A DNA stretch of 5,098 nucleotides. Origin: a virus. Taxonomy: Duplodnaviria > Heunggongvirae > Uroviricota > Caudoviricetes. The first letter of the stretch is position 1, and the number at the start of each line of letters is the position of its first letter. Both the position numbers and the translations under genes were made by a program. The DNA is taken from positions 1 through 5,098 of the IMG/VR virus record IMGVR_UViG_3300029074_000008; one strand, 5' to 3'. The notes under the pieces are model-generated. The model made no database searches and was not told where the DNA came from. It saw only the letters and a list, made by a program, of their open reading frames with translations. Positions 1-5,098 of the stretch are shown one piece after another.

Positions 1-153
1 CGTCACGGCTATGAATTACTGATTCACCCGCACGACCCTGCGACTATCAACTATGATCGCTCGCGCTACGCATTGTTACCTGAAACAGAGAAGGCAAAGA
101 TCGAAAGTTACATTGAATTTGTCATCAACCAGAACGAAAAAAGCAAACAATAA
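1..153 (+). CDS. 3' end of an upstream CDS (C-terminal 50 codons; 5' end lies outside the window); product unknown
   Basis: Frame 1 is the only open + frame from position 1 and ends at TAA 151-153; frames 2 and 3 hit stops within the first 25 nt. It is followed 20 nt later by a canonical intrinsic terminator. Translation ...RHGYELLIHPHDPATINYDRSRYALLPETEKAKIESYIEFVINQNEKSKQ*; I do not recognise the family. Confidence 0.6.
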   Translation, partial: RHGYELLIHPHDPATINYDRSRYALLPETEKAKIESYIEFVINQNEKSKQ

Positions 154-173
154 AATCATATTTTTCAGTAAGT

Positions 174-200
174 AAGCCGCCTCATGGCGGCTTTTTTATT
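174..200 (+). terminator. Rho-independent terminator for the upstream gene
   Basis: Perfect 8-bp stem AAGCCGCC (174-181) / GGCGGCTT (186-193) with 4-nt loop TCAT, running into a T-tract TTTTTT (192-197) then ATT. Seen directly in sequence. Confidence 0.85.
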
Positions 201-209
201 GCCTATGCG

Positions 210-226
210 ATTACCTTATGGGTAAT
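210..226. promoter_or_regulatory. Operator-like palindrome, copy 1 (ATTACC-N5-GGTAAT), just upstream of the -35
   Basis: ATTACC (210-215), spacer TTATG, GGTAAT (221-226): perfect 6-bp inverted arms. The same half-sites recur at 272-288. It could alternatively act as a weak AT-rich hairpin before the T-run 226-232. Confidence 0.5.
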
Positions 227-244
227 TTTTTTAACTCATATCTA

Positions 245-273
245 TTGACATCAAACCAGATACGCATAATTAT
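245..273 (+). promoter_or_regulatory. Sigma70-type promoter (pL-like) driving the downstream + strand operon
   Basis: Perfect -35 consensus TTGACA at 245-250; 17-bp spacer; -10 candidate AATTAT at 268-273 (4/6 match, A2 and T6 present). An alternative -10, CATAAT at 265-270, has only a 14-bp spacer. It lies immediately after a terminator and before the first SD/ATG of the gene string. Confidence 0.55.
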
Positions 274-288
274 TACCTCAACGGTAAC
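272..288. promoter_or_regulatory. Operator-like palindrome, copy 2 (ATTACC-N5-GGTAAC), overlapping the -10/+1 region
   Basis: ATTACC (272-277), spacer TCAAC, GGTAAC (283-288). Same half-sites as copy 1; centres about 62 bp apart, flanking the -35. Confidence 0.5.
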
Positions 289-306
289 AGACCGAGGTAA
301 CAAGTT

Positions 307-456
307 ATGCAGTGGAAAATCATCAACGGTTGGTACTGCGTTACTGCATGCGGATTCATGAGCTGGAAGTTCCGCACCTTACAGGAAGGCATTAAGTGGG
401 CTTTCGTCAGCAAAGAAGCTCGCGATGTAGCCAACGATAACGAGATATGGGAGTAG
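307..456 (+). CDS. Small ORF (49 aa), first ORF after the promoter; hypothetical protein
   Basis: ATG 307 preceded by GAGGT (294-298) at 8-9 nt spacing; stop TAG 454-456. Translation MQWKIINGWYCVTACGFMSWKFRTLQEGIKWAFVSKEARDVANDNEIWE (Trp-rich, 2 Cys). Not in the ORF track (below the length cutoff). The track's antisense ORF 273..464 overlaps it; promoter and SD context favour the + ORF. Confidence 0.4.
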   Translation: MQWKIINGWYCVTACGFMSWKFRTLQEGIKWAFVSKEARDVANDNEIWE

Positions 457-464
457 GTTAGCAA

Positions 465-1499
465 ATGAGTGAATTATCAATCATCGAAATCACACCAGAC
501 ATGGCACCAAGAATTTACGTTGAAAAAGGGCTGGAAAAGTTTCTCGAGCAGATCCGTGAAGGTGTTAATGAAGTGCCTGACATTAGCACAGACAAAGGCA
601 GAAAGCGCATTGCATCTCTGGCTGCGAAGGTTTCAAGAAGTAAAACAGCGGTAGAAAAACCAGGACGTGATTATCTGAAACGCCTGAAAGAACAGCCGAA
701 AGTAGTTGAAGCAGAGTTACGACGCTTCGTAACCGAATGCGATCGGCTTCGTGATGAAGTACGCCGCCCACTCACCGAGTGGGAAAATGCTGAGAAATTA
801 CGCACTGAAGCACTGCAACAACGCCTGACAAATTTGCGAGCACTAGCTGACGTGATCGATCTCTCCGGAAACTACTTGCCATCATCTGATATTCAGGAAC
901 GAATTCAAGAGGCTAAATCAGTAGCACTTGATGAAAGTTGGCAGGAGTACGCAGCAGAAGCTGGAGTAGCCAAGGATTCAACCATCCAGAAACTGGAAGA
1001 ATCACTCGCAGTAGCTCAAAAACGCGAGCGTGAAGCCGCTGAGCTGGAGCGACTTCGCAAAGAAGCGGAGGAAAAAGCGCGCATTGAGCGAGAAGAGAAT
1101 ATCCGCCGGGAAGCTGCTGAACAGGCCAGGCTCGAAGCTGAACAAAAAGCGAAAGCTGAAATTGAGGCTGCGGCACGCCTGGCGGCGGAAGAAAAAGCAC
1201 GTGCAGAAGTAGCAGAACGTCAGCGAATTGAAGCAGAGCAGCGTGCACGACGCGAAAAAGAAGAAGCCGTTGCCGAGGAACGCCGACGCCAAGAGGCGGC
1301 AGAAAAAGCCCGCCTTGACGAACAGAAGCGTATCGCCGACGAAGAAGCGCGCCGAGCTGCAGATAAAGAGCATCGCCGTACCGTTAACCGCAGAGTAATC
1401 GCAGATCTGATAGCCCAAGGCATTCACGAAGAATTCGCGCAGAAAGCAATGTTGGCTATCGCTGGCGGCAAAGTGCAGGACGCGTATATCAAATATTGA
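465..1499 (+). CDS. Phage hypothetical protein (344 aa) with globular N- and C-terminal regions flanking a long ER/K-rich charged alpha-helical/coiled-coil segment
   Basis: Long ORF from the track; ATG 465 with AGGT 455-458 upstream. Residues about 185-300 are almost entirely E/A/R/K/Q (e.g. AEEKARIEREENIRREAAEQARLEAEQKAKAEIEAAARLAAEEKARAE...). Family not recognised with certainty. Confidence 0.85.
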   Translation: MSELSIIEITPDMAPRIYVEKGLEKFLEQIREGVNEVPDISTDKGRKRIASLAAKVSRSKTAVEKPGRDYLKRLKEQPKVVEAELRRFVTECDRLRDEVRRPLTEWENAEKLRTEALQQRLTNLRALADVIDLSGNYLPSSDIQERIQEAKSVALDESWQEYAAEAGVAKDSTIQKLEESLAVAQKREREAAELERLRKEAEEKARIEREENIRREAAEQARLEAEQKAKAEIEAAARLAAEEKARAEVAERQRIEAEQRARREKEEAVAEERRRQEAAEKARLDEQKRIADEEARRAADKEHRRTVNRRVIADLIAQGIHEEFAQKAMLAIAGGKVQDAYIKY

Positions 1500-1506
1500 G
1501 GTGGGT

Positions 1507-1806
1507 ATGAACGTTAATCAGCAGAAAAATCTTCAAAAAATCATGCTGGCATTCGACAAGGACTACCGTCTGTCAGAACAGCTATATGACCGACAAGTTG
1601 AACTGATTGAGAGTATCCGGCTTCATCAACTGGCATCAACTTTCGACGTTGTAACAGTTAAAGGCGTTCGCCAGGAAGTACTGGAGGCCGCTAAAGACAG
1701 CCCTGAGTTCGAAGAACTAATGGATGCCTACCGGCGCGAGGCAATGGCAATTATCGCCCGCTGGGATCTGGCTGATCAGCTTGATGGGCAGAGGGACGCG
1801 GCATGA
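1507..1806 (+). CDS. Small acidic hypothetical protein (99 aa), translationally coupled to the exonuclease gene
   Basis: ATG 1507 preceded by GAGGTGGG (1498-1505), which overlaps the upstream stop TGA 1497-1499; the track's GTG 1501 start is less likely. The stop TGA 1804-1806 overlaps the next start ATG 1803 (ATGA). By my hand count about 19 D/E versus 13 K/R. Confidence 0.8.
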   Translation: MNVNQQKNLQKIMLAFDKDYRLSEQLYDRQVELIESIRLHQLASTFDVVTVKGVRQEVLEAAKDSPEFEELMDAYRREAMAIIARWDLADQLDGQRDAA

Positions 1807-2624
1807 AACCGGGAATTTATTTCGACATCAGCAACGAAGACTACCACGCCGGTGACGGCGTGAGTAAGTCGCAACTGGACATGGTTGCCAAGAATCCGGC
1901 GCTTCTTAAATGGGTTCAGGCAGCACCAGAAGACGAAGAGAAAAAGTCTGCACTGGATATGGGAACCGCATTGCACTGTCTGCTTCTGGAGCCTGGAGAG
2001 TTCGACAAACGCTTCATTGTTTCACAGAAATTCGATCGTCGGACGAAACAAGGTAAAGCTGACGAAGAGGAATTTCTTCGTGATGTGGCGGATATGGGGA
2101 TTACGGTACTTGATGCCGAGCAGTGGCGGAAACTGGAGCTGATGCGTGATAGCGCAATGGCTCACCCGGCGGCACGCTGGATGCTGGAAGCACCTGGTTA
2201 CTGCGAAGCATCAATGTACTGGAACGATGAAGAGACGGGGGAGTTGTGCCGAATTCGTCCAGACAAATGGCTGAACGAGCACAACGTGATCGTCGACGTG
2301 AAAAAGGTTGCAGATATGGACCGTTTTGCACGCCACATCGAGGAATTCCGCTACCACGTGCAGGACGCAATGTACCGCGAAGGCGCAATGAGGGTTACTG
2401 GTCAGCCGCATGGTTTTTTCTTTCTTGCCGTGAGCGAAAGCATTGATTGTGGTCGGTATCCGGTACGCGTGTTCGAGCTGGATGCGCAGGATGTCGATGC
2501 CGGGCACGCTCTGTTCCGCCGGGATCTGAATACCTATCACGAATGCCGCATCAATGATGAATGGGGCGGTGTGGAAATCATTAAACGCCCTGAGTGGGCA
2601 CGCAAACAGGATATGTACATATGA
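1803..2624 (+). CDS. RecE-type (exonuclease VIII C-terminal-like) PD-(D/E)XK exonuclease, stand-alone nuclease domain (273 aa)
   Basis: ORF with SD GAGGGA (1791-1796) before ATG 1803. N-terminus MKPGIYFDISNEDYHAGDGVSKSQL resembles the start of the RecE-like PDDEXK nuclease domain as I remember it. PD...(D/E)XK-like motif in IRPDKWLNEHNVIVDVKKV (about 2255-2310). It sits immediately upstream of an annealing-protein gene. Confidence 0.75.
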   Translation: MKPGIYFDISNEDYHAGDGVSKSQLDMVAKNPALLKWVQAAPEDEEKKSALDMGTALHCLLLEPGEFDKRFIVSQKFDRRTKQGKADEEEFLRDVADMGITVLDAEQWRKLELMRDSAMAHPAARWMLEAPGYCEASMYWNDEETGELCRIRPDKWLNEHNVIVDVKKVADMDRFARHIEEFRYHVQDAMYREGAMRVTGQPHGFFFLAVSESIDCGRYPVRVFELDAQDVDAGHALFRRDLNTYHECRINDEWGGVEIIKRPEWARKQDMYI

Positions 2625-3562
2625 GCAACGACATCGCAAACATCAACGCACCAGTAGACACAGCAATCGCTGGAACTGCTGCAACTATTTTCAGCCCAGA
2701 CGGCTTGAACCAACTGATGAAATTCGCCGAGGTAATGGCGCAAAGCCGCGTAACGGTACCGGCGCACCTCGCCGGGAAACCAGCTGATTGCATGGCCGTG
2801 GCAATGCAGGCTGCGCAGTGGGGAATGAACCCGTTTGCCGTGGCTCAGAAAACCCATGTTGTGAACGGCACGCTAGGTTATGAAGCCCAATTAGTAAACG
2901 CAGTTATCTCAACGATGTCGCCAACAAAAGATCGCATCAACTACGAGTGGTTTGGGCCGTGGGAACGCGTGATCGGTAAGTTTGTTGAGAAAACATCCAA
3001 AAACGGCAATCCATATATCGCACCAGGCTGGACTCTAAAAGACGAAGAAGGCTGCGGTGTTCGCGTATGGGCAACCATGAAGGGCGAGGATCAACCTCGA
3101 GTGCTTGAGTTAATGCTGTCTCAAGCACAGGTAAGAAACTCCACACTTTGGGCCAGTGATCCGAAACAACAACTCGCATACCTTGCGACAAAACGCTGGT
3201 CTCGCCTGCACTGTCCTGACGTAATCATGGGCGTCTACACCCCAGACGAATTACAGGAAACGGCACCGCGCGTTGAGCGAGACATTACTCCGCAAACGAC
3301 AACTGCTGCGGGAATGAACAGTCTGATCAACGCTAAAACAGTGAAAAAGCCTGATGAGCAAACGCGTAAAGCGGATAGCCGTGATCCAGAAGAAATGCTG
3401 ATGGCCTTTACCAGCGCAGCGATGAATTACAGCACTGTCTCCGAACTGGATAAGGCTTACAAATACATTGCACAAAAACTTTCAGATGATGACGAACTGC
3501 TGGCAAAAGCCACCGACGTTTACAGCGTTCGTCGGGAAGAATTAAACGAAACATCTATGTAA
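2621..3562 (+). CDS. RecT/Red-beta-family single-strand annealing protein (313 aa)
   Basis: ATG 2621 overlaps the exonuclease stop (ATGA at 2621-2624); AGGA 2608-2611 upstream. Motif AMQAAQWGMNPFAVAQ (about 2816-2836) parallels lambda Bet ANQYGLNPWTKEIYAF (recalled from memory). Classic exonuclease-then-annealase gene order. The track's GTG 2594 start lacks an SD. Confidence 0.75.
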   Translation: MSNDIANINAPVDTAIAGTAATIFSPDGLNQLMKFAEVMAQSRVTVPAHLAGKPADCMAVAMQAAQWGMNPFAVAQKTHVVNGTLGYEAQLVNAVISTMSPTKDRINYEWFGPWERVIGKFVEKTSKNGNPYIAPGWTLKDEEGCGVRVWATMKGEDQPRVLELMLSQAQVRNSTLWASDPKQQLAYLATKRWSRLHCPDVIMGVYTPDELQETAPRVERDITPQTTTAAGMNSLINAKTVKKPDEQTRKADSRDPEEMLMAFTSAAMNYSTVSELDKAYKYIAQKLSDDDELLAKATDVYSVRREELNETSM

Positions 3563-3570
3563 CCACCACC

Positions 3571-3589
3571 GCGGCGCCACGCGCGCCGC
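3571..3589 (+). other. GC-rich perfect hairpin in the RecT/AlpA intergenic region (no U-tract)
   Basis: GCGGCGC (3571-3577), loop CACGC, GCGCCGC (3583-3589): 7 consecutive G:C pairs. Followed by ACTGCAACC, not a T-run, so not a canonical intrinsic terminator. Confidence 0.5.
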
Positions 3590-3611
3590 ACTGCAACCAA
3601 GAGAGGTATTT

Positions 3612-3860
3612 ATGAAAGGTGCATTAGGTAAGAAGGAACTCCTGGCGGTGGTGCCACTGTCATGGAGCACTATCGACCGTATGGAGCGCGCAGGTGAATT
3701 TCCTAAACGCTGGTATATCACTGACAAACGCTGCGCATGGAACCGTGACGAAGTTGAGCGTTGGCTTGATGAACGTCAGGCAGCAAGCCCGGCAGAGTTC
3801 CAGGGTAAAAAGCCTCCTGTTCAGCAACGTGTATATCGTCCTGTGAGCAACGCTGCATGA
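3612..3860 (+). CDS. AlpA/Xis-family winged-helix DNA-binding protein (82 aa)
   Basis: SD GAGAGG (3601-3606) 5 nt before ATG 3612. Translation ...ELLAVVPLSWSTIDRMERAGEFPKRWYITDKRCAWNRDEVERWL fits the AlpA/excisionase pattern (S-x-ST-I-x-R ... G-x-FP-K ... W-x-x-x-E-V-x-x-W) as I recall it. Confidence 0.75.
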   Translation: MKGALGKKELLAVVPLSWSTIDRMERAGEFPKRWYITDKRCAWNRDEVERWLDERQAASPAEFQGKKPPVQQRVYRPVSNAA

Positions 3861-3885
3861 GTGCGCTGCTAAGGCACTGGAGCAA

Positions 3886-3969
3886 ATGGTCAGGATGGTA
3901 CTTATTCCTGGCCTCTGTTTCAGCATGGCTTTATCTGCTGGCATTAATTTTCAGAGAGGGTTGGATTAA
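3886..3969 (+). CDS. Candidate 27-aa hydrophobic mini-ORF (speculative)
   Basis: ATG 3886 (GGAG 3878-3881 only about 4 nt upstream, so spacing is short); stop TAA 3967-3969. Translation MVRMVLIPGLCFSMALSAGINFQRGLD has a roughly 19-residue hydrophobic stretch. It is in the same frame as the next ORF, separated only by the TAA. Confidence 0.2.
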   Translation: MVRMVLIPGLCFSMALSAGINFQRGLD

Positions 3970-4269
3970 GTGAGAAAGTTAAGCCGACTTGAAAAATATC
4001 ACATGAACAAGGTTTCAATGCGCAGCCCTTCAAAGATTGTCGCCGTTACTCCTGCGGCGATAGAGATCGAAAAACGCGCGATTGAAAGAGAGAAAAAAGG
4101 GCAATTCCGCATTGCCGCTCACCTTTGGCTTCAGTGTATGGATGTTGCTTCTGGTGATGTTGAACGTGCAAGGATCGCGGTTCGCAGGGACCAATGTATC
4201 ACAAAAGGTAACGGCCTTCGCCGTGGCGACTATAGCGGCATAGGATGTTGTGGGGTGGTTTATGACTAA
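3970..4269 (+). CDS. Small hypothetical protein (99 aa from GTG 3970; 88 or 83 aa if it starts at ATG 4003 or ATG 4018); possibly a small regulator
   Basis: ORF from the track. The start is ambiguous: GTG 3970 directly follows an in-frame TAA. C-terminal CC pair ([10 protein letters not shown]). The segment FRIAAHLWLQCMDVASGDVERARIAVRRDQC vaguely recalls small prophage ANR-type regulators, but I cannot confirm this. Stop TAA 4267-4269 overlaps the MTase ATG 4262. Confidence 0.65.
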   Translation: MRKLSRLEKYHMNKVSMRSPSKIVAVTPAAIEIEKRAIEREKKGQFRIAAHLWLQCMDVASGDVERARIAVRRDQCITKGNGLRRGDYSGIGCCGVVYD

Positions 4270-4912
4270 GAAATACACACTAATCTATGCAGATCCACCC
4301 TGGGTATACCGGGACAAAGCCGCAGATGGTAATCGCGGTGCCAGTTTTAAATATCCGGTTATGAGTGTGATGGATATCTGCCGCCTTCCTGTGTGGGATT
4401 TGGCCGATGAAAACTGTCTGTTGGCCATGTGGTGGGTGCCAACACAACCACTCGAAGCGCTAAAAGTTGTTGAAGCCTGGGGATTCCGTCTGATGACCAT
4501 GAAGGGCTTCACGTGGATAAAATGTGGTAGTCGACAACCAGATAAACTGGTTATGGGTATGGGGCACATGACTCGCGCCAATAGTGAAGATTGCCTGTTT
4601 GCGGTAAAGGGAAAGCTACCTACGCGCATTAATGCAGGGATCGTTCAGTCATTTACCGCACCGCGGCTTGAGCATTCAAGAAAACCAGATATCGTTCGTG
4701 AAAAACTTGTGCAATTGTTAGGCGATGTTTCTCGCATTGAACTGTTCGCCCGCCAGACGTCTCATGGCTTCGATGTTTGGGGTAATCAGTGCGAAGACCC
4801 GGCAGTGCAACTACACCCTGGATACGCGTTGGATATTGGCGGATTAACAAATGCATTCAGCAATGCTCCGGTGTCACCAATAGACAACCAGGGGCGGGAG
4901 CGTGCAGCATGA
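4262..4912 (+). CDS. MT-A70-family N6-adenine DNA methyltransferase (216 aa), apparently orphan (no cognate nuclease in window)
   Basis: Motif IYADPPW (DPPW, catalytic motif IV; GAT at 4292-4294) near the N-terminus, and EHSRKPD near the C-terminal third. The ATG 4262 start is preferred over the track's GTG 4250. The stop TGA 4910-4912 overlaps the next ATG 4909. Confidence 0.85.
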
Positions 4913-5049
4913 ACCTATATCAACGCATCAATGGCGCTGACTGGTGCAATATCTTCGTCGTCGGCGATCTGCATGGGTGCTACACGCTGCTGATGAACGA
5001 ACTCGACAAAGTTTCATTCGACCCACTCAATTATTTACGACAAACATAA
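4909..5049 (+). pseudogene. Truncated lambda-type Ser/Thr protein phosphatase (metallophosphoesterase): only the N-terminal 46 codons
   Basis: [39 protein letters not shown] closely parallels the lambda PPase N-terminus (...[25 protein letters not shown]..., recalled) and includes the GDxHG metal-binding motif. Similarity stops after FDP (about 5025) and the frame ends at TAA 5047-5049. No continuation with the expected second motif (roughly ISVGDL-DRG) exists in any + frame of the remaining about 70 nt. Confidence 0.7.
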
Positions 5050-5098
5050 CCAATTGAGTGATAACAACTTTCTCATAACTTACTTCCACCGTACCGTT

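What the first reader, a model, noticed from the sequence alone, without database searches (positions are those of the whole stretch)
1..153. Unknown gene ending just before the terminator and operators, at the position lambdoid phages use for exclusion/defence cargo
Established knowledge: in lambda the genes between cI and pL (rexA/rexB, and sieB-type genes in relatives) are transcribed toward pL and stop at a terminator just before OL/pL. This slot is a recurrent site for superinfection-exclusion and anti-phage defence cargo. Seen here: a gene ends at 153, followed by a terminator and then the operator-flanked promoter, which matches that layout. Its C-terminal 50 residues match nothing I recognise. 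Inference: it may belong to a lysogen-expressed defence or exclusion gene, but only the tail is visible.
Basis: inference. Interest (0 to 1): 0.45.

Follow-up and report, generated by a model that had tools for sequence, protein, structure and literature searches.

The report
Tail of the prophage master repressor
The 50-codon gene end at the left edge of the window is the C-terminus of the phage's own lysogeny repressor, a well-studied type with a solved structure, and not an unknown defence gene, so the finding is ordinary.

Summary
The described anatomy is real. An ORF runs off the left edge and stops at TAA 151-153. An intrinsic terminator follows (174-199), then a sigma-70 promoter (-35 at 245-250, -10 at 268-273) bracketed by two perfect TTACC-N5-GGTAA palindromes (211-225, 273-287).

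The window is the early-left region of an epsilon15/phiV10-like (Uetakevirus) E. coli phage. The ORF tail is 49/50 identical to the C-terminus of phiV10 gp40. That 194-aa protein is 100% identical to phage ZX5 ORF21, whose overexpression abolished free phage and cut lysis-gene mRNA by more than 99.9%.

The tail alone matches the solved Salmonella phage SPC32H repressor (PDB 5D4Z, E=9e-8; 5D50, E=3e-7). The full protein is 42% identical to it over its whole length. The 50 residues correspond to that repressor's C-terminal domain, which forms tetramers and binds the anti-repressor Ant. phiV10 also has an Ant homologue behind a LexA box.

No separate gene lies between the repressor and the terminator in about 78 of 80 close relatives or in 5 of the 6 more distant genome loci. 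The "defence cargo" idea is therefore not supported. This is already known and of low interest.

The parts
1..153 (+). 3' end of the rep gene (prophage master repressor): codons for residues 145-194 plus the TAA stop. It corresponds to the C-terminal tetramerisation and Ant-binding domain (CAD) of SPC32H Rep.
   Evidence: Translation. 49/50 identical to phiV10 gp40. Tail alone versus PDB 5D4Z E=9e-8 and 5D50 E=3e-7. Family conservation. Domain roles from PMC9986798.
109..120 (+). Codons Y181-I-E-F184. These are equivalent to SPC32H Rep F187 and F190, the aromatic residues reported to form the tetramer interface.
   Evidence: Alignment. F184 is invariant and position 181 is Y or F in the family. 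Interface residues are named in PMC9986798.
174..199 (+). Intrinsic terminator ending rep transcription: an 8-bp stem with 6 G-C pairs, a 4-nt loop and a T run.
   Evidence: Annotated as a terminator in phiV10. Present at +22/+23 from the stop in about 78 of 80 relatives and in 5 of 6 distant loci.
211..225 (+). Distal left operator, TTACCTTATGGGTAA, upstream of the -35 hexamer.
   Evidence: 0 in 200 shuffles. Same position (+58 from the stop) in relatives.
245..273 (+). Early-left promoter (PL-like): -35 TTGACA at 245-250, -10 AATTAT at 268-273.
   Evidence: Conserved in relatives at +92 from the stop.
273..287 (+). Proximal left operator, TTACCTCAACGGTAA. It abuts the -10 hexamer and covers the expected transcription start.
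   Evidence: Same position (+120) in relatives.
290..301 (+). Extra GGTAAC half-site next to the proximal operator. It may be the remnant of the third operator that SPC32H has in full. Its significance is unproven.
   Evidence: Read from the sequence. SPC32H has a third complete site at +197.
307..456 (+). First early-left gene (49 aa, MQWKIINGWYCVT...), the first target of repression at PL.
   Evidence: phrog_898 at 5e-38. Conserved as the first gene after PL in 7 of the 8 loci examined; L088 has an extra small ORF before it.

Best explanation
Window 1-153 encodes the last 50 residues of Rep, the master lysogeny repressor of an epsilon15/phiV10-like (Uetakevirus) temperate phage of E. coli.

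Rep is about 194 aa and, by homology with SPC32H Rep, has three parts:
- an N-terminal helix-turn-helix DNA-binding domain;
- a middle HTH_3-like dimerisation domain;
- a short C-terminal strand-helix-helix domain (CAD).

The visible tail corresponds to the CAD. By homology, it joins two Rep dimers into the tetramer that binds the palindromic operators, and it is the surface the small anti-repressor Ant grips to take Rep off the DNA.

In the lysogen, rep is transcribed from the divergent immunity promoter and stops at the hairpin at 174-199. Rep tetramers then occupy the two TTACC-N5-GGTAA operators that bracket the early-left promoter at 245-273, as well as matching sites at the right operator and elsewhere in the genome. 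This silences the recombination and early genes.

Rep has no S24 autocleavage domain. Induction is therefore expected to run as: DNA damage, LexA leaves the ant promoter, Ant is made, the Rep tetramer is disassembled.

Shown here: gene identity, homology, layout and operator statistics. Taken from the literature: repressor activity (ZX5), and tetramerisation and Ant binding by the CAD (SPC32H). Inferred: that this particular Rep binds these particular operators, that it responds to Ant, and that it is expressed in the lysogen.
For: - Identity of the gene: the tail is 49/50 identical to phiV10 gp40. gp40 is 100% identical to ZX5 ORF21.
- Experimental repressor activity: overexpressing ZX5 ORF21 gave zero free phage and a 99.97-99.99% drop in endolysin and holin mRNA (PMC9782041).
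- Match to solved structures: the tail alone hits SPC32H Repressor chains 5D4Z/5D50 at E=9e-8/3e-7. The family profile hits 5D50_A full length at E=9e-65. BLASTP gives 42% identity over 194 aa. The AF2 model's top Foldseek hits are 5D50 and 5D4Z.
- Domain roles: DBD, MDD and CAD, with the F187/F190 tetramer interface, are described in PMC9986798. The equivalents Y181 and F184 are conserved.
- Domain content: Pfam finds only HTH domains and no S24 peptidase.
- Genomic context: a divergent small ORF in the cro position followed by O/P-type replication genes upstream, and a terminator plus operator-flanked promoter downstream.
- Operators: 2 exact sites in the window against 0 in 200 shuffles; 9 and 5 sites with at most 1 mismatch in two largely separate parts of phiV10 (about 1.6 kb overlap, no site counted twice), against about 0.3 expected each. 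The same half-sites sit at the same offsets in SPC32H and in five of the six distant loci.
- Induction partner: phiV10 gp24 matches SPC32H Ant at E=3.8e-46, with the LexA-box-like palindrome ACTGTATAAATACACAGT just upstream.
Against: - Only 50 of about 194 codons are visible. The window itself cannot show that this copy of rep is intact.
- The tail is only 46% identical (21/46) to SPC32H Rep over the aligned stretch, so tetramerisation and Ant binding are inferred by homology.
- The AF2 monomer model is weak over residues 150-170 (pLDDT about 60). It predicts a short helix where the crystal structure is described as having beta strands.
- The two primary SPC32H papers (PNAS 2016, J Virol 2013) could not be read. 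Their content is taken from citing papers and from my own memory.
- No direct binding data link this Rep to the TTACC-N5-GGTAA sites.
Confidence: 0.93

Rival explanations
1. The ORF is the end of a lysogen-expressed superinfection-exclusion or anti-phage defence gene carried as cargo between the repressor gene and OL/PL, like lambda rexAB or P22 sieB.
For: - The position and orientation relative to the terminator, operators and promoter resemble the lambda cI-rex-tImm-OL layout.
- One distant relative (L091) does carry an extra gene in this slot, so the slot can hold cargo.
Against: - In every relative with the upstream sequence available, the ORF ending here is the repressor itself, with no second gene before the terminator.
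- The tail matches a solved repressor.
- PADLOC gives nothing for the tail and only a marginal HTH 'control protein' hit for the full protein.
- The L091 insert is a DNA polymerase III theta (HolE/Hot-like) homologue, not a recognised defence gene.
Confidence: 0.02
2. The protein is a HigA/VapI-type antitoxin of a toxin-antitoxin pair, as one database record (phage BP9) annotates it.
For: - Phage BP9 carries the annotation 'plasmid maintenance system antidote protein VapI'.
- There are weak profile hits to HigA antitoxin structures (E=0.03-0.5) and a sub-threshold YdaS_toxin/HTH hit.
Against: - These hits are generic HTH similarity and are about 60 orders of magnitude weaker than the Rep hit.
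- No toxin gene is adjacent. The neighbours are a divergent small ORF in the cro position and a terminator.
- An identical protein represses lytic genes experimentally.
Confidence: 0.02
3. The copy in this window is a decayed remnant: a truncated or inactivated rep in a defective prophage, so the tail is no longer functional.
For: - The right end of the window departs from phiV10. A 46-codon ORF that I recognise from memory as the start of a Ser/Thr phosphatase stops early at 5049, which hints at some mosaicism or decay in this element.
- The upstream 144 codons of rep are not visible.
Against: - The 153 nt show only synonymous changes plus one conservative N-to-S change relative to functional phages.
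- The terminator, both operators and the promoter are intact.
- All early genes in the window are full-length ORFs with the expected domains.
Confidence: 0.05

Closest known systems
Rep of Salmonella phage SPC32H (PDB 5D50, 5D4Z; Kim et al., PNAS 2016, seen only through citing papers)
   Same: - Homologous over the full length: 42% identity, E=2e-53.
- Same size and the same three-domain plan.
- Aromatic tetramer-interface positions retained.
- Same genomic position.
- Same TTACC-N5-GGTAA operator half-sites at the same offsets from the stop codon.
- The nearest full-length relative (phiV10) also has an Ant homologue.
   Different: - 58% of residues differ; the tail is 21/46 identical.
- This lineage has two full left operators plus a half-site, whereas SPC32H has three full sites.
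- SPC32H lacks the clean GC hairpin with T-run terminator seen here.
phiV10 gp40 / vB_EcoP_ZX5 ORF21 / phiv142-3 Orf43 repressor (E. coli Uetakevirus)
   Same: Essentially the same protein, 49/50 identical in the visible part. The downstream terminator, operator and promoter block is nearly identical, with 97% mean column identity. ZX5 ORF21 was shown to block lytic development.
   Different: One substitution, N192S, three residues from the C-terminus. The early-left operon of this window carries a 344-aa coiled-coil gene (465-1499) that phiV10 and ZX5 lack but phiv142-3 and JML285 have.
Lambda cI-rexA-rexB-tImm-OL/PL region
   Same: A repressor operon transcribed towards PL ends at a terminator just before the operators that flank PL. 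The cro-position and replication genes are divergent on the other side.
   Different: - There are no rex-like genes. The repressor gene itself abuts the terminator.
- Rep has no S24 autocleavage domain. By homology it is inactivated by an anti-repressor rather than by RecA-stimulated cleavage.
- By homology it binds operators as a tetramer built through a C-terminal p53-like domain.
Rco of Bacillus plasmid pLS20 and the p53 tetramerisation domain (TetDloop fold)
   Same: PMC9986798 reports that the C-terminal domain of SPC32H Rep has the same strand-plus-helix tetramerisation fold. It also reports that Rep/Ant resembles the Rco/Rap repressor/anti-repressor pair.
   Different: No detectable sequence similarity. 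Rep has an extra short helix in the linker and an extra middle dimerisation domain. I did not test the fold similarity here.

Membership tests
SPC32H-type Rep (Uetakevirus master repressor) | Sequence homology of the visible residues to the Rep C-terminal domain | tested here: met
   The 50-aa tail versus PDB gives 5D4Z E=9e-8 and 5D50 E=3e-7, aligned over tail residues 3-46. 21/46 identical.
SPC32H-type Rep (Uetakevirus master repressor) | Full-length homology and three-domain architecture (N-terminal HTH DBD, middle HTH_3-like dimerisation domain, C-terminal CAD), with no S24 peptidase | tested here: met
   Tested on the 49/50-identical full-length relatives, not on the window itself, where upstream DNA is absent.; domain names from PMC9986798.
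SPC32H-type Rep (Uetakevirus master repressor) | Aromatic residues at the tetramer interface (F187, F190 in SPC32H) | tested here: met
   Y181 and F184 align with F187 and F190. F184 is invariant and 181 is Y or F in 26 family members. The interface is described in PMC9986798.
SPC32H-type Rep (Uetakevirus master repressor) | Gene lies in the immunity region, divergent from a small ORF in the cro position, and is followed by palindromic operators flanking the early-left promoter | tested here: met
   Window. Relatives.
SPC32H-type Rep (Uetakevirus master repressor) | Cognate small anti-repressor Ant under LexA control elsewhere in the genome | not testable with these tools
   The window does not reach that region. 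In phiV10, gp24 matches 5D50 Ant at E=3.8e-46, with the LexA-box-like ACTGTATAAATACACAGT upstream.
SPC32H-type Rep (Uetakevirus master repressor) | Represses lytic genes, binds operators as a tetramer, and is released by Ant | not testable with these tools
   Repression was shown for the identical ZX5 ORF21 by overexpression (PMC9782041). Tetramer formation and the Ant mechanism are known only for SPC32H Rep (PMC9638917; PMC9986798).
Lambda rex / P22 sieB-type exclusion cargo in the repressor-to-PL slot | A separate gene downstream of the repressor gene, between it and the terminator/OL | tested here: not met
   The ORF ending at 153 is the repressor. The rep stop is followed at +23 by the terminator in about 78 of 80 close relatives and in 5 of 6 distant loci.
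Lambda rex / P22 sieB-type exclusion cargo in the repressor-to-PL slot | Similarity to known defence or exclusion proteins | tested here: not met
   PADLOC: nothing for the tail, and only E=0.0076 to an HTH 'control protein' for the full protein. Pfam finds HTH domains only.
HigA/VapI antitoxin | Adjacent, co-transcribed toxin gene | tested here: not met
   No such neighbour in phiV10, phiv142-3, JML285, SPC32H or ZX5. HigA similarity is only E=0.03-0.5.
Lambda cI / LexA-type autocleaving repressor | C-terminal S24 peptidase domain with an Ala-Gly cleavage site | tested here: not met
   No Peptidase_S24 hit in Pfam. The C-terminus is instead the 50-residue CAD.

The most novel reading that the evidence does not exclude
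The tail (CAD) may set which anti-repressor can induce which prophage.

Three observations point that way:
- Ant is about 88% identical between SPC32H and phiV10 (72 of 82 aligned positions, my count).
- The Reps are only 42% identical.
- All Reps down to 51% identity keep the NLVNRW-type recognition helix and the same TTACC-N5-GGTAA half-sites.

Uetakevirus prophages of different 'immunity types' might therefore be cross-immune at the operator level and cross-inducible in trans by each other's Ant, as reported for Gifsy prophages in Salmonella. The divergent CAD would then be the only specificity filter.
Probability: 0.2. Interest if true: 0.35.

Novelty: already known. Interest (0 to 1): 0.08.

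Why it matters
This matters little beyond correct annotation. The result removes a false lead, a supposed unknown defence gene, and assigns the fragment to a repressor family with a crystal structure and a described anti-repressor mechanism.

It also gives the downstream elements a concrete regulator. The terminator, two operators and promoter at 174-287 are the left operator region controlled by this Rep, which is useful to anyone annotating or engineering phiV10-like prophages of pathogenic E. coli.

There is a small practical point. Pfam's strongest HTH hit in these proteins (residues 106-147) is the dimerisation domain, according to the structural literature. The DNA-reading head is the weakly scoring N-terminal HTH. 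The last 50 residues have no Pfam model, which is why a reader or an annotation pipeline sees 'nothing recognisable'.

Tried and rejected
- **Defence cargo:** rejected after the tail proved to be the repressor and PADLOC found nothing meaningful.
- **Bro-N anti-repressor:** I checked whether the Bro-N protein (phiV10 gp23), whose counterpart the ZX5 paper calls the anti-repressor, is the SPC32H Ant homologue. It has no PDB match. The small neighbouring gp24 is the homologue.
- **Primary SPC32H and epsilon15 papers:** not held in the library. Domain roles come from citing papers.
- **Rfam on the whole window:** no RNA family reached the gathering score, so no known sRNA or riboswitch hides in the rep-to-PL spacer.
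- **Pfam on small window ORFs:** the 49-aa, 344-aa and 101-aa ORFs gave no hits. PHROGs placed the first two in families of unknown function.
- **Genome-contig scan:** gave only 6 loci. That was enough to show the layout is conserved, but too few to estimate how often the slot holds cargo.
- **Coordinate error:** a first attempt on the L088 small ORF failed on wrong coordinates and was repeated.
- **AF2 model:** the monomer model of the tail has low confidence, so I did not use it to claim the p53-like fold.

Full report
**1. The observation**

Frame +1 of window 1-153 is open from the left edge and ends at TAA 151-153. It encodes RHGYELLIHPHDPATINYDRSRYALLPETEKAKIESYIEFVINQNEKSKQ. All other frames of 1-160 contain stops.

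Downstream elements are as follows:
- A terminator-like hairpin at 174-193 (8 pairs, 6 of them G-C), followed by a T run.
- A near-consensus sigma-70 promoter, TTGACA at 245-250 and AATTAT at 268-273 with a 17-nt spacer.
- Two exact copies of the palindrome TTACC-N5-GGTAA, at 211-225 and 273-287. None occurred in 200 dinucleotide-preserving shuffles of the window.

The described anatomy is real and is not a chance pattern.

**2. Where the window comes from**

Megablast places the whole window in the early-left region of epsilon15/phiV10-like podophages (genus Uetakevirus) of E. coli. Identities are 96-99% to phiv142-3, phiV10, YDC107_2 and others. It also matches prophages in 644 of 5,426 complete E. 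coli genomes.

In the best chromosomal match (strain JML285) the prophage is integrated next to guaA. The ZX5 paper reports the same attachment site.

The rest of the window encodes the expected early-left genes:
- a 49-aa protein (phrog_898);
- a 344-aa coiled-coil protein (phrog_1376);
- a PD-(D/E)XK exonuclease;
- RecT;
- an AlpA-like regulator;
- PerC;
- an MT-A70 methyltransferase.

**3. What the ORF is**

In phiV10, phiv142-3, JML285 and ZX5 the ORF that ends at the position equivalent to window 153 is a 585-nt gene of 194 aa. It is annotated as an HTH protein or putative repressor.

The window's 50 residues are 49/50 identical to its C-terminus. The 153 nt differ from three relatives at 4-8 positions, and all but one (N192S) are synonymous. 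This is a protein-coding sequence under purifying selection.

The gene starts next to a divergently transcribed small ORF in the cro position (76 aa in phiV10), which is followed by O/P-type replication genes. The gene runs without interruption to the stop codon. There is no second gene between it and the terminator.

phiV10 gp40 is 100% identical to ZX5 ORF21. Overexpressing ORF21 reduced free phage to zero and endolysin and holin transcripts by 99.97-99.99% (PMC9782041).

**4. Homology to a solved repressor**

- A profile of 26 family members hits PDB 5D50 chain A ('Repressor', the Rep-Ant complex of a Salmonella temperate phage) over its full length at E=9e-65. It hits 5D4Z (Rep 92-198) at E=2e-32.
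- The 50-residue tail alone hits the same two entries at E=3e-7 and 9e-8. This is a direct test using only window sequence.
- BLASTP of gp40 against SPC32H Rep gives 42% identity across 194 residues. Within the tail, 21 of 46 aligned residues are identical.
- An AlphaFold2 model (mean pLDDT 79) finds 5D50 and 5D4Z as its top Foldseek matches.
- Pfam detects HTH_3 at residues 106-147 and a weak Cro/YdaS-like HTH at 21-61, with no S24 peptidase.
- The family comprises 86 clusters, mostly of about 194 aa, and every source-named member is from Enterobacterales.

**5. What the tail does (by homology)**

Papers citing the SPC32H structure describe Rep in three parts: an N-terminal DNA-binding domain, a middle dimerisation domain (MDD) and a C-terminal domain (CAD). 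The CAD drives tetramer formation and binds the anti-repressor Ant. It has a p53-like strand-plus-helix tetramerisation fold, and F187 and F190 form the hydrophobic tetramer interface (PMC9986798).

Rep binds its palindromic sites as a tetramer, and tetrameric Ant breaks the tetramer into dimers (PMC9638917).

In the window's protein, F187 and F190 correspond to Y181 (nt 109-111) and F184 (nt 118-120). F184 is invariant and position 181 is Y or F in all 26 aligned relatives. Other tail residues are invariant too (R145, Y148, E149, Y162, L170). The visible fragment therefore corresponds to the oligomerisation and anti-repressor docking module of the repressor.

**6. The rest of the circuit**

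phiV10 gp24, annotated as hypothetical, matches the SPC32H anti-repressor chain at E=3.8e-46. I count 72 of 82 aligned positions as identical. It has the palindrome ACTGTATAAATACACAGT immediately upstream. I recognise this as a LexA box (CTGT-N8-ACAG) from general knowledge.

The Bro-N protein gp23, whose counterpart was tested as 'anti-repressor' in the ZX5 paper, has no match in the PDB.

Induction is therefore expected to follow the SPC32H route: SOS response, LexA release, Ant synthesis, Rep disassembly. This step is inferred and cannot be checked within the window.

**7. Operators**

The TTACC-N5-GGTAA motif (at most 1 mismatch) occurs 9 times in 15.9 kb around the phiV10 immunity region, against 0.33 expected. 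It occurs 5 times in the first 24 kb of the genome, a stretch that overlaps the first by about 1.6 kb with no site counted twice, against 0.35 expected.

Most sites lie between genes:
- two between rep and the divergent cro-position ORF, with a third, weaker site there;
- two at PL;
- others near ant, upstream of int, at the divergent lysis/oac promoter region, upstream of the DUF1064 gene, and near the start of the small terminase gene (the last two fall just inside that gene).

SPC32H and five of six distant genome loci (Rep 53-74% identical) carry the same half-sites at the same offsets from the rep stop, +58 and +120. The sixth, L091 (51%), has the same half-sites displaced downstream (+333 to +514) by an inserted gene. 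The N-terminal helix NLVNRW is almost invariant across the family, which fits a shared half-site.

That Rep binds these sites is inferred from this pattern and from the 'palindromic DNA sites' wording. I could not read the primary binding data.

**8.

The layout analogy with lambda (repressor operon, terminator, OL/PL) is correct. The gene in question is the cI equivalent, not a rex or sieB equivalent.

Among 80 IMG/VR relatives, all have the same tail. About 78 have the same spacing: stop, +23 terminator, +58 operator, +92 TTGACA, +120 operator, +154 ATG.

Among the six diverse genome loci, five have the same layout. One (L091, Rep 51% identical) has an 88-codon gene overlapping the rep stop codon (ATGA) and filling the slot. 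It is a DNA polymerase III theta-subunit homologue (PF06440, 1.3e-37). I recognise this type from phage P1 Hot, and it is not a known defence gene.

The slot can occasionally hold a moron, but it is empty here. PADLOC gave no meaningful defence match.

**9. Rivals**

- HigA/VapI antitoxin (a database label on phage BP9): only generic HTH similarity (E=0.03-0.5) and no toxin neighbour.
- Lambda-type autocleaving repressor: excluded by the absence of an S24 domain.
- Decayed copy: cannot be excluded without upstream sequence. It is unlikely given the purely synonymous drift and the intact regulatory elements.

**10. Verdict**

The finding is the C-terminal end of a known, structurally characterised prophage repressor, followed by its terminator and the left operator/promoter it controls. 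It is already known and of low interest.

The most novel reading not excluded concerns specificity. Ant is highly conserved, the operator half-sites are shared, and only the Rep middle and C-terminal domains diverge. These prophages might be cross-immune and cross-inducible, with the tail acting as the specificity filter. I give this probability about 0.2 and modest interest.

Noticed in passing
L001 (phiV10 22370-38239, reverse complement) sites at 3094, 3156, 5114, 5451, 5499, 6211, 6273, 11356, 13534; L005 (phiV10 1-24000) sites at 87, 105, 3252, 20497, 20877: The operator palindrome TTACC-N5-GGTAA is spread over the whole phage genome: 14 sites with at most 1 mismatch, against about 0.7 expected. 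Most sit between transcription units (ant, int, lysis/oac, DUF1064 gene); two lie just inside the start of the small terminase gene. This suggests Rep silences many promoters directly, not only PL and PR.
   Followed up: partly
L005 20543-20800 (- strand) and 20822-20841: phiV10 gp24, annotated 'hypothetical protein', is a close homologue of the SPC32H anti-repressor Ant (E=3.8e-46 to PDB 5D50 chain E). It has a LexA-box-like palindrome, ACTGTATAAATACACAGT, just upstream. The ZX5 paper instead tested a Bro-N protein as the anti-repressor. The phiV10 Bro-N protein gp23 has no PDB match.
   Followed up: yes
L091 4594-4860 (+ strand): In one distant relative (contig labelled Pseudomonas lundensis, Rep 51% identical), an 88-codon gene overlaps the rep stop codon and fills the rep-to-operator slot. 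It is a DNA polymerase III theta-subunit (HolE/Hot-like) homologue, PF06440 at 1.3e-37.
   Followed up: partly
L088 4669-4899 and operator at +349 from the rep stop: In Pseudescherichia vulneris, an extra small gene (phrog_20574, unknown function) sits between PL and the conserved first early gene. A third full operator follows it.
   Followed up: partly
window 465-1499 (+ strand): A 344-aa, highly charged coiled-coil protein (phrog_1376, unknown function, no Pfam hit) is present here, in phiv142-3, in the JML285 prophage and in distant loci L086, L090 and L091. It is absent from phiV10, ZX5 and SPC32H, so it is a variable early-left gene.
   Followed up: partly
window 4909-5049 (+ strand): After the MT-A70 methylase gene, the window departs from phiV10, which has a DUF1382 gene and then int. 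Here there is a 46-codon [27 protein letters not shown]..., which looks from memory like the start of a lambda-type Ser/Thr phosphatase but stops early. Pfam gave no hit on this short piece.
   Followed up: partly
window 2594-2624: The exonuclease ORF (1803-2624) and the RecT ORF overlap at their junction. In phiV10 the two are annotated as a single fused RecE-RecT protein of 1,761 nt, whereas here and in phiv142-3 they are separate genes.
   Followed up: no
Rep residues 106-147 in relatives (upstream of the window): Pfam's best HTH_3 hit in Rep corresponds to the domain the structural literature calls the dimerisation domain. The DNA-binding head is the weakly scoring N-terminal HTH, and the last 50 residues have no Pfam model. 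This explains the vague database annotations such as 'VapI antidote' and 'TreR-like'.
   Followed up: partly

What the first reader, a model, noticed from the sequence alone, without database searches (positions are those of the whole stretch)
154..306. Immunity-region-style boundary: terminator, then a promoter bracketed by two copies of an ATTACC-N5-GGTAA(T/C) palindrome
Seen in sequence: a strong intrinsic terminator (174-200), then a perfect TTGACA -35 (245-250) flanked by two near-identical 17-bp palindromes (210-226 and 272-288) that share both half-sites. This half-site pairing appears nowhere else in the window by my scan. Inference: these are repressor operators controlling the early operon, the arrangement classically found at lambdoid OL/pL. 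The motif is not a LexA box and I do not recognise it as a known repressor operator, so the cognate repressor (presumably upstream, outside the window) may be an uncharacterised specificity.
Basis: partly seen in the sequence, partly recalled or inferred. Interest (0 to 1): 0.5.

Follow-up and report, generated by a model that had tools for sequence, protein, structure and literature searches.

The report
Known phage repressor operators at early promoter
The two palindromes are real and are almost certainly binding sites for the prophage's own repressor at its early-left promoter, but this belongs to the well-studied epsilon15/phiV10/SPC32H phage group, where the same sites are already annotated, so it is ordinary.

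Summary
The window is the early-left region of a phiV10/epsilon15-like (Uetakevirus) prophage of E. coli. It is not a lambdoid phage.

The repressor is not outside the window. Window 1-153 is the 3' end of its gene, on the same strand. It is a homologue of SPC32H Rep (PDB 5D50).

The palindrome TTACC-N5-GGTAA recurs at almost every intergenic or promoter region of these phages. phiV10 has 14 sites, 12 of them in the 6.5% of the genome that is non-coding. These include the repressor's own divergent promoter region and a second module with the same layout and the same 62-bp spacing.

The epsilon15 RefSeq record already annotates the homologous sites as 'protein_bind: repressor'. Half-sites, -35, -10 and the terminator stem are invariant across relatives from E. 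coli and three other genera, while the operator's central 5 bp and the terminator loop vary freely.

So the operator reading is supported. The 'lambdoid OL/pL' comparison and the 'uncharacterised specificity' suggestion are not. Binding and the transcription start remain untested for this prophage.

One modestly open point remains. The conserved in-phase 62-bp spacing suggests that one Rep tetramer clamps both sites.

The parts
1..153 (+). 3' end (last 50 codons plus stop) of the prophage repressor gene rep. It encodes the C-terminal tetramerisation and antirepressor-binding domain (CAD / 'TetDloop').
   Evidence: The homologous position in phiV10 and in E. coli JML285 is the end of a 194-aa helix-turn-helix protein gene. 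The full-length homologue matches SPC32H Rep (PDB 5D50_A) with E = 4e-42 over residues 1-190. The domain names come from PMC9986798.
174..200 (+). Intrinsic terminator that ends the rep transcript and insulates the early-left operon from read-through.
   Evidence: 8-pair stem with 6 G-C pairs and a T6 run. Folding energy -21.1 kcal/mol, z = -6.1. Annotated as a terminator in phiV10. In 13 relatives the stem is invariant and the loop is variable.
210..226 (.). Distal operator ATTACC-TTATG-GGTAAT, centred at about -62 from the predicted start.
   Evidence: It is homologous to the epsilon15 'protein_bind repressor' site at 32616-32632. The half-sites are invariant and the central 5 bp are hypervariable in 13 aligned relatives.
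227..233 (+). Conserved T-tract directly after the distal operator. It may be a UP-element-like or intrinsically bent segment (inference).
   Evidence: Conserved as TTtTtT in 11 distinct sequences from several genera. Its function was not tested.
245..250 (+). -35 hexamer TTGACA of the early-left promoter, within the conserved block CTATTGAC.
   Evidence: The same promoter is predicted at the homologous place in JML285 and in SPC32H.
268..273 (+). -10 hexamer AATTAT (GATTAT in the Salmonella-type relatives) with a 17-nt spacer. Its last two bases are shared with the proximal operator.
272..288 (.). Proximal operator ATTACC-TCAAC-GGTAAC. It overlaps the end of the -10 and the predicted start site at about 280.
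   Evidence: It is homologous to the epsilon15 'protein_bind repressor' site at 32554-32570. It is conserved in all relatives examined.
294..301 (+). Shine-Dalgarno GAGG fused to an orphan GGTAAC half-site. This is probably a remnant of the third operator that Salmonella, Citrobacter and Scandinavium relatives keep just upstream of this gene (a near-match in Klebsiella).
   Evidence: Sequence. The third site ATTACCAAAATGGTAAT directly precedes the SD in epsilon15 and SPC32H and is found at the same place in Citrobacter and Scandinavium; Klebsiella has tttaccaaatggtaat there. The remnant reading is inference.
307..456 (+). First gene of the early-left operon, 49 aa, homologue of epsilon15 gp37. 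Function unknown.
   Evidence: ORF. phrog_898 match with E = 5e-38. Annotated homologues exist in phiV10 and epsilon15.

Best explanation
Window 154-306 is the regulatory boundary between the repressor gene (rep) and the early-left (recombination, excision, methylase) operon of a phiV10/epsilon15-like prophage.

Proposed mechanism:
- The rep transcript, which starts in the divergent rep/cro-like region upstream of the window, stops at the intrinsic terminator at 174-200.
- A strong sigma-70 promoter follows (TTGACA, 17 nt, AATTAT; start near 280).
- The promoter is bracketed by two 17-bp palindromes whose half-sites lie one helical turn apart. The helix-turn-helix N-terminal domains of Rep bind these as a symmetric pair.
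- The proximal site overlaps the -10 and the start site and blocks RNA polymerase. The distal site at about -62 lies on the same DNA face (62 bp is about 5.9 turns).
- Rep is a tetramer, so the distal site probably helps by cooperative binding or by a small loop that encloses the -35 region.
- In the lysogen this keeps the early-left genes silent.
- Induction is expected to work through a LexA-controlled antirepressor (Ant) that dismantles the Rep tetramer, not through RecA-stimulated self-cleavage.

What is shown: the sequence elements, their conservation and synteny, the phage-wide distribution of the motif, and the homology of Rep and Ant to the solved SPC32H proteins.

What is inferred: physical binding by Rep in this prophage, the start site, cooperativity or looping, and the presence of Ant in this particular prophage.
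For: 1. Identity of the element. The window is 96-98% identical to E. coli prophages and to phiV10-type phages. rep ends at window 153.

2. The motif defines a phage-wide regulon.
- phiV10 has 8 perfect TTACC-N5-GGTAA sites against 0.04 expected, and 14 at up to 1 mismatch against 1.2 expected. Twelve of the 14 lie in the 6.5% of the genome that is intergenic.
- In the JML285 locus the last site lies in the short intergenic stretch between the integrase gene and guaA, and there is none in the following 6.4 kb of host DNA.
- Sites occur in the rep/cro-like divergent region (two at up to 1 mismatch in the E. coli type, plus a weaker third seen by eye; three in epsilon15 and SPC32H), upstream of int, upstream of the ant homologue, and at the late region.

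3. A second module with the same anatomy sits between the replication genes and DUF1064/RuvC: terminator, operator, 18 bp, CTATTGA-type -35, 17 nt, a -10 whose last AT starts the proximal operator, and a 62-bp operator spacing.

4. The epsilon15 RefSeq record annotates the homologous sites as protein_bind 'repressor, lysogeny'.

5. Conservation.
- In 13 sequences (nine E. coli-type, plus Enterobacter phages Tyrion and BUCT554, Superficieibacter and Erwinia) the half-sites, -35, -10 and terminator stem are invariant or nearly so. The distal operator's central 5 bp and the terminator loop vary freely.
- The operator pair is also present at the syntenic place in Klebsiella, Salmonella, Citrobacter and Scandinavium, with spacing of 61-63 bp.

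6. The Rep N-terminal recognition helix NLVNRW is invariant across clades that are only 42-78% identical overall. Distant N-terminal homologues with other recognition helices lack the motif.

7. Rep matches SPC32H Rep (PDB 5D50, E = 4e-42). Rep is reported to bind palindromic sites as a tetramer (PMC9638917) and to carry a p53-like 'TetDloop' tetramerisation domain (PMC9986798).

8. The phiV10 Ant homologue matches PDB 5D50_E with E = 3e-46 and is preceded by a LexA box, TACTGTGTATTTATACAGT.

9. An identical Rep (phage ZX5 ORF21), when overexpressed, abolished free phage and cut holin and endolysin mRNA by more than 99.9%.
Against: - There is no binding, footprint or transcript-start evidence for this prophage, and none could be read for any relative. 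The primary SPC32H and epsilon15 papers are not held. The link between Rep and this exact palindrome therefore rests on a database annotation, secondary descriptions and comparative data.
- The divergently encoded Cro-like protein is equally well conserved and could bind the same sites.
- A 62-bp loop is energetically tight. The constant spacing could instead arise because each operator is independently fixed relative to the promoter elements.
- The -10 matches consensus at only 4 of 6 positions.
- Salmonella-type relatives lack a canonical terminator between rep and the promoter, so the insulation role of the terminator is not universal.
Confidence: 0.85

Rival explanations
1. The palindromes are bound by the small Cro-like protein (76 aa, encoded divergently from rep), either together with Rep, as lambda Cro and CI share operators, or instead of it.
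For: The protein falls in PHROG 35, 'transcriptional repressor'. It is 58-84% identical across the same clades, with an invariant stretch GTTSHYIQ-HLT, so its conservation parallels that of the half-sites as well as Rep's does. The palindromes overlap its own predicted promoter.
Against: Sites at the int, ant and late-region promoters fit a maintenance repressor that silences the whole prophage. The epsilon15 record assigns them to the repressor. Rep is reported to bind palindromic sites. The 'instead of Rep' version would leave Rep with no operator.
Confidence: 0.3
2. One reading: a lambdoid OL/pL region whose operators are read by a CI-like repressor of novel, uncharacterised specificity encoded outside the window.
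For: The functional logic is lambda-like: a repressor-controlled early-left promoter next to the immunity gene, driving recombination and excision genes.
Against: The taxonomy is Uetakevirus. The repressor gene ends inside the window on the same strand. It has no Peptidase_S24 domain. There are two bracketing sites 62 bp apart rather than three tandem ones. The motif is already annotated in epsilon15. The repressor family has a solved structure.
Confidence: 0.03
3. The distal palindrome, centred near -62 (the classical class I activator position), is an activating site rather than a repressing one. Only the proximal site represses.
For: Its position is fixed 18 bp upstream of the -35 in both modules and in all but the Klebsiella and Scandinavium relatives. 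The module-2 promoter is weaker (TTGATT / TTTAAT) and might need help.
Against: The promoter in the window has a consensus -35 and needs no activator. The two sites share the same half-sites, which implies the same protein. No data point to activation.
Confidence: 0.07
4. The palindromes are chance matches, or are sites for a host factor rather than a phage protein.
For: None beyond the general frequency of short palindromes in AT-rich intergenic DNA.
Against: 0.01 matches are expected by chance in the window. There is a 200-fold excess of perfect sites in phiV10. No site lies in the host genes flanking the prophage; the last one is in the intergenic stretch between int and guaA. The motif travels with rep through hosts of seven genera. 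The half-sites are conserved while the spacers vary.
Confidence: 0.02

Closest known systems
Repressor-binding sites of Salmonella phage epsilon15, annotated in NC_004775/AY150271: 32616-32632, 32554-32570 and 32479-32494 between gp38 (repressor) and gp37
   Same: The 17-bp palindrome is the same (ATTACC-N5-GGTAAT). So are the synteny (rep, operator, TTGACA, operator, gp37 homologue), the 62-bp spacing and the overlap of the -10 with the proximal operator.
   Different: The E. coli type has lost the third operator and about 76 bp of leader. It has a canonical intrinsic terminator after rep, which the Salmonella type lacks. Its operator centres are less A/T-rich. Its Rep is only 42% identical.
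Rep-Ant immunity switch of Salmonella phage SPC32H (PDB 5D4Z/5D50; Kim and Ryu 2013; Kim et al. 2016)
   Same: Rep is homologous over its full length (E = 4e-42) with the same layout of DNA-binding domain, dimerisation domain and tetramerisation domain. The Ant homologue is nearly identical in phiV10 and sits behind a LexA box. SPC32H carries the same operator pairs.
   Different: The E. coli Rep is a diverged clade. Nothing has been measured for its DNA binding. I could not read the primary papers, so which operators were tested in vitro is from memory or secondary sources only.
Lambda OL/pL (and OR) with CI and Cro
   Same: It works in a similar way. A prophage repressor occludes an early promoter that drives recombination and excision genes, the sites are palindromic, the repressor's own promoter region carries the same sites, and repressor multimers probably bind cooperatively.
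   Different: It is not a member of this family. There is no S24 autocleavage domain. There are two sites 62 bp apart rather than three tandem sites about 24 bp apart. The promoter is co-directional with the repressor gene and downstream of it, behind a terminator. No N-type antiterminator is recognisable. Operators are spread over about 14 places in the genome.
Rco of Bacillus plasmid pLS20, and other tetrameric looping repressors (LacI, GalR)
   Same: Rep shares an N-terminal helix-turn-helix domain and a C-terminal p53-like tetramerisation domain ('TetDloop') with Rco. Two separated operators flank a promoter, which is compatible with a repression loop.
   Different: Looping by Rep is not shown. 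62 bp is shorter than the loops described for Rco, LacI or GalR (from my own knowledge). Rep has an extra dimerisation domain and a dedicated antirepressor.

Membership tests
Uetakevirus (epsilon15 / phiV10 / SPC32H) Rep operators | 17-bp palindrome with half-sites (A/T)TTACC ... GGTAA(T/A/C) separated by 5 bp, matching the sites annotated as repressor-binding in epsilon15 | tested here: met
   Window 210-226 and 272-288. The epsilon15 annotated sites read ATTACC-N5-GGTAAT.
Uetakevirus (epsilon15 / phiV10 / SPC32H) Rep operators | Syntenic position: directly downstream of rep, bracketing the promoter of the gp37-homologue operon | tested here: met
   The order is the same in 14 loci from seven host genera.
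Uetakevirus (epsilon15 / phiV10 / SPC32H) Rep operators | Cognate repressor homologous to SPC32H Rep (N-terminal DNA-binding domain, middle dimerisation domain, C-terminal tetramerisation domain) | tested here: met
   PDB 5D50_A, E = 4e-42 over residues 1-190 for the JML285/phiV10 protein. Window 1-153 encodes its C-terminus. The recognition helix is invariant.
Uetakevirus (epsilon15 / phiV10 / SPC32H) Rep operators | The same motif is repeated at the repressor's own promoter and at other promoters of the phage | tested here: met
Uetakevirus (epsilon15 / phiV10 / SPC32H) Rep operators | Antirepressor Ant under LexA control in the same phage | tested here: inconclusive
   Met in phiV10, whose Rep is 100% identical to that of the closest relative of the window. 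The window's own prophage could not be examined outside its 5098 bases.
Uetakevirus (epsilon15 / phiV10 / SPC32H) Rep operators | Physical, sequence-specific binding of Rep to the palindromes | not testable with these tools
   Requires EMSA or footprinting. The only support here is secondary literature stating that Rep binds palindromic sites as a tetramer.
Lambdoid OL/pL | CI-type repressor with a C-terminal S24 (LexA-like) autocleavage domain | tested here: not met
   Pfam finds only helix-turn-helix families in Rep.
Lambdoid OL/pL | Three tandem operators overlapping the promoter, with the promoter reading away from the repressor gene on the opposite strand | tested here: not met
   Two sites 62 bp apart. 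The promoter is on the same strand as rep and downstream of it, behind a terminator.
Lambdoid OL/pL | Lambdoid genome context (N/Q antitermination, lambda-like gene order) | tested here: not met
   The records are classified as Uetakevirus, with podovirus structural genes. The first gene after the promoter is a 49-aa protein of unknown function.
LexA (SOS) box | CTGT-N8-ACAG | tested here: not met
   Absent from 154-306. A true LexA box occurs elsewhere in the phage type, upstream of ant.
Intrinsic (rho-independent) terminator | G+C-rich hairpin followed directly by a U-run | tested here: met
   The stem is conserved and the loop varies. Termination itself was not measured.
Sigma-70 promoter | -35 and -10 hexamers with a 16-18 nt spacer, and a mapped start site | tested here: inconclusive
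   The hexamers and spacer are met and conserved. The start site cannot be tested here.

The most novel reading that the evidence does not exclude
One Rep tetramer clamps both palindromes of a pair. Its DNA-binding domains are reported to pair 'in trans' between dimers. This would wrap a 62-bp micro-loop around the -35/UP region of the promoter.

The fixed cassette (terminator, operator, 18 bp, -35, 17 nt, -10 overlapping the second operator) is used twice per genome. It is held to within 1 bp across relatives from seven host genera, even though Rep has diverged to 42% identity.

A corollary follows. Because the half-sites, the recognition helix and Ant are all conserved, the whole genus may form one immunity group, with cross-repression and cross-induction between E. 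coli, Salmonella and Klebsiella phages. That would be unlike the many immunity types of lambdoid phages.
Probability: 0.3. Interest if true: 0.45.

Novelty: already known. Interest (0 to 1): 0.15.

Why it matters
This adds little that is new. It places an unannotated intergenic region, present in about 10% of complete E. coli genomes (557 of 5426), into a known regulatory scheme. It also corrects the idea that an unknown repressor is involved.

It has some practical value. The E. coli records annotate nothing in this region, and the epsilon15 record annotates only 7 of about 15 sites, so operator maps for phiV10-type prophages could be completed by homology. Some of these prophages sit in O157 and other pathogenic strains.

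The only point of wider interest is the strictly conserved in-phase 62-bp operator pair, found twice per genome. It gives a concrete and easily tested prediction for how the structurally unusual Rep tetramer represses. A 2023 paper says this mechanism 'has not been extensively characterized'.

Tried and rejected
- Primary papers. I tried by PMC id, PubMed id and DOI to read Kropinski 2007 (epsilon15), Perry 2009 (phiV10), Kim and Ryu 2013 and Kim et al. 2016 (SPC32H). None is held. Whether these exact palindromes were tested in vitro therefore rests on secondary sources and my memory.
- Full-text searches for operator descriptions in this genus found only the ZX5 paper, which predicts promoters but names no operator.
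- An Rfam scan of the whole window found nothing, so there is no known RNA element to rival the DNA-site reading.
- A LexA box and chance occurrence were considered and rejected.
- A host transcription factor was considered and rejected, because the motif travels with rep across host genera and no site lies in the host genes flanking the prophage.
- I tried to separate Rep from the Cro-like protein by conservation. Both are conserved, so this test does not discriminate.
- Distant homologues of the Rep N-terminal domain (Paraburkholderia, Hydrogenovibrio, Thiomicrospira) were examined for covariation between operator and recognition helix. They have different recognition helices and no TTACC-N5-GGTAA. 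No recurring alternative palindrome stood out, so they serve only as a negative control.
- The consensus scan does not score the module-2 promoter in the E. coli locus, because its -10 (TTTAAT) lacks A at position 2. I identified it by eye and by alignment with the SPC32H hit.

Full report
**Observation**

- ATTACCTTATGGGTAAT lies at 210-226 and ATTACCTCAACGGTAAC at 272-288.
- TTGACA lies at 245-250.
- The hairpin is at 174-193 and is followed by T6.
- The consensus scan finds exactly one sigma-70-like promoter in the 5098-bp window: TTGACA, 17 nt, AATTAT (245-273). It also lists the 174-193 hairpin as a terminator.
- The extended hairpin folds at -21.1 kcal/mol, z = -6.1 against shuffles.
- ATTACC-N5-GGTAA at up to 1 mismatch occurs only at these two places, against 0.01 expected.
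- The palindromes are 62 bp apart centre to centre. The proximal one shares its first two bases with the end of the -10, so it is centred on the predicted start site near 280. The distal one is centred near -62.

**What the region is**

The window is 96-98% identical to prophages in E. coli chromosomes and to phiV10-type phages. These are temperate podoviruses of the genus Uetakevirus, the epsilon15 group. They are not lambdoid phages.

In phiV10 and in the closest E. coli relative (strain JML285), window 1-153 is the end of a 194-aa helix-turn-helix protein gene annotated as the putative repressor. It lies on the same strand as the operon that follows. So the repressor gene is not outside the window: its last 50 codons are in it.

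The order of features is:
1. rep
2. the terminator
3. the distal palindrome
4. the promoter
5. the proximal palindrome
6. a 49-aa gene (homologue of epsilon15 gp37; phrog_898)
7. recombination (RecE-like, RecT), AlpA/Xis-like, PerC-like and methyltransferase genes

Both checks are positive.

In the JML285 prophage the motif occurs:
- two to three times in the divergent region between rep and a 76-aa Cro-like gene (two at up to 1 mismatch, plus a weaker third seen by eye);
- once next to the terminator after that gene;
- twice between the replication genes and DUF1064;
- upstream of int;
- near the start of the small terminase gene.

In the complete phiV10 genome there are 8 perfect TTACC-N5-GGTAA sites (0.04 expected) and 14 at up to 1 mismatch (1.2 expected). 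Twelve of the 14 lie in the 6.5% of the genome that is intergenic. In the JML285 locus the last site lies between int and guaA, and the 6.4 kb of host DNA beyond it has none.

**A second module**

The pair between the replication genes and DUF1064/RuvC has the same anatomy as the pair in the window. It reads: intrinsic terminator, about 10 bp, operator, 18 bp, CTATTGA-type -35, 17 nt, and a -10 whose final AT begins the second operator. The operator spacing is again 62 bp. This holds in every relative examined. The cassette is therefore a reused design, not a one-off.

**Already annotated**

The epsilon15 RefSeq record carries seven 'protein_bind, repressor, lysogeny' features. Three of them lie between the repressor gene gp38 and gp37. 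The two at 32616-32632 and 32554-32570 are 62 bp apart and flank a TTGACA. They are the homologues of window 210-226 and 272-288. The motif there is ATTACC-N5-GGTAAT. The operator interpretation was thus made for this phage group long ago, at least as a prediction.

**The repressor is characterised**

The full-length Rep of the E. coli type matches the Rep of Salmonella phage SPC32H (PDB 5D50) with E = 4e-42 over residues 1-190.
- Secondary sources state that SPC32H Rep binds palindromic DNA as a tetramer, that the DNA-binding domains pair across dimers, and that the tetrameric antirepressor Ant disassembles it (PMC9638917).
- Rep has an N-terminal DNA-binding domain, a middle dimerisation domain and a C-terminal p53-like tetramerisation domain (PMC9986798). 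The window encodes that last domain.
- Pfam finds no S24 peptidase domain.
- phiV10 encodes a protein nearly identical to SPC32H Ant (PDB 5D50_E, E = 3e-46). It is preceded by a textbook LexA box, TACTGTGTATTTATACAGT, and by one Rep-type palindrome.
- In phage ZX5, whose Rep is 100% identical by tblastn, overexpressing Rep abolished free phage and reduced holin and endolysin mRNA by more than 99.9% (PMC9782041).

**Comparative evidence for function**

- Rep proteins from E. coli, Enterobacter, Klebsiella and Salmonella phages are 42-78% identical, but the N-terminal helix NLVNRW is invariant.
- The operator pair is present at the syntenic place in all of them. It is also present in prophages of Superficieibacter, Erwinia dacicola, Citrobacter and Scandinavium. 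Spacing is 62 bp, except 63 bp in Klebsiella and 61 bp in Scandinavium.
- In an alignment of 13 sequences, the half-sites, the CTATTGAC block, the -10 and the terminator stem are invariant or nearly so. The five central bases of the distal operator and the terminator loop differ in almost every sequence. This is the pattern expected of a protein-contacted palindrome and a structural hairpin.
- Distant homologues of the N-terminal domain that have other recognition helices carry no such motif.
- Rfam finds no RNA family in the window.

**Mechanism**

The best-supported reading has four steps.
1. Rep transcription ends at the terminator.
2. Rep bound at the proximal operator occludes the -10 and the start site of the early-left promoter.
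3. The distal operator, about 5.9 helical turns away and therefore on the same face, increases occupancy through the tetramer, by cooperativity or by a small loop.
4. SOS induction removes LexA from ant, and Ant releases Rep.

Binding, the start site, looping and the presence of ant in this very prophage are inferred, not shown.

The main non-exclusive rival is that the Cro-like protein also uses these sites. It is as well conserved as Rep, so sequence data cannot separate the two.

**Differences from lambda**

The logic resembles OL/pL, but membership fails on every defining feature tested:
- taxonomy;
- repressor type;
- number and spacing of operators;
- orientation relative to the repressor gene.

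**Verdict**

The element is an unannotated orthologue of an annotated feature, and it is present in 557 of 5426 complete E. coli genomes. Interest is low. The one open point worth an experiment is whether the strictly conserved 62-bp in-phase pair is clamped by a single Rep tetramer.

Noticed in passing
window 465-1499: A 344-aa, highly charged coiled-coil protein gene (phrog_1376, function unknown) sits between the gp37 and gp36 homologues. phiV10 and most relatives lack it: phage matches cover about 76% of the window in two pieces, and only 28 of 647 matching E. coli records cover at least 80% of it. It looks like a mosaic insertion in the early-left operon.
   Followed up: partly
window 4909-5049 (and the end of similarity near 4914-5024): After the MT-A70 methyltransferase gene, an ORF begins with a lambda-phosphatase-like N-terminus (VVGDLHGCY) but stops after about 46 codons. 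JML285 and phiV10 have a DUF1382 gene here instead, while Enterobacter phage Tyrion matches through to 5098. This is probably a truncated metallophosphatase remnant at a mosaic junction.
   Followed up: no
window 296-301; L004 (SPC32H) 3293-3309; L003 (epsilon15) 32479-32494: Salmonella, Citrobacter and Scandinavium relatives carry a third operator directly in front of the Shine-Dalgarno sequence of the first gene, plus about 76 bp of extra leader (Klebsiella has a near-match there). The E. coli and Enterobacter type keeps only an orphan GGTAAC half-site fused to GAGG.
   Followed up: partly
L004 (SPC32H) 3097-3155; L003 (epsilon15) 32633-32690: The Salmonella-type phages have no canonical intrinsic terminator between rep and the early-left promoter, only an imperfect hairpin without a T-run. 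The E. coli and Enterobacter type has a strong one. How rep read-through is stopped in the Salmonella type is unclear.
   Followed up: partly
L002 5105-5183 (outside the window; phiV10 record 35069-35147): There is a second terminator-operator-promoter-operator cassette with the same 62-bp spacing between the replication genes and DUF1064/RuvC. Its proximal operator ends 2 nt before the ATG, so the half-site GGTAA doubles as the ribosome-binding site. The epsilon15 record annotates only one of its two operators and none of the three in the rep/gp39 divergent region.
   Followed up: partly
L008 (phiV10) 20820-20895: A perfect LexA box (TACTGTGTATTTATACAGT) and one Rep-type palindrome lie upstream of the homologue of SPC32H Ant. 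Ant is highly conserved between the E. coli and Salmonella phages (E = 3e-46, most aligned residues identical) although their Rep proteins are only 42% identical.
   Followed up: partly
L002 6424-6467: Two tandem copies of TGGGATCATTCAACATCCCGTTTTTGGG lie inside the DnaT-like replication initiation gene. They may be origin iterons, as in the lambda O gene.
   Followed up: no
L008 (phiV10) 87-119; L003 (epsilon15) 12-44: Two adjacent Rep-type palindromes lie at the very start of the small-terminase gene region. They are upstream of the annotated start in epsilon15 but inside the annotated coding sequence in phiV10 and JML285. This suggests the E. coli start codon is called too far upstream, or that the packaging operon has its own repressor-controlled entry point.
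   Followed up: no
L013 (Scandinavium) 3180-3196: This relative has an extra palindrome (ATAACCATTTTGGTAAT) inside the promoter spacer between the -35 and the -10, giving three operators across the promoter and a 61-bp outer spacing.
   Followed up: no
window 1803-2624 and 2594-3562: The RecE-like nuclease and RecT genes are separate here and overlap slightly. The phiV10 record annotates them as a single 1761-nt RecE-RecT fusion gene.
   Followed up: no

What the first reader, a model, noticed from the sequence alone, without database searches (positions are those of the whole stretch)
465..1499. 344-aa protein with a roughly 110-residue ER/K-rich charged helix at the head of the recombination module
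Seen in sequence: residues about 185-300 (nt about 1020-1380) are a near-continuous run of E, A, R, K and Q with alternating charge, typical of a single stable alpha-helix or TolA-like spacer, between two ordinary-composition domains. This low-complexity stretch also generates the overlapping spurious ORFs on the opposite strand. Inference: a long rigid spacer separating two functional domains. Its function is unknown; the position (between the promoter-proximal ORF and the exonuclease gene) suggests a role in recombination, host takeover or anti-defence.
Basis: partly seen in the sequence, partly recalled or inferred. Interest (0 to 1): 0.45.

Follow-up and report, generated by a model that had tools for sequence, protein, structure and literature searches.

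The report
Optional tether protein heading phage recombination genes
This 344-residue prophage protein has two small conserved end domains joined by a stiff, highly charged helix of about 120 residues; it belongs to a very large, almost unstudied family (phage phi80 Agt/Mog) that sits at the head of phage recombination gene clusters, yet many close relatives of those phages lack it.

Summary
ORF 465-1499 encodes 344 aa. Residues about 186-305 are 88% E/A/R/K/Q, have no Pro or Gly, and show a strong i/i+4 salt-bridge pattern with no heptad seam, as in a single alpha-helix. The open antisense ORFs are a by-product of 9% T content.

The protein is 58% identical to phage phi80 gp39, annotated 'agt, anti-toxin for Gam / Mog'. 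Its N-domain defines a family of at least 4,900 clusters (50% identity) with no Pfam model. The family shares three parts: a conserved N-terminal helical domain, a variable-length ER/K spacer (median 121 aa) and a conserved C-terminal domain of about 40 aa that ends in an aromatic residue.

Across Proteobacteria and beyond, the gene lies next to RecT or Erf annealing proteins, exonucleases and SSB. It is nevertheless a clean presence/absence cassette: 76 of 80 near-identical neighbour modules lack it. phi80-type GamL also occurs without it in 16 of 33 loci.

The best reading is a facultative, non-enzymatic bivalent adaptor of phage recombination modules. Partners and mechanism remain inferred. 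I file it as a new member of a known but barely characterised kind, of moderate interest.

The parts
465..1499 (+). Gene for the 344-aa Agt/Mog-family protein (stop TGA 1497-1499)
   Evidence: ORF list. phrog_1376 match, E 1.3e-121. 58% identity to phi80 gp39 'agt', E 7e-95.
465..812 (+). Residues 1-116: conserved N-terminal core, with motifs VPDxxTxKGRxxIASxAxKVxxSK and LRDEVRxPLTxWExAExxR
   Evidence: Column conservation in 86 diverse members: K60 and P102 invariant; D39, T42, G45, R46, S51, G67, K75, D93, R100, E107 and R113 at least 90%. phmmer finds 4,937 clusters at E <= 1e-3. Helix 43-126 is amphipathic (z = 12.9).
813..1019 (+). Residues 117-185: variable sub-domain (loop, helix 140-152, 'D-x-S-W-x-E-F' helix)
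   Evidence: It is replaced in phi80 Agt and repeated four times in P0250. It does not co-vary with the type of downstream gene.
1020..1379 (+). Residues 186-305: ER/K/A-rich helical spacer of single-alpha-helix type, about 18 nm if fully helical
   Evidence: Composition and salt-bridge statistics. Predicted helix. Indels of 4-22 aa among close homologues lie only in residues about 244-290. Family spacer median 121 aa.
1194..1220 (+). Residues 244-252: predicted kink or hinge in the charged helix
   Evidence: pLDDT below 50 at 244-246 and 248-252; helices 157-245 and 249-317.
1380..1496 (+). Residues 306-344: conserved C-terminal mini-domain (two helices plus an extended tail ending in Tyr), consensus NxxALxALxxxGxxExxAKxxVxAIAxGxxxxVxIxY
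   Evidence: Alignment of 64 members: G23 and terminal Y at least 90%. AlphaFold2 pLDDT 94.8. Weak resemblance to RuvA domain III.
1507..1806 (+). Downstream 99/101-aa gene (phrog_856), 7 nt after the target's stop, in the slot that GamL occupies in phi80-type modules
   Evidence: Homologous to phrog_3486-type slot genes (hhalign 95.5%) but not detectably to Gam or GamL.
1803..2624 (+). Exonuclease consisting only of a RecE C-terminal nuclease domain
   Evidence: PF12684, E 9e-23. 48% identity to Rac RecE 595-862.
2621..3562 (+). RecT single-strand annealing protein
   Evidence: PF03837, E 2.6e-44. RefSeq start in JML285.
307..456 (+). 49-aa promoter-proximal ORF (phrog_898); left border of the cassette
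   Evidence: phrog_898, E 5e-38. It abuts the 101-aa gene directly in 71 of 80 target-less relatives. Junction alignment.
211..287 (+). Early-left promoter region: TTGACA-17-AATTAT at 245-273, with two TTACC-N5-GGTAA palindromes (211-225, 273-287)
   Evidence: Consensus scan. Sequence read directly. The repressor gene lies just upstream in JML285. Function was not tested.

Best explanation
The gene encodes a cytoplasmic, all-helical, non-enzymatic adaptor of the phi80 Agt/Mog family. It is expressed as the second gene of the prophage early-left operon.

Shown:
- A three-part build: a conserved N-terminal helical domain, a variable-length ER/K single-helix-type spacer of about 120 residues (roughly 18 nm), and a conserved C-terminal mini-domain of about 40 residues.
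- The family is huge and lies almost always beside phage recombination genes (RecT or Erf, exonuclease, SSB), whichever type these are.
- It is an optional cassette, since near-identical modules exist without it.

Inferred:
- The two end domains are separate binding modules, held apart on a semi-rigid tether.
- The N-domain surface is nearly invariant while the neighbouring phage proteins change. It therefore probably binds something invariant, either a host DNA-end or double-strand-break processing component (RecBCD is the leading candidate) or DNA itself.
- The net effect is to tune how the phage's recombination and anti-nuclease functions act on the host. This fits the phi80 annotation that the homologue relieves the toxicity of the Gam-like RecBCD inhibitor. 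It would not be a core recombinase component.
For: Identity:
- 58% identity, E 7e-95, to phi80 gp39. That gene is annotated 'agt: anti-toxin for Gam; Mog (modifier of Gam)', next to 'gamL: toxic without Mog', RecT-like and exo.
- Both fall in the same PHROG.

Architecture:
- AlphaFold2 pLDDT 88.5, all helical.
- Single-helix statistics.
- Spacer conserved in character but not in length or sequence across 113 cluster representatives.
- Indels confined to the spacer.
- C-terminal domain pLDDT 94.8.

Family size and lack of an enzymatic or known domain:
- 4,937 clusters.
- No Pfam hit in 86 members. Nothing in NCBIfam, PADLOC or PDB.

Synteny:
- RecT or Erf within 5 genes downstream in 30 of 39 non-redundant viral loci, and upstream in 3 more.
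- Pfam confirmation of Erf, RecT, YqaJ and SSB neighbours.
- Sak4-type neighbour in L003.
- 56 of 67 loci from diverse bacterial genomes have an annealing protein, exonuclease or SSB within 3 kb.

Not a core component:
- D3 erf+exo work in lambda without the D3 homologue (PMC3945230).
- The cassette is absent from 76 of 80 near-identical modules.
Against: - No partner has been shown. The mechanism rests on architecture, gene position and one database annotation whose source paper (Rotman et al. 2012, J Bacteriol 194:6802) could not be read.
- The antitoxin idea fits natural variation poorly. GamL at least 90% identical to phi80's lacks an upstream Agt-family gene in 16 of 33 loci. The window's own 101-aa neighbour lacks it in 76 of 80 loci. 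85 of 164 family loci have no Gam-slot gene at all.
- The variable sub-domain does not co-vary with the slot-gene type.
- AlphaFold2 puts a kink at 244-252 and pTM is only 0.55, so the global shape is uncertain.
- The start of an early operon is also a common landing site for unrelated accessory genes.
Confidence: 0.4

Rival explanations
1. It is a dedicated antidote. It binds the small protein encoded immediately downstream (GamL in phi80, phrog_856 here) and neutralises its toxicity, like an antitoxin in a two-gene pair.
For: - phi80 record notes: 'anti-toxin for Gam' and 'gamL toxic without Mog'.
- Tight coupling here, with 7 nt between the target's stop and the next start.
- 79 of 164 family loci have a GamL, phrog_856 or phrog_3486 gene just downstream.
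- The GamL family (phrog_1050) follows the target in at least 8 enterobacterial loci.
Against: - The supposed toxins occur freely without it: 76 of 80 phrog_856 loci and 16 of 33 close GamL loci.
- Half of the family has no such neighbour and is followed directly by Erf or RecT.
- phrog_856 shows no similarity to Gam.
- The variable sub-domain does not co-vary with the slot-gene type.
Confidence: 0.15
2. It is a recruiter of a host branch-migration or repair motor. The C-terminal domain mimics RuvA domain III and docks RuvB or another partner of UBA-like domains. The N-domain holds recombination intermediates, so host machinery is brought to, or kept from, phage recombination sites.
For: - A profile of 64 C-terminal domains finds only RuvA domain III at the top of PDB sequences (best E 0.018; E. 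coli, Thermus and Pseudomonas entries).
- Family consensus 'aaLvalGl' against RuvA 'AALVALGY'.
- Pfam RuvA_C hits in 4 of 64 members.
- RuvA domain III is rank 3 in Foldseek, with the highest probability in the list (0.57, TM 0.54).
Against: - All scores are sub-threshold: hhalign probability 33%, Foldseek E 2.3.
- The pattern is the generic UBA-like helix-Gly-helix.
- The third helix of RuvA domain III is replaced here by an extended tail.
Confidence: 0.12
3. It is itself a DNA-end or nuclease countermeasure. It would be a functional analogue of the MuGam-like, DUF2483, DUF1351 and Gp157 genes that occupy the same place just upstream of erf, sak4 or recT in phages of Firmicutes.
For: - Same position upstream of the annealing protein.
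- The Firmicutes survey argues that genes in that position have analogous function (PMC8093625).
- The window's module has none of the four recognised anti-RecBCD types listed in PMC12315714.
- Lactococcus phage r1t ORF9, upstream of RecT, has a similar layout and a weak profile match (probability 42%).
Against: - It co-occurs with recognised RecBCD inhibitors: GamL in phi80, Abc2 in Sf6.
- No fold or sequence similarity to Gam, MuGam/Ku or DUF1351.
- Net charge is near zero, so it is not an obvious DNA mimic.
Confidence: 0.15
4. It is an anti-defence or host-takeover accessory gene that merely travels with recombination genes. For example, it could shield the annealing protein or SSB from host immune sensors.
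For: - Clean presence/absence cassette between otherwise near-identical prophages.
- This allele is in only 35 of 5,426 complete E. coli genomes, while 644 carry parts of the surrounding region.
- Promoter-proximal position in the early operon.
Against: - No match in PADLOC, which holds defence systems rather than anti-defence genes, so this is a weak test.
- The tie to recombination modules holds across very distant hosts and several annealing-protein families. That is unusual for a free-roaming accessory gene.
Confidence: 0.15
5. It is not a functional protein feature. On this view it is a low-complexity artefact or a TolA-like envelope protein.
For: Some records call homologues 'TolA protein'. 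There is a weak NCBIfam TolA match, E 0.0024.
Against: - The TolA score is 17 against a cut-off of 213 and covers only the charged stretch.
- There is no membrane anchor in the sequence.
- Thousands of conserved homologues have conserved end domains.
Confidence: 0.02

Closest known systems
Phage phi80 gp39, Agt / Mog ('anti-toxin for Gam', 'modifier of Gam'), NC_021190
   Same: 58% identity over the full length. Same PHROG, same three-part build, and same place at the head of the annealing-protein/exonuclease pair in the early-left operon.
   Different: Residues 117-185 are replaced by a shorter unrelated segment in phi80, and the spacer is 11 aa longer there. The downstream gene is GamL in phi80 and an unrelated 101-aa protein here. 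The exonuclease is lambda-Exo type in phi80 and RecE-C type here.
ER/K single alpha-helix (SAH) domains (myosin VI/X and caldesmon type) and TolA domain II
   Same: Composition, dense i/i+4 E-to-K/R pairing, no hydrophobic seam, no Pro or Gly, and a spacer role between two domains.
   Different: There is no homology. It is richer in Ala (24%) than classical E/K/R single helices. A kink is predicted at 244-252. It has no membrane anchor or TolA domain III. Monomeric state was not measured.
RuvA domain III (Pfam RuvA_C; UBA-like fold that binds RuvB)
   Same: Helix, Gly loop, helix, with matching hydrophobic positions. It is the best PDB sequence-profile hit (E 0.018) and ranks 3 in the fold search.
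   Different: All scores are below significance. The third helix is replaced by an extended tail ending in an invariant aromatic residue.
Genes upstream of erf, sak4 or recT in Firmicutes phages: MuGam-like, DUF2483, DUF1351, Sipho_Gp157 (PMC8093625)
   Same: Same position relative to the annealing protein and SSB. Also facultative and of unknown mechanism.
   Different: No Pfam match to any of them in 86 members. The hosts are Gram-negative.
N-terminal 590 residues of Rac RecE
   Same: Both lie upstream of a RecE-type nuclease domain, which suggested a 'split RecE'.
   Different: No sequence or profile similarity. Rejected.
P22 Abc1 and Arf accessory recombination proteins
   Same: Non-essential helpers encoded inside a lambdoid recombination module, with unknown molecular function (PMC12315714).
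   Different: They are much smaller and show no similarity. This is a comparison of role only.

Membership tests
phi80 Agt/Mog family (phrog_1376) | Significant full-length sequence similarity to phi80 gp39 | tested here: met
   BLASTP 58% identity, E 7e-95. Both match phrog_1376 end to end.
phi80 Agt/Mog family (phrog_1376) | Located at the head of an annealing-protein/exonuclease module in an early operon | tested here: met
   Window gene order, phi80 order, and family-wide synteny.
phi80 Agt/Mog family (phrog_1376) | Immediately followed by a GamL-type RecBCD inhibitor | tested here: not met
   The downstream 101-aa protein is phrog_856, with no similarity to GamL or lambda Gam. Only the position is shared.
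phi80 Agt/Mog family (phrog_1376) | Relieves toxicity of the Gam-like protein | not testable with these tools
   This is known only from the phi80 record notes. The source paper is not held. Natural co-occurrence is not obligatory.
Single alpha-helix (ER/K) domain | At least about 70-80% E/K/R (plus A, Q), no helix breakers, over more than 30 residues | tested here: met
   186-305: E+R+K+D 59%, with A+Q 88%, and no P or G.
Single alpha-helix (ER/K) domain | Enrichment of i->i+4 opposite-charge pairs and absence of a heptad hydrophobic seam | tested here: met
   z = +5.9 for opposite pairs, z = -4.9 for like pairs, and z < 0.5 at periods 3.5-3.67.
Single alpha-helix (ER/K) domain | Stable monomeric helix in solution | not testable with these tools
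   Only a monomer AlphaFold2 model is available: helix with a kink at 244-252, pTM 0.55.
TolA (NF007065) | Score above the curated cut-off; N-terminal membrane anchor; C-terminal domain III | tested here: not met
   17 bits against a cut-off of 213, and only the charged stretch aligns. No hydrophobic anchor in the sequence.
RuvA domain III / UBA-like | Significant profile or fold match to RuvA_C | tested here: inconclusive
   hmmsearch against PDB E 0.018. Pfam RuvA_C in 4 of 64 members, best E 0.011. hhalign probability 33%. Foldseek E 2.3, TM 0.54.
RecE (exonuclease VIII) N-terminal region | Sequence or profile similarity to Rac RecE residues 1-590 | tested here: not met
   BLASTP E 0.86. 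hhalign probability 0.1%.
DUF1351 (PF07083) / Sipho_Gp157 (PF05565) | Match to the Pfam model | tested here: not met
   No Pfam family at E <= 0.01 in any of 86 members, and none at E <= 10 for the N-domain other than chance coiled-coil hits. A profile-profile test against these families was not possible.

The most novel reading that the evidence does not exclude
The Agt/Mog family may be an unrecognised, widespread fifth class of phage recombination-module component in Gram-negative hosts. On this reading it is a facultative molecular tether. Its invariant N-domain would grasp a conserved host double-strand-break repair factor or DNA. Its RuvA-domain-III-like C-domain would recruit a second host machine such as RuvB, at a distance set by an ER/K ruler of about 18 nm. 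Its presence or absence would then change how phage recombination engages the host, and it could be used to tame Gam toxicity in recombineering.
Probability: 0.2. Interest if true: 0.7.

Novelty: new member of a known kind. Interest (0 to 1): 0.45.

Why it matters
Phage recombination modules (Red, RecET, Erf) drive phage mosaicism and are the basis of recombineering. A 2025 survey of 325 lambdoid phages lists annealing proteins, nucleases, SSBs and four anti-RecBCD types as module components, and does not mention this family (PMC12315714).

This family has at least 4,900 clusters at 50% identity and no Pfam model. It is tied to such modules across Proteobacteria and beyond. It is therefore a sizeable blind spot.

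If it tempers the toxicity of RecBCD inhibitors, as the phi80 annotation says, it could improve recombineering plasmids. Natural pairs of prophages with and without the cassette offer a ready-made experiment. It is also a clear example of an ER/K single-helix-type spacer in a phage protein.

Tried and rejected
- 'Split RecE' (target plus 101-aa gene equal the missing RecE N-terminus): no similarity by BLASTP or hhalign.
- TolA homology: compositional only.
- Known domain or fold for the whole protein: Pfam, NCBIfam, PADLOC, PDB sequences and Foldseek against PDB were all negative. BFVD returned only uncharacterised phage proteins. The afdb50 library was unavailable.
- The 101-aa neighbour as a hidden Gam, GamL or Abc2: no Pfam hit, and hhalign probability 1% against a Gam/GamL alignment.
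- Partner-specific co-variation between the 117-185 sub-domain and the slot-gene type: none.
- Obligatory pairing of slot genes with the target: refuted.
- C-terminal domain in other architectures: the word-indexed search returned only 9 short fragments and was uninformative.
- DNA-level tandem repeats underlying the charged stretch: none.
- Lactococcus r1t ORF9 as a bridge to DUF1351: it has no Pfam hit and only a 42% hhalign probability.
- Reading Rotman et al. 2012 for the agt experiments: the paper is not held. Literature searches for 'modifier of Gam', agt and GamL gave nothing further.
Full report
**Setting.** The window is the early-left region of a lambdoid E. coli prophage. It is 98% identical to a prophage next to guaA in strain JML285 and to phage phiv142-3.
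- The end of the repressor gene and a terminator-like hairpin (174-193) come first.
- A promoter-like site follows at 245-273, with two TTACC-N5-GGTAA palindromes: one upstream of the -35 hexamer (211-225) and one starting at the last base of the -10 hexamer (273-287).
- The + strand then carries:
  - a 49-aa ORF (307-456, phrog_898);
  - the target (465-1499);
  - a 101-aa gene (phrog_856);
  - an exonuclease that is only the C-terminal nuclease domain of RecE (48% identical to Rac RecE 595-862);
  - RecT;
  - an AlpA/Xis-like protein, a PerC homologue and an MT-A70 methyltransferase.

**The observation.** It is correct.
- The ORF encodes 344 aa. Residues about 176-305 have E+A+R+K+Q >= 0.75 in every 20-residue window and contain no Pro or Gly.
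- For residues 186-305, opposite-charge i/i+4 pairs are twice the shuffled expectation (41 against 20.5 +/- 3.5, z = 5.9). Like-charge pairs are almost absent (3 against 19.9).
- There is no hydrophobic periodicity at 3.5-3.67 residues, whereas helix 43-126 shows z = 12.9 at 3.6. This is the signature of an ER/K single alpha-helix, not of a coiled coil.
- AlphaFold2 was run on an 86-sequence alignment (mean pLDDT 88.5, pTM 0.55). It predicts helices 43-126, 140-152, 157-245, 249-317 and 322-333, with low confidence only around 231-260.
- The overlapping ORFs on the opposite strand follow from composition. T is 9.4% of the stretch, and codon shuffles give the same near-absence of antisense stops.

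**What it is.** Pfam, NCBIfam, PADLOC, PDB sequence search and Foldseek against the PDB give nothing. PHROGs places it in phrog_1376, of unknown function.
- A translated search of phage genomes found 164 records: Pseudomonas 58, Vibrio 25, Escherichia 20 and others.
- Those records include Sf6 gene 33, HK544, mEp234, CUS-3, D3 and phi80.
- It lies directly upstream of 'gamL ... toxic without Mog', a RecT-like gene and exo.
- The paper behind that annotation could not be read. It therefore counts as a database statement, not as evidence I checked.

**The family.** The N-domain alone (residues 1-185) matches 4,937 clusters at 50% identity (2,701 at E <= 1e-10) among 1.84 billion representatives. 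None of 86 diverse members hits any Pfam model.
- Nearly all full-length members share three parts.
- Part 1 is an N-terminal core with almost invariant polar residues: D39, T42, G45, R46, S51, K60, G67, K75, D93, R100, P102, T104, E107 and R113.
- Part 2 is a variable sub-domain (117-185). It is replaced in phi80 and repeated four times in one 519-aa member.
- Part 3 is a spacer followed by a C-terminal domain.
  - The spacer is conserved in character but not in length. E/D/K/R/A/Q is 0.84 and P+G is 0. The median length is 121 aa, with a range of 22-167.
  - The C-terminal domain has about 40 residues and ends in an aromatic residue at the very C-terminus.
- Among close homologues every indel (4, 7, 11, 15 or 22 aa) lies in residues about 244-290.
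- A genome scan finds the family in Gamma-, Beta- and Alphaproteobacteria, in Planctomycetota, and in several metagenome-assembled genomes of other phyla.

**The C-terminal domain.** Modelled alone it is confident (pLDDT 94.8): two helices and an extended tail.
- A profile of 64 such domains finds RuvA domain III as the best PDB sequence match. Three E values lie between 0.018 and 0.023, and five weaker RuvA entries reach 0.91, from several species. LATS2, carnocyclin-A and other unrelated entries rank among them.
- Pfam RuvA_C is hit by 4 of 64 members.
- hhalign against E. coli RuvA gives only 33% probability.
- Foldseek finds nothing significant. RuvA domain III ranks third (E 2.3, TM 0.54).
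- I treat this as a weak lead to a UBA-like protein-binding module, not as a finding.

**Genomic context.** In 164 viral loci, collapsed to 41 groups at 80% identity, 39 have enough flank.
- 30 of these have a RecT or Erf gene within five genes downstream, and 3 more have one just upstream. YqaJ or RecE-C exonucleases and SSB are frequent. One locus has a Sak4-type gene two genes upstream.
- In 67 loci from diverse bacterial genomes, 56 have an annealing protein, exonuclease or SSB within 3 kb.
- In the enterobacterial branch a gene of about 100 aa sits between the target and the exonuclease.
  - It is either GamL-type (phrog_1050) or phrog_856/phrog_3486-type. The last two are related to each other (hhalign 95.5%) but not detectably to Gam.
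- In the Pseudomonas-type branch the target is followed directly by Erf or RecT, then YqaJ, then SSB.

**An optional cassette.** The reciprocal test was the most informative result.
- Of 80 viral loci holding the window's 101-aa gene at 97-100% identity, 76 have no target homologue upstream. In 71 of them the 49/50-aa ORF abuts the 101-aa gene directly.
- The junction alignment shows a clean, gene-sized indel.
- This allele is present in 35 of 5,426 complete E. coli genomes, whereas 644 genomes match parts of the window.
- GamL proteins at least 90% identical to phi80's lack an upstream Agt-family gene in 16 of 33 loci.
- The type of slot gene does not co-vary with the type of variable sub-domain.
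- D3 erf and exo suffice for recombination in lambda without the D3 homologue (PMC3945230).
- The protein is therefore dispensable for the core reaction and is not an obligatory antidote. It is nevertheless almost never found away from a recombination module.

**Mechanism.**
- Shown: the three-part, non-enzymatic, helical build; the single-helix-type spacer of variable length; the conserved ends; the tie to recombination modules of several annealing-protein families; and the facultative presence.
- Inferred: the ends are two binding modules on a semi-rigid tether of about 18 nm.
- The N-domain surface stays nearly invariant while the neighbouring phage proteins change family. Its ligand is therefore more likely a conserved host factor in DNA-end processing, or DNA itself, than a phage protein.
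- The phi80 annotation points to the RecBCD/Gam axis. I give this adaptor/modulator reading 0.4.
- The rivals are: a dedicated antidote to the neighbouring small protein; a RuvB-type recruiter; a DNA-end or nuclease countermeasure analogous to the MuGam/DUF1351/Gp157 genes found in the same position in Firmicutes phages (PMC8093625); and an anti-defence accessory gene. None is excluded.

**Novelty.** The protein is a new member of a family that has a name and one genetic annotation (phi80 Agt/Mog) but, in the literature I could search, no biochemical or structural description. A recent broad survey of lambdoid recombination modules does not list it (PMC12315714). The interest is moderate: a very large, uncharted family with a testable natural presence/absence polymorphism, but no demonstrated mechanism.

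Noticed in passing
window 1507-1806 (+): The 99/101-aa gene (phrog_856) occupies the slot held by the RecBCD inhibitor GamL in phi80-type modules. It is homologous to phrog_3486-type slot genes (hhalign 95.5%) and shows no similarity to Gam, GamL or Abc2. The module has no recognised anti-RecBCD gene, so this is a candidate for a new type.
   Followed up: partly
window 456-465 and 1497-1507; L350 3990-4010: The target gene is a clean cassette of about 1,040 bp. Target-less relatives read GATATGGGAG-GGCTGATA-ATGAACGTT. The window reads GATATGGGAG-TAGGTTAGCAA-[gene]-GGTGGGT-ATGAACGTT. The 49-aa ORF gains one codon (…EG*) when the cassette is absent.
   Followed up: yes
window 1803-2624 (+): The exonuclease is a stand-alone RecE C-terminal nuclease domain (273 aa). 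It lacks the roughly 590-residue N-terminal region of Rac RecE. Some related loci carry a 299-aa exonuclease of a different sequence cluster instead, paired with a phi80-type RecT.
   Followed up: partly
window 174-287: Terminator-like hairpin at 174-193 after the repressor gene. It is followed by a TTGACA-17-AATTAT promoter-like site (245-273) with two 15-bp palindromes TTACC-N5-GGTAA, one upstream of the -35 (211-225) and one abutting the -10 (273-287). These are probably the early-left promoter and its operators.
   Followed up: no
window 307-456 (+): A 49-aa Trp/Cys-containing ORF (phrog_898) is conserved as the first gene of the operon in 63 related loci, whether or not the target follows it. 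Its function is unknown.
   Followed up: partly
window residues 206-269 of the target (nt 1080-1271): Hydrophobic residues in the charged helix recur every 16 residues, as four units of the form R-[IL]-E-x5-x-x-E-[IV]… This gives a spectral peak at period 3.2 (z = 6.7). No DNA-level tandem repeat underlies it.
   Followed up: partly
protein P0250 (519 aa): One family member carries four tandem copies of the 127-185 sub-domain ('D-W-Q-E-F' helices) before a short spacer. This shows that the sub-domain is a repeatable unit.
   Followed up: no
window 4909-5049 (+): At the right end an ORF begins with a metallophosphatase motif (…VVGDLHGCY…). The closest E. coli prophage (JML285) has a DUF1382 gene and the integrase at the equivalent place, and its similarity stops at 4914. 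This marks a mosaic junction.
   Followed up: no
L171 4910-5743 (Lactococcus phage r1t ORF9): The gene just upstream of r1t RecT has a similar layout: an N-terminal '…EVKSKVPDI…' region, a charged Q/E/R/K helix and a small C-terminal domain. The profile match to the family is weak (hhalign probability 42%) and there is no Pfam hit. It may be a distant Gram-positive counterpart.
   Followed up: partly
L047 6887-8089: In one related viral contig the target homologue is 400 aa and is followed directly by the exonuclease, with no 100-aa gene between them. This may be a fusion or a frameshifted arrangement.
   Followed up: no

What the first reader, a model, noticed from the sequence alone, without database searches (positions are those of the whole stretch)
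1507..1806. Small acidic protein translationally coupled to the exonuclease: candidate host-nuclease inhibitor in the Gam/Abc position
Established knowledge: lambdoid recombination modules usually carry a small inhibitor of host RecBCD (lambda Gam, P22 Abc1/Abc2) next to the annealase and exonuclease genes. Seen here: a 99-aa protein with net negative charge ends in an ATGA overlap with the exonuclease start. It shows no sequence resemblance to lambda Gam that I can see. Inference: it may be an unrelated functional analogue, or a different kind of accessory factor.
Basis: inference. Interest (0 to 1): 0.45.

Follow-up and report, generated by a model that had tools for sequence, protein, structure and literature searches.

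The report
Hidden Gam-type nuclease inhibitor gene
The small acidic gene in front of the phage exonuclease is a very distant relative of lambda Gam, the classic inhibitor of the host RecBCD nuclease. It sits beside a homologue of the phi80 "Gam antidote" Agt, so a gene annotated everywhere as hypothetical gets a probable but untested job.

Summary
Bases 1507-1806 encode a 99-aa protein (net charge -6, pI 4.7) with a Shine-Dalgarno site. Its stop overlaps the start of a RecE-type exonuclease (ATGA), which overlaps RecT the same way.

It is a remote homologue:
- Its family profile's best hit among all PDB sequences is lambda Gam.
- Pfam's Gam model gives the best E-value of any Pfam family across 46 members.
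- Profile-profile comparison gives P=1e-5, and none of 500 column shuffles come close.

The upstream 344-aa coiled-coil gene is 58% identical to phi80 Agt/Mog, annotated as the antidote of phi80 GamL, a RecBCD/SbcCD inhibitor. The end of agt and the 7-nt spacer are shared with phi80. Only the Gam-type gene after them differs.

Most likely this is a third sequence type of Gam, protecting linear phage DNA for the RecE/RecT pair. Inhibition itself is untested, and the N-terminal "plug" helix differs from lambda's. Databases, including the HHpred-annotated epsilon15 record, call the family hypothetical.

The parts
174..193 (+). Intrinsic-terminator-like hairpin plus T-run that ends the upstream repressor gene (context)
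   Evidence: Scan. phiV10 has a terminator annotated at the same place after its repressor gene.
245..273 (+). Sigma-70 promoter-like site (TTGACA, 17 nt, AATTAT), the candidate early-left promoter of the operon
   Evidence: It is the only promoter-like site on either strand in 1-3700, and no + strand terminator follows it before 3700. epsilon15 has repressor-binding sites annotated in the equivalent intergenic region. Function is inferred.
307..456 (+). 49-aa ORF of unknown function (phrog_898), first gene of the operon
   Evidence: Conserved in phiV10 (p39) and epsilon15 (gp37). No similarity to a lambda-type Kil in the equivalent position of locus L009.
465..1499 (+). 344-aa coiled-coil protein, a homologue of phi80 Agt/Mog, which is annotated as anti-toxin for Gam and modifier of Gam
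   Evidence: BLASTP to phi80 Agt: 58% identity over the full length, E 7e-95 (phi80 annotation). 39-44% identical to the Agt-like genes next to GamL in a Klebsiella phage and next to a small99 homologue in lambdoid contig L009. phrog_1376, no Pfam family. Absent from phiV10, epsilon15, L010 and L020.
1498..1505 (+). Shine-Dalgarno GAGGTGGG, overlapping the agt stop codon (TGA 1497-1499); part of the conserved 7-nt agt-gam spacer
   Evidence: Sequence. The same TGAGG..., 7-nt spacer and ATG occur in all 9 Agt-plus-homologue loci, in phi80 and in Klebsiella phage ST101-KPC2phi6.1.
1507..1806 (+). The finding: a 99-aa acidic all-helical protein, a divergent Gam-superfamily member (phrog_856; phiV10 p38; epsilon15 gp36) and probable host RecBCD (possibly also SbcCD) inhibitor
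   Evidence: see the full report.
1803..1806 (+). ATGA overlap of stop and start (translational coupling to the exonuclease)
   Evidence: Conserved in the related loci.
1803..2624 (+). 273-aa RecE-type exonuclease (equivalent to the C-terminal nuclease domain of exodeoxyribonuclease VIII; DUF3799)
   Evidence: Pfam PF12684 E 9e-23; NCBIfam PRK09709 positions 606-873, E 2e-91, below the full-length cut-off; phrog_412.
2621..3562 (+). RecT single-strand annealing protein; its start overlaps the exonuclease stop (ATGA)
   Evidence: Pfam PF03837 E 2e-44; phrog_561; sequence.

Best explanation
Bases 1507-1806 encode a divergent member of the lambda Gam superfamily, a third sequence type alongside lambda Gam and phi80 GamL.

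It is transcribed early from the repressor-controlled leftward promoter, in one translationally coupled chain: orf49, Agt homologue, Gam-like, RecE-type exonuclease, RecT.

By analogy with lambda Gam, it most likely forms an acidic helical dimer that occupies the DNA-end-binding site of host RecBCD, and perhaps SbcCD as reported for lambda Gam and phi80 GamL. Linear phage DNA and recombination substrates would then be left to the phage's own exonuclease and annealase.

By analogy with phi80, the upstream Agt homologue tempers the toxicity or extent of that inhibition.

Shown here: the gene, its coupling, its homology and fold match to Gam, the Agt homology, and the conserved slot. Inferred: dimerisation, binding to RecBCD, inhibition, and the Agt effect.
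For: 1. Sequence to profile. An HMM of the family searched against 177,635 PDB sequences has lambda Gam (5mbv_A, 2uuz_A) as its top hit. E is 0.09, covering residues 29-87 against 31-90, with either a 13- or a 46-sequence profile.

2. Pfam. PF06064 (Gam) is matched by 3 of 46 family members. Its best E-value, 0.0021, is the lowest of any Pfam family in that scan.

3. Profile to profile. hhalign of the family (46 sequences) against Gam (24 sequences) gives probability 82%, P 1.1e-5 and score 33.8, collinear over columns 35-88 and 36-90. In 500 column shuffles the mean was 11.7, sd 2.3, maximum 25.8, and none reached 33.8. Reversed Gam scored 16.6.

4. Reciprocal ranking among 2,015 six-frame ORFs from all fetched loci. 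After true Gam, the Gam HMM ranks a family member (E 1.2e-5), then four GamL ORFs, then the other family ORFs, almost filling the top 20. The family HMM's best outside hit is lambda Gam (E 0.005).

6. Size, charge and motif. The protein is 99 aa against 98 for GamS, pI 4.71 against 4.99, and both start with MN. The near-invariant family motif E67-F68-x-E70 aligns with Gam E111-F-Q-E114. E111 and E114 make ion pairs with RecB K288 and R297 (PMC9836394 Table 1; alignment).

7. Position. In the true lambdoid contig L009 the order is cI, N, Kil, Agt-like, this gene, exonuclease, RecT. That is the slot of gam in lambda's kil-gam-bet-exo.

8. Partner. The upstream gene is 58% identical (E 7e-95) to phi80 Agt, annotated 'anti-toxin for Gam'. 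It sits directly before phi80 gamL, annotated 'toxic without Mog' and 'host RecBCD/SbcCD enzymes inhibitor'. The last 40 nt of agt are almost identical in phi80 and this window. The 7-nt spacer and ATGAAC start are shared, and only the Gam-type gene differs. Lambda Gam links the two types, matching GamL at P 2.7e-7 through the N-terminal half.

9. No other known inhibitor. tblastn finds no lambda Gam, phi80 GamL or Abc2-type gene elsewhere in the closest complete phage genome.
Against: No member of this family has been tested.

Sequence similarity to Gam is confined to the C-terminal half. The N-terminal helix, which in lambda Gam fills the RecB ssDNA channel, is not recognisably conserved. 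Gam's acidic contacts D48 and E51 align with N8 and K11 in a low-confidence global alignment. Only about 4 of Gam's 12 listed acidic RecBCD contacts have acidic counterparts.

The window protein itself has no Pfam hit, and the family sits below PF06064's threshold.

Direct similarity to phi80 GamL is not significant (P 0.02; BLASTP finds nothing).

Foldseek found nothing in the PDB with the first, poor model. Its best viral hit with the good model is an unnamed entry at E 0.03.

Agt-like proteins also occur without any Gam-type neighbour, for example before Erf in Pseudomonas phage D3. The Agt link is therefore suggestive, not specific.

The closest complete phage carries 9 Chi sites in one orientation. 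Phages with RecBCD inhibitors are reported mostly to lack Chi (PMC12315714).
Confidence: 0.7

Rival explanations
1. It has the Gam fold but a different target. The replaced N-terminal helix redirects the protein to another DNA-end-processing or defence enzyme, for example SbcCD alone or another helicase-nuclease. Alternatively it modulates RecBCD rather than blocking it.
For: The N-terminal half is not similar to Gam, and Gam's channel-contact acids are not kept. phi80 GamL is annotated as inhibiting both RecBCD and SbcCD and needs a modifier. The closest complete phage is Chi-rich: 9 sites against 1.4 expected.
Against: The conserved half includes the EFxE motif, whose glutamates contact the RecB arm in the lambda Gam complex. 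The slot is the gam slot. No evidence points to any specific other target.
Confidence: 0.15
2. It is an accessory subunit or regulator of the phage's own RecE-type exonuclease or RecT, not a host-nuclease inhibitor.
For: In all 14 loci examined the gene lies directly upstream of a DUF3799 exonuclease and RecT, usually with a 4-nt overlap, and never with lambda-type Exo/Bet.
Against: The exhaustive search found no fusion to a nuclease among its 32 representatives. In Salmonella prophages a 68-aa gene separates it from the exonuclease. Homology and fold point to Gam. Lambda gam is just as tightly linked to bet and exo.
Confidence: 0.08
3. The resemblance to Gam is a chance match between short helical acidic proteins, and the function is unrelated.
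For: Individual statistics are weak: E 0.09 against the PDB, hhalign probability 82% and 18-22% identity. Helical proteins often give spurious matches.
Against: Five semi-independent tests all pick Gam as the single best match out of thousands to hundreds of thousands of candidates. In addition, the length is the same, the slot is the same, and an Agt homologue is adjacent.
Confidence: 0.05

Closest known systems
Lambda Gam (GamS, residues 41-138; Pfam PF06064; PDB 2UUZ and 5MBV)
   Different: It falls below Pfam's threshold. The N-terminal helix is unrelated in sequence and lacks Gam's D48 and E51. It is associated with RecE/RecT rather than Exo/Bet. It is often preceded by an Agt homologue, which lambda lacks. 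There is no long isoform.
phi80 (Lula) GamL together with Agt/Mog
   Same: The two-gene arrangement is the same: a roughly 320-340-aa Agt, a 7-nt spacer, then a 93-99-aa acidic MN... protein, then the recombinase genes. The Agt proteins are 58% identical, and the 3' end of agt is nearly identical in DNA. Both Gam types occur with and without Agt.
   Different: There is no significant direct sequence similarity to GamL. GamL shares lambda Gam's N-terminal half, whereas this family shares the C-terminal half. phi80 pairs GamL with a RecT-like protein plus lambda-type Exo.
P22 Abc2, Mu Gam and T7 gp5.9 (other anti-RecBCD proteins)
   Same: They are small phage proteins encoded near recombination genes that act on RecBCD or DNA ends (PMC12315714, PMC9836394).
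   Different: There is no similarity. An Abc2-type query finds nothing in the closest complete phage. Their folds and mechanisms differ: Abc2 binds RecC, Mu Gam binds DNA ends, and gp5.9 is a coiled-coil mimic (PMC9836394, PMC12315714).

Membership tests
Lambda Gam family, strict sense (Pfam PF06064) | Scores above the Pfam gathering threshold for PF06064 | tested here: not met
   The window protein has no Pfam hit at E <= 0.1. Only 3 of 46 family members reach E <= 10, the best at 0.0021.
Gam superfamily (fold-level homology to lambda GamS) | Statistically supported profile-profile similarity to the Gam family | tested here: met
   hhalign P 1.1e-5, score 33.8 against a maximum of 25.8 in 500 shuffles. 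Reciprocal best outside hits. Top PDB sequence hit.
Gam superfamily (fold-level homology to lambda GamS) | Same three-dimensional fold as GamS | tested here: met
Gam superfamily (fold-level homology to lambda GamS) | Homodimer | not testable with these tools
   No multimer prediction or experiment was available.
Gam-type RecBCD inhibitors (function) | Acidic surface residues that mimic DNA phosphates and contact RecB/RecC | tested here: inconclusive
   Of the 12 Gam acidic contacts in PMC9836394 Table 1, E111 aligns with E67, E114 with E70, D107/D108 with D64 and E70 with E32. The contacts on the N-terminal helix, D48 and E51, align with N8 and K11. The N-terminal alignment has low confidence.
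Gam-type RecBCD inhibitors (function) | Binds RecBCD and blocks its nuclease and helicase activities | not testable with these tools
   This needs genetics or biochemistry. No published test of this family was found.
Gam-type RecBCD inhibitors (function) | Encoded in the early-left operon next to the phage recombinase genes | tested here: met
   Window order. Lambdoid contig L009: Kil, Agt-like, this gene, exonuclease, RecT, compared with lambda kil-gam-bet-exo.
phi80 GamL type | Sequence similarity to phi80 GamL | tested here: not met
   BLASTP finds no alignment. hhalign P 0.022, probability 2%. tblastn with this protein does not find phi80.
phi80 GamL type | Directly preceded by an Agt/Mog gene | tested here: met
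   58% identity, E 7e-95, with the same 7-nt junction. As with GamL, Agt is optional.

The most novel reading that the evidence does not exclude
This is a third, unrecognised sequence type of Gam. The dimer/duplex-mimic half is kept, but the N-terminal helix that plugs RecB has been exchanged, and the protein works with Agt.

Such a variant could convert RecBCD into a nuclease-poor, recombination-proficient enzyme rather than silencing it. That would fit the one-orientation Chi enrichment of these phages. It could also escape host systems that sense lambda-type Gam, such as retron Ec48.

It would also supply the missing anti-RecBCD function of RecE/RecT modules in epsilon15-like (Uetakevirus) phages and in some lambdoid phages.
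Probability: 0.2. Interest if true: 0.65.

Novelty: new variant of a known kind. Interest (0 to 1): 0.45.

Why it matters
The gene lies in a segment that matches about one in ten complete E. coli genomes (548 of 5,426). It occurs in epsilon15/phiV10-type phages of Salmonella, Klebsiella, Enterobacter and Cronobacter, and is annotated as hypothetical everywhere.

Recognising it as a Gam relative fills the empty anti-RecBCD slot of these RecE/RecT modules. It extends the Gam and GamL picture to three interchangeable cassettes behind one Agt gene. It also gives a natural Gam variant with a different N-terminal helix for studying how Gam proteins engage RecBCD and SbcCD, and how Gam-sensing defences recognise them.

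In practice, a complete native module of Agt, Gam-like protein, exonuclease and RecT could be tried for recombineering in enterobacteria.

Tried and rejected
- Direct family scans of the window protein (Pfam, NCBIfam, PADLOC) gave nothing. PHROGs gave only phrog_856, function unknown.
- The first AlphaFold model, from 25 close homologues, was poor (pLDDT 71, pTM 0.34), and Foldseek against the PDB found nothing. A 46-sequence alignment fixed the model.
- Foldseek against viral predicted structures gave only an unnamed entry at E 0.03.
- Rosetta-stone idea: I asked whether the small protein is a detached N-terminal piece of long RecE proteins. The exhaustive HMM search of 1.84 billion representatives found only about 100-aa proteins and fragments, and no nuclease fusions. 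Rejected.
- Direct similarity to phi80 GamL: none.
- I asked whether orf49 is a Kil equivalent. It has no similarity to the Kil of L009.
- I asked whether Agt is always paired with a Gam type. It is not: Agt-like genes precede Erf in phage D3, cIII/kil/Erf in HK544, and an unrelated 65-aa protein in Klebsiella phage RCIP0098.
- Literature: Rotman et al. 2012 (PMC3510586), the source for GamL and Agt, is not held. What I say about it rests on the GenBank annotations, on PMC12315714 and on my memory of the abstract. The supplementary tables of PMC12315714 are not held.
- Searches for the family's accessions or for any mention of an epsilon15 or phiV10 Gam found nothing. One search on 'Mog' was swamped by neurology papers.
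- A tblastn hit of lambda Gam inside the phiv142-3 homologue (E 0.2) is out of register with the profile alignment, so I ignored it.

Full report
**What the window is**

The 5.1-kb window is the early-left operon of an epsilon15/phiV10-type temperate phage (genus Uetakevirus).
- It is 96-99% identical to Escherichia phages phiv142-3, phiV10, EC.W1-9 and relatives.
- The 1400-1900 segment matches 548 of 5,426 complete E. coli genomes.

On the + strand a terminator-like hairpin (174-193) closes the upstream repressor gene. One promoter-like site follows at 245-273. No other promoter-like site lies on either strand in 1-3700, and no + strand terminator-like site follows it before 3700. The genes then run in this order:
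- orf49, 307-456
- a 344-aa coiled-coil protein, 465-1499
- the 99-aa protein of the finding, 1507-1806
- a RecE-type PD-(D/E)XK exonuclease, 1803-2624
- RecT, 2621-3562
- AlpA, PerC and an MT-A70 methylase

**Observation check**

The ORF, its length, its charge (net -6, pI 4.71) and the ATGA overlap with the exonuclease are all as described.
- A Shine-Dalgarno sequence, GAGGTGGG, overlaps the stop of the upstream gene.
- The exonuclease and RecT are joined by a second ATGA overlap.

The gene is real.
- Intact 99-100-aa homologues at 35-98% identity occur across Enterobacteriaceae.
- Synonymous changes dominate against phiV10, 11 to 2.
- The 4-nt overlap with the next gene is conserved.

The acidity is moderate, no more than that of the neighbouring genes, but it matches lambda GamS and phi80 GamL.

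**What it is**

Standard annotation gives nothing. There is no hit in Pfam, NCBIfam or PADLOC, and PHROG 856 has unknown function. An exhaustive HMM search of 1.84 billion representatives finds a narrow family of about 100-aa proteins and no fusions.

A profile of diverse members then pointed to one protein in several different tests.
- Against all PDB sequences the top hit is lambda Gam. E is 0.09, over residues 29-87 against 31-90.
- Across 46 members, Pfam's Gam model gives the lowest E-value of any Pfam family, 0.0021.
- hhalign against a Gam alignment gives P 1.1e-5 and score 33.8. Five hundred column-shuffled controls had mean 11.7 and maximum 25.8.
- Among 2,015 six-frame ORFs from all loci, the Gam HMM ranks this family and GamL directly after true Gam. 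The family HMM's best outside hit is lambda Gam.

The aligned half contains a glycine (G53/G56), an EFxE motif and an arginine (R77/R81). Each is invariant or nearly invariant in both families. The two glutamates of the motif correspond to Gam E111 and E114, which pair with RecB K288 and R297 in the cryo-EM complex (PMC9836394 Table 1).

**The neighbour**

The 344-aa coiled-coil gene is 58% identical (E 7e-95) to phi80 Agt/Mog. In the phi80 records:
- Agt is annotated 'anti-toxin for Gam' and 'modifier of Gam'.
- The adjacent 93-aa gamL is annotated 'toxic without Mog' and 'host RecBCD/SbcCD enzymes inhibitor'.

PMC12315714 lists GamL as one of four anti-RecBCD types and notes that its predicted fold resembles Gam. 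My recollection of Rotman et al. 2012, which I could not read here, agrees with this.

The junction is informative.
- The last 40 nt of agt are almost identical in phi80 and this window.
- Both are followed by TGAGG, a 7-nt spacer and ATGAAC.
- After that the downstream gene switches type.
- The same 7-nt junction is present in all nine Agt-plus-homologue loci and in a Klebsiella phage with Agt plus GamL.
- Both Gam types also occur without Agt: phiV10, epsilon15, L010 and L020 for this family, and TL-2011c and HK639 for GamL.

In the metagenomic lambdoid contig L009 the order is cI, N, Kil, Agt-like, this gene, exonuclease, RecT. That matches lambda's kil-gam-bet-exo.

Lambda Gam bridges the two other types. 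It matches GamL through the N-terminal half (P 2.7e-7) and this family through the C-terminal half. The two do not match each other.

**Mechanism**

The best-supported reading is a Gam-type inhibitor. It would be an acidic helical dimer that occupies the DNA-end site of RecBCD, and possibly SbcCD. It is made early and in fixed proportion with the phage exonuclease and annealase, and Agt moderates its effect. Homology, fold, slot and partner are shown here. Dimerisation, binding and inhibition are inferred.

The main caveat is the N-terminal helix. In lambda Gam this helix plugs the RecB ssDNA channel (PMC5218532). Here it is Gln/Asn/Lys-rich, and Gam's D48 and E51 have no acidic counterparts. 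The target, or the extent of inhibition, could therefore differ.

A second oddity is Chi. The closest complete phage has nine Chi sites, all in one orientation, against 1.4 expected. Phages with a Rec module and a RecBCD inhibitor are reported mostly to lack Chi (PMC12315714).

**Rivals**

- A Gam fold aimed at another enzyme, or a modulator rather than a blocker of RecBCD (0.15).
- An accessory factor of the RecE-type exonuclease or RecT (0.08). For it: strict linkage to those genes. Against it: no fusions were found, a gene is inserted between them in Salmonella, and the protein is homologous to Gam.
- Chance resemblance (0.05). This is unlikely, because the independent tests converge on the same protein.

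**Novelty**

I found no record or paper that annotates this family. epsilon15 gp36 stays 'hypothetical protein' in a RefSeq record whose neighbouring genes carry HHpred-based notes. The literature searches were empty.

It is not a new kind of system. It is a new, sequence-divergent variant of a known inhibitor family, sitting in a known two-gene arrangement. Interest is moderate: a useful annotation and a testable variant of a well-studied DNA mimic, not a surprise in principle.

Noticed in passing
L022 (phage phiv142-3, MN187550) 8104-38223; the window itself has none: The closest complete phage has nine Chi sites (GCTGGTGG), all on one strand, against 1.4 expected from shuffles (0 of 100 shuffles reach 9). 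Eight lie in the late-gene region, co-oriented with transcription. This is unexpected for a phage that carries a putative RecBCD inhibitor. It may reflect codon usage or a real use of RecBCD-Chi.
   Followed up: partly
window 1803-3562 compared with L002 (phiV10) 3758-5518: In phiV10 the exonuclease and RecT are annotated as one 1,761-nt RecE-RecT fusion protein. In this window and in phiv142-3 they are two genes joined by an ATGA overlap.
   Followed up: no
L004-L007 (Salmonella prophages) 5300-5506; L008 (Cronobacter) 5300-5509: A 68-69-aa gene sits between the Gam-like gene and the exonuclease, with 4-nt overlaps on both sides. In the Salmonella loci it has weak winged-helix (MarR_2/HTH_24) Pfam hits. 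In the Cronobacter locus it has no Pfam hit. Direct coupling to the exonuclease is therefore not universal.
   Followed up: no
L015 (Pseudomonas phage D3) 2498-3562; L013 (HK544) 2429-3397; L014 (Klebsiella phage RCIP0098) 2501-3677: Agt-like proteins are widespread in early-left operons of phages of Pseudomonas, Vibrio, Klebsiella and E. coli (163 phage records). They are not always next to a Gam type. In D3 one directly precedes Erf. In RCIP0098 it is followed, at the same 7-nt spacing, by an unrelated Cys-containing 65-aa protein. The family's function may be broader than 'Gam antidote'.
   Followed up: partly
L003 (lambda) around the gam internal start; L016 (HK639) 3001; L018 (TL-2011c) 3001: The 16 nt before the internal Met41 start of lambda gam (tttcaggagttcagcc ATGAACGC) are identical to the sequence before gamL in HK639 and close to that in TL-2011c. 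This suggests the GamS start is the conserved, ancestral start of Gam-type genes.
   Followed up: no
window 4909-5049: A short ORF ([24 protein letters not shown]...) has what looks, from memory only (no scan was run), like the N-terminal motif of a lambda-type Ser/Thr phosphatase. It stops after 46 codons. Similarity to related phages ends near 4914-5024, so this may be a truncated gene at a mosaic or prophage boundary.
   Followed up: no
window 465-1499: The 344-aa Agt homologue is the segment missing from most close phage relatives: phiV10 and others cover only about 76% of the window. It is therefore a presence/absence cassette within otherwise 98%-identical operons.
   Followed up: yes

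What the first reader, a model, noticed from the sequence alone, without database searches (positions are those of the whole stretch)
3612..4912. Accessory module after the recombination genes: AlpA-like regulator, small proteins and an orphan MT-A70 adenine methyltransferase
Seen in sequence: an AlpA/Xis-like DNA-binding protein, then a 110-bp gap, then a small basic Cys-containing protein whose stop overlaps the start of an MT-A70 DNA adenine methyltransferase. Established knowledge: phage-borne orphan adenine MTases commonly protect phage DNA from host restriction, and AlpA-type proteins act as transcriptional activators or excision factors in P4-like elements. No integrase or nuclease partner is visible in the window. 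Inference: a self-protection or anti-restriction module whose MTase specificity and small coupled partner are uncharacterised. The partner could be a specificity or regulatory subunit.
Basis: partly seen in the sequence, partly recalled or inferred. Interest (0 to 1): 0.45.

Follow-up and report, generated by a model that had tools for sequence, protein, structure and literature searches.

The report
Prophage DNA-methylase module with PerC partner
This is the ordinary, already-annotated tail end of an early operon of a phiV10/epsilon15-type E. coli phage (a DNA-binding AlpA protein, a tiny membrane peptide, a PerC-type protein and a lone adenine methylase); the one new lead is that PerC-type genes sit directly in front of DNA-modification genes in many phages.

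Summary
The ORFs are real. The interval is 98-99% identical to annotated genes of phage phiV10 and to prophages in 638 of 5426 complete E. coli genomes.

It holds four translationally coupled genes, not three genes and a gap:
- an AlpA-family winged-helix protein (3612-3860);
- a 99-aa PerC-family protein (3970-4269);
- an MT-A70, DPPW-motif adenine methyltransferase (4262-4912) with no nuclease partner.

No promoter-like site lies inside the interval. It reads as the distal part of the early-left operon, driven from about 245-273.

In intact relatives a phosphatase gene and a P4-type integrase follow. Here a deletion of about 2 kb removes most of the phosphatase gene, the integrase and probably the att core.

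The small partner is unlikely to be a specificity subunit. 58 of 80 MT-A70 homologue loci lack it. The same PerC subfamily directly precedes adenine methylases of three different Pfam families, and also a DpdA-like gene.

This recurrent "PerC-led DNA-modification cassette" was not found in the literature searched. It is the only novel lead. Function is inferred throughout, not shown.

Verdict: a known gene set, partly mis-described, of modest interest.

The parts
245..273 (+). Promoter-like site (TTGACA-17-AATTAT), just after the terminator (174-193) of the repressor-like gene. It is the likely start of the early-left operon that includes the finding.
   Evidence: 10 of 12 matches; terminator 174-193. 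No other promoter-like site in 3400-5098. Same position relative to the repressor-like gene as in phiV10 and BE311.
3612..3860 (+). AlpA-family winged-helix DNA-binding protein (82 aa, pI 9.7). Probable recombination directionality factor and/or transcription regulator.
   Evidence: PF05930, 3.1e-5, above the cut-off; phrog_66 'excisionase and transcriptional regulator', 2e-16; PDB 8c3t, 1.8e-11. Homologue of PhiV10p36.
3857..3973 (+). Conserved 38-aa single-pass membrane peptide.
   Evidence: phrog_17484, 2.6e-27, full length; annotated PhiV10p35 'membrane protein'; protein-level conservation in 6-7 other genera; overlaps ATGA and GTGA.
3970..4269 (+). Short-form PerC-family protein (99 aa, pI 9.8, 4 Cys). 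PerC core at about residues 35-80; C-terminal DYSGI...VVYD tail.
   Evidence: PF06069, 6e-7, above the cut-off; phrog_868 over 1-99, 5.7e-62; BLASTP to PchA, 40% over 40 aa, and hhalign 96.9%; start supported.
4262..4912 (+). Orphan MT-A70 (class beta) N6-adenine methyltransferase, 216 aa. ADPPW motif at residues 10-14; 8-nt overlap with the PerC-family gene.
   Evidence: PF05063, 1.2e-22; PDB Tetrahymena MTA1 7f4r, 2.3e-13, and METTL3, 4e-6, aligned over about 165 residues; PADLOC MTase_II, 6e-78; 2579 homologues.
4909..5049 (+). 5' fragment of a NinI/PrpA-like Ser/Thr phosphatase gene (ATGA overlap with the methylase stop). Homology ends at 5024; the ORF then runs into foreign sequence to a stop at 5049.
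   Evidence: phrog_246, 2e-17, and NF008516, 1.5e-12, for residues 1-42 only. The full 219-aa gene is present in BE311 and PAS61.
5022..5098 (.). Deletion junction and the sequence that in phiV10-type genomes lies 200-260 nt beyond the start of the integrase gene. The integrase and probably the att core are missing here.
   Evidence: no complete E. coli genome spans the junction; the tail matches phiV10 L002 11511-11569 at 90%. The junction is absent from IMG/VR and JGI metagenomes.

Best explanation
Shown:
- The interval is the promoter-distal part of the early-left operon of an epsilon15/phiV10-type temperate podophage (Uetakevirus) of E. coli.
- It holds four back-to-back genes with overlapping stops and starts: AlpA-family protein, 38-aa membrane peptide, 99-aa PerC-family protein, and MT-A70 adenine methyltransferase.
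- These are followed by a truncated phosphatase gene.
- A PerC-family gene is a recurrent 'leader' of phage DNA-modification genes, lying directly upstream of them, usually with stop/start overlap.

Inferred:
- The genes are transcribed together with recE/recT from the promoter-like site at about 245-273, on infection or derepression.
- The AlpA protein is the excision (directionality) factor and/or regulator for the P4-type integrase that follows in intact relatives. In this deleted copy it has no integrase to work with.
- The methylase, probably a homodimer like other class beta enzymes, puts m6A on replicating phage DNA. Progeny would then escape restriction in the next host.
- The PerC-type protein is not part of the enzyme. 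By analogy with Pch, which relieves H-NS silencing, it is most likely a small helical-hairpin adaptor. It would control or enable expression of the modification genes, or their access to DNA.
For: Identity and context:
- 98-99% DNA identity to phiV10 and to prophages in 638 of 5426 E. coli genomes, with the same gene order.
- Family assignments.
- A single transcription unit is suggested by the 4-8 nt overlaps at every junction, by the lack of any promoter-like site or + strand terminator in 3400-5098, and by the promoter-like site at 245-273.

PerC-modification link, anchored on PerC:
- In 11 look-ups of different PerC clusters, the next gene was MT-A70 four times, T1-type Dam (PF05869) four times, D12-class Dam (PF02086) once, a DpdA-like gene (phrog_887, 2e-94) once, and deleted once.
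- 74 of 81 PerC hits in YfdN-anchored IMG/VR loci are followed by Dam.
- Named examples: K-12 yfdN-yfdM, SfV orf40-dam, ST64B sb43-sb44 and F1055.

The pair occurs in three arrangements:
- recT-alpA-38aa-PerC-methylase-int in phiV10-type phages;
- rep-PerC-methylase-RusA in lambdoid phages;
- RusA-PerC-Dam in L269.

Other support:
- All cassette-linked PerC proteins share a C-terminal Y/W-x-L/S-x-G...Y/F-V-G tail that PchA lacks.
- Pch acts by displacing H-NS (PMC4764244).
Against: - Nothing is shown experimentally. No paper on this methylase clade, or on a PerC-methylase link, was found.
- 58 of 80 MT-A70 loci lack PerC, so the enzyme does not need it.
- In lambdoid phages the methylase slot is a positional hot spot. 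RusA and the replication gene are also frequent neighbours, so part of the association may be synteny rather than function.
- My PerC profile was built from methylase-adjacent proteins. Stand-alone PerC/Pch genes such as pchA have no methylase nearby.
- Apparent PerC-methylase fusion proteins (P0003, P0241) may be frameshift artefacts; P0242 is an obvious chimera.
- The structure model of the methylase failed (pLDDT 42).
- The MT-A70 family also contains RNA methylases.
- The AlpA protein shows no significant pairwise similarity to the known directionality factor TorI.
Confidence: 0.55

Rival explanations
1. The 99-aa protein is a subunit of the methyltransferase, either a specificity or a DNA-targeting partner. 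This is the first reader's suggestion, and it would parallel the p1/p2 DNA-binding partners of the ciliate MT-A70 complex MTA1c.
For: - Stop/start overlap and co-inheritance with the methylase across 41-100% methylase identity.
- Each PerC cluster at 60% identity is tied to one methylase family.
- Long forms carry an N-terminal winged helix that could bind DNA.
- From established knowledge: class beta methylases work as dimers or complexes.
Against: - 58 of 80 MT-A70 homologues have no PerC gene nearby.
- The same PerC subfamily, with the same tail, precedes three non-homologous methylase families and a DpdA-like transglycosylase. This is hard to reconcile with a specific protein-protein interface.
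- In several phiV10-type loci, unrelated genes (DndB-like, PD-(D/E)XK, unknown) are inserted between the two.
- The window's short form has no DNA-binding domain.
Confidence: 0.1
2. There is no functional link. The PerC-type protein is an independent transcription activator or anti-silencer (or moron). It merely shares a mosaic slot with modification genes, and the methylase is a separately selected anti-restriction gene.
For: - The methylase slot in lambdoid phages is variable, and it is also flanked by the replication gene and RusA.
- Methylases occur in the same slot without PerC.
- Six YfdN-type loci, and the locus of PerC cluster P0182, keep PerC but have lost the methylase.
- Canonical PchA stands alone in a late-region moron position.
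Against: - The pair recurs in three different gene orders, including the phiV10 early-left operon, which has neither a replication gene nor RusA nearby.
- About 90% of sampled cassette-type PerC genes are followed by a modification gene.
- A subfamily-specific tail motif is shared only by the cassette-linked forms.
Confidence: 0.3
3. The methylase is not mainly for escape from restriction. It may instead act in regulation, for example methylation-dependent control of phage or host promoters, replication or packaging. It may even methylate RNA, as other MT-A70 enzymes do.
For: - The closest solved relatives include the RNA enzyme METTL3 as well as the DNA enzyme MTA1.
- Some sources name homologues 'N6-adenosine-specific RNA methylase IME4' or 'transcriptional activator, adenine-specific DNA methyltransferase'.
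- It is paired with a protein from a family of transcription regulators.
Against: - The best PDB match is the DNA 6mA enzyme MTA1 (2.3e-13, against 4e-6 for METTL3).
- A REBASE-derived Type II DNA methylase model matches at 6e-78.
- Unrelated DNA adenine methylases (Dam types) replace it in the same cassette position.
Confidence: 0.15

Closest known systems
Escherichia phage phiV10 genes PhiV10p36-p33 (and epsilon15 gp33-gp30), genus Uetakevirus
   Same: Same four genes in the same order, at about 98% DNA identity. They are annotated as AlpA family regulator, membrane protein, PerC-family transcriptional activator and DNA methyltransferase, and are followed by a P4-type integrase.
   Different: The window has a NinI-like phosphatase gene instead of DUF1382 after the methylase. 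It also has two extra genes upstream of recE (344 aa, 101 aa), separate recE and recT, and a deletion of about 2 kb that removes the integrase. None of these genes has been tested experimentally in the literature searched.
PerC (EPEC) and PchA/B/C (EHEC) virulence regulators, Pfam PF06069
   Same: They share the helical core of about 47 residues (LE-KG-LYRRAA-W...RR-CL). Pfam score is above the cut-off, and hhalign gives 96.9% probability to PchA. Pch relieves H-NS silencing of LEE1 (PMC4764244).
   Different: PchA is a stand-alone late-region moron next to lysis genes, with no methylase nearby. It has a different C-terminal half. The window protein has an N-terminal extension and the DYSGI...VVYD tail typical of cassette-linked forms. 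Activity on ler/LEE or on H-NS was not tested.
E. coli K-12 CPS-53 yfdN-yfdM; Shigella phage SfV orf40-dam; Salmonella phage ST64B sb43-sb44; Salmonella phage F1055
   Same: A PerC-domain gene whose stop overlaps the start of an N6-adenine methylase gene.
   Different: These are long forms (winged helix plus PerC, 157-174 aa). The methylases belong to other families: T1-type Dam PF05869, and D12 PF02086 in F1055. They lie in the lambdoid replication-to-RusA region, not in an early-left recombination operon.
Phage orphan adenine methyltransferases (T1 Dam, T4 Dam, P1 Dmt and others)
   Same: A phage-borne methylase with no nuclease partner, expressed early. From established knowledge, the accepted role is protection of phage DNA from host restriction.
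   Different: It belongs to a different family (MT-A70, class beta, only 216 aa, with no obvious target-recognition domain). Its specificity is unknown.
Mu com-mom and the C (controller) proteins of restriction-modification systems
   Same: A small regulatory gene lies immediately upstream of, and overlaps, a DNA-modification gene. This is an analogy from established knowledge.
   Different: There is no sequence relationship. The PerC core is a TPR-like hairpin, not a zinc finger or an HTH. No regulatory activity has been shown.
Eukaryotic MT-A70 complexes (METTL3-METTL14; ciliate MTA1-MTA9-p1-p2)
   Same: The same catalytic fold and DPPW motif. PDB hits are 7f4r at 2.3e-13 and METTL3 at 4e-6.
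   Different: The bacterial or phage enzyme is a minimal single domain. No paralogous inactive partner is encoded nearby.
AlpA (CP4-57), P4 Vis, TorI: small winged-helix regulators or directionality factors of P4-type integrase elements
   Same: The Pfam Phage_AlpA domain, and the presence of a P4-type integrase in the same element in intact relatives.
   Different: The gene lies 1.2-1.7 kb from int, with three or four genes between, rather than adjacent to it. There is no significant pairwise similarity to TorI. The integrase is absent from this window.

Membership tests
MT-A70 / class beta N6-adenine methyltransferases (PF05063) | Profile match above the curated cut-off over the whole domain | tested here: met
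   81.1 bits against 23.9; residues 9-180 match profile positions 1-172 of 172.
MT-A70 / class beta N6-adenine methyltransferases (PF05063) | Catalytic motif IV (DPPW) near the N-terminus, ahead of the SAM-binding motif (permuted order) | tested here: met
   ADPPW at residues 10-14, aligned with DPPW of MTA1. The C-terminal IELFAR segment aligns with lEiFARr. Invariant or nearly invariant in 14 homologues.
MT-A70 / class beta N6-adenine methyltransferases (PF05063) | m6A-forming activity, and its substrate (DNA or RNA) and motif | not testable with these tools
   No experiment was found in the literature searched.
Type II restriction-modification system | A cognate restriction endonuclease encoded next to the methylase | tested here: not met
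   The neighbours are the PerC-family gene and a phosphatase or DUF1382 gene, then the integrase. PADLOC hits only MTase_II. The methylase is therefore an orphan.
PerC family (PF06069) | Profile match above the curated cut-off; homology to a characterised member | tested here: met
   30.1 bits against 22.6. PchA: BLASTP 40% over 40 aa (1e-6) and hhalign 96.9%, E 2e-10.
PerC family (PF06069) | Activation of LEE1/ler, or relief of H-NS silencing | not testable with these tools
   Known for Pch only (PMC4764244).
PerC family (PF06069) | Stand-alone regulator gene, as for perC on the EAF plasmid or pch in prophage late regions | tested here: not met
   Here the gene is inside an early operon and overlaps a methylase gene. 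pchA in Sakai has no methylase nearby.
ANR (AraC negative regulator) family, NF033650 | Profile match above the curated cut-off | tested here: not met
   23.6 bits against a cut-off of 32. Related, but not a member by NCBI's threshold.
Phage_AlpA (PF05930) | Profile match above the cut-off; similarity to a solved AlpA-family protein | tested here: met
   24.2 bits against 21; 8c3t, 1.8e-11 over residues 2-59.
Recombination directionality factor (excisionase) of a P4-type integrase element | An integrase in the same element, and no other candidate excisionase | tested here: inconclusive
   Met in the relatives BE311, phiV10 and PAS61, where no other excisionase is annotated in the stretches examined. 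Not met in this window, where int is deleted. Excision activity cannot be tested here.
Proposed PerC-led DNA-modification cassette (not a described family) | A PerC-domain gene directly upstream of a DNA-modification gene, with stop/start overlap and the C-terminal YxGx...VG-type tail | tested here: met
   ATGACTAA overlap; tail [13 protein letters not shown] aligned with the tails of cassette-linked forms.

The most novel reading that the evidence does not exclude
PerC-domain proteins with the conserved C-terminal tail are dedicated leader or regulator proteins of phage DNA-modification cassettes. These cassettes carry adenine methylases of three unrelated families, and DpdA-like deazaguanine transglycosylases. 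The proteins may work by clearing H-NS-type nucleoid proteins or by timing expression. On this reading, the virulence regulators PerC and Pch of EPEC and EHEC would be derived (exapted) from this phage module.
Probability: 0.3. Interest if true: 0.6.

Novelty: new variant of a known kind. Interest (0 to 1): 0.35.

Why it matters
As a gene set this is routine. It is present in about 12% of complete E. coli genomes and has been annotated since phiV10 was sequenced.

Two things could matter:
- The MT-A70 clade of phage methylases is large (2579 homologues), and no experimental study of it was found in the literature searched. Its specificity would bear on phage host range and on reading E. coli methylomes.
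- If PerC-type proteins really are partners of DNA-modification genes, that would give a first ancestral, phage-side function to a family known only as regulators of the LEE virulence island. It would also provide a simple genomic marker for modification cassettes.

Tried and rejected
- I recalled M.EcoGIX of E. coli O104:H4 as a possible relative. The papers show it is a plasmid-borne single-strand-specific enzyme, so it is not relevant. M.EcoGII is a non-specific class beta enzyme of a prophage, but no relationship was established.
- The AlphaFold2 model of the methylase, built from a 14-sequence alignment, was unusable (mean pLDDT 42). No fold search was run.
- Fusion proteins as 'Rosetta stone' evidence: P0003 (PerC plus MT-A70, 95% identical to the window pair) and P0241 (YfdN plus Dam) could be frameshift or gene-calling artefacts, and P0242 (PerC plus baseplate J) clearly is one. 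I did not use them.
- The search for related loci with the diverse PerC alignment failed because no conserved stretch was found. The single-protein scans returned near-identical loci, or in one case a single locus.
- Rfam: nothing near threshold in the window.
- NCBIfam: no equivalog for any of the four proteins.
- PADLOC: only MTase_II.
- AlpA against TorI: not significant.
- No paper citing PDB 8c3t was found.
- Source of the window: the junction 5010-5045 and the 46-aa product were not found in IMG/VR, JGI metagenomes or the gene index.
Full report
**What is in the interval**

The + strand of 3612-4912 carries a chain of ORFs whose stops and starts overlap:
- 3612-3860 (82 aa);
- 3857-3973 (38 aa; ATGA overlap with the previous gene);
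- 3970-4269 (99 aa; GTGA overlap);
- 4262-4912 (216 aa; ATGACTAA overlap);
- an ORF starting at 4909 (ATGA overlap).

Family assignments (all Pfam matches are above the curated cut-offs):
- The 82-aa protein is Phage_AlpA. It also matches phrog_66 'excisionase and transcriptional regulator' and the solved AlpA-family protein 8c3t at 1.8e-11.
- The 99-aa protein is PerC family (PF06069).
- The 216-aa protein is MT-A70 (PF05063).
- The 38-aa ORF matches phrog_17484 'membrane protein' over its full length at 2.6e-27.

The methylase has ADPPW at residues 10-14. It aligns over about 165 residues with the DNA 6mA enzyme MTA1 of Tetrahymena (2.3e-13) and with METTL3 (4e-6). It also matches a REBASE-derived Type II methylase model at 6e-78.

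The '110-bp gap' is a gene. The 'small basic Cys-containing protein' (pI 9.8, 4 Cys) has a family name.

**Where it comes from**

The window is 98-99% identical to phage phiV10 and its relatives in the genus Uetakevirus (epsilon15-like podophages). The 3500-5098 stretch is found in 638 of 5426 complete E. coli genomes.

In phiV10 the four genes are already annotated as PhiV10p36 to PhiV10p33: AlpA family regulator, membrane protein, PerC-family transcriptional activator and DNA methyltransferase.

In the prophage of strain BE311 the order is: repressor-like HTH gene, small genes, recE-like, recT, alpA, perC, MT-A70, Ser/Thr phosphatase, a convergent P4-type integrase, then guaA.

The window starts in the 3' end of the repressor-like gene. 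It has a terminator at 174-193 and a promoter-like site at 245-273. There is no promoter-like site and no + strand terminator in 3400-5098. With the overlaps, this argues for one early-left transcript. That is an inference, not a measurement.

**Gene starts and the small ORFs**

RefSeq starts the PerC-type gene at 4018, and the phiV10 record at 4003. In five diverged loci (Superficieibacter, Scandinavium, Kluyvera, and two Citrobacter species) an ATG sits exactly where the window has GTG 3970. It is preceded by a GAGGG-like Shine-Dalgarno sequence, and the N-terminal LxKYH...V segment is conserved even in Buttiauxella. Phage PAS61 is annotated with the 99-aa and 38-aa forms.

The 38-aa peptide is conserved as protein in the same loci.

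**The window end**

Similarity to the phosphatase gene stops at 5024. No complete E. coli genome spans the junction.

The last 60-75 nt match phiV10-type genomes 200-260 nt beyond the start of the integrase gene. The window therefore carries a deletion of about 2 kb. It removes most of the phosphatase gene, the whole integrase and probably the att core.

The junction was not found elsewhere. 'No integrase in the window' is true. The element type has one; this copy has lost it.

**Is the small protein a partner of the methylase?**

Anchoring on the methylase, I fetched 80 loci from different species. The gene directly upstream varies: NinB-like, NinG-like, replication protein, ParB-like, C5-methylase-like and others.
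- A PerC-domain ORF is directly adjacent in 10 loci.
- It lies within 1.6 kb upstream in 12 more.
- It is absent in 58.

So the enzyme does not need it.

Anchoring on PerC gives the opposite picture. In 11 look-ups of different PerC clusters, the next gene was:
- MT-A70 in 4;
- T1-type Dam (PF05869) in 4;
- D12-class Dam (PF02086) in 1;
- a DpdA-like gene (phrog_887 'queuine tRNA-ribosyltransferase', 2e-94) in 1. In L068 this gene is itself followed by MT-A70.
- deleted in 1.

In YfdN-anchored IMG/VR loci, 74 of 81 PerC hits are followed by Dam. Six of the other seven have lost the methylase gene and run into the next gene of the row, a LexA_DNA_bind ORF. The seventh is a second PerC-like hit cut off by the contig end.

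Named cases are K-12 yfdN-yfdM, SfV orf40-dam, ST64B sb43-sb44 and F1055, the last with a D12 methylase.

The pair occurs in three gene orders:
- the phiV10 early-left operon;
- the lambdoid replication-PerC-methylase-RusA row;
- RusA-PerC-Dam in L269.

In some phiV10-type loci other genes are inserted between the two: DndB-like, PD-(D/E)XK and ParB-HTH.

All cassette-linked PerC proteins, whatever follows them, share a C-terminal tail (W/Y-x-L/S-x-G...Y/F-V-G; DYSGI...VVYD in the window). PchA lacks it.

**What this means**

A specificity-subunit role would need one small protein family to fit three unrelated methylase folds and a transglycosylase. It would also need most MT-A70 enzymes to do without it. 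I rate it unlikely.

The asymmetry is the main point. PerC is almost always followed by a modification gene, while methylases often lack PerC. Together with the three gene orders, this suggests the PerC-type protein is an accessory to DNA modification.

The only characterised relatives, Pch and PerC, are transcription activators. For Pch this works by displacing H-NS (PMC4764244). My best guess is therefore a small adaptor that controls expression of modification genes or opens H-NS-bound DNA for them. The core looks TPR-like: long repeat proteins match profile positions 73-119 many times, and there is a weak PDB hit to a TPR domain. This is inference.

**Caveats**
- In lambdoid phages the methylase slot is a positional hot spot, and RusA and the replication gene are also frequent neighbours.
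- My PerC profile was seeded from methylase-adjacent proteins.
- pchA in EHEC Sakai stands alone in a late-region moron position.
- Each PerC cluster at 60% identity goes with a single methylase family. This fits either co-evolution or plain linkage.
- No paper linking PerC or YfdN to methylases was found. The library does not hold most subscription-journal papers.

**AlpA**

In intact relatives the element has a P4-type integrase, and no other excisionase is annotated in the stretches I examined. A directionality-factor role is therefore the simplest reading. A purely regulatory role, as known for AlpA-type proteins, cannot be excluded. Pairwise similarity to TorI is not significant.

**Comparison with the known, and novelty**

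The gene set is known and annotated. The methylase is a new, untested member of the phage orphan methylase class. The arrangement resembles Mu com-mom or the C-protein-controlled modification genes in layout only.

The conserved PerC-led cassette is, as far as I could find, undescribed. I file the whole as a new variant of a known kind, with modest interest (0.35). The most novel reading still open is given separately, at 0.3 probability.

Noticed in passing
window 5022-5098: A deletion junction. The phosphatase gene is cut after about codon 39 and joined to sequence that in phiV10-type genomes lies beyond the integrase start. The integrase and probably the att core are missing. No other public sequence searched has this junction.
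   Followed up: partly
window 465-1806: Two genes lie upstream of recE. Both are absent from phiV10 but present in phage phiv142-3. One is a 344-aa protein with a long Glu/Arg/Ala-rich coiled-coil-like middle (phrog_1376, 1e-121). The other is a 101-aa acidic protein (phrog_856, 5e-55). Both are of unknown function, and homologues recur near MT-A70 loci in other genera.
   Followed up: no
window 1803-3562: The recE-like gene (DUF3799, PD-(D/E)XK) and recT are separate, overlapping genes here. In the phiV10 record they are annotated as one fused 1761-nt RecET gene.
   Followed up: no
window 3571-3589: A GC-rich hairpin (7-bp stem GCGGCGC/GCGCCGC, 5-nt loop) lies in the 49-nt spacer between recT and alpA, with no T-tail. 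RNA folding energy is -17.3 kcal/mol and the z-score -2.05. It may be a processing or stability element, or chance.
   Followed up: partly
L068 5233-5985; L270 1298-1615; also L050, L059: A 250-aa DpdA-like protein (phrog_887 'queuine tRNA-ribosyltransferase', 2e-94; no Pfam hit) sits between a PerC-domain gene and an MT-A70 gene, or directly upstream of MT-A70. This suggests combined deazaguanine and m6A modification cassettes in enterobacterial prophages.
   Followed up: partly
L012 4937-6004; L007 5417-5995; L069 5147-5995; L071 4673-5995: In relatives, the space between the PerC-type gene and the MT-A70 gene is an insertion hot spot. It holds a DndB-like gene (PF14072, 4e-48), a PD-(D/E)XK-like gene (below the cut-off) and ParB-HTH genes.
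   Followed up: no
Alignment A1 columns 86-126 (window methylase residues about 86-100): The methylase family has one sharply variable loop in two main versions ([13 protein letters not shown] against HKTNKHKGNSAI), plus a 20-residue insertion in P0070. The rest of the scaffold is otherwise highly conserved. This loop is a candidate determinant of target specificity.
   Followed up: no
L003 8113-8882 (E. coli K-12 CPS-53): The uncharacterised K-12 protein YfdN is a winged-helix plus PerC-domain protein (PF06069, 8e-9). Its stop overlaps yfdM, a 91-aa remnant of a T1-type Dam methylase (PF05869, 2.5e-23).
   Followed up: yes

What the first reader, a model, noticed from the sequence alone, without database searches (positions are those of the whole stretch)
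3886..4269. Hydrophobic 27-codon mini-ORF in frame with the following 99-aa ORF, separated by a single TAA
Seen in sequence: ATG 3886 opens a frame encoding a peptide with a TM-like hydrophobic stretch (MVLIPGLCFSMALSAGINF). It ends at TAA 3967-3969, and the very next codon (GTG 3970) is the track's start for the 99-aa ORF in the same frame. Inference, three alternatives: (a) an independent small membrane peptide, possibly a toxin or Kil-like; (b) a roughly 127-aa membrane-anchored protein split by a nonsense mutation; (c) coincidence, with the real downstream start at ATG 4003 or 4018.
Basis: partly seen in the sequence, partly recalled or inferred. Interest (0 to 1): 0.4.

Follow-up and report, generated by a model that had tools for sequence, protein, structure and literature searches.

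The report
Off-frame shadow of known mini-gene
The 27-codon "hydrophobic mini-ORF" is an out-of-frame read of a real, already annotated 38-amino-acid phage membrane-protein gene (phiV10 gp35 / epsilon15 gp32) whose stop overlaps the start of the next gene, so the finding is ordinary.

Summary
The interpretation picks the wrong frame. The window is a phiV10/epsilon15-like (Uetakevirus) prophage early operon. It is identical to phiV10p35 "membrane protein" and matches phrog_17484 end to end (E=2.6e-27). Its ATG overlaps the AlpA stop (ATGA) and its TGA overlaps the PerC start (GTGA). Its two ATGs come from conserved Trp codons, and the TAA comes from the Ile-Lys codons ATT-AAG. The TAA is a sense codon in the other clades. 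That produces 122-124-aa "long PerC" annotations, but the extension shows no purifying selection (pN/pS 1.28). PerC starts at GTG 3970, not at 4003 or 4018: codons 2-16 have pN/pS 0.20, relatives have ATG there, and a good Shine-Dalgarno (SD) site lies 9 nt upstream. The 38-aa protein is a single conserved helix. Its function is unknown.

The parts
3612..3860 (+). AlpA-family excisionase/regulator gene (82 aa), upstream partner in the translational coupling
   Evidence: PF05930, 24.2 bits against a cut-off of 21. phrog_66, E=2e-16. Annotated as AlpA in phiV10, epsilon15 and Tyrion. Strong SD site, -8.9 kcal/mol.
3857..3973 (+). The real gene: a 38-aa single-helix small membrane protein, MSALLRHWSKWSGWYLFLASVSAWLYLLALIFREGWIK (= phiV10 gp35 / epsilon15 gp32 family, phrog_17484)
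   Evidence: Maps to PhiV10p35. The exact sequence is deposited as 'membrane protein [phage phiV10]'. phrog_17484, 1-38/38, E=2.6e-27. Intact in 204 of about 210 loci. pN/pS 0.135. AF2 helix over residues 3-34, pLDDT 78.
3857..3860 (+). ATGA overlap: start of the 38-aa gene and stop of alpA
   Evidence: Sequence. [A/G]TGA is present at this junction in all 204 loci with an intact 32- or 38-aa gene (the locator required this overlap). An AlpA-like ORF ends there in 200 of the 204. The SD site before 3857 is negligible (-1.9 kcal/mol), so initiation probably depends on coupling (inference).
3899..3952 (+). Codons 15-32 of the 38-aa gene: hydrophobic transmembrane core YLFLASVSAWLYLLALIF
   Evidence: KD 1.75-2.57 and zero charged residues in every family variant. 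Highest AF2 confidence falls in this segment.
3886..3969 (+).
   Evidence: pN/pS 1.71. Variable sites fall 19/9/4 on its codon positions 1/2/3. Within-clade SNPs are 0 synonymous and 6 nonsynonymous. No family match and no database entry. The ATGs at 3886 and 3895 are formed by AAA-TGG (K10-W11) and GGA-TGG (G13-W14) of the real gene. The TAA is formed by ATT-AAG (I37-K38).
3954..3960 (+). SD site GAGAGGG for PerC, embedded in codons R33-E34-G35 of the 38-aa gene
   Evidence: -7.0 kcal/mol against the anti-SD sequence, with 9-nt spacing to GTG 3970. Only 7% of window positions reach -6 or better. A GAG/AGG core is kept in all aligned relatives, including the 32-aa forms where it is untranslated.
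3970..3973 (+). GTGA overlap: PerC start and stop of the 38-aa gene
   Evidence: Sequence. A 4-nt [A/G]TGA overlap in all 170 loci of the 38-aa group: GTG in the E. coli clade, ATG elsewhere.
3970..4269 (+). PerC-family transcriptional activator gene, 99 aa, starting at GTG 3970
   Evidence: PF06069, 30.1 bits against a cut-off of 22.6. phrog_868, 1-99/99, E=5.7e-62. Codons 2-16 have pN/pS 0.20, against 1.2 and 2.6 in the other frames. The ATGs at 4003 and 4018 are absent in other clades.

Best explanation
It is a 38-aa single-pass or tail-anchored membrane protein, identical to phiV10 gp35 and homologous to epsilon15 gp32.

It sits in the early-left operon of a Uetakevirus-type prophage between alpA and perC, and it is translationally coupled to both. 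Ribosomes that finish AlpA at TGA 3858-3860 restart at the overlapping ATG 3857. Ribosomes that finish the 38-aa protein at TGA 3971-3973 restart at the overlapping GTG 3970, helped by the SD site GAGAGGG at 3954-3960, which lies inside the small gene's last codons.

Its ATGs are by-products of conserved Trp codons. Its hydrophobic look comes from T-rich helix codons as used in the E. coli clade. Its TAA comes from the synonymous choice ATT for Ile37 followed by AAG. It is not translated into a functional product, and PerC is not a split 127-aa protein.

Shown here: gene identity, frame-specific selection, the overlaps, the PerC start, and the helical, hydrophobic nature of the peptide. Inferred: actual coupling and reinitiation, membrane insertion (probably N-terminus in the cytoplasm, given the basic N-terminal segment), and any cellular role. 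My best guess for the role, held with low confidence, is a host-directed early-phase membrane factor.
For: - **Annotation mapping:** PhiV10p35, epsilon15 gp32, Tyrion gp33 and SPN1S_0036 all correspond to window 3857-3973.
- **Identity:** the exact peptide is in public databases as a phiV10 membrane protein, with a full-length match to phrog_17484 at E=2.6e-27.
- **Conservation:** 204 loci have an intact 38- or 32-aa ORF starting with [A/G]TGA at the AlpA stop.
- **Selection by frame:** The result holds in non-TAA clades (0.134 vs 1.28) and in the 32-aa group (0.15 vs 2.37).
- **Hydrophobicity:** the hydrophobic core is conserved with no charged residue in any variant.
- **Structure:** AF2 predicts a single helix over residues 3-34.
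- **PerC start:** SD site of -7.0 kcal/mol at 9 nt, codons 2-16 at pN/pS 0.20, and ATG at this position in other clades.
- **Chance model:** the coincidence is unremarkable once the real gene is given.
Against: - There is no direct expression data (Ribo-seq, proteomics) for either frame in this phage group, and no paper addresses the protein.
This satisfies 'open frame conserved' literally. However, recoding gives 54-67% stop-free by chance per clade, and the clades are related.
- A GGAG at 3879-3882 lies 12 nt before ATG 3895 (-5.6 kcal/mol), so occasional spurious initiation there cannot be excluded.
- RefSeq PGAP annotation of E. coli genomes does not call the 38-aa gene.
Confidence: 0.93

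Rival explanations
1. One reading: the 27-aa (or 24-aa, from ATG 3895) peptide is an independent small membrane peptide or toxin. It would be translated in the PerC frame, perhaps as an E. coli-clade-specific overlapping gene in addition to the 38-aa gene.
For: - The peptide is hydrophobic and uncharged in the E. coli clade (KD 1.72).
- The frame is open and has two ATGs.
- A GGAG motif lies upstream.
Against: - All six E. coli-clade SNPs in the span change this peptide. One destroys ATG 3895, and others give G>D and G>R.
- pN/pS is 1.71.
- The GGAG sits 2-3 nt from ATG 3886 and 11-12 nt from ATG 3895, both outside the usual optimum. It is simply the Trp8-Ser9 codons, and it is absent in other clades.
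- There is no database entry and no family match.
- Hydrophobicity arises in 4.5-9.6% of synonymous recodings of the real gene.
Confidence: 0.03
2. One reading: PerC was originally a membrane-anchored protein of about 124-127 aa starting near 3895, and it has been split in this prophage by a nonsense mutation (TAA 3967).
For: - The TAA is a sense codon in 86 of 170 related loci.
- PAT1, BUCT711 and ST512-KPC3phi13.3 annotate 122-124-aa ORFs that run from the 3895-equivalent ATG through PerC.
Against: - In those clades the extension has pN/pS 1.28, while the overlapping 38-aa frame has 0.134.
- There the extension is charged rather than hydrophobic, for example FIPDRRFRLAVSAGGNFQRRLDP.
- The PerC profile phrog_868 aligns 1-99/99 to residues 29-127 of the hypothetical fusion, leaving the extension unmatched.
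- In the 32-aa subgroup, 1-2-nt indels put PerC in frame 0, +1 or +2 relative to the upstream sequence.
- An ATG or GTG with an SD site is conserved at the 3970 position.
- The long annotations look like longest-ORF gene calls.
Confidence: 0.02
3. One reading: pure coincidence with nothing coding in 3886-3969, and PerC starting at ATG 4003 (the phiV10 annotation) or ATG 4018 (the RefSeq PGAP annotation).
For: - phiV10 annotates the start at 4003. PGAP annotates 4018 in E. coli genomes.
- The 83-aa form is the most frequently deposited version.
Against: - The span is coding, but in another frame.
- Codons 2-16 of the 99-aa PerC are under purifying selection (pN/pS 0.20).
- ATG 4018 is CAG in all other clades, and ATG 4003 is CTG or CTT in the epsilon15 clade.
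- There is no SD site before 4003 (+0.4 kcal/mol) and a weak one with 3-nt spacing before 4018.
- phrog_868 covers residues 1-99.
Confidence: 0.03
4. The 38-aa ORF is only a coupling spacer. Its translation delivers ribosomes from alpA to perC, and the peptide itself has no function.
For: - The gene has almost no SD site of its own (-1.9 kcal/mol) and overlaps both neighbours.
- The PerC SD site lies inside it.
- The 32-aa variants lose the last six codons without loss of the locus.
Against: - Purifying selection acts at the amino-acid level (pN/pS 0.13-0.15 in three separate subgroups).
- An uncharged 18-residue hydrophobic core and a basic, Trp-rich N-terminus are conserved down to 41-47% identity, and in 39-aa relatives.
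- A pure spacer would not need a conserved helix.
Confidence: 0.07

Closest known systems
phiV10 gp35 (PhiV10p35, YP_512290.1) / epsilon15 gp32 (NP_848240.1) / Tyrion gp33 / SPN1S_0036; PHROG family phrog_17484 'membrane protein'
   Same: The 38-aa sequence is identical to phiV10 gp35 and 82% identical to epsilon15 gp32. It has the same length, the same position between alpA and perC, and the same overlapping start and stop.
   Different: Nothing differs for the 38-aa ORF. The family's function has never been tested, as far as the searched literature shows.
Translationally coupled overlapping gene pairs (ATGA-type stop/start overlaps, as in E. coli trpE-trpD and trpB-trpA; from my own knowledge)
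   Same: There are 4-nt overlaps at both ends of the small gene, and an SD site for the downstream gene lies inside the upstream coding sequence. The whole operon uses such overlaps: ATGA at 1803, 2621, 3857 and 4909, GTGA at 3970, and ATGACTAA at 4262.
   Different: The downstream start is GTG in the E. coli clade and ATG in the other clades. Coupling itself is inferred from the sequence and was not measured.
   Same: Small size, a single hydrophobic helix, prophage origin, and expression from an early operon.
   Different: The scans found no promoter-like site, terminator or antisense RNA signature next to it. It has no sequence similarity to any Pfam, NCBIfam or PADLOC family. It is embedded in an operon by translational coupling. 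Toxicity was not tested.
PerC family (PF06069) transcriptional activators (the downstream gene)
   Same: The domain match is above the Pfam cut-off (30.1 against 22.6 bits), with a full-length match to phrog_868.
   Different: It has about 34 extra N-terminal residues relative to the Pfam core. Public annotations disagree on its start (83, 88 or 99 aa).

Membership tests
phrog_17484 / epsilon15 gp32-like small membrane protein (for ORF 3857-3973) | Full-length sequence match to the family profile | tested here: met
   1-38 of 38 profile positions, E=2.6e-27, 95.4 bits. Identical to the deposited phiV10 protein.
phrog_17484 / epsilon15 gp32-like small membrane protein (for ORF 3857-3973) | One conserved uncharged hydrophobic helix of about 18 residues | tested here: met
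   KD 2.08 and no charged residue over residues 15-32, conserved in all variants. AF2 helix 3-34, pLDDT 78.
phrog_17484 / epsilon15 gp32-like small membrane protein (for ORF 3857-3973) | Synteny: lies between alpA and perC, with its start overlapping the alpA stop | tested here: met
   200 of 204 loci have AlpA upstream and 196 of 204 have PerC downstream. Annotations agree.
phrog_17484 / epsilon15 gp32-like small membrane protein (for ORF 3857-3973) | Actual membrane localisation | not testable with these tools
   Needs fractionation or a fusion reporter.
   pN/pS 1.71. 0 synonymous and 6 nonsynonymous SNPs within the clade. Most variation falls at its codon position 1.
   No hit in PHROGs, Pfam, NCBIfam or PADLOC. 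The exact sequence is absent from the 15-billion-protein collection.
   GGAG at -5.6 kcal/mol, but with spacing of 2 nt (3886) or 11 nt (3895). The motif is not conserved outside the E. coli clade.
Split (pseudogenised) long PerC of about 127 aa | The extension is conserved as protein where the stop is absent | tested here: not met
   pN/pS 1.28 in 30 unique non-TAA sequences. The extension is charged and variable.
Split (pseudogenised) long PerC of about 127 aa | The frame relation between the extension and PerC is conserved | tested here: not met
   In the 32-aa subgroup PerC is in frame 0, +1 or +2 relative to the small gene.
Type I toxin / Kil-like small toxic peptide | Own promoter plus a cis-antisense or adjacent regulatory RNA (type I), or demonstrated toxicity | tested here: not met
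   No promoter-like site near 3857, and no terminator-like site on the + strand between 3600 and 4300. No Rfam match in the region. Toxicity cannot be tested here.
PerC family (PF06069), for ORF 3970-4269 | Pfam score above the gathering threshold | tested here: met
   30.1 bits against a cut-off of 22.6.

The most novel reading that the evidence does not exclude
It could, for example, bind a host inner-membrane protein (a protease, a division or envelope factor, or an entry route used by competing phages). Its obligatory translational coupling would tie PerC output to its own synthesis. Its function has never been studied, and RefSeq does not annotate it in more than 500 complete E. coli genomes.
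Probability: 0.15. Interest if true: 0.45.

Novelty: already known. Interest (0 to 1): 0.12.

Why it matters
There are three practical lessons, and none is a discovery.

1. A hydrophobic-looking mini-ORF next to a gene can be the off-frame shadow of a real helix-coding small gene. Frame-specific substitution patterns settle such cases quickly.
2. The real 38-aa gene is annotated in phage records but is missing from RefSeq PGAP annotation of the E. coli genomes inspected. Prophages of this type are present in 558 of 5426 complete E. coli genomes.
3. The PerC homologue's start is annotated in three different ways (83, 88 and 99 aa), and some phage records carry a spurious 122-124-aa version. The evidence here supports the 99-aa form, which starts at the codon overlapping the small gene's stop.

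The 38-aa protein is conserved and uncharacterised, so it is a modest candidate for functional study.

Tried and rejected
- **Query length limits:** I used alignments instead.
- **Family libraries:** Pfam, NCBIfam and PADLOC gave nothing for either small peptide.
- **RNA families:** Rfam at E<=1 gave only four sub-threshold chance hits, all outside the region.
- **Antisense ORF:** the 94-aa ORF at 3660-3944 on the minus strand is interrupted by stops in epsilon15 and Tyrion and its Met is not conserved, so I rejected it.
- **Second hits:** apparent second copies of the small gene in L134, L149 and L157 turned out to be unrelated chance pattern matches.
- **Literature:** searches on phiV10, epsilon15, Uetakevirus and gp32 found no functional work on this protein. 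The vB_EcoP_ZX5 paper (PMC9782041) does not discuss it.
- **Structure alignment:** I did not run fold search, because a single helix gives meaningless matches.
- **Holin:** considered and rejected. The gene is too short and lies in the early recombination/excision operon, not in a lysis cassette.

Full report
**1. Observation**

An ORF at 3886..3969 encodes MVRMVLIPGLCFSMALSAGINFQRGLD. It ends at TAA 3967-3969 and is followed at once by GTG 3970, which opens a 99-aa ORF in the same frame. The ORF list also shows a 38-aa ORF at 3857..3973 in the next frame: MSALLRHWSKWSGWYLFLASVSAWLYLLALIFREGWIK. Its ATG overlaps the stop of the upstream 82-aa ORF (ATGA, 3857-3860). Its TGA overlaps GTG 3970 (GTGA, 3970-3973).

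**2. Context**

The window is the early-left operon of a phiV10/epsilon15-like (Uetakevirus) prophage.

- Related DNA is present in 558 of 5426 complete E. coli genomes and in phages phiV10, epsilon15, SPN1S, Tyrion, PAT1, BUCT554 and several Klebsiella phages.
- The gene order is:
  - a promoter-like site at 245-273;
  - several small ORFs;
  - a PD-(D/E)XK exonuclease at 1803-2624;
  - RecT, ending at 3562;
  - AlpA at 3612-3860;
  - the 38-aa ORF;
  - PerC at 3970-4269;
  - an MT-A70 methyltransferase at 4262-4912;
  - a truncated phosphatase.
- Successive genes overlap by ATGA, GTGA or ATGACTAA throughout.

**3. Which frame is the gene?**

*Annotation and identity.* phiV10 annotates PhiV10p35 "membrane protein" at the position equal to window 3857-3973. 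epsilon15 gp32, Tyrion gp33 and SPN1S_0036 are its counterparts. The window peptide is identical to the deposited phiV10 protein. It matches phrog_17484 over 1-38/38 at E=2.6e-27, while the 27-aa peptide matches nothing and is absent from the 15-billion-protein collection.

*Loci collected.* I gathered about 210 loci. An intact ORF with [A/G]TGA at the AlpA stop is present in 204. Of these, 170 are 38 aa (37 unique DNAs) and 34 are 32 aa (26 unique DNAs).

*Selection by frame*:

|---|---|---|---|
| All 38-aa loci | 0.135 | 1.71 | 1.62 |
| Clades without the TAA | 0.134 | 1.28 | not computed |
| 32-aa subgroup | 0.15 | 2.37 | 2.22 |

Its six SNPs in the span are 5 synonymous and 1 nonsynonymous in the 38-aa frame.

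*Hydrophobicity.* The hydrophobic core of the 38-aa protein has KD 1.75-2.57 and no charged residue in any variant. Elsewhere it reads, for example, MVFIPDRRFRLAVSAGGNF or MVSVPGRRIRLAVPAGGHF, with 2-4 charged residues.

**4.

- ATG 3886 is the junction of codons K10-W11 (AAA-TGG).
- ATG 3895 is the junction of G13-W14 (GGA-TGG).
- TAA 3967 is the junction of I37-K38 (ATT-AAG). Tyrion encodes the same Ile-Lys as ATC-AAA and therefore has CAA there.
- The in-frame relation to PerC follows from the 4-nt overlap.

Synonymous recoding of the 38-aa peptide puts numbers on this. Its mean hydropathy is already 1.2-1.4. All three features appear together in 1.3-2.2% of recodings. That is unremarkable for a scan over many genes.

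One honest nuance remains. But helix-coding sequence rarely produces stops in that frame (54-67% stop-free per clade under recoding, against 4-16% for the third frame), and the clades are related.

**5. The 'split PerC' idea**

The TAA is ACG, CCG, AAA or CAA in 86 of 170 loci. Three phage records annotate 122-124-aa ORFs that run from the 3895-equivalent ATG through PerC. Four results argue against a real long PerC:

- The extension is not selected as protein.
- It is not hydrophobic in those clades.
- It is not covered by the PerC family profile. phrog_868 aligns 1-99/99 to residues 29-127 of a hypothetical fusion.
- In the 32-aa subgroup, 1-2-nt indels place PerC in any of the three frames relative to the upstream sequence.

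**6. The PerC start**

Public annotations use 3970 (99 aa), 4003 (88 aa, phiV10) or 4018 (83 aa, PGAP). The evidence favours 3970:

- Codons 2-16 have pN/pS 0.20, against 1.17 and 2.59 in the other two frames.
- Other clades have ATG at this position. ATG 4018 is CAG elsewhere, and ATG 4003 is CTG or CTT in the epsilon15 clade.
- The SD site GAGAGGG (3954-3960) pairs at -7.0 kcal/mol with 9-nt spacing. There is no SD site before 4003 (+0.4 kcal/mol), and the one before 4018 is weak and poorly spaced.

**7. What the 38-aa protein is**

The family is narrow, with seven representatives at the 50%-identity level among 1.84 billion proteins. These include 39-aa relatives that keep the RHWxKWSG N-terminus, the hydrophobic core and the (E/D)GW(I/L)K tail. 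AF2 predicts one helix over residues 3-34, with mean pLDDT 78.

The 32-aa forms are colinear with the 38-aa forms. They carry TGA at codon 33 in place of AGA, and they keep the old tail as an untranslated spacer that still holds the PerC SD site. The last six residues are therefore dispensable, and part of their nucleotide conservation probably reflects the SD site.

The basic N-terminus suggests an N-in, tail-anchored topology (inference). The gene has almost no SD site of its own (-1.9 kcal/mol), so its translation probably depends on reinitiation after AlpA (inference). Function is unknown. No defence, toxin or Pfam family matches, and no paper addresses it. I rank "a functional host-directed small membrane protein" above "a mere coupling spacer" because selection acts on the amino-acid sequence.

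**8. Verdict**

The finding is ordinary. The useful by-products are the corrected PerC start and the fact that RefSeq E. coli annotations omit the 38-aa gene.

Noticed in passing
window 3857-3973 and 3970-4269; L004, L013, L211: RefSeq PGAP annotation of the E. coli genomes inspected leaves the 38-aa gene unannotated and starts PerC at 4018 (83 aa). phiV10 starts PerC at 4003 (88 aa). PAT1, BUCT711 and ST512-KPC3phi13.3 carry a spurious 122-124-aa PerC. The evidence here supports GTG 3970 (99 aa).
   Followed up: yes
L007, L013, L098-L129 (32-aa subgroup); alignment A4: A natural 32-aa variant of the small protein has TGA at codon 33 in place of AGA. The former tail (EVWIR*) persists as an untranslated spacer that still carries the PerC SD site. 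Indels of 1-2 nt there move PerC into different frames.
   Followed up: yes
window 4909-5098: A lambda-PP-like Ser/Thr phosphatase gene (219 aa and intact in APEC O1 and many other genomes) is cut after about codon 39. From about 5025 the window diverges, and the last 74-84 bases match only one complete E. coli genome, at 87% identity, in an unannotated stretch. This may be a deletion or rearrangement junction.
   Followed up: partly
window 3571-3589: A GC-rich hairpin (GCGGCGC-cacgc-GCGCCGC) with no T-run lies 9 nt after the RecT stop. The 53-nt stretch around it folds at -17.3 kcal/mol (z = -2.2). epsilon15 annotates the homologous position as 'stem-loop; transcriptional pausing'.
   Followed up: partly
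window 1803, 2621, 3857, 3970, 4262, 4909: The whole operon is chained by stop/start overlaps (ATGA four times, GTGA once, ATGACTAA once). This suggests translational coupling across at least seven consecutive genes.
   Followed up: no
window 174-273: An intrinsic terminator (stem 174-193 plus a T-run) follows the repressor-like gene's 3' end. It is followed by the only strong sigma-70-like promoter in the window (TTGACA, 17 nt, AATTAT; 245-273). This is presumably the early-left promoter that drives the operon.
   Followed up: no
P0002, P0010, P0012, P0013 (public protein collection): The 77-aa and 119-aa proteins clustered with the 38-aa protein are frameshifted AlpA variants that run into the small gene's frame. 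They are either sequencing errors or decaying prophages.
   Followed up: partly
L016 (K. pneumoniae ATCC 13883); L017 and L130 (Candidatus Erwinia dacicola): These are degraded copies. In L016 a deletion fuses the N-terminal part of the small gene to the middle of perC. In the Erwinia symbiont a 10-nt deletion breaks the small gene's frame.
   Followed up: partly
window 3660-3944 (- strand): A 94-aa antisense ORF overlaps alpA and the small gene. It is interrupted by stops in epsilon15 and Tyrion and its start is not conserved, so it is spurious.
   Followed up: yes

What the first reader, a model, noticed from the sequence alone, without database searches (positions are those of the whole stretch)
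4909..5098. Ser/Thr phosphatase gene cut off after 46 codons: an abrupt homology breakpoint near 5025
Seen in sequence and established knowledge: the N-terminus, including the GDLHG metal-binding motif, is close to lambda-type PPase, but similarity ends right after FDP and an in-frame TAA follows at 5047-5049. None of the other conserved phosphoesterase motifs appear in any frame of the remaining roughly 70 nt. On the minus strand, a frame open from the window edge terminates at 5027-5029, exactly at the breakpoint; this is only weak evidence because a 70-nt open frame is common by chance. Inference: a deletion or recombination junction (mosaic boundary) created a phosphatase remnant, possibly with a convergent gene entering from downstream.
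Basis: partly seen in the sequence, partly recalled or inferred. Interest (0 to 1): 0.45.

Follow-up and report, generated by a model that had tools for sequence, protein, structure and literature searches.

The report
Integrase-deleting junction at phage attachment site
The cut-off phosphatase gene marks a precise 2-kb deletion in a phiV10-like temperate E. coli phage, which fuses the gene to the centre of the phage's attachment site and removes the integrase; this is an ordinary kind of event, probably made by the integrase itself.

Summary
A lambda-type phosphatase ORF starts at 4909, carries GDLHG, loses homology after 5024 and stops at TAA 5047-5049.

The window is a whole 5,098-nt JGI metagenome contig. 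It covers the early-left arm of a phiV10/epsilon15-like podophage (Uetakevirus).

It is 100% identical to an intact phage contig (L025), except that 2,003 bp are missing. The missing DNA holds phosphatase codons 40-219, the whole integrase gene and the P arm of attP.

The right side of the junction (5022-5098) is the P' arm of attP. It starts at the central CCC of the published 17-bp att core AATCATTCCCACTCAAT.

The same junction, base for base, occurs in an unrelated Logan contig (ERR474217). That contig has a diverged phage background and runs on into spanin, endolysin, holins and tailspike.

Most likely the phage integrase recombined attP with a weak secondary site in the nearby phosphatase gene. 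This resembles the Int-promoted att deletions known from lambda, and it leaves an integration-defective phage. A microhomology deletion is the main rival.

The minus-strand "convergent ORF" is a chance frame. The real convergent gene, the spanin, stops 10 nt beyond the contig end.

This is a new example of a known kind and of modest interest.

The parts
4262..4912 (+). MT-A70 adenine methyltransferase gene (216 aa from the ATG at 4262). It is the upstream neighbour of the phosphatase in every relative examined.
   Evidence: PF05063 on the identical product in 10 lysogen contigs. Annotated as MT-A70 family methyltransferase under the match.
4909..5049 (+). Phosphatase remnant ORF of 46 codons plus TAA. 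Residues 1-39 come from the lambda-type Ser/Thr phosphatase (GDLHG at 4963-4977). Residues 40-46 (LNYLRQT) are read from att DNA.
   Evidence: The intact homologue is 219 aa, hits PF00149 and matches lambda PPase 1G5B at E=1e-98. The remnant has no Pfam hit.
4909..5024 (+). DNA derived from the phosphatase gene. It is the left flank of the junction and plays the role of the left half of a secondary bacterial-type site.
   Evidence: 100% identical to L025 14445-14560, and to L020 and L023. Intact genes continue with GGCGCGCGATTTAC.
5022..5024 (.). Crossover interval: CCC, shared by the phosphatase gene (GACCC|GGCG) and by the centre of the att core (AATCATT-CCC-ACTCAAT).
   Evidence: The two alignments to L025 overlap here: 1-5024 and 5022-5098. 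Core sequences are lined up.
5022..5031 (.). Right 10 nt (CCCACTCAAT) of the 17-bp att core AATCATTCCCACTCAAT, which is the 3' end of host guaA read on the other strand. The left 7 nt of the core are missing.
   Evidence: The core was derived here from attP, attL, attR and attB. The same 17-mer is published as the verified attP/attB core of ZX5, phiV10 and epsilon15 (PMC9782041).
5025..5098 (.). P' arm of attP: non-coding DNA lying between the core and the 3' end of the spanin gene.
   Evidence: 100% identical to L025 16564-16637 and 96% to phage Tyrion between int and spanin. In lysogens it lies just inside attL, next to yfgI.
5024..5060 (.). Inverted repeat CACTCAATT (5024-5032) / AATTGAGTG (5052-5060) within the core-proximal P' arm. 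It may be a protein-binding element of attP (inference).
   Evidence: Pair I2 of the repeat finder on L025. Sequence read.
5088..5097 (.). ACCGT-ACCGT: the first of the ACCGT(C/A) repeats that recur in both arms of attP. They are candidate arm-type integrase sites (inference).
   Evidence: Families D1, I5 and I6. ATACCGTCAC copies at L025 16095, 16185 and 16420, and the P'-arm copy at 16642 from pair I6.

Best explanation
SHOWN.
- The window is the early-left arm of a phiV10/epsilon15-like temperate podophage. Its gene order is repressor 3' end, a 344-aa ORF, a PD-(D/E)XK exonuclease, RecT, AlpA, PerC, the MT-A70 methylase and the phosphatase.
- In intact relatives the order continues phosphatase (660 nt), a convergent integrase, attP, and then a convergent spanin, endolysin and holins.
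- In the window a precise 2,003-bp segment is missing. It holds phosphatase codons 40-219, the whole integrase gene and the P arm of attP.
- Codon 39 of the phosphatase is therefore fused to the central CCC of the 17-bp att core, and the P' arm follows. The result is a hybrid attachment site (phosphatase'-half core-P').
- The same junction exists in a second, diverged phage genome.

INFERRED MECHANISM.
- After the phage DNA circularised, or within a tandem array, the phage's own P4-type tyrosine integrase recombined attP with a weak secondary site 2 kb away in the phosphatase gene. attP has both arms. The secondary site is arm-less and resembles a bacterial attachment site.
- The two sites lie in direct orientation, so the DNA between them was looped out as a non-replicating 2-kb circle and lost.
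- The only homology at the exchange point is CCC. This would allow one pair of strand exchanges. The other pair would have to be completed by replication or by host resolution.

CONSEQUENCE (inferred).
- The phosphatase is dead, because it keeps only one of its metal-binding motifs.
- The phage has lost int and half of attP, so it cannot integrate on its own. It keeps its repressor, recombination, lysis and structural genes.
For: (1) The window is 100.000% identical to L025 9537-14560 (window 1-5024) and to L025 16561-16637 (window 5022-5098). The gap in L025 is 2,003 bp.

(2) L025 and more than 20 lysogen contigs show the order methylase, PF00149 phosphatase, integrase (PF13356, PF22022, PF00589), then guaA or spanin.

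(3) The att core was derived from attB (K-12), attL, attR and attP as AATCATTCCCACTCAAT. It equals the experimentally verified core attgagtgggaatgatt of ZX5, phiV10 and epsilon15 (PMC9782041). The junction CCC occupies positions 8-10 of the 17, the exact centre.

(4) Recurrence. Logan ERR474217 contig 2 (L028) carries the identical junction GTTTCATTCGACCCACTCAATTATTTACG, followed by spanin, endolysin, holins and tailspike. Its background differs from the window. There are 23 mismatches in the 1,500 nt to the left. The P' arm is only 59/74 identical, with the first difference 20 nt from the junction. The 344-aa gene is absent.

(5) Slippage had better substrates. The 2.2-kb interval holds 57 exact direct-repeat pairs of 8 nt or more, and 18 pairs of 9 nt or more. 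Both genomes nevertheless used the 3-nt CCC inside the core.

(6) In the register of the deletion the two sites also share ATTTAC at +9 to +14 and TTnAT at -9 to -5.

(7) Precedent: Int recombines attP with secondary sites at low frequency (Shimada 1975, as cited in PMC6379469). From my own knowledge, lambda att deletions are Int-promoted (Parkinson; Davis & Parkinson, 1971).
Against: - The phosphatase site resembles att only weakly. It has 14/33 ungapped matches to attP, and 2.6% of all positions in 21 kb of the phage score as well or better. Apart from CCC, the central bases differ (TCGA-CCC-GGCG versus CATT-CCC-ACTC). A tyrosine recombinase should disfavour such a site.
- An interrupted direct repeat, TCATTC(GA)CCC versus TCATTCCC, could support slipped mispairing without any integrase.
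- Integrase dependence cannot be tested in silico.
- The two sightings may share a single ancestral event, with the P' arm exchanged later.
- No reciprocal product was found anywhere. This is expected for a lost minicircle, so it neither supports nor contradicts the model.
- In the window itself the junction lies only 74-77 nt from a contig end.
Confidence: 0.65

Rival explanations
1. An integrase-independent illegitimate deletion. Replication slippage or end-joining at microhomology (CCC, helped by the nearby TCATTC) removed 2 kb. Its right endpoint falls in the att core only because the core happens to contain TCATTCCC.
For: Both partners share the interrupted repeat TCATTC..CCC. Overall resemblance of the phosphatase site to att is weak. 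Losing non-essential lysogeny genes is viable for a phage that is growing lytically.
Against: The endpoint lies in the exact centre of a 17-bp core within a roughly 39-kb genome. Better substrates were not used: 57 exact direct-repeat pairs of 8 nt or more and 18 pairs of 9 nt or more exist in the same interval. The junction sits at CCC and retains GA, so it is not in the register of the 6-nt repeat. An identical junction occurs in a second, diverged background.
Confidence: 0.2
2. The chemistry is the same (integrase acting at the secondary site in the phosphatase gene) but the topology differs. A second phage genome integrated into the phosphatase gene of a resident prophage, giving a nested or tandem polylysogen. 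The window would then be the left hybrid joint (an attL-like junction), not a deletion.
For: The junction has exactly the structure of an attL, with the phosphatase gene in the place of bacterial DNA. The contig stops 77 nt after the first base shared with wild-type att, which fits a second path entering the same P' arm in the assembly graph (inference). L025 is about two unit lengths long with attP in the middle, so arrays may exist.
Against: The reciprocal joint P-core-'phosphatase is absent from 5,426 complete E. coli genomes, the GTDB representatives, the JGI contigs and IMG/VR. L028 runs unbroken for 18.7 kb across the junction in what I understand to be a k=31-based Logan assembly (k value from my own knowledge, not a tool output). 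A second closely related prophage in that sample would have fragmented the contig (inference).
Confidence: 0.1
3. An assembly or library chimera. The last 77 nt were joined wrongly at the end of a metagenome contig.
For: The window is a whole 5,098-nt metagenome contig. The junction is 74-77 nt from its end, and 77 is a common assembler k-mer size.
Against: The two sides share only 3 nt, so a de Bruijn graph cannot join them without reads that span the junction. The identical junction occurs in an independent sample and assembler, with more than 5 kb on one side and more than 10 kb on the other.
Confidence: 0.03

Closest known systems
Int-promoted deletions of phage lambda that end at att (att-defective deletion mutants; Parkinson 1971, Davis & Parkinson 1971, recalled from my own knowledge), and lambda secondary attachment sites (Shimada, Weisberg & Gottesman 1975, cited in PMC6379469)
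   Same: One endpoint lies exactly in the att core. The other lies at a nearby site with little resemblance to att. DNA on one side of attP is lost, leaving a hybrid att with one arm and an integration-defective but otherwise complete phage.
   Different: The integrase family differs (P4-type, with an Arm-DNA-bind_3 domain, versus lambda Int), as does the phage (a podovirus that integrates at the 3' end of guaA). Here the deletion removes int itself. Int dependence is inferred, not demonstrated. These are natural isolates from sequence data, not laboratory-selected mutants.
attP/attL of Uetakeviruses phiV10, epsilon15 and vB_EcoP_ZX5 (17-bp core attgagtgggaatgatt at the guaA 3' end; PMC9782041)
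   Same: The right half of the core and the P' arm in the window are the same element. They are 100% identical to L025 attP, 96% to Tyrion, and 80-92% to E. coli attL sites.
   Different: The left 7 nt of the core, the whole P arm and the adjacent integrase gene are missing. Phosphatase coding sequence takes their place.
Bacteriophage lambda Ser/Thr protein phosphatase (NinI, PDB 1G5B; PF00149)
   Same: The intact allele in sister phages aligns with 1G5B over 217 residues (E=1e-98). The remnant keeps the N-terminus with motif GDLHG.
   Different: The remnant has 39 of 219 residues and lacks GDxxDRG, GNHE and the downstream histidines, so it cannot be an active enzyme. In this phage family the gene sits between the methylase and int rather than in a nin region.
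Int-mediated rearrangement between att and a secondary site inside a prophage (HK022 inversions, Dorgai et al. 1993, as cited in PMC6379469)
   Same: A phage integrase uses a secondary site located within its own genome, which 'grounds' or cripples the element.
   Different: That case is an inversion in lysogens lacking Xis/Fis. This one is a deletion, because the sites are in direct orientation.

Membership tests
Lambda-type Ser/Thr phosphatase (metallophosphoesterase, PF00149) | Motif I, GDxHG (metal ligands) | tested here: met
   GDLHG at residues 19-23, encoded at 4963-4977.
Lambda-type Ser/Thr phosphatase (metallophosphoesterase, PF00149) | Motifs II (GDxxDRG) and III (GNHE), the C-terminal His ligands, and a domain-level match to PF00149 | tested here: not met
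   The product ends at residue 46. The alignment to the intact 219-aa protein shows GDLVDRG and GNHE lying in the deleted part. The remnant has no Pfam hit, while the intact protein scores 57.9 bits. The remnant is therefore a pseudogene fragment, not a family member in any functional sense.
Uetakevirus attP (phiV10/epsilon15/ZX5 type) | Complete 17-bp core AATCATTCCCACTCAAT | tested here: not met
   Only CCCACTCAAT (5022-5031) is present. It is preceded by ...TCATTCGA from the phosphatase gene.
Uetakevirus attP (phiV10/epsilon15/ZX5 type) | P' arm between the core and the spanin gene | tested here: met
   Window 5025-5098 is 100% identical to L025 16564-16637 and 96% to Tyrion.
Uetakevirus attP (phiV10/epsilon15/ZX5 type) | P arm with a terminator hairpin and ATACCGTCA repeats, with the adjacent integrase gene | tested here: not met
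   Both lie in the missing 2,003 bp, L025 14561-16563.
Integrase-promoted secondary-site deletion | One endpoint inside the crossover region of the att core | tested here: met
   The crossover interval CCC occupies positions 8-10 of the 17-bp core.
Integrase-promoted secondary-site deletion | The partner site resembles the core | tested here: inconclusive
   14/33 matches, which ranks in the top 2.6% of positions. The sites share CCC, ATTTAC at +9 to +14 and TTnAT at -9 to -5, but the bases flanking CCC differ.
Integrase-promoted secondary-site deletion | The same site is used reproducibly | tested here: met
   An identical junction occurs in L028 (ERR474217) in a diverged background. Common descent with a later arm exchange is not excluded.
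Integrase-promoted secondary-site deletion | Dependence on integrase | not testable with these tools
   This needs int+ versus int- phage infections or in vitro recombination.
Uetakevirus (phiV10-like) early-left operon | Synteny and nucleotide identity with phiV10-group genomes | tested here: met
   94-99% identity over 70-91% of the window to phiv142-3, phiV10, PAS61, ZX5 and TL-2011b. The gene order is the same in 20 lysogen contigs.

The most novel reading that the evidence does not exclude
The site at codon 39 of the phosphatase gene is a genuine, repeatedly used secondary attachment site. Under this reading, phiV10-like temperate phages that carry the phosphatase allele regularly shed int-less, integration-defective (effectively virulent or helper-dependent) derivatives in nature through their own integrase. 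The two sightings would then be independent events.
Probability: 0.3. Interest if true: 0.45.

Novelty: new member of a known kind. Interest (0 to 1): 0.3.

Why it matters
It turns an unexplained truncated gene into a fully mapped event with a known parent sequence, deletion size, endpoints and lost functions.

It shows that int-less derivatives of phiV10-type phages exist in natural samples. phiV10-type phages include an E. coli O157 phage that modifies the O157 antigen, and relatives in other Enterobacteriaceae. These derivatives carry a diagnostic hybrid att junction that can be searched for.

For prophage annotation, it warns that a complete-looking Uetakevirus genome may lack integrase and a functional attP.

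If integrase dependence is confirmed, this would be a natural example, outside lambda, of an integrase deleting its own gene through a secondary site. That would be one route from temperate to non-integrating phage.

The biology is not new in kind.

Tried and rejected
- IS end or foreign insertion at the breakpoint: rejected. The downstream 77 nt are the phage's own P' arm.
- Mosaic boundary between phage lineages: rejected. Both flanks are 100% identical to one intact phage contig.
- Convergent gene ending at 5027-5029: rejected. It is a 20-codon chance ORF in the intact phage, and the spanin stops at L025 16648 in another frame.
- Frameshift or sequencing indel with the phosphatase continuing: rejected. 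No further phosphatase sequence follows.
- Promoter or terminator at the junction: none found.
- Searches for the source or for further copies of the junction found nothing in IMG/VR, the GTDB representative genomes, the JGI contigs, 5,426 complete E. coli genomes or any fetched locus.
- An exact-product look-up of the 46-aa protein in the gene-position index failed, although the cluster table lists it on a 5,098-nt JGI contig.
- Searches for reciprocal joints found nothing.
- A scan of 119 IMG/VR loci carrying the P'-arm 16-mer, looking for other hybrid left contexts, found only canonical attP/attL sites (with species variants of the guaA end) and chance matches.
- A search for an exact intact parent of L028 in complete genomes gave best matches of only 98.7%, and in different genomes for the two flanks. 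The age of that event cannot be judged.
- P0012, another truncated phosphatase, proved to be an unrelated deletion in a lambdoid nin region.

Full report
**1. The observation**

- The ATG at 4909 overlaps the stop codon of the upstream MT-A70 methylase gene (ATGA).
- The ORF encodes [46 protein letters not shown] and ends at TAA 5047-5049.

Megablast of 4600-5098 against 5,426 complete E. coli genomes found 620 records. The listed best hits, covering 85% of the query, carry a methylase followed by an intact 'serine/threonine protein phosphatase'. Every such alignment stops at query position 425, which is window 5024. Phage records behave the same way.

The intact 219-aa protein of a sister phage aligns with lambda phosphatase 1G5B over 217 residues (E=1e-98) and hits PF00149. 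The 46-aa remnant hits nothing.

Residues 1-39 match the intact protein. Residues 40-46 do not.

**2. What the window is**

The window matches phiV10-group podophages (genus Uetakevirus) at 94-99% identity: phiv142-3, phiV10, PAS61, ZX5 and TL-2011b.

It covers the early-left arm. The order is the 3' end of the repressor-like HTH gene, a 344-aa ORF, a 99-aa ORF, a PD-(D/E)XK exonuclease, RecT, AlpA, PerC, the MT-A70 methylase and the phosphatase.

In PAS61 and in more than 20 E. coli lysogen contigs the methylase is followed by one of two alleles. One is the 660-nt phosphatase. The other is a 64-aa DUF1382 protein. A convergent integrase (PF13356, PF22022, PF00589) comes next, and then attR and guaA.

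The cluster table shows that the window's 46-aa product is on record from JGI/IMG on a single contig of 5,098 nt. The window is therefore an entire metagenome contig.

**3. What lies to the right of the breakpoint**

- Window 5022-5098 matches Enterobacter phage Tyrion at 96%, in the unannotated gap between the 5' end of int and the 3' end of the spanin gene.
- It matches 570 E. coli chromosomes at 80-92%. There it lies just inside the left prophage end, between yfgI and the spanin.
- Comparison of K-12 attB with attL, attR and attP defines the common core as AATCATTCCCACTCAAT. This is the last codons and stop codon of guaA, read on the other strand.
- The same 17-mer (attgagtgggaatgatt) is reported as the verified attP/attB core of ZX5, phiV10 and epsilon15 (PMC9782041).
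- The window reads ...GTTTCATTCGA-CCC-ACTCAAT-TATTTACGAC.... The intact phosphatase reads ...GTTTCATTCGA-CCC-GGCGCGCGATTTAC.... attP reads ...GTTAATCATT-CCC-ACTCAAT-TATTTACGAC....

The sequence therefore switches from the phosphatase gene to att within the central CCC of the core.

**4. The parent sequence and the size of the event**

The ENA metagenome contig L025 (ERZ1741973 NODE_114) carries the same phage in the attP configuration. Its order is phosphatase 14445-15104, int 15107-16363, core at 16554-16570, and spanin 16648-17148.

The window is 100.000% identical to L025 9537-14560 over positions 1-5024. It is 100% identical to L025 16561-16637 over positions 5022-5098.

The window therefore equals this phage minus 2,003 bp (L025 14561-16563, with a 3-nt ambiguity). 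The missing DNA holds:
- phosphatase codons 40-219;
- the whole integrase gene;
- the P arm, with its terminator hairpin and ATACCGTCA repeats.

What remains is a hybrid site: phosphatase', half a core, and the P' arm.

**5. A second, independent sighting**

A protein search with the 46-aa product returned P0001. It is 46 aa long and identical except for the last residue. It is encoded on Logan contig ERR474217_2 (18.7 kb, L028).

In L028 the methylase and the remnant are followed by the identical junction GTTTCATTCGACCCACTCAATTATTTACG. After 83 nt come a convergent spanin, endolysin, two holins, a tailspike and further late genes.

L028 is a different phage background.
- It has 23 mismatches in the 1,500 nt to the left of the junction.
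- It lacks the 344-aa gene.
- It has a different RecT allele and a different tailspike.
- Its P' arm is only 59/74 identical, diverging 20 nt from the junction.

**6. Mechanism**

Four facts argue that the phage integrase made the junction.
- The endpoint sits in the exact centre of the att core.
- Only the arm-bearing partner (attP) and an arm-less partner are needed. This is the geometry of integrative recombination.
- The junction recurs in a second background.
- Longer direct repeats went unused. The same 2.2-kb interval holds 57 exact repeat pairs of 8 nt or more, and 18 of 9 nt or more.

The sites are in direct orientation, so intramolecular recombination deletes the intervening DNA as a 2-kb circle that cannot replicate.

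This is the behaviour known for lambda. Int uses secondary sites at low frequency (Shimada et al. 1975, cited in PMC6379469). From my own knowledge, many lambda deletions that end at att are Int-promoted (Parkinson 1971; Davis & Parkinson 1971). I could not retrieve those papers here.

The weak point is that the phosphatase site is a poor copy of att.
- It has 14/33 ungapped matches, and 2.6% of positions in 21 kb score as well.
- Next to CCC the bases differ.
- In the register of the deletion the two sites do share ATTTAC at +9 to +14 and TTnAT at -9 to -5.

I infer that CCC allowed one pair of strand exchanges and that replication or host enzymes completed the event. This step is speculative.

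**7. Rivals**

- Microhomology deletion. An integrase-independent slippage at the interrupted repeat TCATTC(GA)CCC / TCATTCCC remains possible (confidence about 0.2).
- Nested prophage. A second phage integrated into the phosphatase gene of a resident prophage would give the same joint. The reciprocal joint is absent from every collection searched. L028 is also unbroken over 18.7 kb, which argues for a single phage copy in that sample (inference).
- Chimeric assembly. This is excluded in practice by the 3-nt overlap and by the independent contig.

**8. Consequences**

The remnant keeps one of the phosphatase's metal-binding motifs and cannot be active.

The phage has lost int and half of attP, so it cannot integrate or be excised by its own means. 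It keeps the repressor, AlpA, the recombination genes, and the lysis and structural genes.

It would therefore persist only by lytic growth, by abortive or helper-assisted lysogeny, or within an array. This is inference.

**9.

- The minus-strand frame ending at 5027-5029 is a 20-codon chance ORF in the intact phage.
- The real convergent gene, the spanin, stops 10 nt beyond the contig end, in another frame.
- No promoter-like or terminator-like site lies at the junction.

**10. Verdict**

The event is a precisely mapped, probably integrase-made deletion that joins a phosphatase gene to the phage attachment site.

It is a new example, in Uetakeviruses, of a phenomenon long known from lambda. 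It is useful for annotation and gives an easy experimental test of integrase secondary-site activity, but it is not surprising in kind.

Noticed in passing
window 5022-5098 (the contig end): The window is a whole 5,098-nt JGI contig. It ends exactly 77 nt after the first base it shares with wild-type att. This is what a k=77 de Bruijn contig would do on reaching a vertex where the deletion path meets a wild-type attP or attL path. It suggests that both forms coexist in the sample. This is inference only.
   Followed up: partly
L025 (ENA ERZ1741973 NODE_114, 79.6 kb), attP core at locus 16554: The contig is about two phage unit lengths long, with an intact attP near its middle (contig position about 39.8 kb). 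It may be a tandem dilysogen of two related phages or an assembled dimer.
   Followed up: no
L025 16486-16509; L005 (K-12) 4909-4932: The phage P arm carries the hairpin AACCCTCTGT-aaaa-ACAGAGGGTT. It is a near copy of the host terminator between yfgI and guaA. The integrated phage therefore restores both the last codons of guaA and a terminator.
   Followed up: partly
L025 16095, 16185, 16420, 16391 (inverted), 16642; window 5088-5097: ATACCGTCA(C) repeats occur in both att arms, and twice inside the 5' coding part of int. They are candidate arm-type integrase sites, which would mean attP extends into the int gene.
   Followed up: partly
proteins P0002, P0006, P0008-P0011, P0013, P0014: Many other truncated phosphatase products in public data lose the reading frame at or within a few codons of FDP, around the GGCGCGCG run that follows the junction site in intact genes. 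I read these as frameshifts from the protein sequences alone. This accessory gene appears to decay often.
   Followed up: no
L148 4001-4144 (Logan SRR12461012 and 12 similar contigs): A different 47-aa phosphatase remnant (P0012) sits after NinB-NinE in a lambdoid prophage and is fused directly to tail genes (DUF6246, tape measure). This is an unrelated large deletion.
   Followed up: partly
window 465-1499: A 344-aa Glu/Arg/Ala-rich ORF has no Pfam hit. It lies on a roughly 1-kb segment (454-1506) that is missing from most relatives, including phiV10, but is present in phiv142-3 and in some lysogens. Its function is unknown.
   Followed up: no
window 4909 onward; L017-L019, L022, L026 (about 14385-14811): The slot between the methylase and int holds one of two alternative alleles across the phage group: the 219-aa phosphatase or a 64-aa DUF1382 protein. 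Only phosphatase-carrying phages possess the secondary site used here.
   Followed up: partly
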